A stretch of 58,920 bases of DNA, counting the filler. It is 8 parts of 8 records of this genome, joined end to end, with 100 filler letters (N's around TTAATTAATTAA, not from the genome) between each part and the next. Parts side by side here need not be neighbours in the genome. Positions count along the whole stretch, not along the records: positions 52,880 to 58,920 come from SRR31147125_35301; 7 more parts are not named here. The stretch is one strand, 5' to 3'. Within the stretch, counting starts at the first letter, position 1; every line of letters begins with the position of its first letter. Below, one piece after another: positions 1 through 58,920 of this stretch. The notes below the pieces were generated by a model, which ran no database searches, was not told the DNA's origin, and was given only the letters and a program-made list of their open reading frames with translations. The position numbers and the translations under genes were made by a program.

Positions 1-43
1 ATGATGATGATGATGATGATGGTGATGGTGCTTTCGTTTTCAG

Positions 44-1995
44 TTGTGGATGAGTATCTTGCAGGCCGCTCCACCACTTGGTATCATGATCGGCTATCTT
101 ATGGGAGGATTGATTGTACGCTACTCGGATGGATCCTGGCGGATCTCGTTTATCATACAAGGTGTCGTTTTGTGCCTGTTGCGATCGATTTGACCGTGAT
201 CAACTTCCTTCCTTTCAAAGCGGTGGTACTCTTCGTTCTTGCCTGCATACTTCTTTGGATTCCACGGCGATTAATTCAGATGGACTATGTGGATGTTGAT
301 ACCGATGCGAAAAAGACTTCTCCCGAGGAGGAGACTAAGAGTAATGTACATTTTGCACGTGTACGTTGACTCTGTCGCTATCTTCTTCTTCCTCCCGTTT
401 TTTTTGTTCAGATCATTAGATATGAAGAATTCACACCGGTTACACGAGCACAGCTGGTTAAGGAATTGCAGATGCGTCGCTTTTCATTTTTGAATGAGGT
501 CTGTGTGTTCTTTCTTGTGTGTGATCCCTGCTAACACTTCCACAGGAGGGGATTCCGGGTGGTGCTCCCGTGAGTCATAGTCGTGGAAGATCTCTATCCT
601 TTGCTCGGCGACAAGTCCACGACGCCCTTGTACGCACACGAATTGTACGTGATGCAGCCGGTTTATCATGGACCCTGTGTAGGTTGCCACGATCGCTCCT
701 TCTACACAAAAGCACGTGGCGAAAGAGGAGCCTGCAATCGGGGAGGAACCACCGCCCAGTCCCAGGCCAGGCTTCTTGCATCAATTTAAGCAGCTCATGC
801 GTTGTCCCATCTACTGGAGCGTGGCCTTGGCTGTCTCCGCTCTCTACTACGTTGTGACGGGCATTCAGTATTGGGTTGGTTGTGTTGTCCTGCATACGTG
901 CACCGGTATGAACGTTTGCACCAAACAGATCACCAGTTACCTTGTGGACGAACTTCATCAAGACCTTTCCCACGTGGTAATTGGTGCGTCATGGAGTTGG
1001 ACGGGCGGTGGTGATGTGCTTTGGTCCGTTCCAGCGTTCTCCCTTGCGACGGCCACTGGGCCCACGATTGGGGTTCTTTGGTGGATGGTTCATTGATCGG
1101 TATGCGGATCCTGTGTTGGGGAACGAGGCTCTAACACCTGGGTGAGGCTGGGAGGATATCGCGGAAAGAACGGTGTGTATCTGACACTTCGTGTATGTTT
1201 CATCTTTGCCTTGTTGGGGAATGTTCTTGGCATTCCTGCCGGCTTTGCCAAAACGCTGTGGGGCGTGATCCCTCTCCTTTGGGGTCTGCTTTTCTTTGGA
1301 GGTATGAGAGATCCTTGTTGTGATGTGTCTCTCACTTTGCTCCTTTCCAAGGCGCCATTGTTCCACCAGCAACCGGTGCGTCTGGGGTTTGTTGTTCCTG
1401 AATATTGATCGGCGTCCCCTCTTGTGATTCTTGTGACTCTTGTGATGATGATACAGGCGTATTGCTGAGGTGTGTGTATTATGTACAACGCATGTCTTCT
1501 TCCTTCACCTACTCACTGAGCCCTTGCAGTTCGGTGCCAAGCTCTATGCGGGCATTCGCTTCGGCCTTTGCACAGCTTTCCTACCACTTTCTTGGGTATT
1601 TCCTATCTCCCTTTCTCACGGGTGTACGTTCACGCATGGATCTGGTGATATGCATGACAAGGGCAACTCTGTACAGGTGATTATGGAGGGTACTGGATTC
1701 ACGTGGGGTGTGCGCATTGTGCTTATGTGGGGTATCTGGGGAGTATTTTTTCTCGGGGTGGGATTCTGTTTGGCCGGACGTGCTGCCAAGGTCCGTCGTC
1801 CGTTTGCGCACGAACAAAGGATTGCTTGCACTGACTGACTCACACGCCCAGGGAGAAACTCGGCAATGTCGATTATGGAAAACGGAGTCGGAGATGACGC
1901 TTCCATCGATCCATGAGGAGGAGGAAGGAATTGCTATGGAGGATGTAGAGGTGATGGCGCGGGAGGTCACGTTTAGCCCCATACCCGTAGCATGA
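44..1995 (+). CDS. Eukaryotic MFS transporter, Spinster-like; multi-exon, 5' partial
   Basis: Hydrophobic exon peptides LYYVVTGIQYW, TATGPTIGV, LGGYRG, LLWGLLFFG, AFAQLSYHFLGYFLSPFLTG and WGVRIVLMWGIWG are separated by short GT-AG introns (e.g. 875-928). The acidic tail ends at TGA 1993-1995. Exon boundaries are only partly resolved, and there is one apparent indel near 1075. Confidence 0.75.
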
Positions 1996-2020
1996 TGAAA
2001 CGTTTGTCTCCTGTACAATG

Positions 2021-5000
2021 CTATGGGTTATTACAGCGTCTCGTCCGGCGTAACGGCACAGATGGTCCCATTGGCCCCACTAGGCATCCATCACTCTGAA
2101 CAGATGATAAGCATTCAGCAATGCGTGACGTGCCACGGGAACACACCTGTAAGTCGCTTGTTGTGAGGGGATCGGTATCCTTGGCATTGTACAGTCGACG
2201 TTTGCGCGTCAGAGGTCGTCCATTCTCCTTGTTTTCACTGGCATTGATCGTCTCTTTCGTCGTTTTGTCTGGATGGGCTTCCTTGGCAAGAACTTCTCGC
2301 ACCGGAGAGTGATTCAGGACGTCTACCTCTGTGAAGGACACACTTACACCCTTCCCTGTCACCGATTTCTCCACATTACCCTGGTAGGAAGGAATGCGTT
2401 AATAACCTAATGTGTGAATCGATCTTGTTTGTACCTTCCACAGAGTTGTCGTGGAGGTGGCGTGGGCATCATTTCGTTCCACGTCCACCACTTCATATCG
2501 CTTGGCAACAACTTTGTTTCCCTTCATTAAATGACGAAGCTCGGGGGATGTTGTGACTTCTGTGGACTTGGGAATAAGAATCCCGGCAGGTGAGGGACGT
2601 GCTATATAGATATAAATCGTTCTATCAACCTCGTCTCTCTCTCTCTCTGTACGTACTGGAAGAAAGGACAGCATTCACTTCGGAGGGAGATGAAGCGTGG
2701 AGGACGCCCTGTGACGGACCGTTGAGGAGGACGGGACACTGCTGATCCTTACGGTACTTTGCAAAGCAAGGATGGTGGATAAGTTCCTGAGGTGCTGCTA
2801 TGTTAGTGCATTGCCACGATCATTGTCACGTCACACACCCTCAACTGGGCTGTTAACGTCGCTACCGCCTCAGTGAGACGTTCATTCTCCTTTCTTTCTG
2901 TTTTGAGTTGAAACACAAGGGATTGAGATTCCACTTTCATAGTCGTTTCCTGTTGACCTGTTTTATTCAAGAATGGGGAGACTTCCCTCCACACGCACCA
3001 ATTGAATCCTGAATTCTTTCATCTCTTCCTCGTGTAGTGCTTGCATCTCTACAAGTGTCTACATAGTATGATGAGAATGAGGACACGTGAGAGGGGATGG
3101 AATGGAATTACCTTGTCTCGTTCGGCTATTCCCCCTGCAGGCACAGTTCGGTGTGAGCCAAGTTCGCACCTTCCCTCTCCCTTCTCTCTCCTCTCTCGGG
3201 GTGAGGGTATCTCTGCAAACGCGTCGATTCTGAACGAATCGAATCCCACGCGACAAGGAATTCGAATCCTCCAGCTTTACCACGCCCCCATTCGATCACA
3301 CTCTACAACACAACCATTCCCTCATGCATCCTCATACACGCACGACCCGCAGAAACCACTCGCTCCAATTCTGGAGCGTATTATTCACCACACCACCCAT
3401 GAAAGGCAAGTGCGTACCGAGATATCGTTTTTCCTGTTCTCCCAGTCTTTCGCGAAGAGAAGAGATGGTATCTTCGTATTGCTGCCGAATCTCCCAGGAG
3501 AAGGGGTCATTTTCCCCTGCTGACGGCGTGTGTTGATGGTTGATCGCACAGCATGACAGATCCTTTCTACTTACAACTAGTAGATCCCTTTCGTGGTGTG
3601 GTTGCATCGATGATGGCATTGCGGTGAAGATTTTCACGCTTTCGAATGTCAAACTGACGTCTCAGCTTTTCTTCTCGTTGTGCCACCTTGTGCCATCTCT
3701 CTCAGATCCACACACCACCACGCGATCTTCCACCGTACCTCCTCTACGAGACGCCTCTGAAACATCTTTTCCATCTCTTGTAGGCGCTCTGCCATCTCAC
3801 GAGAGACTTCATCACGAATTTCTGATTCAAGACGTGCGGCACGTGTCTCTGTCTCACACAGGCGTCGTCTCAAGACGTCTATGTCTTCTTCACATGTGTT
3901 CTCAGGCTCCGGATCTGCAAATGTGTGAGTGCAAGCAAGAGTCTTCTCCTCCTTATGTTACCTGGCTTTCGTCTGGCCGTCGCAAACGGTGTCTTCTTTG
4001 GACTTCGTACAGGAGTCATTGGAACCATGTGGGTGTCGATTCGATTGCTGAAAACAATCTCTCGCGCTACAGCAGTGTACTTGAGTGCGTGGGCTGTCTC
4101 GTCAAAGTCTACCTCGTGTGGATTCACGTTCACCACCATAACCTGATTGATGTGAACGATTACAAAAAGAGGGGAGTCATCTGTGTGCATACCGTTTGGC
4201 CGGCTCCCAGAAGAAAGTCTCGAAAGATTCGGGTGAGCTTTGAGTTTCGGAAGGGAATAACTTGTTGAGGAGCGTGAGGATGTTGCTGATTGGAGCGTAA
4301 AATCTCGAGACACCGCCCCAGATTCATCAGTGATGTATTGATCTTGTTTGACTCTGAGGAAAAATGAACATACGTTAGAAGGGCACCAGAAGAGTATGAA
4401 CAAGCAAGCACCATTGAAGCGCTCGCCCGTATTCCCTGTTCGCTTATTGCGCTCGGCTCCAGCGAGGTCAACAATAGACATACGACTCCAATATCCCAGA
4501 GGTTCGCCTCCATCGGTTTGTGACACGGTCTGAAACACCTTGAGTGTGCAAATGGTGTGACTTCGACTCGAATCGGCGTTGATTGTATTGTTGGCCTGAG
4601 AAGACGTATGAGTTAGCCCGATCCCTCTCTACACAACGAACCAACCATTTTTCGATTGTGCATCCCACGACGAATAAAATTCTGTGCCTCCTCAGCCGAA
4701 GCCACTTGAATTTCCTTCATATCTTTGATATAGAAACCACCATTTTCCGTATCTTCCTTCAAGTCCAACTTCTTGCGTGCTCCTTTCGTGTCACCTAGCG
4801 AAGATGAAAGAATGAATTGCCCAGGAGGGTAGAAATCGGCCCTACGCACACAGGAGATCGAAAATGTTCTCGTTATAGATCTCACAATAAGAGATCGTTA
4901 CAGAGTAGGTCACGTCGGGACTCTGCGGCTACATGGGTACGTGTGAGCGAGCACCGTACCGATCTGAATTTCACCTTTGTATCGTCTGCCGCTGGTGAAT

Positions 5001-5266
5001 CGTCTGGTGGAGGCTGAATGTATGCTCCCGAGTGAGATACATTTCATTTCGCACTAGAGATCGTACCTCCAGGCCGAGATGAATGTTCTTGATCCGTGTG
5101 AACAAAAATCGAGTGTCCGTGGAAGCACACCCGGATCGTGAGGCGGACCTACCACCGTGTACGTCTTGCCGGCATTGGTGACACCGTATGCAAAGAGAAG
5201 ACCACTTTTCCGCTGAAGTAGTCCTTTTGCAAGTGGAAGAGCTGAATCCTCAAAGATCCTGAGGGG
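2021..5266 (-). CDS. Kinesin motor protein, kinesin-6 (KIF20/MKLP)-like; multi-exon, 5' partial
   Basis: P-loop LFAYGVTNAGKTYT (~5157-5200), switch I NADSSRSH (~4555-4582), switch II DLAGAER, INTSLMNLGRCL, IPFRNSKLT and ETAHALKY. These are followed by the coiled coil LESEIRDEVSREMAERLQEME and a basic tail ending at TAG 2021-2023. Confidence 0.88.
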
Positions 5267-5366
5267 NNNNNNNNNNNNNNNNNNNNNNNNNNNNNNNNNN
5301 NNNNNNNNNNTTAATTAATTAANNNNNNNNNNNNNNNNNNNNNNNNNNNNNNNNNNNNNNNNNNNN
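5267..5366. other. Artificial contig-joining spacer (N-run, TTAATTAATTAA, N-run); same spacer at 12101-12200, 25320-25419, 31480-31579, 38142-38241, 45579-45678 and 52780-52879
   Basis: The same 100-nt structure recurs seven times, carries stops in all six frames, and base composition and gene style change across each copy. Confidence 0.98.
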
Positions 5367-5409
5367 AAAAAATCCTTGCAAATCCTGCGCGAACCGGCAA
5401 TTGCACTTA

Positions 5410-6143
5410 CTAATTGAACTGCTGTATAATTTTTTTCTGAAAACAATGCTCCATTTTACAGAGTTGACAGGGATAGGCTCTTTTTTTGCTTCCCGACCAA
5501 TCCCGACAATCCCACTTATTGATTTGATTGGTAGCATTAAAGAGGATTCGGTCAGAGTAATACCGCAAAATTGTTCGGGGAAGAAAGAAAATAATACTTT
5601 TTGATCCGAAACAGGCCAACCACAATACCCCGGGCTAAATCGATGGGTTATATGTTGCCCATTCAATAATTGTTTCTGTTCCAGAATATCCTGTATTTTG
5701 TTCATGGCCATTTCGACCGTAACAGAAGCGACCGCATCAACTACATATCCCTTTACCAGCTCGCCAGTGTCCATCAATTTTTTGGACCATTTTTCCATTT
5801 CAGGTCCAACTGTGCACAGAAAAACAGCTGCGGTTTCAGATCCCCTCAACTGTTTATTAATCACTTTTTTTGAATCAACATATTTTCCATCTAACTCCAG
5901 ACCTATCCCATTTTCGCTAAAAGTCAGGTCATTCAGGACACGGAAACCACCTTTAATATGACAGTAATGACTGGCCTCGGAAATGACATCGTGGATCATC
6001 TTTTGAAAATGATCAGATCCGTTACCATTATCGTAACCGAGTACTTTTTCAACATGGTTTACGGGTATCTCCAGTTCATTATAACTAATTGAAAATTCAC
6101 AAATGTGGGCCACTATATCTGCTGTTTTCGTCGATAAACTCAT
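5410..6143 (-). CDS. B12-dependent methionine synthase activation-domain-like protein (one frameshift near 5480)
   Basis: Motifs AVFLCTVG, DAVASVTVE, RFSPGYCGW and LMLPIKSISGIVGIG. The Cys-rich tail RAYPCQLCKMEHC lies in the neighbouring frame after an A-homopolymer. ATGA overlap with the upstream gene. Confidence 0.8.
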
Positions 6144-7027
6144 TTCATTCCACCTACTGCGTTAACAATCGCTTTAATATGAAAAGGTGTCGTTCCGCAA
6201 CAACCACCGATAATATTTGCTCCGGCATCAAATAATGCAGGTACTCTGGCAGCCATTTCCTCCGGCGTTTCCGGAAAAACGGTCACGCCATCCTTAACAA
6301 CAGGACTTCCGGCATTTGCGTGCACCAGTATTGGACTGTCCTTATCAACAGAACGTATTTCTTTGACAATATCTATCATCTGTTCTATACCATTACCACA
6401 ATTGGCTCCAATGATATCCGCACCTGCTTCAATTACACGTGGTACCATTTCGGTCGGCGACACACCCATCATACTACGATATTGATTATCCACTGTTCTT
6501 TCAAATGTCATTGTGCAGATAATTTCCAAATTAGTATTATCCCGGGCAGCCTTGATAGCCAGACACGCCTCATCAAGGTCGGACATGGTCTCAATACAAA
6601 TAGCGTCAGCACCGCCTTTTTCAAGAGAAATAGCCTGTACTTTAAAGGCGTCATACAGCTCATCTTCGGTCACATCTCCCATTAAAAGCATTTTTCCGGT
6701 TGGCCCAATAGATCCAAGCACGTAATGATCTGTGCCTGCCGCTTCTCGTGAAATAGAGGCAGCCGCTTCATTCAGTTCAGCATCCCGGTCAGCCAGGCCA
6801 TAATGCTCAAGTTTAAACCGGCTGCCGCCAAAACTGTTGGTTTCTATCAGGTCAGCGCCCGCTTTTATATAATCCGTTGCGATTTCAAGGACGCCTTGCC
6901 GATGCTCGACACACCATAATTCCGGACATTCACCAGCCTGCAGACCTTTTTTATGCAGAAATGTCCCCCAGGCACCGTCAGAGACAAGTATTTTTCCTTT
7001 TTTCACAGTGTCAGCAATTCGTTCCAT
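6140..7027 (-). CDS. Homocysteine S-methyltransferase family protein (MetH Hcy-binding domain)
   Basis: Motifs LVSDGAWGT, ETNSFG, IETMSD, GANCG and GGCCGTTP (Zn ligands). The internal ATG at 7027 has an SD-like AAGGA, although it is in frame with the upstream CobW ORF. Confidence 0.9.
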   Translation of the reverse strand: MERIADTVKKGKILVSDGAWGTFLHKKGLQAGECPELWCVEHRQGVLEIATDYIKAGADLIETNSFGGSRFKLEHYGLADRDAELNEAAASISREAAGTDHYVLGSIGPTGKMLLMGDVTEDELYDAFKVQAISLEKGGADAICIETMSDLDEACLAIKAARDNTNLEIICTMTFERTVDNQYRSMMGVSPTEMVPRVIEAGADIIGANCGNGIEQMIDIVKEIRSVDKDSPILVHANAGSPVVKDGVTVFPETPEEMAARVPALFDAGANIIGGCCGTTPFHIKAIVNAVGGMK

Positions 7028-7963
7028 ATAATATTCCTTAATTTGATAGTGCTCGAAATTTTGTGAAAAAGAATGTACATCCATTCCCGGACCTAAAGCG
7101 ATAAGTTCAGTAGGGCCAGTGTAATCAGAAATTGCAGTTATGGTGGTCTCACCAAAACAGGATTGTACAGCAACAGTCTGCTCATTTTCCAGCACCACAT
7201 AGCCTTTGAGTCGATAAGCATTGCTGGCCTCGCTGGATAAAAACTTTTCCAAATTCTTTTTTGTGATTTTCTTTGTCAATCTAATAGCTGCCGATCCTAA
7301 TTTGGGTCGTTCTCCCGGATTAAATTCTGAATGTTCATTTGCCCTTTGAACAGCAACAGGCACACGTGTAGAATCATCAAATGATACGTTCAAGGGGATC
7401 ATGCAAAATGTCGACGTTACAACATTGGCATATGGATTCAACATCTTGATCCGTTTCTGAATTTCAGCAACATGCTGCTCACCCTTGTCACACTTGTTCA
7501 CTATTACTATATCAGCAACCCGCACCTGATGCTGAACTCTTTTGACGTTCTTTTCAATCTTTAAATAATTTTCTGCATCAACAATAGACCATATATTCGC
7601 CAGGTAGAGCCGATTGCGCAATTCTTCTGCGTCGAGAAATTGGGCGATGGCGATAGGATCTGCCAAACCGGATGCTTCCAGAATTATAGCATCTGGTTTA
7701 TAAGAATCCACAAGCTCTACCAATACCTTTTTAAAATCCGAGATCAAACAGACACAAAAAACGGAACCGCGGTTGATTTCATAAAGCTTAAAAGACTTGC
7801 CGGTGTTTTTTAATTCCTTACCATCAATATTTGCCGAAGCAAACTCATTTTGAATCACCACGATTCGCTTGTTGTCCGCGTACATTTCGAGAAAATGTTT
7901 GAGCAAGGTTGTTTTTCCACTGCCAAGGAATCCGGTTACCAGAAAAAAGGGAATCATTTTCAT
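7028..7963 (-). CDS. CobW/COG0523-family P-loop GTPase metallochaperone (reads in frame into the Hcy methyltransferase)
   Basis: Motifs GFLGSGKTT, NEF, GSVFCVC (CxCC-like metal motif), EASGLADP, NKCD and the CobW_C motif YRLKG. ATGA overlap with the upstream gene at 7960-7963. Confidence 0.88.
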
Positions 7964-9582
7964 GAAACTTCCTTTACCCATTCCTTAATTATCGGGACGG
8001 CTGGTTCGCTTCCTTCTGATTTAATCTTGTAACTCGCAGTCACCAAAGCAGGGGTTTTTGTAACGCCAAAGGACAAGATTTCTTTCTCATCCATAATTTC
8101 AACGATGTTAACCTCCGCACCCAATTCGTGAATCGCCTGTGAGACACTCGATTTTAATTGATTAACTTCCTGCTCATTTTTCCCTAATATAAAAACAGAT
8201 CCTTTTTTGGTCCTGATTTTATAACGCAGTTTTTCATAAATCCGTTTTTGAATCGCAGCAATGAGTTCATCTTTTGGAGGAATTCTCGAAACAAACACAA
8301 TTTTGCCGTCAATACAAATGGTTGGTATATTTTTAACCATCAGAGACGTCATGAAAAGAACAGACTCTTCATGTTTAATCTTGTGTTCCCGCCATTCTAC
8401 AATGCCATCAAATTGCGGCGCCACTTTTTTCACAGATTCGACCATGTATTGGCATGGTGCACAAGCCTCTGAATCCAGGGTAATGATATCAACAATAACT
8501 TTATCTGCCTGGCCATAATCGCTCATATCAAGCAATCCCTCGGTTATACCTTGCTCATCAAGGGTTCTGGCGATATCACGCTGATAGGGATCATAAACAA
8601 GACTTGTCACAGCTTCAAGATTTTTCGGCGGTGTTGCATATGGCAAGTCACATCCGGGAGCCAAAATAAAACCGGATGTACCACCGATATCAAGACATTC
8701 TATGGTATTTTTCTGAACATCTCTTTCACTACCAAGAAGTAATACAATCGTCAGCTGTAAATTGCCGCCAAAACTGATTTCATGCTTTAAACAAACATCA
8801 CGGACATAATCAAGCGGTATGTTCTCGTCAACTGATACATTGTCAGGTCTGCACTGACACATGACCTCTATATTTTGCTGTGCCTGACCGCATACAAAAA
8901 AAGATCCCAGTACATTCTGTTGCCGAATAAAATCGAATATGCTTGTTGCAGAAGAAGTAACAAACTGATTAAACTGTTCAGGGCCAATCTGGCTTGTCAT
9001 CGGATCAACAACTGCGATAACATCACATCCGGCTTCTATAAGGTATCTGGACATGTTGATACATACATCCTTACAGAATTCTACAAGCTCTAAAACATAA
9101 TCCGGATCCTCATACATTTTCATGAACAGATCTGTTCCCTGCAAATGCATTGCCAATGTAAACGGACCGGTGATCAAACCATATAGTGCAATATCCGGAT
9201 GTTCCTTTCTTAGCGTCCTGGTTGCTTCCAGCACAACAGGGATGCGCCCATCAGATCTTTTTGGCACTGTGAGTTCATCAAGCTTTTTCCCGTTTGCCAA
9301 AGGATGTGATACAACGGCAGGCGGATTTTCATCGGACCAGACCAGATCACACCCTAATATTTCCGCTTCAATCTGAAGATCAAAAGTGACGGGTATGCCA
9401 TCAGGTTTGTATCTTCTGATGGCTTCCTTTACACCCGCAACGATATTTTCACCGGACTTTTGATACTCGGTAGCATTTATACCTAATAATGCACCCCCAT
9501 GGCAACCAACAAAAGGAACCCATGGTGTTCGTTCCACAGGTTCTCTTCTCATGGCCGCTTTTACAAGTTCTTTACCATTCAT
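7960..9582 (-). CDS. UroD/MtaA/CmuA-family methyltransferase with two C-terminal thioredoxin-like domains
   Basis: Motifs ERTPWVPFVG, DLQIEAEILG, TGPFTLA, GGNL and GFILAPGCD. The tail has CAPC...NIPTICIDG, followed by a second thioredoxin-like unit without CxxC. Confidence 0.85.
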   Translation of the reverse strand: MNGKELVKAAMRREPVERTPWVPFVGCHGGALLGINATEYQKSGENIVAGVKEAIRRYKPDGIPVTFDLQIEAEILGCDLVWSDENPPAVVSHPLANGKKLDELTVPKRSDGRIPVVLEATRTLRKEHPDIALYGLITGPFTLAMHLQGTDLFMKMYEDPDYVLELVEFCKDVCINMSRYLIEAGCDVIAVVDPMTSQIGPEQFNQFVTSSATSIFDFIRQQNVLGSFFVCGQAQQNIEVMCQCRPDNVSVDENIPLDYVRDVCLKHEISFGGNLQLTIVLLLGSERDVQKNTIECLDIGGTSGFILAPGCDLPYATPPKNLEAVTSLVYDPYQRDIARTLDEQGITEGLLDMSDYGQADKVIVDIITLDSEACAPCQYMVESVKKVAPQFDGIVEWREHKIKHEESVLFMTSLMVKNIPTICIDGKIVFVSRIPPKDELIAAIQKRIYEKLRYKIRTKKGSVFILGKNEQEVNQLKSSVSQAIHELGAEVNIVEIMDEKEILSFGVTKTPALVTASYKIKSEGSEPAVPIIKEWVKEVS

Positions 9583-9601
9583 GTTAAATCCATCCGTTAA
9601 A

Positions 9602-10267
9602 TCAAGCAGCCAGCTTGCTAAGTAAATCAACAGCGCCTTGTGGATCCGCCGAATAACCAGCAGCACCTATTTTATCGGCATATTCCTGAGTTAACGGTGC
9701 GCCACCAACGATAACCTTTGTATTGGGATCATTTTCTTTCAATACAGTAATCACTTTTTCCATATTGGTCATGGTGGTCGTCAACAGAGCGCTCAATCCA
9801 ACAATACAATTCGGATGTTCTTTTACGGCATTCAAAAATTTCTCTGGTGACACATCAACACCCAGATTGATCACTTCCCAGCCATTACCTTCAACAATCA
9901 TCGCGACTAAATTTTTACCAATGTCATGTAAATCACCTGCGACTGTACCTATCACAAACGTACCCTTGCGCTGTACCTGACCGGATTTGAAAAAAGGCTG
10001 CAAAGGTTCCATGGCACCATTCATCGCTTTGGCAGCCATAAGTAAATCAGGAACAAATACTTTATTCTGGCTAAACTTTTCGCCAATACGTCCCATACCA
10101 ATGATACATCCTTCCAAAATCACTTCCGGTTTTGTTCCTTCTTCCAGCGCTCTTTTTACGATTTCTTCTGTCCCTTCCTGACCTTTCATATCCGGCGGAA
10201 ACGGTGAGTTCATGTTAATTTTGCCTCGTTCAACACATAAAGCAATCTTTTCAATGAGTTCCTGCAT
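9602..10267 (-). CDS. Corrinoid (B12-binding) methyltransferase cognate protein
   Basis: Cap domain FVPDLLMAAKAM, DxHxxG motif GDLHDIGKN, LSALLTTT and VGGAP. SD AAGGAG lies upstream of ATG 10267. Confidence 0.92.
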   Translation of the reverse strand: MQELIEKIALCVERGKINMNSPFPPDMKGQEGTEEIVKRALEEGTKPEVILEGCIIGMGRIGEKFSQNKVFVPDLLMAAKAMNGAMEPLQPFFKSGQVQRKGTFVIGTVAGDLHDIGKNLVAMIVEGNGWEVINLGVDVSPEKFLNAVKEHPNCIVGLSALLTTTMTNMEKVITVLKENDPNTKVIVGGAPLTQEYADKIGAAGYSADPQGAVDLLSKLAA

Positions 10268-10394
10268 TTTAAATCTCCTTTTCACTGTAAAATAAAATAT
10301 TAGCCAGCTCTTTATTAGAAAATAGTGTTATGCACAAATTAAACAAATCACATTAATAAACAAATATTAAAAATCTATCTATAATAGTCTGTTT

Positions 10395-11441
10395 TCACGT
10401 ATCTCTTTGAACCAGATCCGGCTGCAGTACATATTGTCCATACGTAATATCAACACCTTGCTGATAATTTTGTATAATTTTGGCTATTCTATCTGCCATC
10501 TCCGCACTATGAGGATCGATAGAGGTTATTGCCGGAGTAAAATATTTTGCCAGATCTGTGTTACCATAACTGATAATTGAAAAATCGCCGGGCACCTGAA
10601 ATCCCCACTCTTTTAACCGGCCTAAAACCCGAACCGCATCCATATCATCACAGAAAAAAAGTCCGCCAATCCCTTCTCCTCGCAAATAATCCGGATTAAG
10701 AGTGTGCAAGTTTTCTATAACAACAGCATTTCGTGACGATTCTTTTTCGATCATTTCCTTAAAGGTGATCTCCATCACTTCCTGCACCATATTTCTGCCA
10801 GCCCAAATATCATTTTTCATAAAAGCCAGAGTGCCATGACTGTTTTCCAATAAGTAGTGAGCAGCCCGCTTGACTCCAAGATCATAACTTTGAATCACAT
10901 ACGTAAAATAGGAACCGGCCATGGTATGATCCAAAAGCGTAACAACTGTGCCGCTTGAAACAAGCCGTCGATAAAAATCAGCGGTTTTACTCTCATCCAG
11001 AGTTGGTACAACAATCACAGCTTCATAACGCTGATTAATCATGGTGCCAACCAGGCGTATTTCTTCTTTCCAGTTATTGTAATCCACATAATGTTCCAGG
11101 CGTCGGCCTGCTTTTGTGGCCTCAAAATCGAGATGATATAACAACTTTTCTGTCTGCGCGGAAAAGAAAGGAACTACAACACCCCAAATGGGTTCTTTGG
11201 GGCCAAGATCAGCGACAAAAGATCCCTTGCCTGCTTTTTGAATAATAAGACCTTCATTGGCCAGTTTTTTCAACACGAGTTTGGCTGTTTCTCGTGACAC
11301 ACTAAATTTTTCACGTATATCGTTTATGGAGTCTATTTTGCTGCCGGGCAGGGATTGCTGGGTCAGTATGGCCTTTTTATAAAAATCAAAAAGCTTTTGG
11401 TAGATCGGAATAAATGTGGTATTCTGATTCATATTCATCAC
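10395..11441 (-). CDS. Transcriptional regulator: GntR HTH fused to a LacI-type sugar-binding domain (AraR-like architecture)
   Basis: N-terminal VSRETAK...GLIIQKAGKGSFV. C-terminal VPGDFSIISYGN...PAITSID is typical of the LacI periplasmic-binding fold. Confidence 0.85.
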   Translation of the reverse strand: MMNMNQNTTFIPIYQKLFDFYKKAILTQQSLPGSKIDSINDIREKFSVSRETAKLVLKKLANEGLIIQKAGKGSFVADLGPKEPIWGVVVPFFSAQTEKLLYHLDFEATKAGRRLEHYVDYNNWKEEIRLVGTMINQRYEAVIVVPTLDESKTADFYRRLVSSGTVVTLLDHTMAGSYFTYVIQSYDLGVKRAAHYLLENSHGTLAFMKNDIWAGRNMVQEVMEITFKEMIEKESSRNAVVIENLHTLNPDYLRGEGIGGLFFCDDMDAVRVLGRLKEWGFQVPGDFSIISYGNTDLAKYFTPAITSIDPHSAEMADRIAKIIQNYQQGVDITYGQYVLQPDLVQRDT

Positions 11442-11626
11442 AAAACGATTCCGGCGTAACTTGGCTGATCAGATTCGAGATTTTAAAACAACTTGGGGAC
11501 ATTTAATTCTTAAAAGATAGGACAAAAAAAATAACATGCAAGAAAAAAGCACATTACATCACATCATTGTGTGTTTTTTTTTATGTATTGATTTCATTAT
11601 GGAAAACGGGATAACAAGGTGAGGTA

Positions 11627-12049
11627 TTAATTAGTTGTTAATTTTAAGAGTTTAAATTTCGCTTTTAAACGAGAATTTGTTTCATTGTTTTCACCAATAT
11701 AACCTTGCATAAAGACTATCGGATTCTCCATCTCAGAATCGAATAAACGAAATGTATCCGTAATCGTATAGGTTAATCCCGGCATAATGGTTTGCATTAT
11801 ATACCAGTCAATTTGCCCTCCTCTTTTGCCAAAGTTATACCTTAAACTATATCCTCCTATTTTACATGGCATCGACTTGACCGAGTAGAAAAATTTAATT
11901 GCATATTTATTATTATTTGTCTCATCGTTTACTTTTTCAAAAGTGCCGTTTGATATTTCCAATTCTGCCTGGTTGTCAGGATCCAGTACACAAGAGTGGT
12001 GTATCAAAATGACTGTTATAAATAAAACAACATATCTGATCATCCTCAT
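11627..12049 (-). CDS. Hypothetical lipoprotein
   Basis: 140-aa ORF with a hydrophobic N-terminus ending in HSC (lipobox-like). Confidence 0.55.
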   Translation of the reverse strand: MRMIRYVVLFITVILIHHSCVLDPDNQAELEISNGTFEKVNDETNNNKYAIKFFYSVKSMPCKIGGYSLRYNFGKRGGQIDWYIMQTIMPGLTYTITDTFRLFDSEMENPIVFMQGYIGENNETNSRLKAKFKLLKLTTN

Positions 12050-12258
12050 TTTTATACCTTTTATATTATCTCTTTCGATATGCCTTTAAAACCTTTCTTT
12101 NNNNNNNNNNNNNNNNNNNNNNNNNNNNNNNNNNNNNNNNNNNNTTAATTAATTAANNNNNNNNNNNNNNNNNNNNNNNNNNNNNNNNNNNNNNNNNNNN
12201 TTTTTAGCCGAAAGGGCCCAGAATTTCATCATCCACACACGCCCAGATACGAGGCTTC

Positions 12259-13206
12259 ATGCAACCGACTCAACACACCATTCCGACGCCCTACCCGGTC
12301 GGCCCTGTTCACTGCTACAGTCTTGAAATCAACGGGGAGTTGGCCCTGGTCGACACCGGGCCGCCGACCGATGAAGCGAAACAGGTCTTGCGGGACAGGA
12401 TCGATCTGGATCGCCTGAAATACCTGCTGATTACCCATTGTCATATCGATCACTATGGGCTCGCAGCCTGGTTACAGCGAGAGTACGGCGTCACAGTTTA
12501 CATCCCCTATCGCGACAGTTTGAAAATCAAGAACCATGACGTCCGCCTCAAGGGCATGTACAGCGTGTTCAAAAAAATCGGCTTCAGCAGTGAGTACATC
12601 GACGCCTTCCACAAAATAATGGACAGCGATCTAGTCTTCCCCGATTTCCCGACAGAGTTCAAGATCGCCGAGCAGGACCTGCCGGATGCCTTCAATATCA
12701 AGGCGATTCCCTGTCCGGGGCATTCCCAGAGTGACCTGATCTACAGTACGGACAGCTGGGCGGCCACCGGGGACACCATGCTGCGCGAAATCTTTCAATC
12801 CCCGCTGCTCGACATCGACCTTCTCTCCGGAAAGCGCTTCCGCAACTACGACGCCTACTGCCAGACCATTATTCATCTGGCCACACTGCGTGAGAAAAAG
12901 ATCCTTCCGGGACACCGTGAATACATCATCGGGGTCGATTACAATATCTGCTACTACACCGGAAAGCTGCTGGAACGTGCGGGCCGCAGCCGCAAGCTGA
13001 CCGCGCAGATGTCACCCCCTGAGGTTGTTGACAAACTGTTCGGTGACAATGCGAAGGATCCGTTCCTGAAATACCTGAAAACATCCGAAATTATTTTCAT
13101 CCGTGATTTTCTCGATCAGCCCGAAACACTGAAAAGCTCTCTGGAACAGATCGGCCTCTTTGCCGAGATGGAATCCCTCTATCACAAAGCGATCGGAGAT
13201 CATTGA
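12259..13206 (+). CDS. Metallo-beta-lactamase fold hydrolase
   Basis: Motifs LVDTG, THCHIDHYG, PGHS, GD and LPGH. Confidence 0.9.
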   Translation: MQPTQHTIPTPYPVGPVHCYSLEINGELALVDTGPPTDEAKQVLRDRIDLDRLKYLLITHCHIDHYGLAAWLQREYGVTVYIPYRDSLKIKNHDVRLKGMYSVFKKIGFSSEYIDAFHKIMDSDLVFPDFPTEFKIAEQDLPDAFNIKAIPCPGHSQSDLIYSTDSWAATGDTMLREIFQSPLLDIDLLSGKRFRNYDAYCQTIIHLATLREKKILPGHREYIIGVDYNICYYTGKLLERAGRSRKLTAQMSPPEVVDKLFGDNAKDPFLKYLKTSEIIFIRDFLDQPETLKSSLEQIGLFAEMESLYHKAIGDH

Positions 13207-14396
13207 TGGGTCACCACGTTGGCAGCAAGAGCAGTATCGTGCCGTTAATAGATCGGCTCAACAAATATCCTGTTGGCCTGCCGGATCATGAAAAATTACG
13301 TGAAATTCTTGCTTTGCTGTTCGCAGAGAAAGAAGCCTATATCGCCTCCCGCTTTCCGCTCGAAGAGGCGACTCTCTCCGAACTCGTTGAAGCGACAGAG
13401 ATCCCTTCCGAGGAGTTAAAGCCTCACCTTGAACAGATGTGCGACAAAGGGTTGGTCATGGATCTTCCCTATGAAGGGCAAACCTACTATCTCATGATGC
13501 CCGGCCTCATCGGTTTTTTTGAGTTTACCTTTATGAAGAGCAGTCGTCCCGACCTGCCAAGGGAAAAGGTTGCCCGGCTGATGCAGGAGTATCTCTATGA
13601 AAATCCACAGCAGGGAATGGCCAAAGAGTTTTTTGACAGCAAGATCCCGCTGACCCGGGCGGTCCCTTACGAAGAGGTCATTCCTGTCTCTTCAACGGTC
13701 ACCAGCTACGAAAGCGCCCGCCAGATTGTCAAAGACTCCGAATTTGGAGCCGTCGGCATCTGCTACTGTCGGCATAAAAAACACCACCTGGACGAAGACT
13801 GTAAAAAAGGCGCCCCAATGGGGGATATCTGCATCTCTCTTGGTGAAGGAGCCCGCTTTCTCGTCCGTCGCGGTTTCGCCAAAGAACAAACCAAGGAAGA
13901 GCTGCTGACCGTGCTGGAACAGGCAAGGGCACTCAATCTGACCCATATTACTGACAACATCCGCGAACAGCCTTCCTTTATCTGTAATTGCTGCTCCTGT
14001 TGCTGCGAACTATTGATCGGTGTCCAGGCGGGTTATCATGATGGTGTTGCCAAAGCACCGTTCACACTTCAAATTGATGAACAGCGCTGCAACAGCTGCG
14101 GGCTCTGTATCAAGGCCTGCAATGCGGCCGTTCTGAGCATTCCAGAGAAAAAGCAGCCGGTTCAGATGGACACGGCCATCTGTCTCGGTTGTGGCGCCTG
14201 CATCCCAGTCTGCAAGCAGCAGGCACTCTCACTGATTGCACGTAAAAAACGCTACAAACCACCACGCGACCGCCGTGAAATGATGGTCAGACGATTACTG
14301 GAAAAGAAACGACTGTCTCCTTTTGTCATCAGCCATGTCAAAAAGAAGATCAGGAAGATCGTCCGGGGCAAAGTCCGCGATCCTAACATTCCTTAG
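13206..14396 (+). CDS. 4Fe-4S dicluster protein with an N-terminal wHTH-like region and a Cys-rich CYCR / CNCCSCCC domain
   Basis: Ferredoxin motifs CNSCGLCIKAC and CLGCGACIPVC. TGATG coupling to the MBL gene. Confidence 0.8.
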   Translation: MGHHVGSKSSIVPLIDRLNKYPVGLPDHEKLREILALLFAEKEAYIASRFPLEEATLSELVEATEIPSEELKPHLEQMCDKGLVMDLPYEGQTYYLMMPGLIGFFEFTFMKSSRPDLPREKVARLMQEYLYENPQQGMAKEFFDSKIPLTRAVPYEEVIPVSSTVTSYESARQIVKDSEFGAVGICYCRHKKHHLDEDCKKGAPMGDICISLGEGARFLVRRGFAKEQTKEELLTVLEQARALNLTHITDNIREQPSFICNCCSCCCELLIGVQAGYHDGVAKAPFTLQIDEQRCNSCGLCIKACNAAVLSIPEKKQPVQMDTAICLGCGACIPVCKQQALSLIARKKRYKPPRDRREMMVRRLLEKKRLSPFVISHVKKKIRKIVRGKVRDPNIP

Positions 14397-14405
14397 GATG
14401 AGCGT

Positions 14406-14624
14406 ATGGCAGTAACGATTTTAACAAATTGTACGGGCTGCGGACGCTGCATTGCTGTCTGTCAACATGACGCCATCAGCTTCACGACAGAGCAACCCAA
14501 TGGCTTTGGCAAAAAAACGGCGATCATTGATCAAAAAACCTGCGGCCTCTGCTTTGCGTGTCTGCTCACCTGTCCACACAAAGCCATTTCTGACGAGTAC
14601 TCTGCATTGGCTCCATGGTCATAA
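14406..14624 (+). CDS. 2x[4Fe-4S] ferredoxin
   Basis: Motifs CTGCGRCIAVC and CGLCFACLLTCP. Confidence 0.88.
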   Translation: MAVTILTNCTGCGRCIAVCQHDAISFTTEQPNGFGKKTAIIDQKTCGLCFACLLTCPHKAISDEYSALAPWS

Positions 14625-14648
14625 ATTAAATCCGATAGCCGAACGTCA

Positions 14649-14682
14649 ACGGGCCCTGCTCACAACTGTGAACAGGGCCCGT
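14649..14682. terminator. Hairpin between the convergent ferredoxin and nrfA genes, probable terminator
   Basis: ACGGGCCCTGCTCAC-AACT-GTGAACAGGGCCCGT, a near-perfect inverted repeat. Confidence 0.7.
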
Positions 14683-14713
14683 CTCATTTTACGATCTCCC
14701 TATCAATAAGGAA

Positions 14714-16213
14714 TTAATAGGAGGTCTTGCGAACCATGCCGTCTTGTGTGGCTGGGTCGTAAACGCCGTTGTCCTTCTGGCCATCGAACCACTCCTGACG
14801 TAAACCGTTCAGGAATTTCTTCTTGTCATCAACCAGCTTGTCGTAAGGCAGGCCACTGACGACCTGAGCTTTTTCTTTGGTCGAGAAGTCTGGAGCAGCG
14901 TAGTCAGCTGCACCGTATTTCGCCAGAATGATGCGCAGTTTCAGACGCGCGTCCTGACCTTTGTTGATGGCACTACCGAGAACACGCAGGGTTTCTTCAG
15001 GAGCGTGGAAGAAAGAACCGTGAGCCGCGATGGAGAAATCCCAACGCCACTGACCATGACGGATATCCATCAGTGCCGGCTGCATTTCTTCTTCCGTTGC
15101 GCCCAGTTCCCAGGCCTTGGCAGCTTCCAGGTGTGCTCTGGCGAGAACGCCCATTGCAGCGTTGTGGAGTTCATTCTTACGCTCAAGTTTACGCTCAACA
15201 GTCGCACGGAATTCAGCTTCGGTTCCACTGTGACAGTTCAGGCAGGTATTAGCGATATCGTCCAGCGGGCTGCCAACCTGGTGGTTGGAGTACTTGACGC
15301 CACCTTCACGGACGTAAGGCATATGACAATCGGCACAGGCGAGGTTGTTCTGGCCATGGACGCCTGTCTTGAATGTTTCGTAACCCGGATGCTGAGCTTT
15401 CAGCATGGGAGCCTTGCTCAGTTTGTGTGTCCAGTCAACAAAGTTACGATCATCGTAGTATTTTTCAACGTCTTCAGCAGCGAGACCATCGTTCCATGGG
15501 AAGGTGACAACTTTGGCAGTCCGCTCAACGCCGTCAGGATCGGTCCATTTGGTCGCCTTGAAATAGTACTCGGAGTGGCACTGAGCACAGACCAGAGAAC
15601 GCATGTCCTGATGGGTCGCGTCAGCAAACGGTGCACTTCCTTCAGCGTCGAGAGCACGCTTCAAATAATCACGGGTGACGGTCAGCTTCATGGTTTCACT
15701 GTCGTGACAGTCGGCACACCCGATCGGATTCGCAATTTCATCACCTAAGCGAGCCCACTTGCCGGTGAAGAATGCGTTTTCACCGCTTTTTGCGATTTCA
15801 CGTGGGACGTCAGGAGATTTACAGGTCCAGCAAGCGGTCGGCATGGGGCCGGTCTGCTCATCAATCGGTCCACCGGTCCGCAGCGTATTGATGTTGTCTT
15901 CGACAGCATAGAAGTGACCACGTGGAGCATTATAATCTTTGGAAAAGCCGTAACCGGACCACATGATGACCAACTCAGGGCTGTCCTTTAGAATATCCTT
16001 GATGTCGTCACTTTTCTTGGTGCGCATGTAAGAATCATACTGACGGGGATAATATTTACCCCACTCGGCACTCTTAGACTCGAATGCTTTGATCTTCGGT
16101 GTCGCGTTGATCTGAGCCTGCTCAGCCTTGTTTTCTTTGATCGATACAGTCAATAACAGCATCGGCACCATCACCACAACGCAGAGAATAGTGATTAATG
16201 TTGATTTCTTCAT
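14714..16213 (-). CDS. nrfA: Ammonia-forming cytochrome c nitrite reductase, catalytic subunit
   Basis: Lys-ligated active-site CWTCK plus four CxxCH motifs. Also KAQHP, RGHFYA and HGSFFHAP. SD GGAGG. Confidence 0.97.
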   Translation of the reverse strand: MKKSTLITILCVVVMVPMLLLTVSIKENKAEQAQINATPKIKAFESKSAEWGKYYPRQYDSYMRTKKSDDIKDILKDSPELVIMWSGYGFSKDYNAPRGHFYAVEDNINTLRTGGPIDEQTGPMPTACWTCKSPDVPREIAKSGENAFFTGKWARLGDEIANPIGCADCHDSETMKLTVTRDYLKRALDAEGSAPFADATHQDMRSLVCAQCHSEYYFKATKWTDPDGVERTAKVVTFPWNDGLAAEDVEKYYDDRNFVDWTHKLSKAPMLKAQHPGYETFKTGVHGQNNLACADCHMPYVREGGVKYSNHQVGSPLDDIANTCLNCHSGTEAEFRATVERKLERKNELHNAAMGVLARAHLEAAKAWELGATEEEMQPALMDIRHGQWRWDFSIAAHGSFFHAPEETLRVLGSAINKGQDARLKLRIILAKYGAADYAAPDFSTKEKAQVVSGLPYDKLVDDKKKFLNGLRQEWFDGQKDNGVYDPATQDGMVRKTSY

Positions 16214-16245
16214 AAGTCGTTCCTCCAATTAATTTCGTTTATGCG

Positions 16246-16749
16246 TTAATCAAGAACAAGATTTGATTGTGTTGTTGTCAGATTACGAGTCACACCGTGT
16301 GGAACCTCGCGGTGGCAATCCCAGCACTGGCGACCCATCTGCACGTGGCTTTCAGTGTTGCTGTACAACTTGGCATTATCCAGCATCTGCGAAACGATGC
16401 CTTCATGGCAGGAAATACAGTTGTCCTGAATCCGGCTGGCCGCGTCATCGGTAATTCTGAGGTTGTAACCGTAGCTTTTAAAGGTCATCGCCATGGAATG
16501 ATTGTATCCATCCTTGGCTTTAGCGAGCATTTTGTTCATGAAACTGTCCCGTGGCAGATGACAGTCGACACAGGTTGCTCGTTCCCGGTGTGAACTGTGT
16601 TGCCAGGTTGCATAATGCGTGTTCATCGTGTGGCAGGTGATACAGACTTCCGGATCGCTCGACATATAAGAGAGCATCTTAGATTCGGCGACCAGGTAAC
16701 AAAACATACCGATCACTGCCACAACAGAACAGATGGCCACTATTCTCAT
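16246..16749 (-). CDS. nrfH: Cytochrome c nitrite reductase small (NapC/NirT-type) subunit
   Basis: N-terminal TM helix and four CxxCH motifs (CITCH, CVDCH, CISCH, CWDCH). SD AAGGAG before ATG 16749. Lies directly upstream of nrfA. Confidence 0.95.
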   Translation of the reverse strand: MRIVAICSVVAVIGMFCYLVAESKMLSYMSSDPEVCITCHTMNTHYATWQHSSHRERATCVDCHLPRDSFMNKMLAKAKDGYNHSMAMTFKSYGYNLRITDDAASRIQDNCISCHEGIVSQMLDNAKLYSNTESHVQMGRQCWDCHREVPHGVTRNLTTTQSNLVLD

Positions 16750-16900
16750 ATCGTCTCCTTCTGCCATTGGCCACAGCTGTTGTTGGTAAACATTGTAGAA
16801 AGCATTCCAGTCTGCTTTCCGTCGGTAAAGTTCAAACTCATGTCAGTCAACTTTCCTTATCCTTGTAAGTCAGTTCGTCAGTTTCCCTATGCTTTCTATC

Positions 16901-16916
16901 AGCAACCACCATGCCA
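16901..16916 (-). promoter_or_regulatory. Sigma-54 (-24/-12) promoter of nrfHA
   Basis: The minus strand reads TGGCATGGTGGTTGCT, matching TGGCA-N6-TTGCW with exact GG-N10-GC spacing. Confidence 0.8.
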
Positions 16917-16966
16917 TAAATTTTTCTTATATTTTCCAGCAGGTTATGGTTTAGATCTCCTATCTG

Positions 16967-17018
16967 GTGTTACCGAAAGGTAGCTTTTCCTTTCTTTTAT
17001 GTGTTACCGTTCGGTAGC
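16967..17018. promoter_or_regulatory. Two tandem enhancer-like sites GTGTTACCG-N3-GGTAGC
   Basis: GTGTTACCGAAAGGTAGC (16967-16984) and GTGTTACCGTTCGGTAGC (17001-17018). Each is pseudo-palindromic and both lie upstream of the sigma-54 promoter. Confidence 0.7.
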
Positions 17019-17049
17019 GTCATAGCAAATCTCAGGAGAAGGTTCTGGA

Positions 17050-18603
17050 ATGCAGCTGAAAGCCAAATTCATTTTGATCGTCGCTCTGATCATTCTCTGT
17101 TCATACGGTGTCACCTTTTACAGGACATCCCACTTTCAAGAAGAGTTGGTCGTGCAGCAAGCGACACGACAGGCGAAGATGTTATTCACCCAGATTCGCC
17201 TGACCCGCCAGTGGATTGCCGACCATAACGGCTTGTTCCTTGTGAAGGCTCCAGGCGTTGAAGCCAACCCCTTTCTTCCGGATGGGCAAGTTCAGGATGC
17301 GGATGGGAAATGGCTGGTCAAGCGCAACCCCGCGATGGTGACTCGTGAGCTTTCGGCCTACGCTGCACGAGAAGGGATGGGACAATTTAATGTCACCAGT
17401 CTCAAACCACTGAACCCGGACAACAAACCGGACCAATTTGAACGCACCAGCCTGGAAGGGTTCAGCACAGGACTAACCGAAGCTATCCATATTGAAGAGG
17501 CCTCGGGCCGTCATCGGCTGAGATATATGGCGCCTCTCGAGGTCGATTCACGTTGCCTTGAATGTCATAATGAACAGGGTTATGAGATCGGCGATATTCG
17601 CGGAGGGATGAGCGTTTCGATCCCAATTGATTGGGCCTTTACGGAGATCAAGCAGAACAACAGACTGCTCCTGAACATCGCTATTGCTACCATCATCATT
17701 GTCTCACTGGCCATTTATCTGCTCTTTGATTTGTTGGTTGCCAAACGAGTTAAGCGACTGTCTCAACGGATGGAGGATTATCCAGATCATGGATTGGCAA
17801 GCAAACCAAAGCTTGATGACTTTGAGGATGAAATTGGCTCTCTCAACGAAAATTTTCATCAACTATGCTTTCGACTTGAACAGTCGCAAGACGAACTGGA
17901 CAAAACCCGCGAGCAGGTTTTTCAAAATGAGAAACAAGCGGCCCTTGGACGGCTTGTTGCAGGCATTTCCCATGAAATCAACAACCCTTTAAGTGGCATG
18001 AAAAATTGCATTCAAACCATGCAACGCCAAAGAGAAAATCCGGAACTCCAAGAGCGCTATCTCACCCTGATGAGGCAAGGTGTCGACCGCATCAAGGAAA
18101 CCGTCCAACAGCTACTGAATATCGGTCGTATCGAGCCTTTGGACATAAAAACGGGCGATATCGATCAGGTCATTCGTGATTCCATGGAGTTAATCTCTAT
18201 GGGGCATAAACACATTTCCGTCGACCTTAATCTCAATGTCGACCGACCGGTCACAACAGGAATCGAAGCTCTGAGACAGGTCATTATTAATCTTGGCGGG
18301 AATGCTATTCAGGCGGTTGACGAGAAATCAGGAACCATCACGATCAACAGCAGCCTGGCCGAACAAATTTTGCGGATTCAAATCAGCGATGATGGTCCGG
18401 GGATTGCGCAGGAAAACCTCGATAAAATTTTTGAACCGTTCTTCACCACCAAGGAAGTGGGTGAAGGGACAGGCCTGGGCTTGTCCGTGTCCCATTCTCT
18501 CATCAGCCAGCTCGGTGGGACCCTGACAGCGTCAAACCTGCCTGAGGGTGGTGCTCACTTCAATATGGAGATACCCCTTCATGCAATTGAGGATTCCGAA
18601 TGA
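17050..18603 (+). CDS. Sensor histidine kinase with a periplasmic heme-c (DUF3365-type) domain; NrfS-like
   Basis: Two TM helices, NPAMVTRELS, SLKPLNPDNKPD, heme motif CLECH, H-box GISHEINNPL, and G-boxes DDGPG and FFTTK..GTGLGL. Confidence 0.9.
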   Translation: MQLKAKFILIVALIILCSYGVTFYRTSHFQEELVVQQATRQAKMLFTQIRLTRQWIADHNGLFLVKAPGVEANPFLPDGQVQDADGKWLVKRNPAMVTRELSAYAAREGMGQFNVTSLKPLNPDNKPDQFERTSLEGFSTGLTEAIHIEEASGRHRLRYMAPLEVDSRCLECHNEQGYEIGDIRGGMSVSIPIDWAFTEIKQNNRLLLNIAIATIIIVSLAIYLLFDLLVAKRVKRLSQRMEDYPDHGLASKPKLDDFEDEIGSLNENFHQLCFRLEQSQDELDKTREQVFQNEKQAALGRLVAGISHEINNPLSGMKNCIQTMQRQRENPELQERYLTLMRQGVDRIKETVQQLLNIGRIEPLDIKTGDIDQVIRDSMELISMGHKHISVDLNLNVDRPVTTGIEALRQVIINLGGNAIQAVDEKSGTITINSSLAEQILRIQISDDGPGIAQENLDKIFEPFFTTKEVGEGTGLGLSVSHSLISQLGGTLTASNLPEGGAHFNMEIPLHAIEDSE

Positions 18604-19937
18604 GTTCGTACCTGTTAGTCGTTGAAGACGACGAAATCGTCCGCATTACGATCGTGGACCACCTGCGCCACCATGGGTGGCAGGTCGATGAGGCCACTAA
18701 CGGACTGGATGCCCTGGAACTGGTCAAAAAGAACAGTTACGATCTGGTTGTTTCAGATATTCGCATGCCGGGCCTCGACGGTGAAAAGCTGCTTCAAAAA
18801 ATCAGACAGATGGCTCCCCGCACGGAAGTGATCCTGATGACGGCACATGGCAACAGCGACAATGCCGTGTCGTGCCTGAAGCAGGGGGCTGCCGATTATA
18901 TCCTCAAGCCGTTCGATCTGGATGATCTCAGCTGCCGCATCGAACGCCTGCTGCAGATTCAGGAGATCAAAGCCCGCTGCGTGTCTCTTGAGAGCTGCTG
19001 CGGACAACGCCAACCGTTGATCGGCTCAGGTCCTCCGATGCAGAAACTGCTCGGCCTCATCAGCCAGGTCTCGCAGACCGATGCAACCGTCCTGATTCAA
19101 GGAGAGAGTGGAACCGGAAAAGAACTGGTCGCTGCAGCCATTCATTTTGAGAGCAAACGGGCGAACAAACCCTATATTCGCGTCAACTGCGCCGCGATAC
19201 CAGCCGGACTGCTCGAATCAGAGTTATTCGGTCATGAGAAGGGGGCTTTCACCGGAGCCGAAAAGACGTCACAGGGAAAATTTGAGTTGGCGGATCAGGG
19301 AACCATCCTGCTCGATGAAATCGGAGACATGCCTCTCGAGCTGCAGGTCAAGTTGCTCCGCGTTCTCCAGGAACGTGAAATTGAACGGATCGGCGGAAAA
19401 CGTCCGATTCAGATCGACGTTCGCGTCATCTGTGCGACCATCAAAGATCTCGAGAAAGAAGTTGCTGAAGAGCGCTTCCGTCAGGATCTCTACTATCGGC
19501 TCCAGGTCATTCCGATCTCCGTTCCGCCTCTGCGAGAACGGAAGGAGGATATCCCCGAATTGACCGATCACTTTCTGAAACAGTTCGGGAAAGATCGTGG
19601 GATCAGTTTCAAACTCTCACCGGATGCGAGCGAAGCTTTGGCGCACTACAGCTTCCCCGGAAACGTTCGAGAGCTGAGAAACCTGCTGGAACGCGTATCG
19701 GTTCTGGCGCCGTCACCAGCCATTCAGCTTTGGAATTTCCCACCGGACATTCGTCAGGACACGGTAGAAGAGGCTGAACCGGTTGAACTGAATCTGGCAT
19801 CAGCAGTAGCCAGGGCAGAGCAGCTGTGCATTCTCAGTGCTCTGAAAAAAACCGATGGGAACAAAACCGAAGCCGCCGAACTTCTCGGAATCAGTCGCAA
19901 GAACCTATGGGAAAAAATGAAAACTTATCATTTATAA
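18600..19937 (+). CDS. Sigma-54-dependent response regulator (NtrC family); NrfR-like
   Basis: REC domain (SDIRMPG), GESGTGKE, GAFTGA, LLDEIG, FPGNVREL and a Fis-type HTH. Confidence 0.95.
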   Translation: MSSYLLVVEDDEIVRITIVDHLRHHGWQVDEATNGLDALELVKKNSYDLVVSDIRMPGLDGEKLLQKIRQMAPRTEVILMTAHGNSDNAVSCLKQGAADYILKPFDLDDLSCRIERLLQIQEIKARCVSLESCCGQRQPLIGSGPPMQKLLGLISQVSQTDATVLIQGESGTGKELVAAAIHFESKRANKPYIRVNCAAIPAGLLESELFGHEKGAFTGAEKTSQGKFELADQGTILLDEIGDMPLELQVKLLRVLQEREIERIGGKRPIQIDVRVICATIKDLEKEVAEERFRQDLYYRLQVIPISVPPLRERKEDIPELTDHFLKQFGKDRGISFKLSPDASEALAHYSFPGNVRELRNLLERVSVLAPSPAIQLWNFPPDIRQDTVEEAEPVELNLASAVARAEQLCILSALKKTDGNKTEAAELLGISRKNLWEKMKTYHL

Positions 19938-19986
19938 TCAGGTTTTGTTTCAGTAATCATTCAGATGAATTGAAAGGAAGAAACGG

Positions 19987-20262
19987 ATGTTATTTGTCAT
20001 TCATTGTCGCGATAAGAAAAATCATCTTCTCGTTCGCCAGGAGAATCGCCCGGCCCATGTTGACTATCTGAAAAGTTTCGGCGAACGCTTGCAGGCAGCC
20101 GGCCCATTGCTCAACGATCAGGACGAAATGTGCGGCTCAGTTGTTATTCTCGATGTCGCCGACCGTGCTGCCGCTGAAGAGTTTGCCGCCAACGATCCAT
20201 ATGCTAAAGCAGACCTGTTTGACAGCGTGATGATCGACCGCTGGAATAAAGTTCTACCGTAG
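19987..20262 (+). CDS. YciI family protein
   Basis: Motifs RPAHVDYL, AGPLL, GSVVI and DPY. Confidence 0.88.
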   Translation: MLFVIHCRDKKNHLLVRQENRPAHVDYLKSFGERLQAAGPLLNDQDEMCGSVVILDVADRAAAEEFAANDPYAKADLFDSVMIDRWNKVLP

Positions 20263-20283
20263 TTTTAGCTTCGATCGACTCCT

Positions 20284-20870
20284 CTGCTGGCAACCTGGTC
20301 CGACATAAGTGGCGTTATTCTAGCCGGCGGTCGAAGTCGCCGGATGGGTCAAGATAAAGCACAGCTGATCCTCTCCGGGAGCACGCTCTTTGAGAGGGTT
20401 CTTGAGACCATGTCCGCGGTTTTCCCGCAGGTGATCATCGCCGGAGAACGCCCGGACCTCGGGCACGAGAGGGTGCCTTTTGTTCCCGACATCTACCCGG
20501 GCAGTGCTCTTGGGGGGTTGCACACCGGGCTCAGTGCAATCACGACCGACTGGATGTGCGTTGTCCCCTGCGACCTCCCGTTTCCTGACACACGAATTCT
20601 CGAAACACTGATCTGTCACCGGGATGACGTTGACGCAGTCGTGCCGAAAACATCCGCCGGCTATGAGCCGGTCGTCGCCCTTTACCACAACGCTGCCTGT
20701 CGTCTATGGAATCCATGCTGCAGGGTGGTCAACACCGCATTCTCGATTTGTTCGACAAGATTGAGCTACGCACGCTCGATTCCGACCACTTTCCCCCCGG
20801 AAGTGAAAAAACGTTCCTGAACATCAACACCCCGGAAGACTTTGACCGGGCGCAAAGGATCGATCGATGA
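20284..20870 (+). CDS. mobA: Molybdenum cofactor guanylyltransferase (frameshift near 20689; no canonical start codon seen)
   Basis: Motifs ILAGGRSRRMGQDKA, ALGGLHTGL, VPCDLP and EPVVALY. The C-terminal FLNINTPEDF is in another frame. Start coordinate is approximate. Confidence 0.85.
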
Positions 20871-21350
20871 CAACGCCTGTCATTTCTTTTATCGCTCGTA
20901 GCGGAACCGGCAAAACAACCCTGCTGGGAAAGGTCATCCGCGAACTGAAGCAGCGAGGCTACCGGGTCGGTGCGATCAAACATGATGTACATCAGTTTGA
21001 GATTGATCATGAAGGGAAGGATTCCTGGCGTTTGATTCAGGCGGGGGCCGACCTGATGTTGATCTCATCTGGCGCTGGTGAAGCAGAACCAACACCAGCA
21101 GGAATCGCCTCTGGAAGAAATCATCAATAACTACTGTCGTGATATCGATATTCTACTGGCAGAGGGGTTCAAACGCAGCCCCCTGCCGAAAATTGAAGTT
21201 CATCGTCGCGACTGTGGCGGCCTTCTCAGCCGGAAGGAACTTCACGATTCAAACCTGATCGCAGTCGTGAGCGACTCAAGCCCTGACGTTGACGTTCCAG
21301 TTTTCGATATCAACAACCCATCTGCACTCTGTCAGTTCATCATCAACTGA
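20867..21350 (+). CDS. mobB: Molybdopterin-guanine dinucleotide biosynthesis protein B (frameshift near 21068, possibly a pseudogene)
   Basis: SGTGKTTLL, IKHDVH and GKDSWR in the first frame; DILLAEGFK..PKIEVHR in the second frame. Confidence 0.85.
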
Positions 21351-21411
21351 TATCTGTCCTTCTAGTTCCTCTATGACGATGAATCAGTCCATATTTATCT
21401 GAAACCGAGCA

Positions 21412-21443
21412 TTGACATCCGCTATATAGTGAACTATATAACC
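21412..21443 (+). promoter_or_regulatory. ModE box overlapping a sigma-70 promoter
   Basis: CGCTATATA-GTGAAC-TATATAACC (21420-21443) matches the ModE operator consensus. TTGACA (21412)-N17-TATATA (21435) overlaps it. Confidence 0.85.
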
Positions 21444-21478
21444 AGAAACGAGTGCCACTGAAAAGGAGCCTATACGTG

Positions 21479-22302
21479 ATGAATGATTCAACCATTGAGG
21501 TTCAGGCCCCCCTTCGGGTCAGAAGGATCAGCAGAAATATCTGGAAGAAAAACGCATCCAGCTCCTTGAACAGATTGATAAGCATGGCTCTCTGTCAACC
21601 GCGGCAAAAGCGGCGGGGTTGAGCTATAAGGGGGCCTGGGATGCTCTGAGCCTGATGAACTCCCTTGCCGAAACGCCTCTGACTCTGGCTGCAGCGGGTG
21701 GTCCCGGTGGCGGTGGAACAATCCTCACCGACGAGGGCCGTAAAGTTGTCAAGCTCTACCGGGCTTTTGAGCAGGAGCACCTCAGCAGCCTGATGCGTCT
21801 GGAAAAAACTCTGGGTGACATCGACCACTATCTGCCTCTGGTTCAGAATCTGTCACTTCGGCTCAGCACTAAAAATATTCGTGTCAGCACCAAGAACATC
21901 CTGCCCGGAACAATTACCGAAATTACCCGCGACGGAATCGTGGCCGAAGTCACTTTGGAATTAGTGACGGGGCTCAAACTCTATGCCGTCATCGGCGACG
22001 ACTGTATCGATGAGCTGGATCTGGCTTCTGGCTCCGAAGCTTGTGCCATGATCAAGGCCTCTTCGGTAATGATCTCTAAAACGCCGACCGCCCCGGACAT
22101 CAGCGCAAGAAACATCATCAAGGGGACGATTTCAGCCATCTCAGATCAAGCGGTCCTGGGCGAGATCGCTCTTGATGTGGGGGGCGGTGCAACGATCACA
22201 TCGACGATCACCCACAACAGTGTTCAACGGCTCGGTCTGTCCATAGGTGACAGTGTCTGGGCCGTTATCAAATCATCCAGCGTCATTATTGGTATCGAAT
22301 GA
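21479..22302 (+). CDS. modE: ModE molybdate/tungstate-responsive regulator (wHTH plus two TOBE domains; frameshift near 21523)
   Basis: RIQLLEQIDKHGSLSTAAKAAGLSYKGAWDAL, GGPGGGGT, SARN and IKASSV/IKSSSV. The SD AAGGAG and ATG 21479 are one base out of frame with the rest. Confidence 0.9.
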
Positions 22303-22332
22303 ATTTAAATCTGTAACTCAAGGAGAAAACTG

Positions 22333-23283
22333 ATGAATAACGTTGTATTCCTGCTACTGTTTCTCGTCCTGTCAACACCCAGCTACGCGAAAGAAAAGAT
22401 CGTTGTTTTCCACGCCGGGAGTCTGTCTGTCCCCTTTGCGGAAATCGAAAAAGCCTTTGAAGAAAAATACCCATCTTACGATGTGACACGGGAAGCGTCC
22501 GGCAGCCGGGCAGCAGCAAGAAAAATAACCGATATCAAAAAACCGGCCGACGTCATGGCCAGTGCTGATTATAAGGTCATCGACAACCTGATGATCCCCA
22601 ATGATGCCAGGTTCAATGCTCAGTTTGCCACCAACGAAATGGCCATAGCGTTCACCGAAAAAGCGAAATACGCCGATCGGATAACGGCGGAAAACTGGCC
22701 GGACATCTTTCTGATGGACGGTGTTAAAGTCGGACACTCCGACCCCAATATGGACCCCTGCGGTTACCGCTCCATGCTGGTCACCAAGTTGGCTGAAGAC
22801 TATTACCAAAAACCCGGACTGTTCAACCAGTTGTTTGGCTACGGTGACTCCTATCAAAATGGTGAAGAGAACAAAGCCAAAGTCATTGTCCGCCCGAAGG
22901 AAACCGACCTGTTGGGGCTGATTGAAGCGGGAATGTATGACTATCTGTACATTTACAAATCAGTGGCCGAACAACATCACCTGAAGTACCTGACCCTACC
23001 GGAAGAGGTCTCCCTGAAGAGCGCTGAACTCTCTGATCAATACAAAAAAGCAATCTTTAAGATCAATGGCAAGAAACCGGGTGAGTGGATCACCAAAAAA
23101 GGCGCTCCCATGGTCTACGGCATCACCGTGGCTGAGAATAACAGCTGTCCGGTTAATAAAAAAGGGGCCGTACTTTTCGTTAATTTTGTCCTCTCGCAAC
23201 AGGGACAGGCAATCATGAAGAAAAACGGTCAGGGAGTTATTGCGCCGGCCGTCATAACCGGTGATCCATCCATTATCAAATAA
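22333..23283 (+). CDS. wtpA: Tungstate/molybdate ABC transporter substrate-binding protein, WtpA type
   Basis: Signal peptide, FHAGSL, EASGSR, ASADY, DPNMDPCGYR, RPKETDL and YDYLYIYKSVA. Confidence 0.88.
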   Translation: MNNVVFLLLFLVLSTPSYAKEKIVVFHAGSLSVPFAEIEKAFEEKYPSYDVTREASGSRAAARKITDIKKPADVMASADYKVIDNLMIPNDARFNAQFATNEMAIAFTEKAKYADRITAENWPDIFLMDGVKVGHSDPNMDPCGYRSMLVTKLAEDYYQKPGLFNQLFGYGDSYQNGEENKAKVIVRPKETDLLGLIEAGMYDYLYIYKSVAEQHHLKYLTLPEEVSLKSAELSDQYKKAIFKINGKKPGEWITKKGAPMVYGITVAENNSCPVNKKGAVLFVNFVLSQQGQAIMKKNGQGVIAPAVITGDPSIIK

Positions 23284-24290
23284 TGTTGTCTCTTCGTAAC
23301 ATCAGTTTGCAAAAGGGCACTTTCACATTGGATCACGTTTCCTTTGATGTGAAGGAGCACGAGTATTTCGTCATCCTCGGCAGGACCGGCAGTGGCAAAA
23401 CCCTTTTACTGGAAACCATTGCCGGTCTTCACAAGCACGCAGGAACGGTCTTTTATCGGCAACGTAATCTCACGAACACCCCGCCGGAAAAACGCAGAGT
23501 GGGTTTCGTTTACCAAGACTTTGCCCTGTTTCCTCATCTGTCAGTGATCAAGAACATTCGTTTTTCCGAACGTTATCAGACGCAACCAAGCAAGGTCCAG
23601 TGGGATGAACTGATCGACTTCCTCGAGCTGGGACACCTTCTGCAGCGCGATATTCACTACTTAAGTGGTGGTGAAAAACAACGGGTTGCCCTGGCCAGAG
23701 CGATTCATTCGCGCCCCGATATCCTCCTGCTTGATGAACCGCTCAGTGCGATTGATCCAAGTTTCCGCAACACGATTATGGAAAGACTCAAAGAACTGAA
23801 GCAACGGTTTCAGATCACCGTCATTCATGTCACTCATAATTTCCGTGAAGCCACATACCTGGGCGATCATGTCGGCATCATGATGGACGGAAAACTGGTT
23901 CAGCAGGGGCCGGTCCAAGACGTGCTTCACCACCCGGCCAATCTGTCAATTGCTCGGTTTCTGGGATTCAGAAACATCCTGCACACCCAACATATTGAAC
24001 CTGAGAGGGGAGAGTGCTGTTTCACTGTGAACCCTGCGCTGATTCAAATCAGCAGCCACGCCCTGAAAAACGGGTACAATCTTCAGGGTGTCTGCCGTCA
24101 TTCCACTGAGGGATTGAATCACGTTGAGGTCATGGTCGAGGTCGAAGATTCCCCTGTTTGCGTGCATATTTCCAAACAGAATTATGATCCCGATCTCATC
24201 CGTAACGGCGTTGCTGTTCATCTGGGCTTTCCACGCTCTGCCGTCACCTTTTTTCAAACGTCGAAGGAACAGAATGAAAGCTCTATTTAA
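23283..24290 (+). CDS. wtpC: Tungstate/molybdate ABC transporter ATPase
   Basis: Motifs GRTGSGKT, QDFALFPH, LSGGEKQRVALARA, LLLDEP and VTH. Confidence 0.8.
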   Translation: MLSLRNISLQKGTFTLDHVSFDVKEHEYFVILGRTGSGKTLLLETIAGLHKHAGTVFYRQRNLTNTPPEKRRVGFVYQDFALFPHLSVIKNIRFSERYQTQPSKVQWDELIDFLELGHLLQRDIHYLSGGEKQRVALARAIHSRPDILLLDEPLSAIDPSFRNTIMERLKELKQRFQITVIHVTHNFREATYLGDHVGIMMDGKLVQQGPVQDVLHHPANLSIARFLGFRNILHTQHIEPERGECCFTVNPALIQISSHALKNGYNLQGVCRHSTEGLNHVEVMVEVEDSPVCVHISKQNYDPDLIRNGVAVHLGFPRSAVTFFQTSKEQNESSI

Positions 24291-25044
24291 TCTGACGTTT
24301 ATCTTTCTTGCAGCGCTGGTTCTGCTGTTTATTGTTATTCCCCTGATCAGCCTCTTCAGCGGCGTTGGCTGGGCTCGACTGAGAGACGCTTTCAGTGATC
24401 CAGACATCATGTTCTCCATCTGGTTGACCATGAAAGTTTCATTCTGCGGCACCTGTCTGATTCTTCTGACCGGATTACCGTTGGCCTATTTAATCGCCAG
24501 AAATAACTTCAGAGGCAAAGCAATCATCGAAAGCATCATCGACATCCCGGTCATGCTCCCCCACACCGCCGCCGGGATTGCCTTGTTGATGGCTTTTAAC
24601 CGGGGCCTGATGGAGAAATTTCTCACGGCTGTGGGAATTCAGATCATTGACACGGAAACCGGGATCATGATCGCCATGATGTTTCTTTCCTCTCCCTTTT
24701 TGATCAATGGAGCCAAAGAAGGTTTCAAAAATGTGGACCCGAAACTGGAAAATGTTGCGCGGACGTTAGGGGCCGGACATTTTTCCGTTTTTTTTCGGGT
24801 TGTCCTGCCGAATGCGAAAAAAGACATCATCAACGGCATGCTGATGATGTGGAGTCGAGGGTTGGGGGAATTCGGTGCCGTGGTCATCATCGCCTACCAT
24901 CCGATGGTGGCACCGGTAATGATTTACGACCGTTTCAACAGTTACGGGCTCAGATACTCGGCTCCAGTGGCGGCAGCCATAATTGCGGTCTCGTTAACAA
25001 CGTTCCTGATTGTCAGAGGACTGAACAACAGGACACTACGATAA
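24274..25044 (+). CDS. wtpB: Tungstate/molybdate ABC transporter permease
   Basis: DIPVMLPHTAAGIALL, EAA-like loop ENVARTLGA, and RGLGEFGAVVIIAYHP. Confidence 0.85.
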   Translation: MKALFNLTFIFLAALVLLFIVIPLISLFSGVGWARLRDAFSDPDIMFSIWLTMKVSFCGTCLILLTGLPLAYLIARNNFRGKAIIESIIDIPVMLPHTAAGIALLMAFNRGLMEKFLTAVGIQIIDTETGIMIAMMFLSSPFLINGAKEGFKNVDPKLENVARTLGAGHFSVFFRVVLPNAKKDIINGMLMMWSRGLGEFGAVVIIAYHPMVAPVMIYDRFNSYGLRYSAPVAAAIIAVSLTTFLIVRGLNNRTLR

Positions 25045-25055
25045 ACGTTCCACGC

Positions 25056-25319
25056 TCATTGTTCCTCTTCTGACCTGACAGCCCGACTCAACAAGGGACG
25101 ACCCTGTTCCAAGCGAACGATGTTGTCACAAACCCCCTTGGCAATTCCAGCGATGGCGACATCGGTGCAGCCGGCGCAGTGAGGGGTTGCCATGACATTA
25201 TAAGCAAAGACCGGGTCATCCGGGTCAGGCGGTTCCTCCCAGAAGACATCGAGCCCGGCACCGGCGATCATCCCCGCTTCCAAAGCCTCTGCCAGAGCCG
25301 CACGATTGATCAGCCCGCC
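25056..25319 (-). CDS. D-isomer-specific 2-hydroxyacid dehydrogenase, C-terminal fragment
   Basis: GAGLDVFWEEP and TPHCAG. Truncated by the contig end. Confidence 0.85.
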   Translation of the reverse strand, partial: GGLINRAALAEALEAGMIAGAGLDVFWEEPPDPDDPVFAYNVMATPHCAGCTDVAIAGIAKGVCDNIVRLEQGRPLLSRAVRSEEEQ

Positions 25320-25420
25320 NNNNNNNNNNNNNNNNNNNNNNNNNNNNNNNNNNNNNNNNNNNNTTAATTAATTAANNNNNNNNNNNNNNNNNNNNNNNNN
25401 NNNNNNNNNNNNNNNNNNNG

Positions 25421-26470
25421 ACCCTGCCCCTCGAGGTTCTCGAACAGACCGCCGAAGATATAATCAACTTCCAGGGCAGCGGTATCGGGTTGATGGAGAT
25501 AAGTCATCGTTCTCCGGAATTCCAGGGTATTGCCGATGAATCCGAATTCCTGCTGCGCGAACTGCTGCAGATTCCCGATAATTACCGGGTGCTGTTTCTG
25601 CAGGGCGGCGCGTCGTCCCAGTTTTTCATGATTCCGATGAACCTGCTGGCCGACAACAGGAAAGCGACGTATCTCAATACCGGAACCTGGGCCAAGAAGG
25701 CCATCAAGGAAGCGCAGCTTTTCGGAGACATCGATGTCGCCTATTCCAGCGAAGAGCAGAGCTTCAACCGTGTTCCGTCCGATGGTGAATACTCGGTGAG
25801 TGATGATAGTGAGTATCTCTATTTCGTGTCCAACAACACCATCTACGGGACGCAGTTCGCAACGTTTCCGGAGACAGATAAAACGCTCATCTGCGACATG
25901 TCCTCAGATATCCTGTCGCGACCGATCGATGTGTCGAGGTTCGGCCTTATTTTCGCCGGAGCCCAGAAAAACCTCGGTCCCGCCGGAGTGACGATCGTTA
26001 TCGTTAGAGACGATCTGGTTGAGCGTGCCCCGGAGACAATCCCGACCATGCTCAGGTACAAGACTCATGCTGATAAAGGATCAATGTTCAATACCCCGCC
26101 TTGCGTTGCGATATCGGTGGTCTGCAGGGTCCTGCAATGGGTCAAGAAAATGGGCGGACTGGAGGCGATCCGGAAGCGCAATGAAGAAAAAGCGGCGGTG
26201 ATCTACAGGGTAATTGATTCGGGCGATTATTATCGTGGTCATGCCGAAAAGGATTCACGTTCGCAGATGAACATATCGTTCAACCTGCCCACTCCGGAGC
26301 TGGAGAAGAAGTTCATAGAAGAGGCCGCAGCAGTTGGCCTCAAGGGGCTCAAGGGTCATCGCTCGATCGGGGGATGCCGGGCGTCCATCTACAACGCGTT
26401 CGAACTTTCCGGCGCAAAACAGCTCGCCTCGTTCATGGAGCAATTCGCAGCGGACAACCCCGCCTCCTAA
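25421..26470 (+). CDS. serC: Phosphoserine aminotransferase (5' partial)
   Basis: Motifs MEISHRS, LQGGAS, NNTIYG, DMSS, GAQKNLGPAG, NTPP and GHRSIGGCRASIYNA. Confidence 0.97.
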   Translation, partial: TLPLEVLEQTAEDIINFQGSGIGLMEISHRSPEFQGIADESEFLLRELLQIPDNYRVLFLQGGASSQFFMIPMNLLADNRKATYLNTGTWAKKAIKEAQLFGDIDVAYSSEEQSFNRVPSDGEYSVSDDSEYLYFVSNNTIYGTQFATFPETDKTLICDMSSDILSRPIDVSRFGLIFAGAQKNLGPAGVTIVIVRDDLVERAPETIPTMLRYKTHADKGSMFNTPPCVAISVVCRVLQWVKKMGGLEAIRKRNEEKAAVIYRVIDSGDYYRGHAEKDSRSQMNISFNLPTPELEKKFIEEAAAVGLKGLKGHRSIGGCRASIYNAFELSGAKQLASFMEQFAADNPAS

Positions 26471-26635
26471 ACGGTTCCTGGTATTCGAAGATACAATGAT
26501 CGATTCGGCTTCCAACCGAGGCTGATTCGATCATTGTCCTGAAATATTTTAGGATGTCCCTGCATTACAAGCTCGCCCTGAACAGGCGTGTGGAGACCGA
26601 AGCCCCGGGCGAAAAACACCGGACCGTTAATAGCT

Positions 26636-27682
26636 ATGAAGATAGACTGCAAAGACCTTGACCAAAAAGGACTTGAATCATTTGCCGAATCACTGGATCA
26701 GCCTTCGTTTCGAGGGAGGCAGATCATGTCGTGGCTCTATCGGCCGGATATTTCTGACTTTTCCCAGATGACGGATCTGGCGAAATCATTCAGGGCTCTG
26801 CTCCCGGACCATGCATACATCTCACGTTTCACCAACCCGCACACGGAGATCAGCGAGGACGGCAGCGTCAAATTCGCGTTTACACTAGCTGACGGCCAGA
26901 TTATCGAGTCGGTGAACATTCCCGAAACGGACCGTAATACCCTCTGTATTTCGTCTCAGGTCGGCTGTGCGATGGGCTGCCGGTTCTGTCAGACGGCAAC
27001 CATAGGGTTCAAGCGCAACCTGAGTCCGTCCGAAATGGTCAACCAGGTGTGTGCCGTGCGCGATTACCTGGTGGCTGCGGGTGATCCCGGCGAGTACCCG
27101 ATCTCGAACCTTGTGTTCATGGGGATGGGCGAACCTCTCAACAATATCGACAATCTGCTCACCGCTATCTCGATTCTCACCGATCAGAAAGGGCTCGATA
27201 TGGCCAGCAGGAGAATCACCATATCGACCTGCGGGATCGTCCCCCATATGCGTACCCTCGGTGAAGAAACCAGCGTCAACCTGGCCATCTCCCTGCACGC
27301 GGTCGACAATGAAACAAGAGACCGGTTGATGCCGGTTAACAAGCGCTACCCGCTTGACATGCTGATGCAGGCATGCCGGGATTATCCGATTCAGAAAAGA
27401 AAACGGATCATGATCGAGTATGTGATGCTCGACGGTGTCAACGATTCGGATGCGGAAGCACACCGGCTCGCCTCGATGCTGCAGACCATTCCCTGCAAAA
27501 TCAACCTGCTCGCCTACAACGAGTGTGATGGCTCCGGCTATCGCTCCTCACCTCGGAACCGCATACTCGCGTTCCAGGAAATCCTCAGGAAAGCCCACTA
27601 CTCCGTATTCATCAGGAGCAGCAGAGGCAGTGACATCGCCGCCGCCTGCGGCCAGCTTGCCGGTAAGCTCGGCGGCTCGTGA
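26636..27682 (+). CDS. rlmN: 23S rRNA m2A2503 / tRNA radical SAM methyltransferase
   Basis: Motifs CISSQVGCAMGCRFC, MGMGEPL, SLHA, EYVML and DIAAACGQL. Confidence 0.96.
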   Translation: MKIDCKDLDQKGLESFAESLDQPSFRGRQIMSWLYRPDISDFSQMTDLAKSFRALLPDHAYISRFTNPHTEISEDGSVKFAFTLADGQIIESVNIPETDRNTLCISSQVGCAMGCRFCQTATIGFKRNLSPSEMVNQVCAVRDYLVAAGDPGEYPISNLVFMGMGEPLNNIDNLLTAISILTDQKGLDMASRRITISTCGIVPHMRTLGEETSVNLAISLHAVDNETRDRLMPVNKRYPLDMLMQACRDYPIQKRKRIMIEYVMLDGVNDSDAEAHRLASMLQTIPCKINLLAYNECDGSGYRSSPRNRILAFQEILRKAHYSVFIRSSRGSDIAAACGQLAGKLGGS

Positions 27683-28212
27683 TCTGACGGTACATACACG
27701 TTCCGGTTAGTCAGCCGCGCTGAGGTCGGTATCCGGACACGCAGCGTGCGTGGAACTACTTCGCCAGTTACGAATCTGTCAGGTGAAAAGCAAATACTAC
27801 AGCTATTGATAGCTTCTTTCCATGTTGTAATTCCTTTTTTTTAACTGCACCTGAAAGTAACACCTCTGCTCTGCCCCTGTTCCCCCCTGGCAAGGTCAGA
27901 AATAATTATCCTGCTCAACAGAGGCTGAAAATGGAGTGTCTTTTCAGGAGCCCCTCCTAATCTTGACAGAAGAAACTGAACAGGTGAACAGATTTTCTGA
28001 GAGCCAGGAATGTAGAAACAGGAATAATCAACAATTTCCATATAACGGTTTAACCGTTCTCTAACCAAATTCTATCCATTTTTGCTGTCAAAAAATACCC
28101 CTTCTATTTGACAGCAAACCCAACGCTCTTACTGTAGTAATCCATATACCACTACGTGGTGTTTGTCTATTTCTCAATGTTACTGGAAACATCAAAATCT
28201 GGGAGGAAAGCT

Positions 28213-28575
28213 ATGAGGGTTCCAACTCTTCTGATCTTACTGTCATTGGTGGTTGTACCTGTCCATGTTATTGCTGGTGAAAAATTAACAGGGGAAGAAA
28301 TCCAATCTACCTTTGAGGGGAACACCTATCACTGGAAACATGCGACAAGAGATGATTTTGGAAAAAATTTTCTCGACTCAAATGGTAAAACTATGGGCAC
28401 TAAAAATGGTGAACCGAGGAAAGGAGGTTGGTCTATCAAGGGAGACCAGATGTGTTTCAAGGGTAAAAAAACATTGTGCCGTGATGTCCAGAAAGATGGT
28501 GATTTGTACTATTTACTTAATGGAAATAAACGTGTGGTAGAGATAACAAAGATCGAGTCGGGCAACACGATTTAG
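28213..28575 (+). CDS. Small secreted hypothetical protein
   Basis: SD GGAGG, signal peptide, LTGEEIQSTFEGNT and GGWSIKGDQMC...C. Confidence 0.7.
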   Translation: MRVPTLLILLSLVVVPVHVIAGEKLTGEEIQSTFEGNTYHWKHATRDDFGKNFLDSNGKTMGTKNGEPRKGGWSIKGDQMCFKGKKTLCRDVQKDGDLYYLLNGNKRVVEITKIESGNTI

Positions 28576-28895
28576 ATTCAGCTAAATTCAGCTTCAATAA
28601 GAGGGGTTGGCGTATTGTTACGACTGCCCCTCTCGTGCTTCTTCACCTCCGCTAAATATAAATATCTCTTAGTTTAGATTTTTCCCGTATGTCTTGATAG
28701 GGCGGCAATCGATTTCGGCCTTCAGTGTGGTTGGGCAGTGCGAAGGATAGTGCGGGAGTAGCCCAAGGTTTTCAGTATGAAATCCAAGGAGCTTTCCAGA
28801 TGTAGTCTTTAATTGGTATACAAATCAAATGGAATTCCATGCCATTACAGGGTTTATCACTAATTGGCATGTTTTCGATTGCCCTCCCTGAAGCC

Positions 28896-30512
28896 TTACG
28901 CTGTTCCAACAATAAACAGCAGGTTGATGCAGCCGAGTAGAAATCCCAGGAGCGCGCCGAACAGATTGATATATTTGAACTGTTCCTGCATGATCGACAG
29001 GAGCAGCTGTTCAAGTCTGAGCAGGTCGAACGAGTCGATACGCTTGGTGATGATGTTTTTGATATCGAGTGAGGAGACGATTACTCCCATCTCCTCCGAC
29101 ATAGTCTGGGTCGTTTTCCAGGTGAGGCTCCGGGCCAGTCCTTCGATTACCGAACCCGGAACGAGGTAGGAAAGCTTGCCTATCGGACGGTTGACCAGGA
29201 AATGGCACAGGGTTTCAACCCCGTTGTCGACAAGTGCAACAAACGATGGGGATTGGCACAGGGATACGAGTTCTCGCTTCACGGCGGCGCGCAACGCGTC
29301 GGTCGCACCATCTCCTCCATACCGATTCATAAGTCCAGCAACGGTTGTATCGCCTGAGTGCATCCCCTGCTCCACCGCATCACGGACTGCTGCCCCGATC
29401 CGATCACTCACCTGGGGCCCGCGCAGAATGGCTGCCAGTCCTTCCGCCACCTGCCCTGCCAGATCGTGGACCTGATTGGTCTCCGTTGTATTGAAAAGCT
29501 CTTTGAGCTGTTTTTTGAGCACGGTGTCGATTCGTTCCCCGATTCCTGCCCTGACCCGGTAGAGCATTTCCTCATCGGACAGAAAATCGTGGATATCGTT
29601 CTCTTTTTCCGAGAGATATCCCCTGATGGTTTTATCTACCAGATCCATGTCGAGGAACCCCTTAACCATCGTAGACATCGGCCCCATGCCGTCGACCATT
29701 TCCTCCACCCCGATTTTCATCGCTGAGATGATTTTTTCCCGGACGTATGGATCATTGAGGATGTCACCGGCCTTTTCCAGCAGAAAGGGGGCCTGATCGC
29801 GGGCGGTGTCGATGATCGCGACCTGGATCTGCTGTGGGAGGATATCGCACGGCCGCTTATCTGCGTGGAGGAGTTCGGACAGGGCTGCAGAAATTATCGG
29901 GGTAAGCGCCTTCGCTGTACCCTCTTTTCTGAGTTCTTCGGATATAGCATTTTCGAGCCGGTCAAAAATCTGATCAGAACGTTGCTGGGAGATGAGTGAG
30001 CTCAGTTCTTTTTCGAACAGGTTGTCGAGCCACTGGTCCGCGAGGCGCAGGATCGTCTGACTCCCGGTGTCCGAGCCGATACTCCGGTGGATCATTGCCT
30101 TGAGCCGATATATCCCGGTTTTTAATCCTATATCGAGATAATTACTGTATATATCTGGAATAATGTTTCTAATTGACCCAATATCGAGCTGACTGAGGCG
30201 CTTGAGACGCTGGTGAATCATCTCGAAGAGGTGACGCTGGAACGAATCGCTGAGAAGAGCCTTGTTGAGCTCCTCGCCGGTGAGGAGGTGTTCACCGACC
30301 ATGGTCCCGATGTTGTCGGAAAACTCATGCCTCTTTGAAGGGATGACGCCGGGCGTCATGGGGACTCTGACAGGGCCGATGGTCCACTTTTTCAGCGGCC
30401 TAAAGAGCATCCTGATCGCGATGCGATTTGTCAGATATCCGATAAAGGCACCGACCAGGGGCGGAGCAATATAGACTAGATACGGTGAAAACTCAGCGAT
30501 AGTTGGAAACAT
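28896..30512 (-). CDS. DUF445 family membrane-anchored protein
   Basis: N-terminal GAFIGYLTNRIAIRMLFRP...TPGVIP and C-terminal LEQLLLSIMQEQFKYINLFGALLGFLLG. Confidence 0.9.
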   Translation of the reverse strand: MFPTIAEFSPYLVYIAPPLVGAFIGYLTNRIAIRMLFRPLKKWTIGPVRVPMTPGVIPSKRHEFSDNIGTMVGEHLLTGEELNKALLSDSFQRHLFEMIHQRLKRLSQLDIGSIRNIIPDIYSNYLDIGLKTGIYRLKAMIHRSIGSDTGSQTILRLADQWLDNLFEKELSSLISQQRSDQIFDRLENAISEELRKEGTAKALTPIISAALSELLHADKRPCDILPQQIQVAIIDTARDQAPFLLEKAGDILNDPYVREKIISAMKIGVEEMVDGMGPMSTMVKGFLDMDLVDKTIRGYLSEKENDIHDFLSDEEMLYRVRAGIGERIDTVLKKQLKELFNTTETNQVHDLAGQVAEGLAAILRGPQVSDRIGAAVRDAVEQGMHSGDTTVAGLMNRYGGDGATDALRAAVKRELVSLCQSPSFVALVDNGVETLCHFLVNRPIGKLSYLVPGSVIEGLARSLTWKTTQTMSEEMGVIVSSLDIKNIITKRIDSFDLLRLEQLLLSIMQEQFKYINLFGALLGFLLGCINLLFIVGTA

Positions 30513-31161
30513 GGTCAATCAATTGGTGTGGTGAATCGATAATAATATCCGCGCCGCTCTCTTCGAGTTCCCTGCGTTCGCGAAATCCCCAGGTGACCCC
30601 GACGGTCGTCATGCCGGCGGATTTGCCGGTTTTCATGTCGACGCTGGTATCGCCGACGAATAAACAGTGCGCGGGTGAAACGTCAATCTCGTTCGCGATG
30701 GCAAGGGCCGCATCCGGTGCCGGTTTCTTGGGAACCTCCGGACGGTTGCCGTATACGTGGCTGAATGGGATATCAGAAAAAAAGTGGGTGAAGTATATTT
30801 GAGTGAATGCGTCCGGCTTATTGGACAGAATCGCAAGTGTAAGCGGAAGCCTGCCGAGTTCGGTGAGCATGTCGGTAATGCCCGGGTACGGGCAGGTTGT
30901 CTGACGCCAGGTGGTCTCATATATCTGTGTAAACTGACGGGCCACCTCATCCGTCTGCCGCTGCGAAGAGCCAGCCGGGACGATCCGGCTGGCGAGTACC
31001 GCGAGTCCGTCGCCGACGAAATACCGGTATGCATCAACCGGGTGGCCGGGAAAGCTCATGCTCCCGAGGGCCTGGTTGGCTGCAGCGGCTATATCTGCCA
31101 GGGAGTCGATCAATGTTCCATCCAGGTCAAAGAGAATCGCCTGGTAGTGTTTTGGGTCCAT
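30493..31161 (-). CDS. HAD-family hydrolase (phosphoglycolate phosphatase-like)
   Basis: Motifs FDLDGTL, SNK, KPAP, VGDTSVDM and TWGFR. Confidence 0.92.
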   Translation of the reverse strand: MDPKHYQAILFDLDGTLIDSLADIAAAANQALGSMSFPGHPVDAYRYFVGDGLAVLASRIVPAGSSQRQTDEVARQFTQIYETTWRQTTCPYPGITDMLTELGRLPLTLAILSNKPDAFTQIYFTHFFSDIPFSHVYGNRPEVPKKPAPDAALAIANEIDVSPAHCLFVGDTSVDMKTGKSAGMTTVGVTWGFRERRELEESGADIIIDSPHQLIDHVSNYR

Positions 31162-31320
31162 ATAGTTCTCACAGAAATGGGGTGCCGTCCTGTGACGTCA
31201 ATTTTTCCGGCCCCCGGCTCAATAAGTTATTGAAAAAGTAATCTTTTAAATTTAGTTTGAGTCGATAAAAACTGTAGCATTGTTCCTTTCAACCAAAACG
31301 GACTTCAGCGAAAGAGGTAC

Positions 31321-31479
31321 ATGGTTATGTGGTTTGTCTCCTTTATCAAGACTTCGATAGGCAAGAAACTGGTTATGGCAACTTCCGGATTCCTGCTGCT
31401 GTGCTTTCTTGCCGTTCATGCTTTCGGCAACGCTGCAATATACATGGGTAGCAAATATTTTCAAATATATGCTGATGCA
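31321..31479 (+). CDS. sdhC: Succinate dehydrogenase/fumarate reductase cytochrome b subunit (3' truncated)
   Basis: SIGKKLVMATSGFLLLCFLAVHAFGN. Confidence 0.8.
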
Positions 31480-31579
31480 NNNNNNNNNNNNNNNNNNNNN
31501 NNNNNNNNNNNNNNNNNNNNNNNTTAATTAATTAANNNNNNNNNNNNNNNNNNNNNNNNNNNNNNNNNNNNNNNNNNNN

Positions 31580-31735
31580 GGGGCTGTCGAGCTCGGTTGG
31601 AGCTTTCCACTTTTCAACTATCCCTTTTTCAAAGGCTATATCCAATACTTCTCCGGTTATGGGGAGAGCCTGATCGATTACGACCGATACGTCAACCGTA
31701 TCGGAATCGGCCTGCAGTTTACCGATATCCTGTAG
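31580..31735 (+). CDS. pldA: Outer-membrane phospholipase A, C-terminal fragment (absent from the ORF track)
   Basis: Frame from 31580 reads GAVELGWSFP...YIQYFSGYGESLIDYD...RIGIG...DIL*. Confidence 0.85.
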   Translation, partial: GAVELGWSFPLFNYPFFKGYIQYFSGYGESLIDYDRYVNRIGIGLQFTDIL

Positions 31736-31945
31736 CGGGCCGATTCATCCGGTTGTTTGTGCGAGCATGGGTGAGACCTTCTGATAGAAAAGAAGTAGTG
31801 GGTTTGTTGCGCGCTACGGTGTAGATTTCCTGGATCTCATAATAGAGATATCAAACGGAATCGGTTTGCTCCCTGGGAAGACCTGCACATTCACGGGCGT
31901 TCAGGCAGCAAGACGCCACAATCACGCACCTCCGGGAAACAGACC

Positions 31946-34309
31946 ATGAGAATGTATCTACCCCTCCTGTTCTTATTCAGCCTCTTTCTTGTTGCATGTA
32001 CCAAGCCGGTTCCTCAGAATCCGGCGTATCAGTTCTCCCCGCCGACTCGGCAGCTCGATTATTTCACTGATGTCGAACCGGTTCTGGTCAAGCGGTGCGT
32101 GGTCTGCCATTCCTGCTACAATTCCCCCTGTCAGCTCAAGCTGAGTTCCTGGGATGGGCTCGAGCGCGGTGCGAGTAAAGAGTCCATCTATAACGCCAGC
32201 AGGTTGAAGACGATGGATCCAAGCCGTCTGCTCGTCGATGCGCATTCAGCTGAGGAGTGGCGGGATAAAGGGTTTTTCGGTGTGACGCAGAAAGAAGGGG
32301 AGCGACCCGATGACTCGATCATGTATATGCTTCTCGAACACAAGCGAACGTCGCCAGTGGTGAGCGGTGAGTATTTCCCGGAGGCAGGCGATCTGACCTG
32401 CGCCGAGGATACGAAGGAGCTCGGAAACTACCTGGAAAAGCACCCCAACCGGGGTATGCCGTTCGGGTTTCCGCCGCTTGAACAGGATGAATTCAACGTG
32501 GTTGCCGGCTGGCTGATGCAGGGTGCGCGCGGACCGTCGGCGGAGCAGCAGGCGGCTTTACGGGCGATTCCTGACCAGGACCAGGTGATGGTCGACAAAT
32601 GGGAAACGTTTCTCAACAAACCTGATCCCAAATACCGTATGACGGCCCGGTATCTCTATGAGCATCTTTTCCTCGCCCATATTTCCTTTGAAACGGGCAG
32701 CAACGAGTTTTACGAATTGGTCCGTTCCACGACCGGCCCCGGGGACCCGATAGATATCATCGCGACGGTGAGACCGTATGATGATCCTGAAACCGGTACA
32801 TTCTATTACCGGTTCAGAAAGATCTACTCGACCATCGTTCATAAAACACACATGGTCTTTCCGCTCGATAATGGGCAATTCGCACGCGTCGAAGAGCTGT
32901 TCATATCACCGGAGTGGCTGGAGGAGCCTCACCTCGCCGGCTACGACCGAATCACAAGCGCCAACCCGTTTATCACTTTCGAGCAGATACCTCCCAGGGC
33001 GCGATACCAGTGGCTGCTCGATAACGTCCACTACACGATCATGACCTTTATCCGCGGCCCGGTCTGTAAAGGGCAGGTTGCGCTGAACGTTATCGAGGAT
33101 CATTTCTGGTTGATGTTTCTCGATCCGGAATACGATCTTTCTGTGAGGTATCCAGGGTTTCTGAAACTGCATGGTGACAATCTCAGGATGCCCGCCGAGA
33201 ACGGAAGCGATTACAAGCTGTTGAAATCACTTCTGGATAACAGTCATTATAAATGGGCGGTTGACTATTACCGGGAACGGCAGCGGTTTTATTCGGCGGT
33301 GTATCCGGATGGGCTGAATGTCGGGTCGATCTGGAAAGGAAAACGGGCGTCAGACCAACCGGTGTTGACGGTTTTCAGGCATTTCGACAGTGCCTCGGTG
33401 CACCGGGGGGTACTGGGTAATCTGCCTAAGACCATGTGGGTCGTTGACTACCCCCTTCTCGAGAGGATCTATTACGCACTGGTCGCGGGGTTTGATGTAT
33501 ATGGAACCGCCGGGCACCAGCTTGCCACCCGTTTGTATATGGATGCGCTTCGTATCGAGGGAGAGAGCTATTTCCTTGATTTCATGCCAGAAGAGCAGCG
33601 AGCGCCGATGATGGCATCCTGGTATGTCGGTATTCCGGAAGACAAACTGCACTACTATCCAGCCCCGATACCTTCAGGCAGCAGATTTACCACAGATGAA
33701 CCGAAACGGGAATTTATCGAGCAGGTGGTGAACGATCATATCGCAGCCGAGGGGATCTCTTTCGGGACCAATTACCTCGCGGCAGGTGAGTCCTATCCGC
33801 CTGTTCCCCGGGAGTATTATACACTCAAGGATATTATTGACGGATTTATCGCCGTTTCAGCACCAGGCGTATCGTTTTTCCGGCATGTTTCCGATCACAA
33901 CGCCAATGTTGCCTGGGTTCGCGTCACGGATATCCCGGGAGAGGATGACGTTGTCATCTCGGCGGTGGTCGATCGCTGGCACGACAACGTCAGGTTCCTG
34001 TTCAGGGAGAAGCACTTTCTCGACTCGTCAAAGGATCGGGCTGACTTTATTCCCGGTTTCGTCGGCTCGTATCCGAATTATTTCCTCGTGGTGAAGTGGG
34101 CCGATATACCTGATTTTCTCGATGTTCTCGACAACTATGACGGAAGTGATCTGTACATCGGAAAACTGGAAAAATACGGGGTGAACCGGGCTGAACCTGA
34201 TTTCTGGACGCATTACGACTGGTTTCAGAGGAAATTCAACGAATCTGATCCGCGAAATTCAGGATTGATCGATCTCAACCGGTACTATTATCTCGCCGTG
34301 AAGAATTGA
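31946..34309 (+). CDS. cti: Fatty acid cis/trans isomerase (heme-c lipoprotein)
   Basis: Lipobox LVAC, CVVCHSCYNSPCQLKL, RYLYEHLFLAH, FIRGPVCKGQVALNVI, FRHFDSASV and GSYPN. Confidence 0.93.
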   Translation: MRMYLPLLFLFSLFLVACTKPVPQNPAYQFSPPTRQLDYFTDVEPVLVKRCVVCHSCYNSPCQLKLSSWDGLERGASKESIYNASRLKTMDPSRLLVDAHSAEEWRDKGFFGVTQKEGERPDDSIMYMLLEHKRTSPVVSGEYFPEAGDLTCAEDTKELGNYLEKHPNRGMPFGFPPLEQDEFNVVAGWLMQGARGPSAEQQAALRAIPDQDQVMVDKWETFLNKPDPKYRMTARYLYEHLFLAHISFETGSNEFYELVRSTTGPGDPIDIIATVRPYDDPETGTFYYRFRKIYSTIVHKTHMVFPLDNGQFARVEELFISPEWLEEPHLAGYDRITSANPFITFEQIPPRARYQWLLDNVHYTIMTFIRGPVCKGQVALNVIEDHFWLMFLDPEYDLSVRYPGFLKLHGDNLRMPAENGSDYKLLKSLLDNSHYKWAVDYYRERQRFYSAVYPDGLNVGSIWKGKRASDQPVLTVFRHFDSASVHRGVLGNLPKTMWVVDYPLLERIYYALVAGFDVYGTAGHQLATRLYMDALRIEGESYFLDFMPEEQRAPMMASWYVGIPEDKLHYYPAPIPSGSRFTTDEPKREFIEQVVNDHIAAEGISFGTNYLAAGESYPPVPREYYTLKDIIDGFIAVSAPGVSFFRHVSDHNANVAWVRVTDIPGEDDVVISAVVDRWHDNVRFLFREKHFLDSSKDRADFIPGFVGSYPNYFLVVKWADIPDFLDVLDNYDGSDLYIGKLEKYGVNRAEPDFWTHYDWFQRKFNESDPRNSGLIDLNRYYYLAVKN

Positions 34310-34389
34310 ACTGCAAGGGGTGCAGCTGTTTTCGTGATCCGGAGAGCCTGTTTACCTGAGTTTCTCCTCAGGTTTGTGATGAATGTGAT

Positions 34390-35476
34390 CTATGCGGAGT
34401 ACATTTCGTAATCAGTATACCCTTCAGGACCTTCTGTATACCAGAGGGACATATCGTCGAAGGGGGCAAGGGGCCACTCGTTCTTGAATCGTTCCACAAG
34501 GTCCGGATTGCTGATATATGGTCGGCCAAAGGCAGCTAGATCCGCCACCCCTTCCGAGATGCGCCGGGTGGCGTCGGACAGGGTGTAACCGCAATTGCCG
34601 ATGATAATGCCCGTGTAGTGTTCCCTGAATTCAGTCAGGTTCATCGGAGTTCCTTTCTCATGAAACCCGAAGGCGAGTCCGTCCATGATATGGACATAGG
34701 CAAGGTTGAGAGCATTCAGCTTCTTGATCAGGTACAGATAGGTTTCCCTGAAATCCTCGCTTCCCATATCATTGAATACACCATTAGGGGAAATCCTCAC
34801 TCCTACCCGGTTCGACGGCCAGACTTCACAAACGGCGTCCAGCACTTCAAGGAGAAGCCGGCATCTGTTTTCGGGGCTCCCCCGTATGCATCGGTACGGT
34901 TGTTTGTTCTTGAATCGAGAAACTGGTTAAGCAGATACCCGTTTGCACCATGTACCTCGACACCGGAAAAACCGGCTTCACGGGCATTGGATGAAGCTGC
35001 CCGGTAATCTTGTATCGTACGCTGTATTTCATCGATCGTGAGTGGGTGCGGCGTCTCGTAATCCTTTTTGCCGAGAGGCGTATGTATCTGATCACCCTGT
35101 AACTTTACAGCAGACGCGGATACCGGAGCTTCACCGCTGTGGAAATCACTGTGAGAGGCTCTTCCGCAGTGCCATAATTGCAGAAACAGGTGGCTGCCGG
35201 TGGGGTTGACCCGATCGGTAACCGTGCGCCATCCTTCTGTCATCTCCTCCGTGTAAATTCCCGGTGAACCAATCCAGCCAATGCCCCGGGGGAAACCACA
35301 GTGGCCTCCGTGATGAGCATGCCCGCCGAAGAGCGTTGCAGATAGTATTCAGCCATCAGGTCGTTGGGAACCCTTGCAGACCCGGCCCTGCCTCTTGTCA
35401 TCGGGGCCATCGTTATCCTGTTTTTCAGTATCAGGTCACCAACAGTAACTGGATCGAATAGAGATGGTGTGGTCAT
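34390..35476 (-). CDS. Old-yellow-enzyme alkene reductase (NemA-like), split by two homopolymer frameshifts (~35290, ~34880)
   Basis: NRITMAPMTRGRA, LQLWHCGRASH, EVHGANGYLLNQF, GVRISP and FGRPYISNPDL are spread over three frames. Confidence 0.9.
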
Positions 35477-35654
35477 TTGAGTCTCCCCGCTTCCTCTGCT
35501 ATTGTGGTTGACGAAATTCTCGTATTTACGTATATGTTAGTGCAAAGTACTACACAGTAGTATCGCATTTAGATGGTAAACCCAACTGGTATCCAGTCAA
35601 GTGGATGAGTCAATTTCTCTTGAAATTAGGTAAAAATACCTATAAACAACGTGT

Positions 35655-36068
35655 ATGCTTTACAAACGATTGCACATACGGGTACCTGCAGCTGGCGACG
35701 TAACCCTGTTGAAGGGGGAGTCGATCATTTTATCAGCCAGTGCGATTAATATCAGTGGTGGTGGAATCGCTTTGTCCGCATCCTCCCATATACTCGATCA
35801 GGCCGAGTACCAGGTTCAGATTCATTTGCAGGCTTACGGAGTCGTGCATTTTGCGGGGGTTCCGGTGCATCAGTCAGATAACAGCATCGGAATGAAAATC
35901 ACCTCCATTGACGAAGACAACCTGCATATCATCTACAAACTTGTCGAAGACTTCCAGCTCACCGAGGATTTCATCAAACACATCGATACCGGCAATATCA
36001 TCGATGACTGGCTCACCGACGATTCGGGGAAAGACCTGCCGATTACGTTTGAATCTTCCGATTCGTAG
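35655..36068 (+). CDS. PilZ domain protein
   Basis: KRLHIR (RxxxR) and NISGGG (D/NxSxxG). Confidence 0.8.
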   Translation: MLYKRLHIRVPAAGDVTLLKGESIILSASAINISGGGIALSASSHILDQAEYQVQIHLQAYGVVHFAGVPVHQSDNSIGMKITSIDEDNLHIIYKLVEDFQLTEDFIKHIDTGNIIDDWLTDDSGKDLPITFESSDS

Positions 36069-36414
36069 TCTGGTGGCACTGCTCATGAACCTCTGATTCT
36101 TGGGTAATGCAGGACTCTGTATTTATGAAGATACCTGGGGAAATTATGGAAGGCGTATCGGTCATATAGTTTATCCTGCTCAACGTGACCCACTGGGTGT
36201 GTTTCTCTCGGGGTATTCCTTGAGCATGACGAGACCGTGGAGCAAATGATTGCAAACTCGAGAGGCACTATCGATTTTGATTTCCGGAACCATCTGTCTA
36301 GCCTGGTGGAAGGTTCGATGATTTCTATCCGCTGAAAAGGCTATCGAGTCTCACCGATATCTATTATAATCCGGCGCCAGGAACCGATGATCATTTCAAC
36401 CAGGTAGGCCATCA

Positions 36415-36690
36415 ATGAGAGACCTGAGAAAACCCTGTATTAACAAAGATTTTACGGCAGAAGAGTTTGAAGATGAGATCCTCCTCTATTCTTTGAGTGA
36501 TTCCACTGCAGTATATTTGAATAACACCGCGCACCTTGTCTGGCAGCTCTGCGGCACGGACCGGACGGTAGATGAAATTATCGGCCTGCTGAAAGAAACC
36601 TATCCGGATCATCAGGAACAGATTGATCACGATGTCTCGGTCGCGCTACGCTCACTTGCGAGTATTGGTGCGATATCATTTGAAACCTGA
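36415..36690 (+). CDS. Stand-alone PqqD / RiPP-recognition-element family protein
   Basis: LNNTAHLVWQLCGTDRTVDEIIGLLKETYP...IDHDV...L..L...G. Confidence 0.85.
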   Translation: MRDLRKPCINKDFTAEEFEDEILLYSLSDSTAVYLNNTAHLVWQLCGTDRTVDEIIGLLKETYPDHQEQIDHDVSVALRSLASIGAISFET

Positions 36691-36791
36691 CACAGGTGAG
36701 ATGGCGATAGATCGATCAGGTATTCTGTTTTCCCAGACCAGCGTGGAAATCCAGGTATGCTGAACGACCGAAATTCCGGGCGGAGGGGCTC

Positions 36792-38141
36792 TCACCCTAT
36801 CGAGTTAAGGTAGTTTTCCAGGGAGCCGTATCTTTTCAGCCAGTCGCCTGCGTCCTGAGTCGGCTCCGGGATGTCATCCAGAATGGTTTCGTAAACGGAG
36901 TGACGGTAGGCAACAGCCTTGTGGCGGGGCGGACTGTCCGGTTCTGTATCATGATCGTCGTTCGATGGTGGGGGTGGGCTTTCACCATGCAGTCGGAAGA
37001 TGCGCCACTCTTTCCGTGAGGCGAGATCCTGCATCTCTTTTTTATATACTGCTATATTCTGGGTGAAGGAGGCAGATTCTCCTTCGACCACCAGGATTGT
37101 TTCTAGACCCTGGTATTTGGCACTGCTGATAATGGCTCGGAGGGTCAGGGCTGAAGCCAGAACTGGATCGGCCTGGAGCTCGATCTTTTCAACGAATCGC
37201 ACCCTTCCGGCCAGTCCCGGCACTGATGAAAGGTCCTGGTTGCATTTGCTGGGAAGCGATTCAGAGTAGGGCGTGATACAGTAGACCGTGTCGAAGTACA
37301 TGAACGGGGAACTCATTTCTTCCTCGACCCAGGCAAACACCATCTTGGCTGGATCTTCGCCGAGGTGCTCGATGAAGTGTTCCCTGATCGGATCTTCGTT
37401 CAGGCCGAGTTCGCGATGACCGAGCAGGTAGTTGAACACCCGGTCTTCCCATTTGATCTGGTAAGGGGGGCCTAACGGTCGCTCAAAACGGTGAATCCAC
37501 TGAAGAAAGGGAAGGCACAGAGTTCTGCCCCCATTCTGACGGATTTTCTCGTGGATATAACCTTCTTCGCCACCGAATCCGCGGAATCTGGGGTTGAGCC
37601 CCGGCCAGGCGTCCTTTCGGCAGGCGAACATCCCCAACCCCTGCATTGGGATCTCGAAAGGCTGTTCATCCTCATTCTCGAGCCGTGCGTCCTTCTTCCA
37701 CGTCCCGTACATCCCTTTTCTCCATCTCGGCTCGAAGTGACTACTCATATCCACCATGTTTATCCCGAGAAGGGGCCCCTGGAGGAGGTCTTTGGGGTTG
37801 TCCATCGTATCCATGTAGTCGACCAACCTGGCCAGAGACCCGGGAGCGAGCAGTACGTGGCAGTCGAGCACCACAACATAATCACCCTGCGCCTCACGGA
37901 AGATGAGGTCTCGTACTGCGGTACTGTTATATTCGTTGAACGGGATGTATCGATACCCGGCCAGCGTTTTATCCAGTTTTTTCAGGCTCGCGGCGCAGGG
38001 ACCGGTAGGATTGTTGTCGATGACCACGATTTCCGATATATCGGTTATCTCGGGGTGGTAGAAACGGAGGGAGACGGCCGTGAAGAACACCCCGTCAAAA
38101 TCGTCGTAGGTGGCCATTCCGATGGTCAAGCGTTTCTTTTT
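36792..38141 (-). CDS. Glycosyltransferase family 2 with a C-terminal degenerate GT25-like domain (5' truncated)
   Basis: TIGMATYDD, VVIDNNP, LDCHV and GFGGEEGY. The tail has FDTVYCI...ILVVEGE...AVAYRHSVY. Confidence 0.78.
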   Translation of the reverse strand, partial: KKKRLTIGMATYDDFDGVFFTAVSLRFYHPEITDISEIVVIDNNPTGPCAASLKKLDKTLAGYRYIPFNEYNSTAVRDLIFREAQGDYVVVLDCHVLLAPGSLARLVDYMDTMDNPKDLLQGPLLGINMVDMSSHFEPRWRKGMYGTWKKDARLENEDEQPFEIPMQGLGMFACRKDAWPGLNPRFRGFGGEEGYIHEKIRQNGGRTLCLPFLQWIHRFERPLGPPYQIKWEDRVFNYLLGHRELGLNEDPIREHFIEHLGEDPAKMVFAWVEEEMSSPFMYFDTVYCITPYSESLPSKCNQDLSSVPGLAGRVRFVEKIELQADPVLASALTLRAIISSAKYQGLETILVVEGESASFTQNIAVYKKEMQDLASRKEWRIFRLHGESPPPPSNDDHDTEPDSPPRHKAVAYRHSVYETILDDIPEPTQDAGDWLKRYGSLENYLNSIG

Positions 38142-38241
38142 NNNNNNNNNNNNNNNNNNNNNNNNNNNNNNNNNNNNNNNNNNNNTTAATTAATTAANNN
38201 NNNNNNNNNNNNNNNNNNNNNNNNNNNNNNNNNNNNNNNNN

Positions 38242-40550
38242 AAGGATTAATATCTTACAACCAGTTAAATACAGAATCAAAAATTAAATACTACCACCAA
38301 TCAGATGGGATTCAGGGAGATATTTTTCTGGTTAATTCATATTTTAAAACGCTTGACGGTGAAATGTATTTTGGTGGAGATGAAGGCTTTACCCGTTTTT
38401 ATCCTCAAGAGGTTAAACCAAACACAATAGAGCCGAAAGTTAGTCTTACAAATTTGAGTTTTAATAATAAAATAGTACAGATTGGAGACACCATCTACGG
38501 AAAAGAAATTTTAAACACTCATATAGATTACACTAAAAAGCTGGTCTTTAACCACAAGCACAAAGTTTTTAGTATTGGTGTAGCTGTAATACATTATCAA
38601 AACCCTGATGGCAACATTATTAAATATAAACTAGATGGTTACGATAAAGAATGGCGAACCATACCTGCCAAATACAGAAATGTATATTATTCGAACCTTC
38701 CAACCGGAATCTATACCCTAAACATAAAAGCAATAAATTCTGATAACGTTATCTCTTCCAACGTAAAGCAGATTGAAATAGAAGTAAAGCCTCCATGGTA
38801 TTTCACTTGGTATATGGTAACCATATTTATTATAGTGGCATTATCGGTTTTATTTAGTTTGGGTTTTATAATTGTTAACAGGCAACGGCTTGTTTATGAG
38901 ACAAAAATTGATAAGCTTAAACTTGATAATGCTGAAAGCAAAATGAGGTTTTTAACGAATATTGCCCATGGTCTAAAAACCCCATTAAGTCTTGTAATTG
39001 CACCTACAGAAGATTTGGTGAACAACTATACCGATATTAAAAAGGAATGGAAAGAGCATCTAATTTTAATTCACAGAAATTCCAATTACCTTTTAAAATT
39101 AATCAACCAAATAATTGATTTTAGGAAACTTAACTCCGGGAAGCTAAAACTCAATTTAATGAATGCAGATATTATTGAACTGCTAAGAGAAGTAATTTAC
39201 AATTTCAAAAGTTTTGAAACGCATAAACAAATCCAAATTAAATTAGATGTCCCATTTGATTCATTAATACTAAATATTGATAGGCAAAAGATTGAAGAAG
39301 TTTTATATAATTTATTATCTAATGCTTTTAAACACACCGATACAAACAAGAAAATTATTCTCTCACTACAAGTAATTGAAAACGAAGACAACACAAATAA
39401 GAATATTGTAAAAATTACAGTATTTAATGAGGGGGAAACAATTTCAGAAGAAGAACAAACTAAAATATTTGAACGATTTTACAAAATTGATGATAAAAAA
39501 GATGGTGCAGGAATAGGCCTATCTTTTTCAAAATCTCTAATTGAATTACATTCAGGAGATATAGAAGTTGAATCATTACAAGGAAAAGGAATGGCATTTC
39601 ATGTTTTACTCCCATACAACACAATGTCTGACGTTACGGAAAATATAATACTCCCAAACACAAACAAGAATAATATTCAAAACACCGAATCATTTATAAC
39701 AGAGAATAACATTGATGAATCCATACATCAAAAGGATGATAAATTACTTAAGGTAGTTCTGGTTGAAGACAATGACGAGTTAAGGAATTTTCTAAAAAAT
39801 ATACTTTCGAGACGCTATAATTGTTATGATGCACCCAATGGTCATGATGGGTATTCTTTAATAAAAGAAATAATTCCGGACATTGTGATTTCTGATATAA
39901 TTATGCCAGAAATGGATGGCTATGAATTATGTAAAAAAATTAAAGCAAATTCGAAAACATGCCATATACCAATAATCCTCCTATCAGCAAAAAGTTCGCA
40001 TGAACAGATTGTAAAAGGATACCAGCTTGGTGCAGATACTTACGTTACAAAACCCTTTGATATTGAAATAATATCGTCTCAAATATCACGGTTAATTAAA
40101 AACCGGGAATTAATAAAGAAAAAATACCAGGAACAAAACTTTATGGTAGAAGTTTCAACCAGCAACCTTTCGAAGGATGATGAGTTTATTCTTAATATTA
40201 GGGAGTTACTGGAAAACAATTTATCTGACGCTAATTACAATGTTAAACAAATAGCAGACGACCTTGAAGTAAGTACCACACAACTTTATAGAAAACTTAA
40301 AGCCATAACAGGATATTCGCCCGTTGAATTCCTCAGGATTATACGCCTGCAATATGCTTATAAACTAATAAATGACAGGAAAAAAAGTGTTAAAGAAGTT
40401 TGTTATCTATCTGGATTTAATAATATCTCATATTTTATAAAATGTTTCAAAGATCAGTTTGGGATTACACCAGCCAGTATGAGGGATAATGGAAATGCCT
40501 TACACGAAAATTTTGATGACACAAAACATACAAGGATACAAAAATTATAA
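38242..40550 (+). CDS. Hybrid two-component system (Y_Y_Y, TM, HisKA/HATPase, REC, AraC HTH), 5' partial
   Basis: YSNLPTGIY, PPWYFTW, AHGLKTPL, NLLSNAFK, GAGIGL, SDIIMPEMDG and GFNNISYFIKCFKDQFG. Confidence 0.93.
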
Positions 40551-40592
40551 CAGGCAATATTGCAATTGATTGATTAACAAAAAACTATATTT

Positions 40593-40641
40593 TACCTTTG
40601 TTTTATGGTGTTTCTTCTCTAGGTATTTTTTTCTATGTTTG
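40593..40641 (+). promoter_or_regulatory. Candidate Bacteroidota -7 promoter elements (TAnnTTTG)
   Basis: TACCTTTG (40593-40600) and TATGTTTG (40634-40641) lie upstream of the fasciclin gene. Confidence 0.4.
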
Positions 40642-40833
40642 ACCCCGAGAAGTGAACAATTAACATAACAATACTAACTTAACGTGACCTTGTCGCTTGC
40701 TCTATATCAAACAATATTTATTGATTATTAGTGAATATTAATTCGGGTAGGATTATTCACCCTAATAATCACAAGGTAAGTTTTTAGTGTACCACTAACA
40801 CTGGTAGCACAAAATAATTATAACATAACTAAA

Positions 40834-43134
40834 ATGGTCTATTTAAAACAGATATTACTTTTTTTAGTAGTTGGATTGCTTATTCTGGGTTGTAGCGAAG
40901 ATTTTCAGCAAAATTCAAAGTACGACAGACCAGAATGGCTTGAAGGAAAAGTCTATACACAAATAAAAGCAAATCCTTCCCTATCAACTTTTGCTGAATG
41001 CATAGAACAAGTAGGATACGATAGTATAATTAATATTTCTGGAAGTTATACCGTATTTGCACCAAATAACGATGCGTTTAGTGAATTTTTCCAGGAAAAT
41101 CCTTCTTATAGCTCGGTAACAGACATACCTAAAAATATTTTGTTGGATATTGTCAAATTTCACATAGTTCAAAATCCCTGGAGCAAAGAACAGCTAACCT
41201 CATTAGACGTTTATGGCTGGGTAGACACGCTCGACATAAACAACAATAAACCCAGAGGGTATAAAAGAGAAACACTTCTTAGATTAGAAGATCGGAATTA
41301 TGGAGTTGGGCTCAAGCCACGAAACGGATACACCATAGTTGACACATTGGAATCTAACTGGAATCGCCGGGTAGCAACAGACTCCAGAAAATATGCCCCC
41401 ATATTTTTCAAACAATACTTTGATATTTATGATTTAGACAAGAATGATTATGCCTTTTATTTCGACAGGCAGTTTGAATCGCCTACAGACATTTATTTTG
41501 CTGGAGGTAAAATTATTGGAGAAGAAACTTTTGCAGAAAATGGTTTTGTTTACGAAATAGATAAAGTGGTTTCTCCACTAAAAAACGCATTTGAGGTATT
41601 ATCAGACGATTCGAAAGGACAATCATACAGTAAGTTCTTTACGCTGGTAAATCAATTTCCTCAATTCACCTATAACGAAGAAAAAACATATGAGCAGGCA
41701 GGCGCTGATTTAGGTCTGGAAGTTGATTCTTTATTTGATTTAACCTACCCTCAGTTGGCGTTCGATATTACAAATGAAAAAACCAAACCGCCAACAGGCA
41801 CCTTTGGTTTACCCAGTAATGTTGCCATACGATACCACCATGGATTGGTAGCACCAACGGATGAAGCCTATAACCAAATGGTTAATGATTTTTTTGTGGG
41901 TCCCAATAGGTGGGGAAGTATTGAAGATGCCCCGGAGCACATTAAAAGAATTATTGCAAATACACATATGTCTTCAAACCCTATTTATCTTACTGACTTA
42001 AGTCAAGGTTTTTATAATGGAGAAAGGGATGTTGTGTATGTTAATGAAGACGAAGTTATACATAAAGAATACGGTAGCAACTGTACATTTATTGGCGTTA
42101 ATAAGGCTATTGTACCCAGGGCATTTAAAAGTGTCACAGGCCCAATTTACCTTCAAAGTGGTTATTCACGGGCAATGTATGCTATTGAAGAATCCGGGCT
42201 GTTATCTGCTCTTAAAAGGCAAGATGAAGAATATCTGCTTTTTGTAGAATCTGATGCAAATTTGGCCATTGATTCTTCTCTTTATTACAATTCATCAGAT
42301 GGCTCATTCTCTGCATATGAAACAACGAGTGCAAATCCTCAAGAGTATCCACTTTCAACAAGCGATTTAAGAACATTAATTCTTAATCATGTTGGTTTAT
42401 CCCTACCCAAAGGCGTTGCAAAGAAAGAATTTATAAAAAATCTTGCTGGCAACTTCTTAACATTTAACAATGTAACGGGTGAGGTAAGTGGAACGGGGGC
42501 AACAAAGTTTGGCTATAGGGGAAATATTGATGACCCAAACTTCCCAACTCAAATTAGTATTGATGCCGATAATGGAATTACCTATAGTATTGATAATTGG
42601 TTCAGTTTTACTGCATCAACAATATTTAATAAAATATCAACTTCATACACGCAGTTTCATAGTTTATTAGGAAAAGCCGGATTGGCAAATCAATTTGCCT
42701 ATAATTTTATTTCCGACAATGAATTTTATACAGTTTTTGCACCAACAAACGCAGCGCTTTCCGCGTCAGGAGCAGATACTTTAGCTACCGATGAGTTAAG
42801 AAAATTCCTGCTCATGCACTTCATCCAGGGAGAGATTATTTTTACTGATGGGAATTTGTCTTCAGGGTATTACGAAACTGTAAGACGCGATGAAAAATCC
42901 ACAAATTTTACTACTGTATATACGAAGGTCTATATAGAAACAGGTATTGATATAATTAATATCCCCGACAAGTCAGGAAATGATTTTTTAACAGTAAACG
43001 AATCTGAAACCGCAAATTTTCTAACAGGACGAAATTTAGGGGATGGTACCGAAGCAATCTTGAACATTGTGAACAATGCTGTTATACATGAAATTGATAA
43101 AGCATTTTCTTTTGAAGAAATGGATACTAACTAG
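40834..43134 (+). CDS. Multi-fasciclin (FAS1) domain lipoprotein
   Basis: Lipobox ILGC and FAS1 motifs YTVFAPNNDAF, NGFVYEIDKV, VAPTDEA, YTVFAPTNAA and VIHEIDK. Confidence 0.88.
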   Translation: MVYLKQILLFLVVGLLILGCSEDFQQNSKYDRPEWLEGKVYTQIKANPSLSTFAECIEQVGYDSIINISGSYTVFAPNNDAFSEFFQENPSYSSVTDIPKNILLDIVKFHIVQNPWSKEQLTSLDVYGWVDTLDINNNKPRGYKRETLLRLEDRNYGVGLKPRNGYTIVDTLESNWNRRVATDSRKYAPIFFKQYFDIYDLDKNDYAFYFDRQFESPTDIYFAGGKIIGEETFAENGFVYEIDKVVSPLKNAFEVLSDDSKGQSYSKFFTLVNQFPQFTYNEEKTYEQAGADLGLEVDSLFDLTYPQLAFDITNEKTKPPTGTFGLPSNVAIRYHHGLVAPTDEAYNQMVNDFFVGPNRWGSIEDAPEHIKRIIANTHMSSNPIYLTDLSQGFYNGERDVVYVNEDEVIHKEYGSNCTFIGVNKAIVPRAFKSVTGPIYLQSGYSRAMYAIEESGLLSALKRQDEEYLLFVESDANLAIDSSLYYNSSDGSFSAYETTSANPQEYPLSTSDLRTLILNHVGLSLPKGVAKKEFIKNLAGNFLTFNNVTGEVSGTGATKFGYRGNIDDPNFPTQISIDADNGITYSIDNWFSFTASTIFNKISTSYTQFHSLLGKAGLANQFAYNFISDNEFYTVFAPTNAALSASGADTLATDELRKFLLMHFIQGEIIFTDGNLSSGYYETVRRDEKSTNFTTVYTKVYIETGIDIINIPDKSGNDFLTVNESETANFLTGRNLGDGTEAILNIVNNAVIHEIDKAFSFEEMDTN

Positions 43135-43152
43135 GAAAAAACTAACGTTGAA

Positions 43153-45578
43153 ATGAAATATATTTTAAAAATAGTAATCTTAATCCTTGCTTTGTTCAGC
43201 TTTCTAAATGCGGAAGCCCAACGTAGCACAATTTTAAGAGGACGTATTCTAGATAAAAGCGACAAAACACCCCTAATTGGCGCCAATGTAATTGAATACG
43301 ATAAAGATAACCGTGTTGTTAATGGCGCTATAGCCAATATTAACGGAGACTTTGTTTTAGAATTGAAAGACATTGCCAATGTTGTTAAGGTAAGTATGAT
43401 TGGTTATAAAACATTGGAAGTAAAACCCGATTTCAGTAAACCCATGACTATTATACTTGAATCTTCTACTGTTGAATCTGAAGAAGTTGTTGTTACGGCA
43501 ATAGCAAAATCAAATTCACGGTTAACCAATGTTGACGACAGGGACAATGCATCTTCAACCGTTGTTGTAGACTTAATGGAGATGAGGGATGCAGGTGTTA
43601 TTTCTGCAGCCGATGCCCTGCAAGGTAAAGTAACAGGATTAGATATTATTAGCTCATCCGGAGACCCGGGTTCTGGATCTCAGCTTGTTATTAGGGGGCT
43701 TAGTTCAATGGGAAACAATAAACCTTTAATTGTTATTGATGGTATCCCACAAATGAATGTCGCCGACGATTTCGATTTAAGTTCTGCCGACCAGGAAGAT
43801 ATCAGTAACCTTATAAATATTGCACTTCAGGATATAAAATCAATTGAGATTCTCAAAGATGCAGCTTCAACTGCCATTTATGGTTCCAGAGGTGCCGATG
43901 GTGTATTATTAATTGAAACGCGCAAAGGCCGTCTCGGTAAAGTTCAATTCGACTATCAGTATAAAAATAGTTTTAACTTCCAACCTCCGGCAATTCCTAT
44001 GCTTAATGGCGACGAATACATTATGCTGCAATTAGAAGAATGGCACAATAGCTATGGTGTTTTCGATATTCCACCAGAAATCGCTTATGATAGAGATTTT
44101 GTTGATTTTCATAATTATTCCGCTAATACTGATTGGATTGGGGCTATAACACAAAACTCTGTTACTCACGATCATTATTTCAGTATAAATGGAGGAGGTG
44201 AAAAAACAAGGTATTTTACTTCTTTCGGATATGTTGATGAAGGGGGAACAACGATTAATACAGGGGCGCAAAGATTCTCTACAAGGGTAAATTTGGATTA
44301 CTACCTATCAAGAAAATTTGTGTTTAGTGTTGAATTTAGCTATACAAACAATAAAAGAGACGGAAACATTGAACTTGACGATGGAGATGGAGATAACGAT
44401 GATAGAAACGTAAGGGAAATGGCTTATATAAAAGCTCCTAACATGAGTGTTTGGGAACATGATGCGTATGGCCAACTTACGGGTGAGTATTTTACACCTA
44501 TAAACAGCTATCAAGGCAGTGGTACTTTGTATTGGAACCCTGTTGCCGTGGCAAACCTTGGAAAAAATGATAAGGTTGAAAACGATTTAAAAAACACGTT
44601 CAGAATACGCTACAATTTAAAAGAGTGGCTAACATTTAGAGAGACAATTTCGTTCCAGTTTGGCGGAAGTAAATCTGAAAATTATTTACCGTACAATGCA
44701 TTAGGGACTGACTGGCTTGAATGGACTGTAAACAAAGCTGAAGAAAGTAATAACAACAGCACATCAATTAGAACAGAATCACAAATTGCCTTCGACACAC
44801 CATTCTCGACCGAAAGACATGTGCTTTCCGGCGCTTTAAGCTGGATTACAAATCAATCAGGTTATGAATGGATGAACCTACAAAGCAATAAATTGCCCAG
44901 TACAGATATTCAGGATCCTTCAATTAATGGTCAAATTAACTGGATTGGTAACGGATCGGGAGAAACACGTTCGCTAGGTGGTATTGTTAACCTTAATTAC
45001 AAATTTAAGGACCGGTATATGCTCCAAACCAATATAAGAGCAGACGCCCACTCATCTTTTGGTGAAAATTACAGATGGGGATTATTCAAAGGTCTATCAA
45101 TTGGTTGGCGTTTTTCCCATGAGCCATTTTTCCAAAGAATACCATTTTTAGGAGAAAGTAAGCTTCGCGCCAGTTGGGGAGTTACCGGAAGGCAACCCGG
45201 TGATGCATACGCACGATTTGCCACTTACAACTCAATAGGAAACGGTAATTACTACATTAATCCTGCTATTGGTCCTACACAAATTCAATTAAATAACCTG
45301 CAATGGGAATCCGTATCTTCAATTGATGTGGGTATTGAATTAAACCTGTTTAATGACAAAGTTTATTTTGAGGCCGATTATTATGAAAAAGTAACAGATG
45401 ATTTACTTTTTGGAGGAACTGATGCTGAAGATTATTATAAAATTCCAACTTCATCAGGTTACGATGGCTTAAAATTTTTTAATGGGGGCCAACTGGAAAA
45501 TATTGGTTGGGAGTTAATGTTCGATTATAAAATACTGCGAAGAGATAATTGGAGATGGTCTGTAAATTTTAACACATC
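43153..45578 (+). CDS. SusC/RagA TonB-dependent outer-membrane transporter (3' truncated)
   Basis: PLIGANV, ALQGKVTGL, PLIVIDG, DIKSIEILKDAASTAIYGSRGADGV, KLRASWG and LQWE. Confidence 0.95.
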
Positions 45579-45678
45579 NNNNNNNNNNNNNNNNNNNNNN
45601 NNNNNNNNNNNNNNNNNNNNNNTTAATTAATTAANNNNNNNNNNNNNNNNNNNNNNNNNNNNNNNNNNNNNNNNNNNN

Positions 45679-48091
45679 GATGCAGCTCGTTCAACTGAGA
45701 TAGAACGATTGACATCTGAGGTTTCCTCTCTTCGATCTAAACTCGAGCAAAGCAATCACACCCACACGACTGAGGTGAATCGCTTCGTTTCTGAGATTTG
45801 TACTTTGCAAGAGGAGCGTCGCAATCTTATGGAACGGCTTGATGCATCTGAGGAAGGACAATATACATTATCGACGACGAAGAAGGCCCTGGAAGTGGAA
45901 TGTGATGATCTGGAGGGCCGAATCGCCGAACTTGTGTCTTCTGCGGATAAACAGGCCGTACAACTCCTGGAGGCACGTAAGCGGCTAGAAGAACAAGAAG
46001 AGTGCAACGTTATGTTGAAGAAAGAACTGGAGGATGTCCAACGTGGAAGTGAAGGCCTCCGAGGAGAACTTTTTCAGAAGTTTGAGGAGGAGAAGCAGAC
46101 CTTTCGCCAAAAGGCGATCACCAAGGTACGAGAGGTCAAAGAGCAACTACGTGGGGAGATAGACACGCTGCGAGGCGAGCTTGAGAACGTGAAAGCAGAA
46201 CGGACGACTCTCCAGGCCCGTGTGGGGGTACTTGAACAGGAGGCATCAGACCAATCAAGTTCTCATCTGCAAGCCAAGATTGACTCTCTAGAGCACGAGC
46301 AACAGTCCAACCAAATGGATCTGAAGGCTGTACATGAAGCACGCGTGAAATTAGAGGAGGAACTAGCTTGTGTGAGACAAGATATGGCTGGAAAGCTTGA
46401 TCGTGCTGAGCAACGTGTAACAGCCCTTGAAACTGAGAAGACGCACCTTGTGGAAGAGAGGGACCAATTGCTCGTTCGTTTTGAAGACGAGAAACAAGCC
46501 TTCAAGACCAAGGCCATTTCGAAAGTGAAGGAAGTACGTGACCAGAAGAATGCAGAAATAGAATCCCTGGTCAAGGAATTGAAGGAGGCCAAAGCTCTGG
46601 TTGAAGAGACGCGCGTGAGAATGAGTGATGAAGCGGAAACAAGGCTTCATGCGTTGCAAAGTGATCTGGAAGCAACACGAAGTAATGAAGAGGCTACACT
46701 GGATGAACTAGTGCATGAACGTGGCATCCGCCAGGAACTCGAGGCCAAAATGGAACGTCTTGAAAAGGCAGAAGAACGAGCAGCGTGTGTGGATGCCAAG
46801 GCGCGGGCCCTTGCACGGGATTTGGAGGTTCTACGTGAGGGGGTGGAGACTAGGGTGGGAGAGGCACGCCAAGCCAAGGAAGAAACGGAAAAGGAAGCAC
46901 AACAACTCCGTGAACGCATCACTGAGCTTGAAAGCGAAGTTTCCCGTCTACAAGAAACAACTTCAGATCTTGAGGCGCATGTAAACCACGTAGAGGAGCA
47001 GCTGGGTGCACGAACAGAGATTGTGACAGTGGATGTGGCCACGCAAAAGGAAGATGGAATCAGGAAGGAGGAGGAAGACTACGTTAAGACACTGGAGGCC
47101 CAAATCGTATCGGTGCGAAATGATCGCGACAGAAACGTGTATGACCTGCAAAATTCGTTGGAGACTCTTGAGAAAAGCCAAGAGACCATTCTTGTTGAGA
47201 AGAGTGCTCTTTTGGAGCAAATGGGCCAACTGAAGGAGGAGAAGCGCACGACAGAAGAAGCACTTGAGACACTTCGTGCTCGTTTTGAAGCAACGATGAA
47301 GGAAATGGCGACGTTGCGAGAGCATGTGGCACAGAGTCAACATGATGCAGGAAGACAGGAAACGGAGGTTGCTGTACGAGATGCCCAGCGGCTGGAAGCA
47401 TCACGATGGAGAATCGAAAAGGAACGGCTTCTCACGGAGTGGAAAGCAGAACGCGACAAGAGGACCACAGATATTGAATCACTTGTTGCACAATTGCGAG
47501 AACTGCGAAAAGAGTATTACAAGGTTGCCGAGCGGGAAGAAACGCTTCGAGCATTGGCAATTCGGGTGGATACAGGTATCGTTCCTCTTATGGGATGCAT
47601 GATCACCGTTCAACTAACTCGTTGTCTGTCGCTGTGTAGACATGAGGGCTTTACAACAGGAAAAGCATGAAATCCTTCGTTTTCTCCCTGCTGAACAAGT
47701 GCAGAAAATTATGAACCGTGTACAAGCCATGGGACGGGTACGTGGGTACTTGTGTTGCCCCTGTAGGTCCATGGTTCATGGATCCCTTTGCAAAGACATC
47801 CGGCAGTCTTTCCTCTTCCTCTCTCCCTTCTATGCTTTCCACTCCTCTACCCACGAGCACTCGTGCGTTGGTTCCTCCCCTATCTTGTATTCCCACTGAG
47901 AAGTGTCTGGGATCAAAGGTACCCTAACCGCTCGGACGGAACCGCGTCAAGAAAACAGACGCATTGGGTCTGGTCGCAACTCTGGTTCTAGTGCAAGACC
48001 TCTCACGCCCCTGTGTCCTTCACGCCTTCGACAAGAAATTCTTCATCCTCCCACCCCACAGAGATCATTGTTACGAAAATACCTGATGTGA
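45679..48091 (+). CDS. Eukaryotic long coiled-coil protein, multi-exon, 5' partial (3' end uncertain)
   Basis: More than 620 codons of E/K/L/Q-rich heptads. Intron 47576-47639 (GT...ACTAAC...TAG) restores the frame into MRALQQEKHE. Confidence 0.75.
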
Positions 48092-48424
48092 TGTTTGTTG
48101 CAAAGATTTAGCTATCATATCCGAAAGCTCATTATGGAGGATTGTTGTATCGTATGTACAAGAACACCGTGTGCGCATGATGGCGAACCTACTTAAGGGT
48201 GTTCGAATTAATGAACATCAGTACCCTTTCTTTTTTCCTGATCTTGCGTGTGCCTCGTGTACTGTGCACTCAGGGCTCACGCATCTCTTCCTTTCACCCT
48301 ACAGGCAGCGAGTGGTCTGAACACATAGTGGACATTGGAACTCCATTGGACATTGGAACCCCCTTCATTTTTCTTCCTTCATTCCTCCCACGGACGCTTC
48401 CCGCTGGGCGTCTGTGTGGGCGCC

Positions 48425-51400
48425 ATGCCTAGCATGGCGTTAGTAACCTTTGTGTGGGTTGTCACCATGATGGTGATGGTTGTGGGTCTCCCCCAGGTGA
48501 TGAGGGTTTAGGACCACCCCCAACTTCTCACGACGAGAGCGTGTTTGTCCCCGTACGTTTTGTGGAAGGGGGAGGCAGGGGGAACCTTGTTCACACTACT
48601 TTTGTGTACAGAACTCCTTTACAGAACCCAAGGGGGTGTGTGTTGAACTGACTCCCGTACAAGACGAGCAACTAATGGATGCAGCCGGAGCAGGTGCGGT
48701 GGCGAGTACCCTCTTCTCTCTCCTCTCTGCTCACGTACACACAGTGGGCTGGGCCCAGAAGAAAGTTCCACAAGGTGTTGGGTGGAAGCCATGGTCACTC
48801 AAGGACGCCGGTCAGCCGGGGAGTCCTCCCGGGGGTCCCCCACCCCCATATCCTCTACCTGCTCAACCCATGAAGCCACCGCAAAAGCCTAGCGGACCAC
48901 AACCGGAGCCAGCCGCACCCGCAGCCGCACCCGCACCCCAGGTCCCCCTCCAGCCCCCGTGGCACAACGTCCGCAAGGGGACTGTTTCAACAGTGTCCTC
49001 TTCTATCGCATGGCTACGGCCCAGTGGTTGGATACGCATGCACGGTTTTATCCTCCTCGTACACACAAACTGGACCGCGGGGTGATGGTGTTCGAGGAAG
49101 GAGAGGCCGACAATGAGAAGTTGTTTGAAGTGCCTCTCCTACCTGCCCATCGTCTCTGTGAACTGAGAAGCCATTACGTCAAGCTACGTGTTTCCAAACG
49201 ACCTACAGCTCCTGCAGGAGGAAAGTTCTTTATTGGCCTGTCGGATGGGAAATCATTCGTTGGCTTTGCGCGGACGGATGACGGAACGTTTGTGGTGGGA
49301 CGTCCGTTGGCTGCAACAGACGGAGATCAACTCTCCGAGGCGGACTGGGGTCATCCCATGGGGAGTTTTCCGATGCACCCCTTCACATTTGACCTCTTTG
49401 TGGTGCTGGGAGATCGTACGACGGTCTTTGTACGCGTCGACGATGCTATTACGCCTGTGGTGTGGACATCTCCCCTCCAGTTGGCCTGTGAGCGACCTCT
49501 TAAGTTGGAGGTGTTTGCCAATGCTGCAGCAGAGCGTTATCAGCTTTATTTCATCGAAATCTCCGTGCGCAAGGACGGTCTCTACAATCATCTCCTCACA
49601 TCAGACTTCCTGATGCAAAACGACAAGGTCTTACTCTATGGAGAAACCAATTTATGGGACGACCTTCTTGCCATCCGACCTCGCGAGGATCACGCTAAAC
49701 TCTTCCAAGTACCGTTTGTCCCTCAGGGATTCTTGACCAACAGAGGTCCCTACTCTGTTCGCATGAGTGTGGCGGCCAAGTCCTTTACGACTGATCTTGA
49801 TGACATCTACTTTGGTCTATCTGACTTTGACTGCGAGAATCCTGCCCCTGGCCACGTTCTTGGCTTTGAACGTAGTGTCAACAAAGCTACTGTAGGCAAT
49901 GTGTTTACGGCCACCGATGTGGGGAAGCGATTTGAAGAGCGTAAGAATCAGACCGAAGCGGGCGCTCCCCTTCGTCGGCATATTTCCTTCGAGGAGTATG
50001 TGACAGTTGACGGTGGACAGACGATCGTATCCGGCCGCGTGGGTGATATTGTGCGACCGGGAGCCTACTCGGTTCCTCCCGAGCGACAACTGGACGCCAC
50101 CAAGGCAGTCAACTTTGTTGCCTTCTCGGATTTCGCTAGTGAGCGTGTGGGAATCTATGGGATCGAATTGGAGCTTCTGACGGAAGGTCTCAATGCACCT
50201 TGCTACTGGCATCGTCACATGACGGCAGAGTGGCTGGATCTCAATGCGAACTTCATGTCGTCTCGCCTTCGCCGGACCATTGATTCACGTATTGATATCA
50301 TGGTCAACGTACCAGACGAGCTCATTGGACGGTGGAAGATGTGTCAGAAGAGTATCCTCGAGGCAGGTGGCCAAGTGGATTCGCTTAAGCTTATGCTTTT
50401 CCCCGAGATTTATGATCCTGACTATACGCCCCCACCCTCCCCGACTCCCTCCTCCAGCCCTCCTCCCTCCTCGTCGCCAACGCGTTCCCCACCTCCAAGA
50501 CCCCCTCCACGGAGGCATCGCCCCCGGATTGCCCGAGCGGCACCTGTTCGTCGTCCACGACGACGTGTCCACCCATGGGCATGGTTGTTCCCGTGGTTAC
50601 GCCGAGGCGAAGTGGTTCCCGCGGATGTTCTTGCGGCACAGTCCAACGTCACCATGAATGAAGAAGACGCGGCCAAGCAGGAGGAAGGAGAAGGGGCCCT
50701 CTCCTCAGCAGCTTTCATTCAACTCACTTCTGTGGAGGCGGAGGAGACGGGGGAGGCAGAGACGGAGACGGAGACGGAGACGGAGGCGGAGGGACTGATG
50801 TCTGAAAACGACGACCCATCTATGGTCGCTCATGCACAAATGGGACTTGCATCTGTACCCGTACCTACTCTTGCTCCTAGTCCCACTCCAAATCTGGCTG
50901 GACAGTTGGAGAATATTGCAAGACAAGCCCGAGGAGCTGCTGACGAGGCCAATGATCAACATGGATCCCTGAAGGGGGTTCAAGCCAAGGTGGACGACAT
51001 ATCGGCCGCGATGCGTGATGCCCTTCCTCTGCTTCATCGTCTTCAAGATTTGGTTCCCGGTCAGGACTTTGTTTCGGCCAACCCTCCCGTTACCCTTCCG
51101 GTTAGCCCTTCCCCCCGTCCGAGCTTTGTGCGACGCGCGCGACGCCCTCCTGCACGGTCTCCGTCCCCTTCTCCCAGTCCCGTCATGGAACTTACAGGTG
51201 CGGTCTCCTTGGTCCATGTGATGATGGTCCGTGTACTCATGAAGTCCCCCCCCTGCACATTGATTTAGACGGGACCGATCTTCTCCTCAGTCACTTCCTT
51301 GGTGGAGCTCCTGGGACATCTGCCATGAAAGGACTTACAAAGGATGGAGAGGTACAATGAATTCGTGTCTGGGTTCCGGTTGGATGGATTGACCTGTTTG

Positions 51401-52577
51401 TCTTGATACCAGGTGTGGAGCATGCGAGATCAGGCGGGTACTGCATCCTACGGACTTGGTGTTGATTGTCCGGGTAACTATGCCAAAAATGCGGTACGGT
51501 CATCCACCATTCCCCTCCTCCCTCTTAGACATTCCTAGGTCCGATTTCGTATGCCCAACGGATCCGAAAAGACCTTCGAGTTGTCCATTGGAATGCATCC
51601 CTACCAAAGGGTGACATTCTATTTGGACAAATTCCGAAAGGAGTACTCTGATCCTGATATCTCGTCATTTTCGGTATGTTAAGATGGGGAGAGGTGACGA
51701 TTTCTGATTCCATTCCTCCCAGGCGTGGGCTGGTCTTGATCTCGGATCCAATGGAAATGGTCCCACGACATTCAATGTGTATGTAGACGGTATACGCAGG
51801 AGAAGTGTGAACATCGACCGTGGAGGGCGTGCTCGTGAGATTACTGTCAACCTTCGAGGTGCCAAGCAGCTTGTGTTGGAGACCAAGTGGTACCGAGTTC
51901 TGCGGGCCAACCACGCTGCCTGGGGCGATCCCAGGTTACATCGCCTGGAGCCCTCTCCGCGATCGTATCCCAATCACCCCGACATGCTGGATATTGAGGG
52001 GGTATGTCAAAAGATTCTGGAGCCCTTTGTCCCCGCTCTTCGCCAGAGACGAGGGGAGAAGCTTCTGGAAGCCCCCATTGATATGGAACCTGGCTTCTGC
52101 AATGGACAAGAGTGTATGCTTCGTGTCGCTGTTTCGTATGCCCCTCTCGTCCTGGAAACCTCTCTGATGATCGGCATATCGGACGGCTCCAACGTTGTGG
52201 GATTCCATCGCGCCGATGCACCCATTGATGGTCATATTGGGGCACCGTTTGCGTGTCGTGACGGGGGTGCGTGCACGAATCCCACATATGGTCCCCAAGG
52301 AGGCGAAACGGACCTTCTTCACGGATTTGTCGAATTCTTCCTTCTTCTTGGGAAGAAGAACACAAGTCTCTATGCGAACGTGAATCCTCTCATCAAGCCA
52401 GCCGTCTGGGTCGATGCTCCTGCACTGAACCTGGCCTCCAACTCCCTGAAGGTCGTTGTGTTTGCTGATCACGCCTTCGAGAGCTTTGGGCTCTACTATA
52501 TTGATGTATCTGTTGTGCGTCAAGGAATGCGCCTCTGGAAGAAGAGTGGACGGCAACAAGGGTTACTGGGGCCATGA
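48425..52577 (+). CDS. Large secreted eukaryotic protein with three copies of an unnamed ~200-aa beta-rich domain, Pro-rich linkers, a short coiled coil and an NPCBM/NEW2 carbohydrate-binding module
   Basis: Hydrophobic N-terminus MPSMALVTFVWVVTMMVMVVG. GT-AG introns 51198-51268, 51352-51412, 51494-51538 and 51674-51722 join the 769-aa and 266-aa ORFs in frame. The 5' part needs two indel corrections at C-runs. Confidence 0.72.
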
Positions 52578-52920
52578 GAGTGTGAAAGAAAGAAAGAAAG
52601 AAAGATTGTGTTGTTTCATTCTCCACTCGTGCCTTGTCTGTTCGTCCCACGTTCCCACCACTCGGCCACGACGGCCTGGTTCCATGTCCCGTCACCGACA
52701 CTTACGCCACTATGGCGTATACGATGACGGTACGCCTTGTGGCGTGGGGGGAGGAGGAAGAGGAGGAAGAGGAAGAGGANNNNNNNNNNNNNNNNNNNNN
52801 NNNNNNNNNNNNNNNNNNNNNNNTTAATTAATTAANNNNNNNNNNNNNNNNNNNNNNNNNNNNNNNNNNNNNNNNNNNNCTCGACGGTCTGCTAACTCAA
52901 AGGGTTTTTAGATACTCTGT

Positions 52921-52948
52921 ACGTCACTTACTTAAGTGGCGTTTTTTT
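52921..52948 (+). terminator. Rho-independent terminator of an upstream gene off the contig
   Basis: ACGTCACTT-ACTT-AAGTGGCGT followed by a T-run. Confidence 0.75.
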
Positions 52949-53000
52949 ATAAGCTGAAAATAACAGGATTTAAACAAAATAGGTAATTAGGAAAAAAGTA

Positions 53001-53029
53001 TTGACATTATTGTTAACCTAGTATACAAT
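53001..53029 (+). promoter_or_regulatory. SigA promoter with an overlapping putative MarR operator
   Basis: TTGACA-N17-TACAAT, with GTTAAC-CTA-GTATAC (53012-53026) in the spacer and -10. Confidence 0.8.
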
Positions 53030-53045
53030 AATTTTGAGGTAAGGT

Positions 53046-53498
53046 ATGATTGATAAAAAGAGAAAAGAAATTGTAGATGCGTTTTTAAAATCGGTTGAAT
53101 GTATGAAGCTTATGCAGACTAAAGAATGGCTGTTTGGAGATACAAAGCTTTATAGCTCTCAGATGCATACTATACGTGCAATTGGTAATAGTGGTGAAAC
53201 TAACCTTACTGACTTAGCAAGCAGTATGGGGATTACTAAAGCGGGTGCATCTAAGTTTGTTGCAAAGCTGCAAGAGTCAGGATTTTTAAAAAAATATCAA
53301 AGCGATACGAATAAAAAGGAAGTATATTTTGCGTTAACTGACAAAGGAGAAGCAGCATACAATGAGCACGACAAATTCAGCAAAAAAACTTTTGGTGAAA
53401 TATATAAGATGATGGAAGAATTAAGCCCTCAAGAGCTTGAAATAGCAGAAGTGTTTATGAAAAAATTATCGATGATTTTAGAAGATGCAAGTAAATAA
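53046..53498 (+). CDS. MarR family transcriptional regulator
   Basis: LTDLASSMGITKAGASKFVAKL..G...DTNKKEVYFALTDKG. Confidence 0.9.
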   Translation: MIDKKRKEIVDAFLKSVECMKLMQTKEWLFGDTKLYSSQMHTIRAIGNSGETNLTDLASSMGITKAGASKFVAKLQESGFLKKYQSDTNKKEVYFALTDKGEAAYNEHDKFSKKTFGEIYKMMEELSPQELEIAEVFMKKLSMILEDASK

Positions 53499-53541
53499 TT
53501 AAAAAATACCGACAAAAATGTCGGTAAAAAAATAATTTAAA

Positions 53542-53556
53542 GTTAACCTAGTTAAC
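53542..53556. promoter_or_regulatory. Second copy of the putative MarR operator
   Basis: GTTAAC-CTA-GTTAAC immediately before the SD AAGGAGG of the next gene. Confidence 0.7.
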
Positions 53557-53571
53557 AAAAGGAGGCGTTTT

Positions 53572-54237
53572 ATGTTAGAAAAACAAGAATGGTGGGGTGT
53601 AGTTTCTAATTACAATATAACAATTTTCCCGACACAAATAATCGTGATGGCGATAGGGATAGCAGTTATAGCATATTTTATGTTTAAACAAAACAACTTA
53701 GCAAATATGTTGCTAAAAAGCTATTTTGCATTTTGTAATTTGTGGGTAGGTATTGTATTTTTCTTGATTTTAGGTAAAGACCTAGGAGCACCGATGAATA
53801 TTATTCAAGGGTGTGCGTTTATTGCAATAGGTTTACTTATGGCAATAGATATTTTTACAAACAAAACAAAGTTTGTCGTTCCAAAAGAAAAATCAAATAG
53901 AATTATGATGTTTATAATGTTAGGACTTGTTGCAGTTTATGCATTAATAGGTTTAGCAGTAGGCAGGGGATATGATAAACTTGTCTATTTTGGAACATTA
54001 CCATGCGCAACAACAGCGCTTGGGCTTATATTTATGCAAATGGCTTTACCAAAAGCAAATAAAGCTATCTATATTTTAATGCTTATATGGGCAATACCAT
54101 TTGCTCCGCTTATTCAAATACCAAAGTATCATGTATACGAAGACAGCATTATGTTTGTAATTGGAGTTATTGCACTTGCAAAGATTATAGTATCTTTATT
54201 AAAAAATAAAGAAAGGGAAATACAAAATGAGCAATAA
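53572..54237 (+). CDS. Integral membrane protein, DUF6064-like
   Basis: YNITIFPTQI, WVGIVFF and FGTLPCATT, with multiple TM helices. Confidence 0.7.
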   Translation: MLEKQEWWGVVSNYNITIFPTQIIVMAIGIAVIAYFMFKQNNLANMLLKSYFAFCNLWVGIVFFLILGKDLGAPMNIIQGCAFIAIGLLMAIDIFTNKTKFVVPKEKSNRIMMFIMLGLVAVYALIGLAVGRGYDKLVYFGTLPCATTALGLIFMQMALPKANKAIYILMLIWAIPFAPLIQIPKYHVYEDSIMFVIGVIALAKIIVSLLKNKEREIQNEQ

Positions 54238-54880
54238 ACAAAACATGATAAAAAACTTTAATAAACTAGCAGGGATATCATTTATACTTTTTCCAATTAT
54301 GCTGCTTTTAGGATTCGTAATGCATCCTGATTTATTTAAAATGGAAATGACGCTTACCTCTAAGCAGTTGGTAGAACACTTTTATCAAAGTTGGATGTAT
54401 CATGTTGGGCACTTAATTGTAGCACTTGCAATACCATTTATTATATGTGCGGTTATTTATATGGTAATTGCTTCAAAGGACAAAGGTGCAAGGATTGCAT
54501 TTATAGGTGGCGTAATTGCAATAATAGGTGCGGTTATTTTAGCCTTAGACAAAGGTAGCCTTTGTTTAGTTCTATCAGGGTTTAACACACTAAGCGAAGT
54601 AGATATAATGTCACTAGAGCCTCACTTACAGGTATTGGTAGATAAAAAAGGTTTACTTGCTATCAACTGGCTTATATTTCTACTACCGATAGGCACAATA
54701 ATCCAAGCTATTGGAATGATAAAGGATTTAATATTTACAAAAGCACAAGGTATGATAATCATTAGTGGCTTGCTACTTCTAAATAATCCAGATATCGAAC
54801 TTATAAGTACCGTTGGTTCAACACTTATGTGTATTGGGTATATTCCTTTTGGGGTAAAGGTGATTAGTGAGAATGTGTAA
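54227..54880 (+). CDS. Hypothetical integral membrane protein
   Basis: 217 aa with multiple hydrophobic helices; overlaps the upstream stop codon. Confidence 0.7.
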   Translation: MSNKQNMIKNFNKLAGISFILFPIMLLLGFVMHPDLFKMEMTLTSKQLVEHFYQSWMYHVGHLIVALAIPFIICAVIYMVIASKDKGARIAFIGGVIAIIGAVILALDKGSLCLVLSGFNTLSEVDIMSLEPHLQVLVDKKGLLAINWLIFLLPIGTIIQAIGMIKDLIFTKAQGMIIISGLLLLNNPDIELISTVGSTLMCIGYIPFGVKVISENV

Positions 54881-54916
54881 GTATTTAAGGAAAAGATGAG
54901 TATAAGTTTAATAAAT

Positions 54917-54954
54917 AAGCCAATGACTTTACTTTTTGCAAGGAATTGGCTTTT
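54917..54954 (+). terminator. Probable terminator of the MarR operon
   Basis: AAGCCAAT...ATTGGCTTTT inverted repeat with an imperfect inner stem. Confidence 0.5.
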
Positions 54955-55176
54955 GCTTTATAATGGTTGTTATTCTATAAAAGATTAATATCATTTTTAT
55001 ACTTGATCTGTGTGGAAATTTATTTTGATAAAATCAGTATTTATAGTAAAATATTTATAAATCACTATATTTATAAGGTGATGTATATTATAATGAAATG
55101 CCTCATATACATCAAGAATGGCTGAATAATTGTCTATACTGTTTTTTTGCTTCAGCTATTGGTGAAAGGAAGCTTC

Positions 55177-57120
55177 ATGAAAAAGTTAGCTGTCTCTCTT
55201 ATTATACTTATATCAATTGCTTTTTCTTTTTTTAAAGTAAGTGCACATAGCTTTAGCGAAGTTTACTTTGAAGACCATGGATCAATTATGTTGATTATAG
55301 ACCCTGTAAATGGGGAAATTACGGATGCAAACAATGCTGCTGTAGACTTTTATGGTTATTCAAAGGAACAATTGGAAAATATGAATATCAATCAAATTAA
55401 TATGCTAACTGATGAAGAAGTTAAAAAAGAGATGGAGTTGGCTGTAAGCGAGAAAAGAAACCACTTTTTGTTTGAACACAGAATTAAAGACGGTACAATA
55501 AAGCATGTCGAAGTTTATTCTACTTTTGTGACTACGGAACAAGGGCTAATGCTTTTTTCGATAATTCATGATATATCTGATAAGGTTATTGCACAAAAAT
55601 CGTTCCAAAGGAATCTAATAATTTTTCATACTTTTATGATCATATTGATAGCATTATTTATTGTATTTATTATATATACATATCGCCTAAAAAGACAAGC
55701 TCTATTGAGTAAAGAAAAATTCGAGGCTTTATTTGATAATATGACAGAAGGCGTTGCTCTGCATAAGATCATTTGTAGCAGGGATGGGAAACCGATAGAT
55801 TATAGTTTTGTTGAAATTAATAAGTCTTATGAGAAGATAACAGGGATCAAGGAAAGCGATGTAATAAATAAAACTGCCAAAGAAGTACTTATAAATATTG
55901 ATGCAGATTTGTTGGGGGAATTTGGAAAAGTTGCATTAACTGGTAAAGGCATGACTTATGAAAAGCGTTTGGACAACGCTGGGAAGCACTATTCTATTAA
56001 TGTATATAGCCCGCAGAAAGAATACTTTGTAACAGTTTATTCTGATATTTCTGATCAAGTAAGAGAAAGAGAAAAGCAAGATGAAATAGTGTCTTTAAGT
56101 TATCGCGATCAACTTACTAATTTGAACAACAGAAGATTTTTTGACGAAGAGTTTAGTAGAATAGATAGTAGAAAAAATTTACCAATAAGCGTAGCAATGA
56201 TTGATGTAAATGGATTGAAATTAACGAATGATGCTTTTGGACACCAAAAAGGTGATGAACTATTAAAGGCTGTAGCAAATTGTATTGAACTAAATAGTCG
56301 TGATGATGACGTTGTTGCGCGAATAGGCGGAGATGAATTTGTTATGCTCCTTCCAAAGACAAGTGCAGAAGATTCAAAGAAATTGGTTGAAGGAATTTAT
56401 AAGTCAATTTCGAATGTAACATTAAATGAAGTGATTATTTCAGTTTCTGTAGGCTGCGAAACAAAAGAAAGCAAATCGGAAGATATCTATGAGATTCTAA
56501 AAAAAGCCGAGGAGGATATGTATCGTAAAAAGCTTTCTGGAAGCAAAAATATGCGCAGTGAAACGATTAAAGTAATATTAAAAACACTGAATCAATCAAG
56601 TACAATGGAGAAAGAGCACTCGGAGAAAGTAAGCTTATTTTGTAAACAAATTGGTAGTATGATGGGTCTTGATGAAGAATCGCTAAACAAACTCGCAGTA
56701 GCAGGTCTTATGCATGATATTGGTAAAATAGCTATTGATAAATCCTTGTTGGATAAAGAGGGTAAATTGACGGAATATGAGTTTGAAGATGTCAAACGGC
56801 ATTCTGAGGTTGGTTATCATATACTTAAATCGGTGGATGAATATTCTGAATTTGCAGAATACGCTCTATCTCATCACGAAAGGTGGGATGGAAAGGGGTA
56901 TCCTATGGAGTTTAAGAAAGAGGAGATACCTTTGTTTGCAAGAATTATCACTATTGCAGATTCTTTTGAAGCAATGGTTAGCGACAGACCTTACAGAAAA
57001 AATTTATCGTACAAAGAAGCGATTAAAGAAATAGAAAGATGCTCTGGATATCAGTTTGACCCAGAGATTGTTCGAATATGTAAAGAACGAGGTTGGATAG
57101 GGTTTGAGGATGAATTCTAA
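55177..57120 (+). CDS. Membrane-bound PAS-PAS-GGDEF-HD-GYP c-di-GMP enzyme
   Basis: Signal/TM helix, PAS, TM, PAS, I-site RDDD plus GGDEF, then HDIGK and HHERWDGKGYP. Confidence 0.93.
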   Translation: MKKLAVSLIILISIAFSFFKVSAHSFSEVYFEDHGSIMLIIDPVNGEITDANNAAVDFYGYSKEQLENMNINQINMLTDEEVKKEMELAVSEKRNHFLFEHRIKDGTIKHVEVYSTFVTTEQGLMLFSIIHDISDKVIAQKSFQRNLIIFHTFMIILIALFIVFIIYTYRLKRQALLSKEKFEALFDNMTEGVALHKIICSRDGKPIDYSFVEINKSYEKITGIKESDVINKTAKEVLINIDADLLGEFGKVALTGKGMTYEKRLDNAGKHYSINVYSPQKEYFVTVYSDISDQVREREKQDEIVSLSYRDQLTNLNNRRFFDEEFSRIDSRKNLPISVAMIDVNGLKLTNDAFGHQKGDELLKAVANCIELNSRDDDVVARIGGDEFVMLLPKTSAEDSKKLVEGIYKSISNVTLNEVIISVSVGCETKESKSEDIYEILKKAEEDMYRKKLSGSKNMRSETIKVILKTLNQSSTMEKEHSEKVSLFCKQIGSMMGLDEESLNKLAVAGLMHDIGKIAIDKSLLDKEGKLTEYEFEDVKRHSEVGYHILKSVDEYSEFAEYALSHHERWDGKGYPMEFKKEEIPLFARIITIADSFEAMVSDRPYRKNLSYKEAIKEIERCSGYQFDPEIVRICKERGWIGFEDEF

Positions 57121-57205
57121 TATAATCAGGTTATAAAATAATAAAAGAATCTTACTAAGTTTTAAAAAGGTTATTTGACAACTATATTACCCTAAAATAT
57201 GTGTA

Positions 57206-57234
57206 TTGCAATAATGTAGAAGTTGTGATAATAT
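57206..57234 (+). promoter_or_regulatory. Candidate SigA promoter for the DUF2294 gene
   Basis: TTGCAA-N17-TAATAT with an extended -10 TG. Confidence 0.55.
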
Positions 57235-57307
57235 TATGTCTACTTATGGCAGAGATCAAGATGGTAAGCAGCTTGCGCTAAGCCATAATTTTTATTGGAG
57301 AACTTAA

Positions 57308-57657
57308 ATGACTAAAGGACAGTATGAAGCCGAAATTAGTAAAGCTATTACTAAGTTTGAATGCGAATACATGGGCAGAGGTCCTATAAGAATAAATACA
57401 AAGATTTTTGATGATGTAGTTTTCGTGAGGCTTTGGGGATTTTAACACCAGCAGAAAAACGCGTTGCGCAAACTAACGAAGGTACAGAGCTTATTAAAAA
57501 TGTTAGAATAAGACTTTTTGAAGAAGCTGATATTGAATTTAGAAAAGTTATTAACGATATTATCAGCGATGAAATCCTAAGTATTCATTCTGATGTCAGT
57601 ACAAAAACTGGCGAGAAGATTATTATAATAACTTTTAAAGATGAAATAAAAATTTAA
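57308..57657 (+). CDS. DUF2294 / MpsC family protein (single-base frameshift at the G-run 57435-57438)
   Basis: MTKGQYEAEISKAITKFECEYMGRGP...VFVRL, then GILTPAEK...LSIHSDVSTKTGEKIIIITF in the next frame. Confidence 0.88.
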
Positions 57658-57706
57658 GAAAGATATTAAACTGGTAGATAAGTAAAAACAAATTGTAGTT
57701 GCAAAT

Positions 57707-57747
57707 AAACCAGTACTATCATGTTATAGGATAGTACTGGTTTTTTT
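57707..57747 (+). terminator. Strong intrinsic terminator in the leader of the DUF4914 gene
   Basis: Perfect 14-bp stem AAACCAGTACTATC / GATAGTACTGGTTT followed by a T-run, ending 25 nt before ATG 57773. Confidence 0.88.
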
Positions 57748-57772
57748 ATAAATTTAAAGGAGTAATAATATT

Positions 57773-58920
57773 ATGAAAGTGAAAACAAGTATCAATAATC
57801 AAATTAGCCTAAAAGTTAATAAAGAGCTAAAAGAGATTTTTGATTCAGCACCAAGCATAGTTGTTCCAAAAGACAGAGCTCATCTTTTGGATCTTGCTAC
57901 AGATGGCGGGAAGCCGTTTTTAGAAGTAAACTATGATGTTGAAGGAGTAGGACTTGTAAAAGAAGCTACAGTTGCAAAATGTAAAAACGGAATTTCTGTA
58001 AACTATAATGAAGTTTACATGAGAAGACGTGACCCAAACTGTATGGTTATTGGAGACAAAGAGAATACTGACAAAGTGCAATATTCTAAAAAATATGACC
58101 GTGATTTTGAAAAGACTCGTGGAGAGACATTTGAGTGGTTGAAAAATCAAGACTTAATTGTTATGCCATTTACTGCTGGTGATAAAGTGTATGGTTATCC
58201 AGCTTTGTTGGTAGCACCAAAAAATGCAGGATTCTTTGCGGGAGGGCTTGCTGATCTTCAAGGGTTTATAAAAAGAGACGAGACTCCGCAGAACTATAAT
58301 CCAAAAGCCATTATATATTTAGCACCTACATTTCGCCATACGCACTACGAAGGTAAACAGGTTGTTGCGCATAACAGGCTAAAAGATGTACACGAAGTTT
58401 TTTCATACAACTTATATCCTGGCCCTAGTGCTAAAAAAGGCATTTATGGCGTTTTGCTTAATATCGGAGAGTACGAAAACTGGACAACAGTTCATGCTTC
58501 TTGCGTTGAATTAACGACTCCATATGATAATAAAATGGTTCTTATGCATGAAGGCGCAAGCGGTGGTGGTAAATCTGAAATGATTGAAGAAGTTCACCGT
58601 GAGGAAAATGGTAGCATTATCTTTGCAAAAAACACTATAAATGATAACGAAGTTACTATTGAACTTTCTGATACTTGCGAATTAAGACCCATTACTGATG
58701 ATATGGCAATGTGCCACCCAGAGCTGCAAAACGGGAAAAAGTTGGTTGTTAAAGATGCTGAAGACGGTTGGTTTTTAAGATTCAACCATATTACAGAGTA
58801 TGGAACATCACCACAACACGAAAAACTAACAATACACCCAAAAGAGCCACTTATCTTTTTAAATATGGATGCAGTACCTGGTTCTACAATTCTTATTTGG
58901 GAACATATAATGGATGAACC
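57773..58920 (+). CDS. DUF4914 family protein, PEP carboxykinase-like (3' truncated; absent from the ORF track)
   Basis: Open frame from ATG 57773 (SD AAGGAG): YMRRRDPNCM, YNLYPGPSAKKGIYG, TVHAS, HEGASGGGKSEM, ITDDMA and DAEDGWF. Confidence 0.85.
   Translation, partial: MKVKTSINNQISLKVNKELKEIFDSAPSIVVPKDRAHLLDLATDGGKPFLEVNYDVEGVGLVKEATVAKCKNGISVNYNEVYMRRRDPNCMVIGDKENTDKVQYSKKYDRDFEKTRGETFEWLKNQDLIVMPFTAGDKVYGYPALLVAPKNAGFFAGGLADLQGFIKRDETPQNYNPKAIIYLAPTFRHTHYEGKQVVAHNRLKDVHEVFSYNLYPGPSAKKGIYGVLLNIGEYENWTTVHASCVELTTPYDNKMVLMHEGASGGGKSEMIEEVHREENGSIIFAKNTINDNEVTIELSDTCELRPITDDMAMCHPELQNGKKLVVKDAEDGWFLRFNHITEYGTSPQHEKLTIHPKEPLIFLNMDAVPGSTILIWEHIMDE

Follow-up and report, generated by a model that had tools for sequence, protein, structure and literature searches.

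What decides whether a transcript that has passed through mpsC (DUF2294, PF10057) continues into the DUF4914 gene behind it is the question raised by positions 57206 to 58920 of the 58,920-nucleotide stretch of DNA analysed here (the window). All features of the locus lie on the plus strand, with mpsC at 57308-57657 and DUF4914 (PF16260, Pfam E = 4.9e-179) at 57756-58920, where it is truncated by the window end. The DUF4914 gene has a ribosome-binding site, AAAGGAG, at 57756-57762 and an ATG at 57773. A preliminary description had placed an attenuator between the two genes, and every feature of it was found at the position given. An intrinsic terminator spans 57707-57747 and is made up of a 14-bp stem (57707-57720 with 57730-57743), a 9-nt loop and a run of seven U residues at 57741-57747; the DUF4914 start codon follows 25 nt further on. 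There is no space for a full promoter beyond this terminator, the sole promoter-like site, at 57745-57774, overlapping the start codon.

A second structure competes for the same RNA. The candidate antiterminator element at 57669-57715 begins 12 nt after the end of the mpsC open reading frame, and the first 8 nt of the terminator are its 3' strand. Its outermost helix, P1, is formed by ACUGGU (57670-57675), which is complementary to the start of the terminator 5' arm, ACCAGU (57709-57714), as had been proposed. Inside P1 are loop strands UAG and AAA (AAG/AAG in the consensus), a short helix P1b, AU/AU (57678-57679 with 57705-57706), and an inner part consisting of P2a (GUAA/UUGC), an AA/AG loop and P2b (ACA/UGU). 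When positions 57655-57775 were folded, the terminator was obtained at -26.1 kcal/mol (z = -3.86; 1 of 200 shuffles equally good), and when 57660-57720 was folded alone, the alternative hairpin was obtained at -10.3 kcal/mol (z = -2.51). The element was identified by two covariance models, R1 (41.9 bits) and R2 (33.7 bits, E = 5e-8), the latter match being the sole significant one across the window with filters off; these scores are partly by construction, since the window was 1 of the 14 training rows of R1 and 1 of the 65 of R2.

The 57669-57715 hairpin and its terminator are one copy of a widespread, uncatalogued structured RNA family. At homologous loci the motif was kept and its helices covaried among 65 copies aligned with the covariance model, 60 of them distinct. 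Paired cells made up 89.9% of this alignment, compared with 75.3% in shuffles (0 of 500 as high) and 18-40% when the partners were slid, and the covariation score was 0.369 versus 0.154. All six pairs of the two inner helices showed changes on both sides, and P1 was weak outside its GG/CC pairs (about 72% paired, with 16-17 of 60 copies unpaired). From the outside in, the family hairpin consists of P1 (NNGG/CCNN), a symmetric AAG/AAG loop, AC/GU, a variable loop, P2a, an AG/AG loop and the P2b hairpin. Its outer core, GGAAGAC/GUAAGCC, is almost invariant across phyla, while MpsC identity falls to 42-46%. The overlap with a terminator was found in 71 of 74 distinct copies as a hairpin and U run beginning at the conserved (G/U)CC, with a median hairpin energy of -21.9 kcal/mol across the family. 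Tandem copies were present at four loci (L017, L093, L184 and L174).

The motif is absent from Rfam 15. None of its 4227 families gave a covariance-model match to the motif, even at E<=10 on short stretches, and none matched at the motif in seven loci or in L152 and L005; in the window, only chance-level matches to the terminator hairpin were obtained, the best of which reached 24.9 bits where the gathering score is 66.5. A literature search, with subscription papers and supplements outside its scope, returned no description of an mpsC-linked hairpin motif, and a passage on bicarbonate in the accessible part of PMC7266159 concerns ykkC. Several weak covariance-model matches were set aside as chance: one inside a coding frame (G130/L092), two with no terminator after them (L086 and L191) and one inside mpsC itself (L128). 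A 14-bit match at L030:191-230, which may or may not be a true copy, sits immediately ahead of DUF4914 near the end of a contig. Separately, four loci of Fibrobacterota/Bacteroidota type (L069, L070, L074 and L077) have another conserved hairpin behind mpsC, with no R1 match.

In metagenomic loci and genome samples alike, the motif followed mpsC and not DUF4914. When 80 metagenomic loci were recruited by MpsC alone, 76 had usable downstream sequence, and R1 matched 52 of these at E<=1, always on the mpsC strand and nearly always 5-120 nt past the stop codon. A further 80 loci were recruited by DUF4914. Of these, 21 had mpsC upstream (13 of the 21 being the training set), and every match at E<1 fell within the 21; among the 59 with no mpsC detected upstream, none had a match at that threshold. 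A detectable motif was missing after mpsC in L096, L104, L160, L163 and L175. Part of the linkage to mpsC is built in, since it was via mpsC or its neighbour that most loci had been recruited.

In a search of two samples of 151 genomes, a clear copy was found in 10 genomes (G001, G085, G107, G154, G323, G337, G382, G416, G422 and G434). MpsC was encoded in all 10, and in the eight whose positions were compared it lay between 30 nt and 2.5 kb away from the motif; in the class sample, just 9 of the 151 genomes had MpsC. For the phylum of G003, 151 genomes were scanned and the centre genome alone was found. One 0.9-Mb genome (G055) gave a single weak match, and MpsC was not found there. The motif also occurs away from the usual position: 7 kb from mpsC and ahead of a P-type ATPase gene in L089, on another contig than mpsC and ahead of an ORF160-PurK pair in L087, and as second sites ahead of a SulP gene in L184 and ahead of PurK in L105. 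In G337 the motif and terminator lie upstream of mpsC, and in G382 the order is motif, PurE-like gene, mpsC; judged by gene order, these two may be autoregulatory variants of the regulator-first layout.

The genes behind the RNA were enriched in carboxylation enzymes and inorganic-carbon transporters, in line with the proposal of a switch into a carboxylating enzyme. In a Pfam census of the first gene after each of 78 distinct copies, DUF4914 was the most frequent (22 copies), a count inflated because 21 loci had been recruited by DUF4914. It was followed by PEPCK_GTP (15), an unnamed 160-aa family, ORF160 (8), PurE (5, one a weak fragment), MpsC (5), aminotransferases (5), P-type ATPases (3), Sbt_1 (3), PurK (2) and SulP (2), with single instances of biotin carboxylase, a NuoL-like protein (L148), MFS and DUF6671; four were too short or unassigned. 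At many loci the downstream gene begins 25-150 nt past the terminator, leaving no space for a promoter.

DUF4914 had itself been taken for a carboxylating enzyme, and the signals obtained for this were PEPCK-like but weak. An hhalign comparison of DUF4914 with PEPCK (alignments A5 and A6) gave a probability of 33% and E = 4.6e-4 over 143 columns, pairing the motifs GGGKSE with CGKT, TDDMA with GDDIA and PNPR with HPNSR. In an Atlas feature search, PEPCK_ATP clusters accounted for 29 of 30 matches (top score 0.91). The AF2 model, built from 12 sequences, had a pLDDT of 53.7, too poor for fold comparison, and no paper on DUF4914 was found in the literature search.

As sequenced, mpsC is split into two open reading frames, 57308-57445 and 57433-57657, a split that the preliminary description had missed. 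The frame changes at a T run at 57440-57443, and the two halves match positions 1-43 and 43-110 of the 111-position PF10057 profile (47.1 and 65.8 bits). The gene is a single intact reading frame of 118-130 aa in its relatives. A contig from public run X1 has one extra T after 57439 (one contig, depth 5.6) and therefore an intact mpsC; the frame change in the window is probably an assembly error. At least 587 MpsC relatives were found in one metagenome scan. The protein is not basic (median pI 6.4 over 22 proteins) and has a predicted fold with a pLDDT of 92. Foldseek comparison of this model with solved structures gave no match at E<0.001 and no RNA-binding protein, the best match having E = 0.019 and a TM score of 0.3-0.4. 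No relevant sequence relative was found in the PDB and no usable match in Atlas; Pfam returned PF10057 alone, with no homology to known RNA-binding antiterminators and no CAT or PRD domain. No relevant paper was retrieved by searching for DUF2294 by name. The statement that DUF2294 is encoded with the MpsAB bicarbonate systems did not hold in general, mpsC adjoining mpsAB only in staphylococci according to the accessible part of PMC6689103. That text assigns MpsC no function; MpsAB does not need it, a Staphylococcus aureus strain deleted for mpsC grows normally, and mpsA is down-regulated at 5% CO2.

The hairpin in the mpsC 5' untranslated region, at 57244-57288, folds as had been described, with an outer stem UUAUGGC/GCCAUAA, an inner AG/CU, a CAAG/CUUG helix and a small apical hairpin, but the evidence for it is far weaker than for the intergenic copy. 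It was kept in four related loci, the window and three close relatives (L001, L003 and L125). Among these four, 82% of cells were paired, against 15-60% with partners slid, and 76 of 500 shuffles were as good. R2 gave it 9.0 bits (E = 3), ranking sixth in the window; the copies in L001 and L003 scored 15.9 and 16.4 bits with R1 (E of about 0.02, filters off). It has no terminator after it, and a ribosome-binding site, GGAG, lies about 10 nt downstream. Ahead of it is a putative mpsC promoter (57206-57234) with a -35 element TTGCAA (57206-57211), a 17-nt spacer and a TG-extended -10 element TAATAT (57229-57234). This site scores below the 9-of-12 threshold of the promoter scan, and the same arrangement, TTGCAA-N17-TAnnAT, stands in the same place in L001, L003 and L125.

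Since the RNA travels with mpsC and gates genes for handling CO2 and bicarbonate, MpsC makes a good candidate RNA-binding regulator of a new kind, and we favour, as the probable explanation, an MpsC-dependent antitermination switch. Transcription from the conserved promoter would pass through mpsC to the rod-shaped hairpin, whose 3' strand (GUAAGCC...) doubles as the base of the 5' arm of the strong terminator. Without a factor, the terminator is much the more stable fold, and DUF4914 would therefore be off. A factor that kept the hairpin closed would leave the terminator base unpaired and allow RNA polymerase to enter DUF4914. We infer that MpsC is this factor, that by binding it promotes read-through and not termination, and that what is signalled is the supply of inorganic carbon (CO2 or bicarbonate). 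The look-alike in the 5' untranslated region would let MpsC act on its own mRNA, an autoregulatory role that the data on that hairpin weakly support.

A different reading of the same architecture is a protein-independent ON riboswitch, in which the hairpin would bind a ligand or ion, such as bicarbonate, Na+ or a C4 or purine-pathway metabolite, that stabilises P1 against the terminator, with mpsC merely a common first gene of the operon. The internal-loop core, the covarying helices and the 3' strand shared with the terminator in 71 of 74 copies are classic for such elements; the core is near-invariant across phyla while MpsC diverges, as would be expected also of a small-ligand aptamer, and tandem copies are also known from riboswitches. 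Ion pumps and Na+-dependent transporter families are among the genes controlled, and the MpsC fold is not recognisably an RNA-binding one, its pI being near neutral. However, Rfam 15, ion riboswitch families included, gave no match, and the motif tracks mpsC rather than the regulated gene, with no match at E<1 at the 59 DUF4914 loci in which no upstream mpsC was detected and MpsC close by in 10 of 10 motif genomes. This motif usually sits behind mpsC, a small gene under constitutive transcription, and not at the transcript 5' end; such a placement is, to our knowledge, unusual for a riboswitch and the norm in regulator-first antitermination. We consider a riboswitch the less likely reading, but a serious one.

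Control could also run in the opposite direction, with MpsC binding to promote termination as a PyrR-like repressor, or the element could set mRNA stability or yield a small RNA derived from the 3' untranslated region and ending at the terminator. The direction of control is not readable from sequence, and at most loci the mpsC transcript has the element and terminator at its 3' end. Further, no terminator follows the 5' copies of the window, L001, L003 and L125, so that these, at least, must act otherwise. Against this, the terminator is already far stabler than the hairpin (-26.1 versus -10.3 kcal/mol in the window; family median of the terminator hairpin, -21.9 kcal/mol), so that a factor promoting termination would have little to do, and the many downstream genes only 25-150 nt past the terminator have no space for a promoter of their own. 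These variants are, in our view, improbable. The plainest reading, in which mpsC is simply followed by an ordinary terminator and the likeness of the two hairpins is due to chance in AT-rich DNA, would fit the 5' hairpin taken alone, which is not significant (z = -0.66; 9 bits, E = 3), but can be dismissed as very improbable given the R2 match of the intergenic element (E = 5e-8, with a model of its relatives that has the window among its 65 rows), the covariation across the 65 aligned copies and the recurrence at 52 of the 76 mpsC loci that were recruited independently.

Returning to the MpsC-dependent switch, a broader version of it is offered tentatively. MpsC/DUF2294 may be the founder of a new class of RNA-binding antiterminators that senses inorganic carbon (CO2 or bicarbonate, directly or via a carboxylation metabolite) and switches on a cross-phylum regulon of Sbt_1, SulP and NuoL-like bicarbonate transporters, PEPCK, PurE, PurK, biotin carboxylase and the PEPCK-like DUF4914. 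If true, it would give non-photosynthetic bacteria their first known RNA-level circuit for controlling the supply of CO2/bicarbonate, and it would also account for the orphan mpsC of staphylococci and Bacillus. The locus and its roughly 80 relatives connect an uncatalogued RNA, an unstudied small protein family and a regulon of carboxylation and inorganic-carbon transport, and they provide functional leads on the unnamed 160-aa family and on DUF4914, which may be a PEPCK-like enzyme.

The layout resembles that of the hut operon of Bacillus subtilis, in which a small regulator gene, hutP, comes first and a terminator with an alternative structure precedes the enzyme genes; HutP together with a metabolite signal permits read-through of the hut terminator. 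Unlike HutP, MpsC matches PF10057 only, with no sequence relative in the PDB and no significant structural match, and unlike the UAG repeats of the hut RNA, the element described here has the form of a rod hairpin, its loops being AAG/AAG and AG/AG. The RAT hairpins of the BglG, SacY, LicT and GlcT systems are likewise short, imperfect, internal-loop hairpins whose 3' part lies within the terminator 5' arm, with a regulator often encoded beside its target and several sites per regulon. Unlike these regulators, MpsC has no CAT or PRD domain by Pfam; the RNA consensus is unrelated, and the regulon is one of carboxylation and inorganic-carbon transport instead of sugar uptake.

PyrR and the three pyr attenuators share the regulator-first order and look-alike hairpins in the 5' leader and between cistrons. 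PyrR, however, favours termination via an anti-antiterminator, whereas in the present family the terminator has the conserved element itself as its competitor, and there is no homology. The ON riboswitches for Na+ (DUF1646 motif), Li+ (nhaA-I) and guanidine (guanidine-I) are likewise RNAs whose internal loops are conserved, whose stems covary and whose 3' strand is shared with a terminator, and also gate transporters and metabolic enzymes; unlike them, the present motif has no match in Rfam 15 and is tied to one protein gene, mpsC. Finally, the MpsABC system of S. aureus shares a PF10057 protein and a link to inorganic carbon, and in the accessible part of PMC6689103 mpsA is CO2-responsive and a terminator separates mpsC from mpsAB. 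There, mpsC follows mpsAB and its loss has no phenotype; at the present loci the switch comes after mpsC and has many targets, the NuoL-like gene being just one.

In the window, the mpsC (DUF2294) reading frame was placed at 57308-57657 by the ORF list and Pfam. It is preceded, across a gap of 187 nt, by the gene for a 657-aa PAS-PAS-GGDEF-HD (HD_5) protein (55147-57120, by Pfam), and followed after 115 nt by the DUF4914 gene (PF16260, E 4.9e-179), which runs from 57773 to the window end. Judged by its domains, the upstream protein is likely a cyclic-di-GMP turnover enzyme; no connection between its gene and the attenuator was seen. GC content falls to 30-39% between 38 and 46 kb and between 52 and 58 kb, the latter containing the mpsC-DUF4914 locus, against ~42-55% from 1 to 38 kb and from 46 to 52 kb (except for one 2-kb bin of 38%); this mosaic may reflect islands or chimeric assembly. 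The mpsC frame is broken at a T run, 57440-57443 (within 57433-57445), and the Pfam profile matches in two pieces lying in different frames (positions 1-43 and 43-110). A contig (depth 5.6) of X1, the one public sequencing run in which this stretch occurs (0.88 of sampled words), carries an extra T after 57439 (five T versus four) and reads ...VRLWGFLTPAEK..., matching relatives and giving an intact ORF. The frameshift is thus likely an assembly error, as judged from one low-depth contig of a run that is possibly the window's source.

The intrinsic terminator claimed in the preliminary description is present by sequence and by fold at 57707-57747: 57707-57720 pairs with 57730-57743 in a 14-bp stem, and a U run extends to 57747, ending 25 nt before the DUF4914 ATG. 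The intergenic RNA folds into this terminator (-26.1 kcal/mol, z = -3.86), while the preceding 61 nt, folded alone, form an alternative hairpin (-10.3 kcal/mol, z = -2.51). The proposed complementarity of ACUGGU (57670-57675) to ACCAGU (57709-57714), within the terminator 5' arm, was borne out by both pairing and fold. From the outside in, the helices of this element (57669-57715) are P1 (ACUGGU/ACCAGU), P1b (AU/AU), P2a (GUAA/UUGC), a loop AA/AG and P2b (ACA/UGU). The only promoter-like match 3' of the terminator overlaps the DUF4914 start codon, in agreement with the claim that the terminator leaves no promoter room behind it.

A scan with the DUF4914 fragment, taking one genome per species, yielded 80 loci (best, 70% identity), in 21 of which DUF4914 is immediately preceded by mpsC, in each case a single intact ORF of 118-130 aa. 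The element stands just 3' of the mpsC stop codon in 13 of these 21 (Bacillota and Spirochaetota), as YGGAAGAC, a hairpin, and AGUAAGCC leading into a terminator. A covariance model (R1) trained on these 13 loci aligned with the window copy also found an untrained tandem second copy in locus L017 and, in L003, an untrained third copy that has a terminator of its own. As an independent test, metagenomic loci were recruited by MpsC alignment alone (best 80 of 587 relatives). R1 gave 56 matches at E<=1 in 53 loci, all on the mpsC strand and nearly all 5-120 nt past the stop codon; the match in L128 is false, being inside mpsC. Four loci have <=42 nt past mpsC, leaving 76 usable, and 52 of the 76 have a match. 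Variants missed by R1 were recognized by eye as GGAAGAUAGCC...AUAAGCC (L131, L137, L147) and as ...AUAGGCC forms (L145, L156, L159, L168, L170, L171).

The covariance model from homologous loci and the covariation test foreseen in the preliminary description found the motif conserved and covarying. Among 65 model-aligned copies (60 distinct), standard pairs fill 89.9% of cells, compared with 75.3% in shuffled alignments (reached by 0/500) and 18-40% in slid ones, and the covariation score is 0.369 versus 0.154. The alignment was fitted to the model, which biases it toward structure; the low slid controls argue that the pairing excess is more than this bias. In the 60 distinct copies, all six inner-helix pairs vary on both sides, one A-U pair is invariant, and the pair of columns 11 and 96 is C-G in 55, U-A in 4 and U-G in 1. 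The GG/CC of P1 is essentially invariant (one G-U in 60), and the two outer P1 pairs form in only ~72% of copies. A model built from the 65 copies (R2), run with filters off, scored the window's intergenic element at 33.7 bits (E 5e-8), the sole significant match in the 58.9-kb window.

The preliminary description had also drawn a look-alike hairpin in the mpsC 5'UTR (57244-57288). It folds as drawn, and the layout is kept in four loci (the window, L001, L003 and L125): a TTGCAA-N17-TAnnAT promoter precedes GG, (A/C)AG, two pairs, P2a, an A/G mismatch, a small hairpin and a closing (C/U)AAGCC, with no terminator after it in any of the four. Pairs fill 82% of cells versus 15-60% when slid. Significance, however, was lacking: stability does not exceed that of shuffled sequence (z = -0.66), five pairs vary on both sides yet 76 of 500 shuffles do equally well (n=4), R1 scores are weak (L001, 15.9 bits; L003, 16.4 bits; filters off), and the window's look-alike scores weakly with R2 too. 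The hairpin is probably a diverged copy of the element confined to one clade, a reading that is suggestive only.

First genes downstream were tallied for 78 distinct copies, with Pfam run on representatives. DUF4914 follows 22 copies, a count inflated by the 21 loci recruited by DUF4914, and PEPCK_GTP follows 15; the slot behind the switch holds DUF4914 here and GTP-PEPCK in other genomes. The remainder are ORF160, a ~160-aa protein with no Pfam match (8); PurE (5, one a weak fragment), MpsC (5) and aminotransferases (5); P-type cation ATPases (3) and the Sbt_1 bicarbonate-transporter family (3); PurK (2) and SulP (2); one each of biotin carboxylase, a NuoL-like protein (Proton_antipo_M, 878 aa), MFS and DUF6671; and 4 too short or unassigned. 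From family biochemistry, we take most of these families to use or move CO2 or bicarbonate. ORF160 is encoded at L088:1663-2142, L087:1617-2087, L177:3034-3531 and L093:770-1276 (minus strand), and in L186; PurK follows it in L087 and DUF4914 in L110.

Weak signals suggest that DUF4914 (window 57773-58920; L001:3977-5845) may itself be PEPCK-like. Alignment to the collected PEPCK_GTP proteins by hhalign gave a probability of 33% (E 4.6e-4), pairing GGGKSE with the P-loop CGKT, TDDMA with GDDIA and PNPR with HPNSR, and PEPCK_ATP clusters made up 29 of 30 matches in an Atlas feature search (top score 0.91). A PDB sequence search with DUF4914 found no relative, and its AF2 model is of poor quality.

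Among the DUF4914 loci, R1 matches at E<1 were confined to the 21 with mpsC upstream (0 of 59 others); R1 had been trained on 13 of these 21, which leaves the 59 negatives as the informative result. A 14-bit match (E = 1.2) occurs in L030, which lies at a contig end. A sample of 151 genomes from G001's class has strong matches in four (G001, G085, G107 and, with three copies, G154), all among the nine that encode MpsC. Two further matches in this sample are weak: one in G130, discounted as lying inside a coding frame, and one in the 0.9-Mb genome G055, in which MpsC was not detected. A phylum sample of 151 genomes added six with the element, and in each the contig that carries it also encodes MpsC, at a distance of 30 nt to 2.5 kb; the order is motif and terminator then mpsC in G337, and motif, PurE-like gene, mpsC in G382, and mpsC is divergent in G422. 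Copies away from mpsC (L089, 7 kb off before a P-type ATPase; L087, on another contig before ORF160-PurK) and second sites (L105, before PurK; L184, before a SulP gene) belong to genomes that do encode mpsC. Thus, the element tracks mpsC rather than the regulated gene.

Other arrangements were observed around mpsC. G085:C2:211700-214078 (L095/L104) holds two near-identical mpsC copies at a distance of 2 kb. Behind the first come the switch, ORF160 and adenylate kinase, so named by its sequence; the second leads straight into DUF4914 without a switch. In L160, a PurE-like gene lies ~25 nt or less past mpsC with no switch between. The gene after mpsC in L167 has an N-terminus resembling, by eye, monomeric isocitrate dehydrogenase, and a weak R2 match lies upstream of mpsC. 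Loci L069, L070, L074 and L077, from MAGs of Bacteroidota, Fibrobacterota and Chitinispirillum, have after mpsC a TTGAC(A/T)-N17-TATATT-like promoter and a conserved hairpin of a different kind with terminator, not matched by R1; a probably coding stretch of ~500-600 nt separates these from DUF4914 in L069, L070 and L074.

Of the 74 distinct copies whose sequence extends far enough, 71 have a hairpin with U run starting from the conserved (G/U)CC (median, -21.9 kcal/mol). The exceptions are the first member of the L017 tandem pair, the second L093 tandem member, and L139, with a weaker U run. Tandem copies lie at L017:3512-3695, L093:1382-1553 (minus strand), L184:6267-6464 and L174:2147-2961. 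A single terminator serves two aptamer-like hairpins in L017; the second L093 copy lacks a terminator, and the GUCC in it could instead pair with the GGGGGGAC ribosome-binding site. The terminator is the default fold, and stabilization of the conserved hairpin costs it the base pairs beside the U run, giving ON-switch logic.

MpsC has no relative by PDB sequence search. Its confident single-sequence model (pLDDT 92) comprises two helix-plus-beta-hairpin units, and a structural search with it returned nothing significant (best E 0.019, TM 0.3-0.4). The median pI is 6.4, and 22 residues are invariant across 22 sequences, including GRGP, R41, K64 and R67. According to PMC6689103, S. aureus ΔmpsC grows normally, mpsAB complements without mpsC, mpsA is reduced at 5% CO2, and, per its authors, mpsC adjoins mpsAB in staphylococci only.

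Of the interpretations weighed, the protein-directed attenuator of the preliminary description is the best supported, by the conserved RNA, the terminator overlap and the linkage to mpsC; MpsC-dependent antitermination is, on these sequence data, a somewhat probable mechanism. A riboswitch would share the conserved RNA and terminator overlap, and is rather unlikely beside the linkage to mpsC. Variants in which regulation runs in the reverse direction or acts on RNA stability are improbable. Chance resemblance is highly implausible for so conserved an RNA. Neither the window nor seven loci nor short stretches of L152 and L005 match a family in Rfam 15, and no description of the element was found in the open-access articles searched. 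This type of mechanism has precedents; for the RNA, the protein and the physiological theme, none is known.
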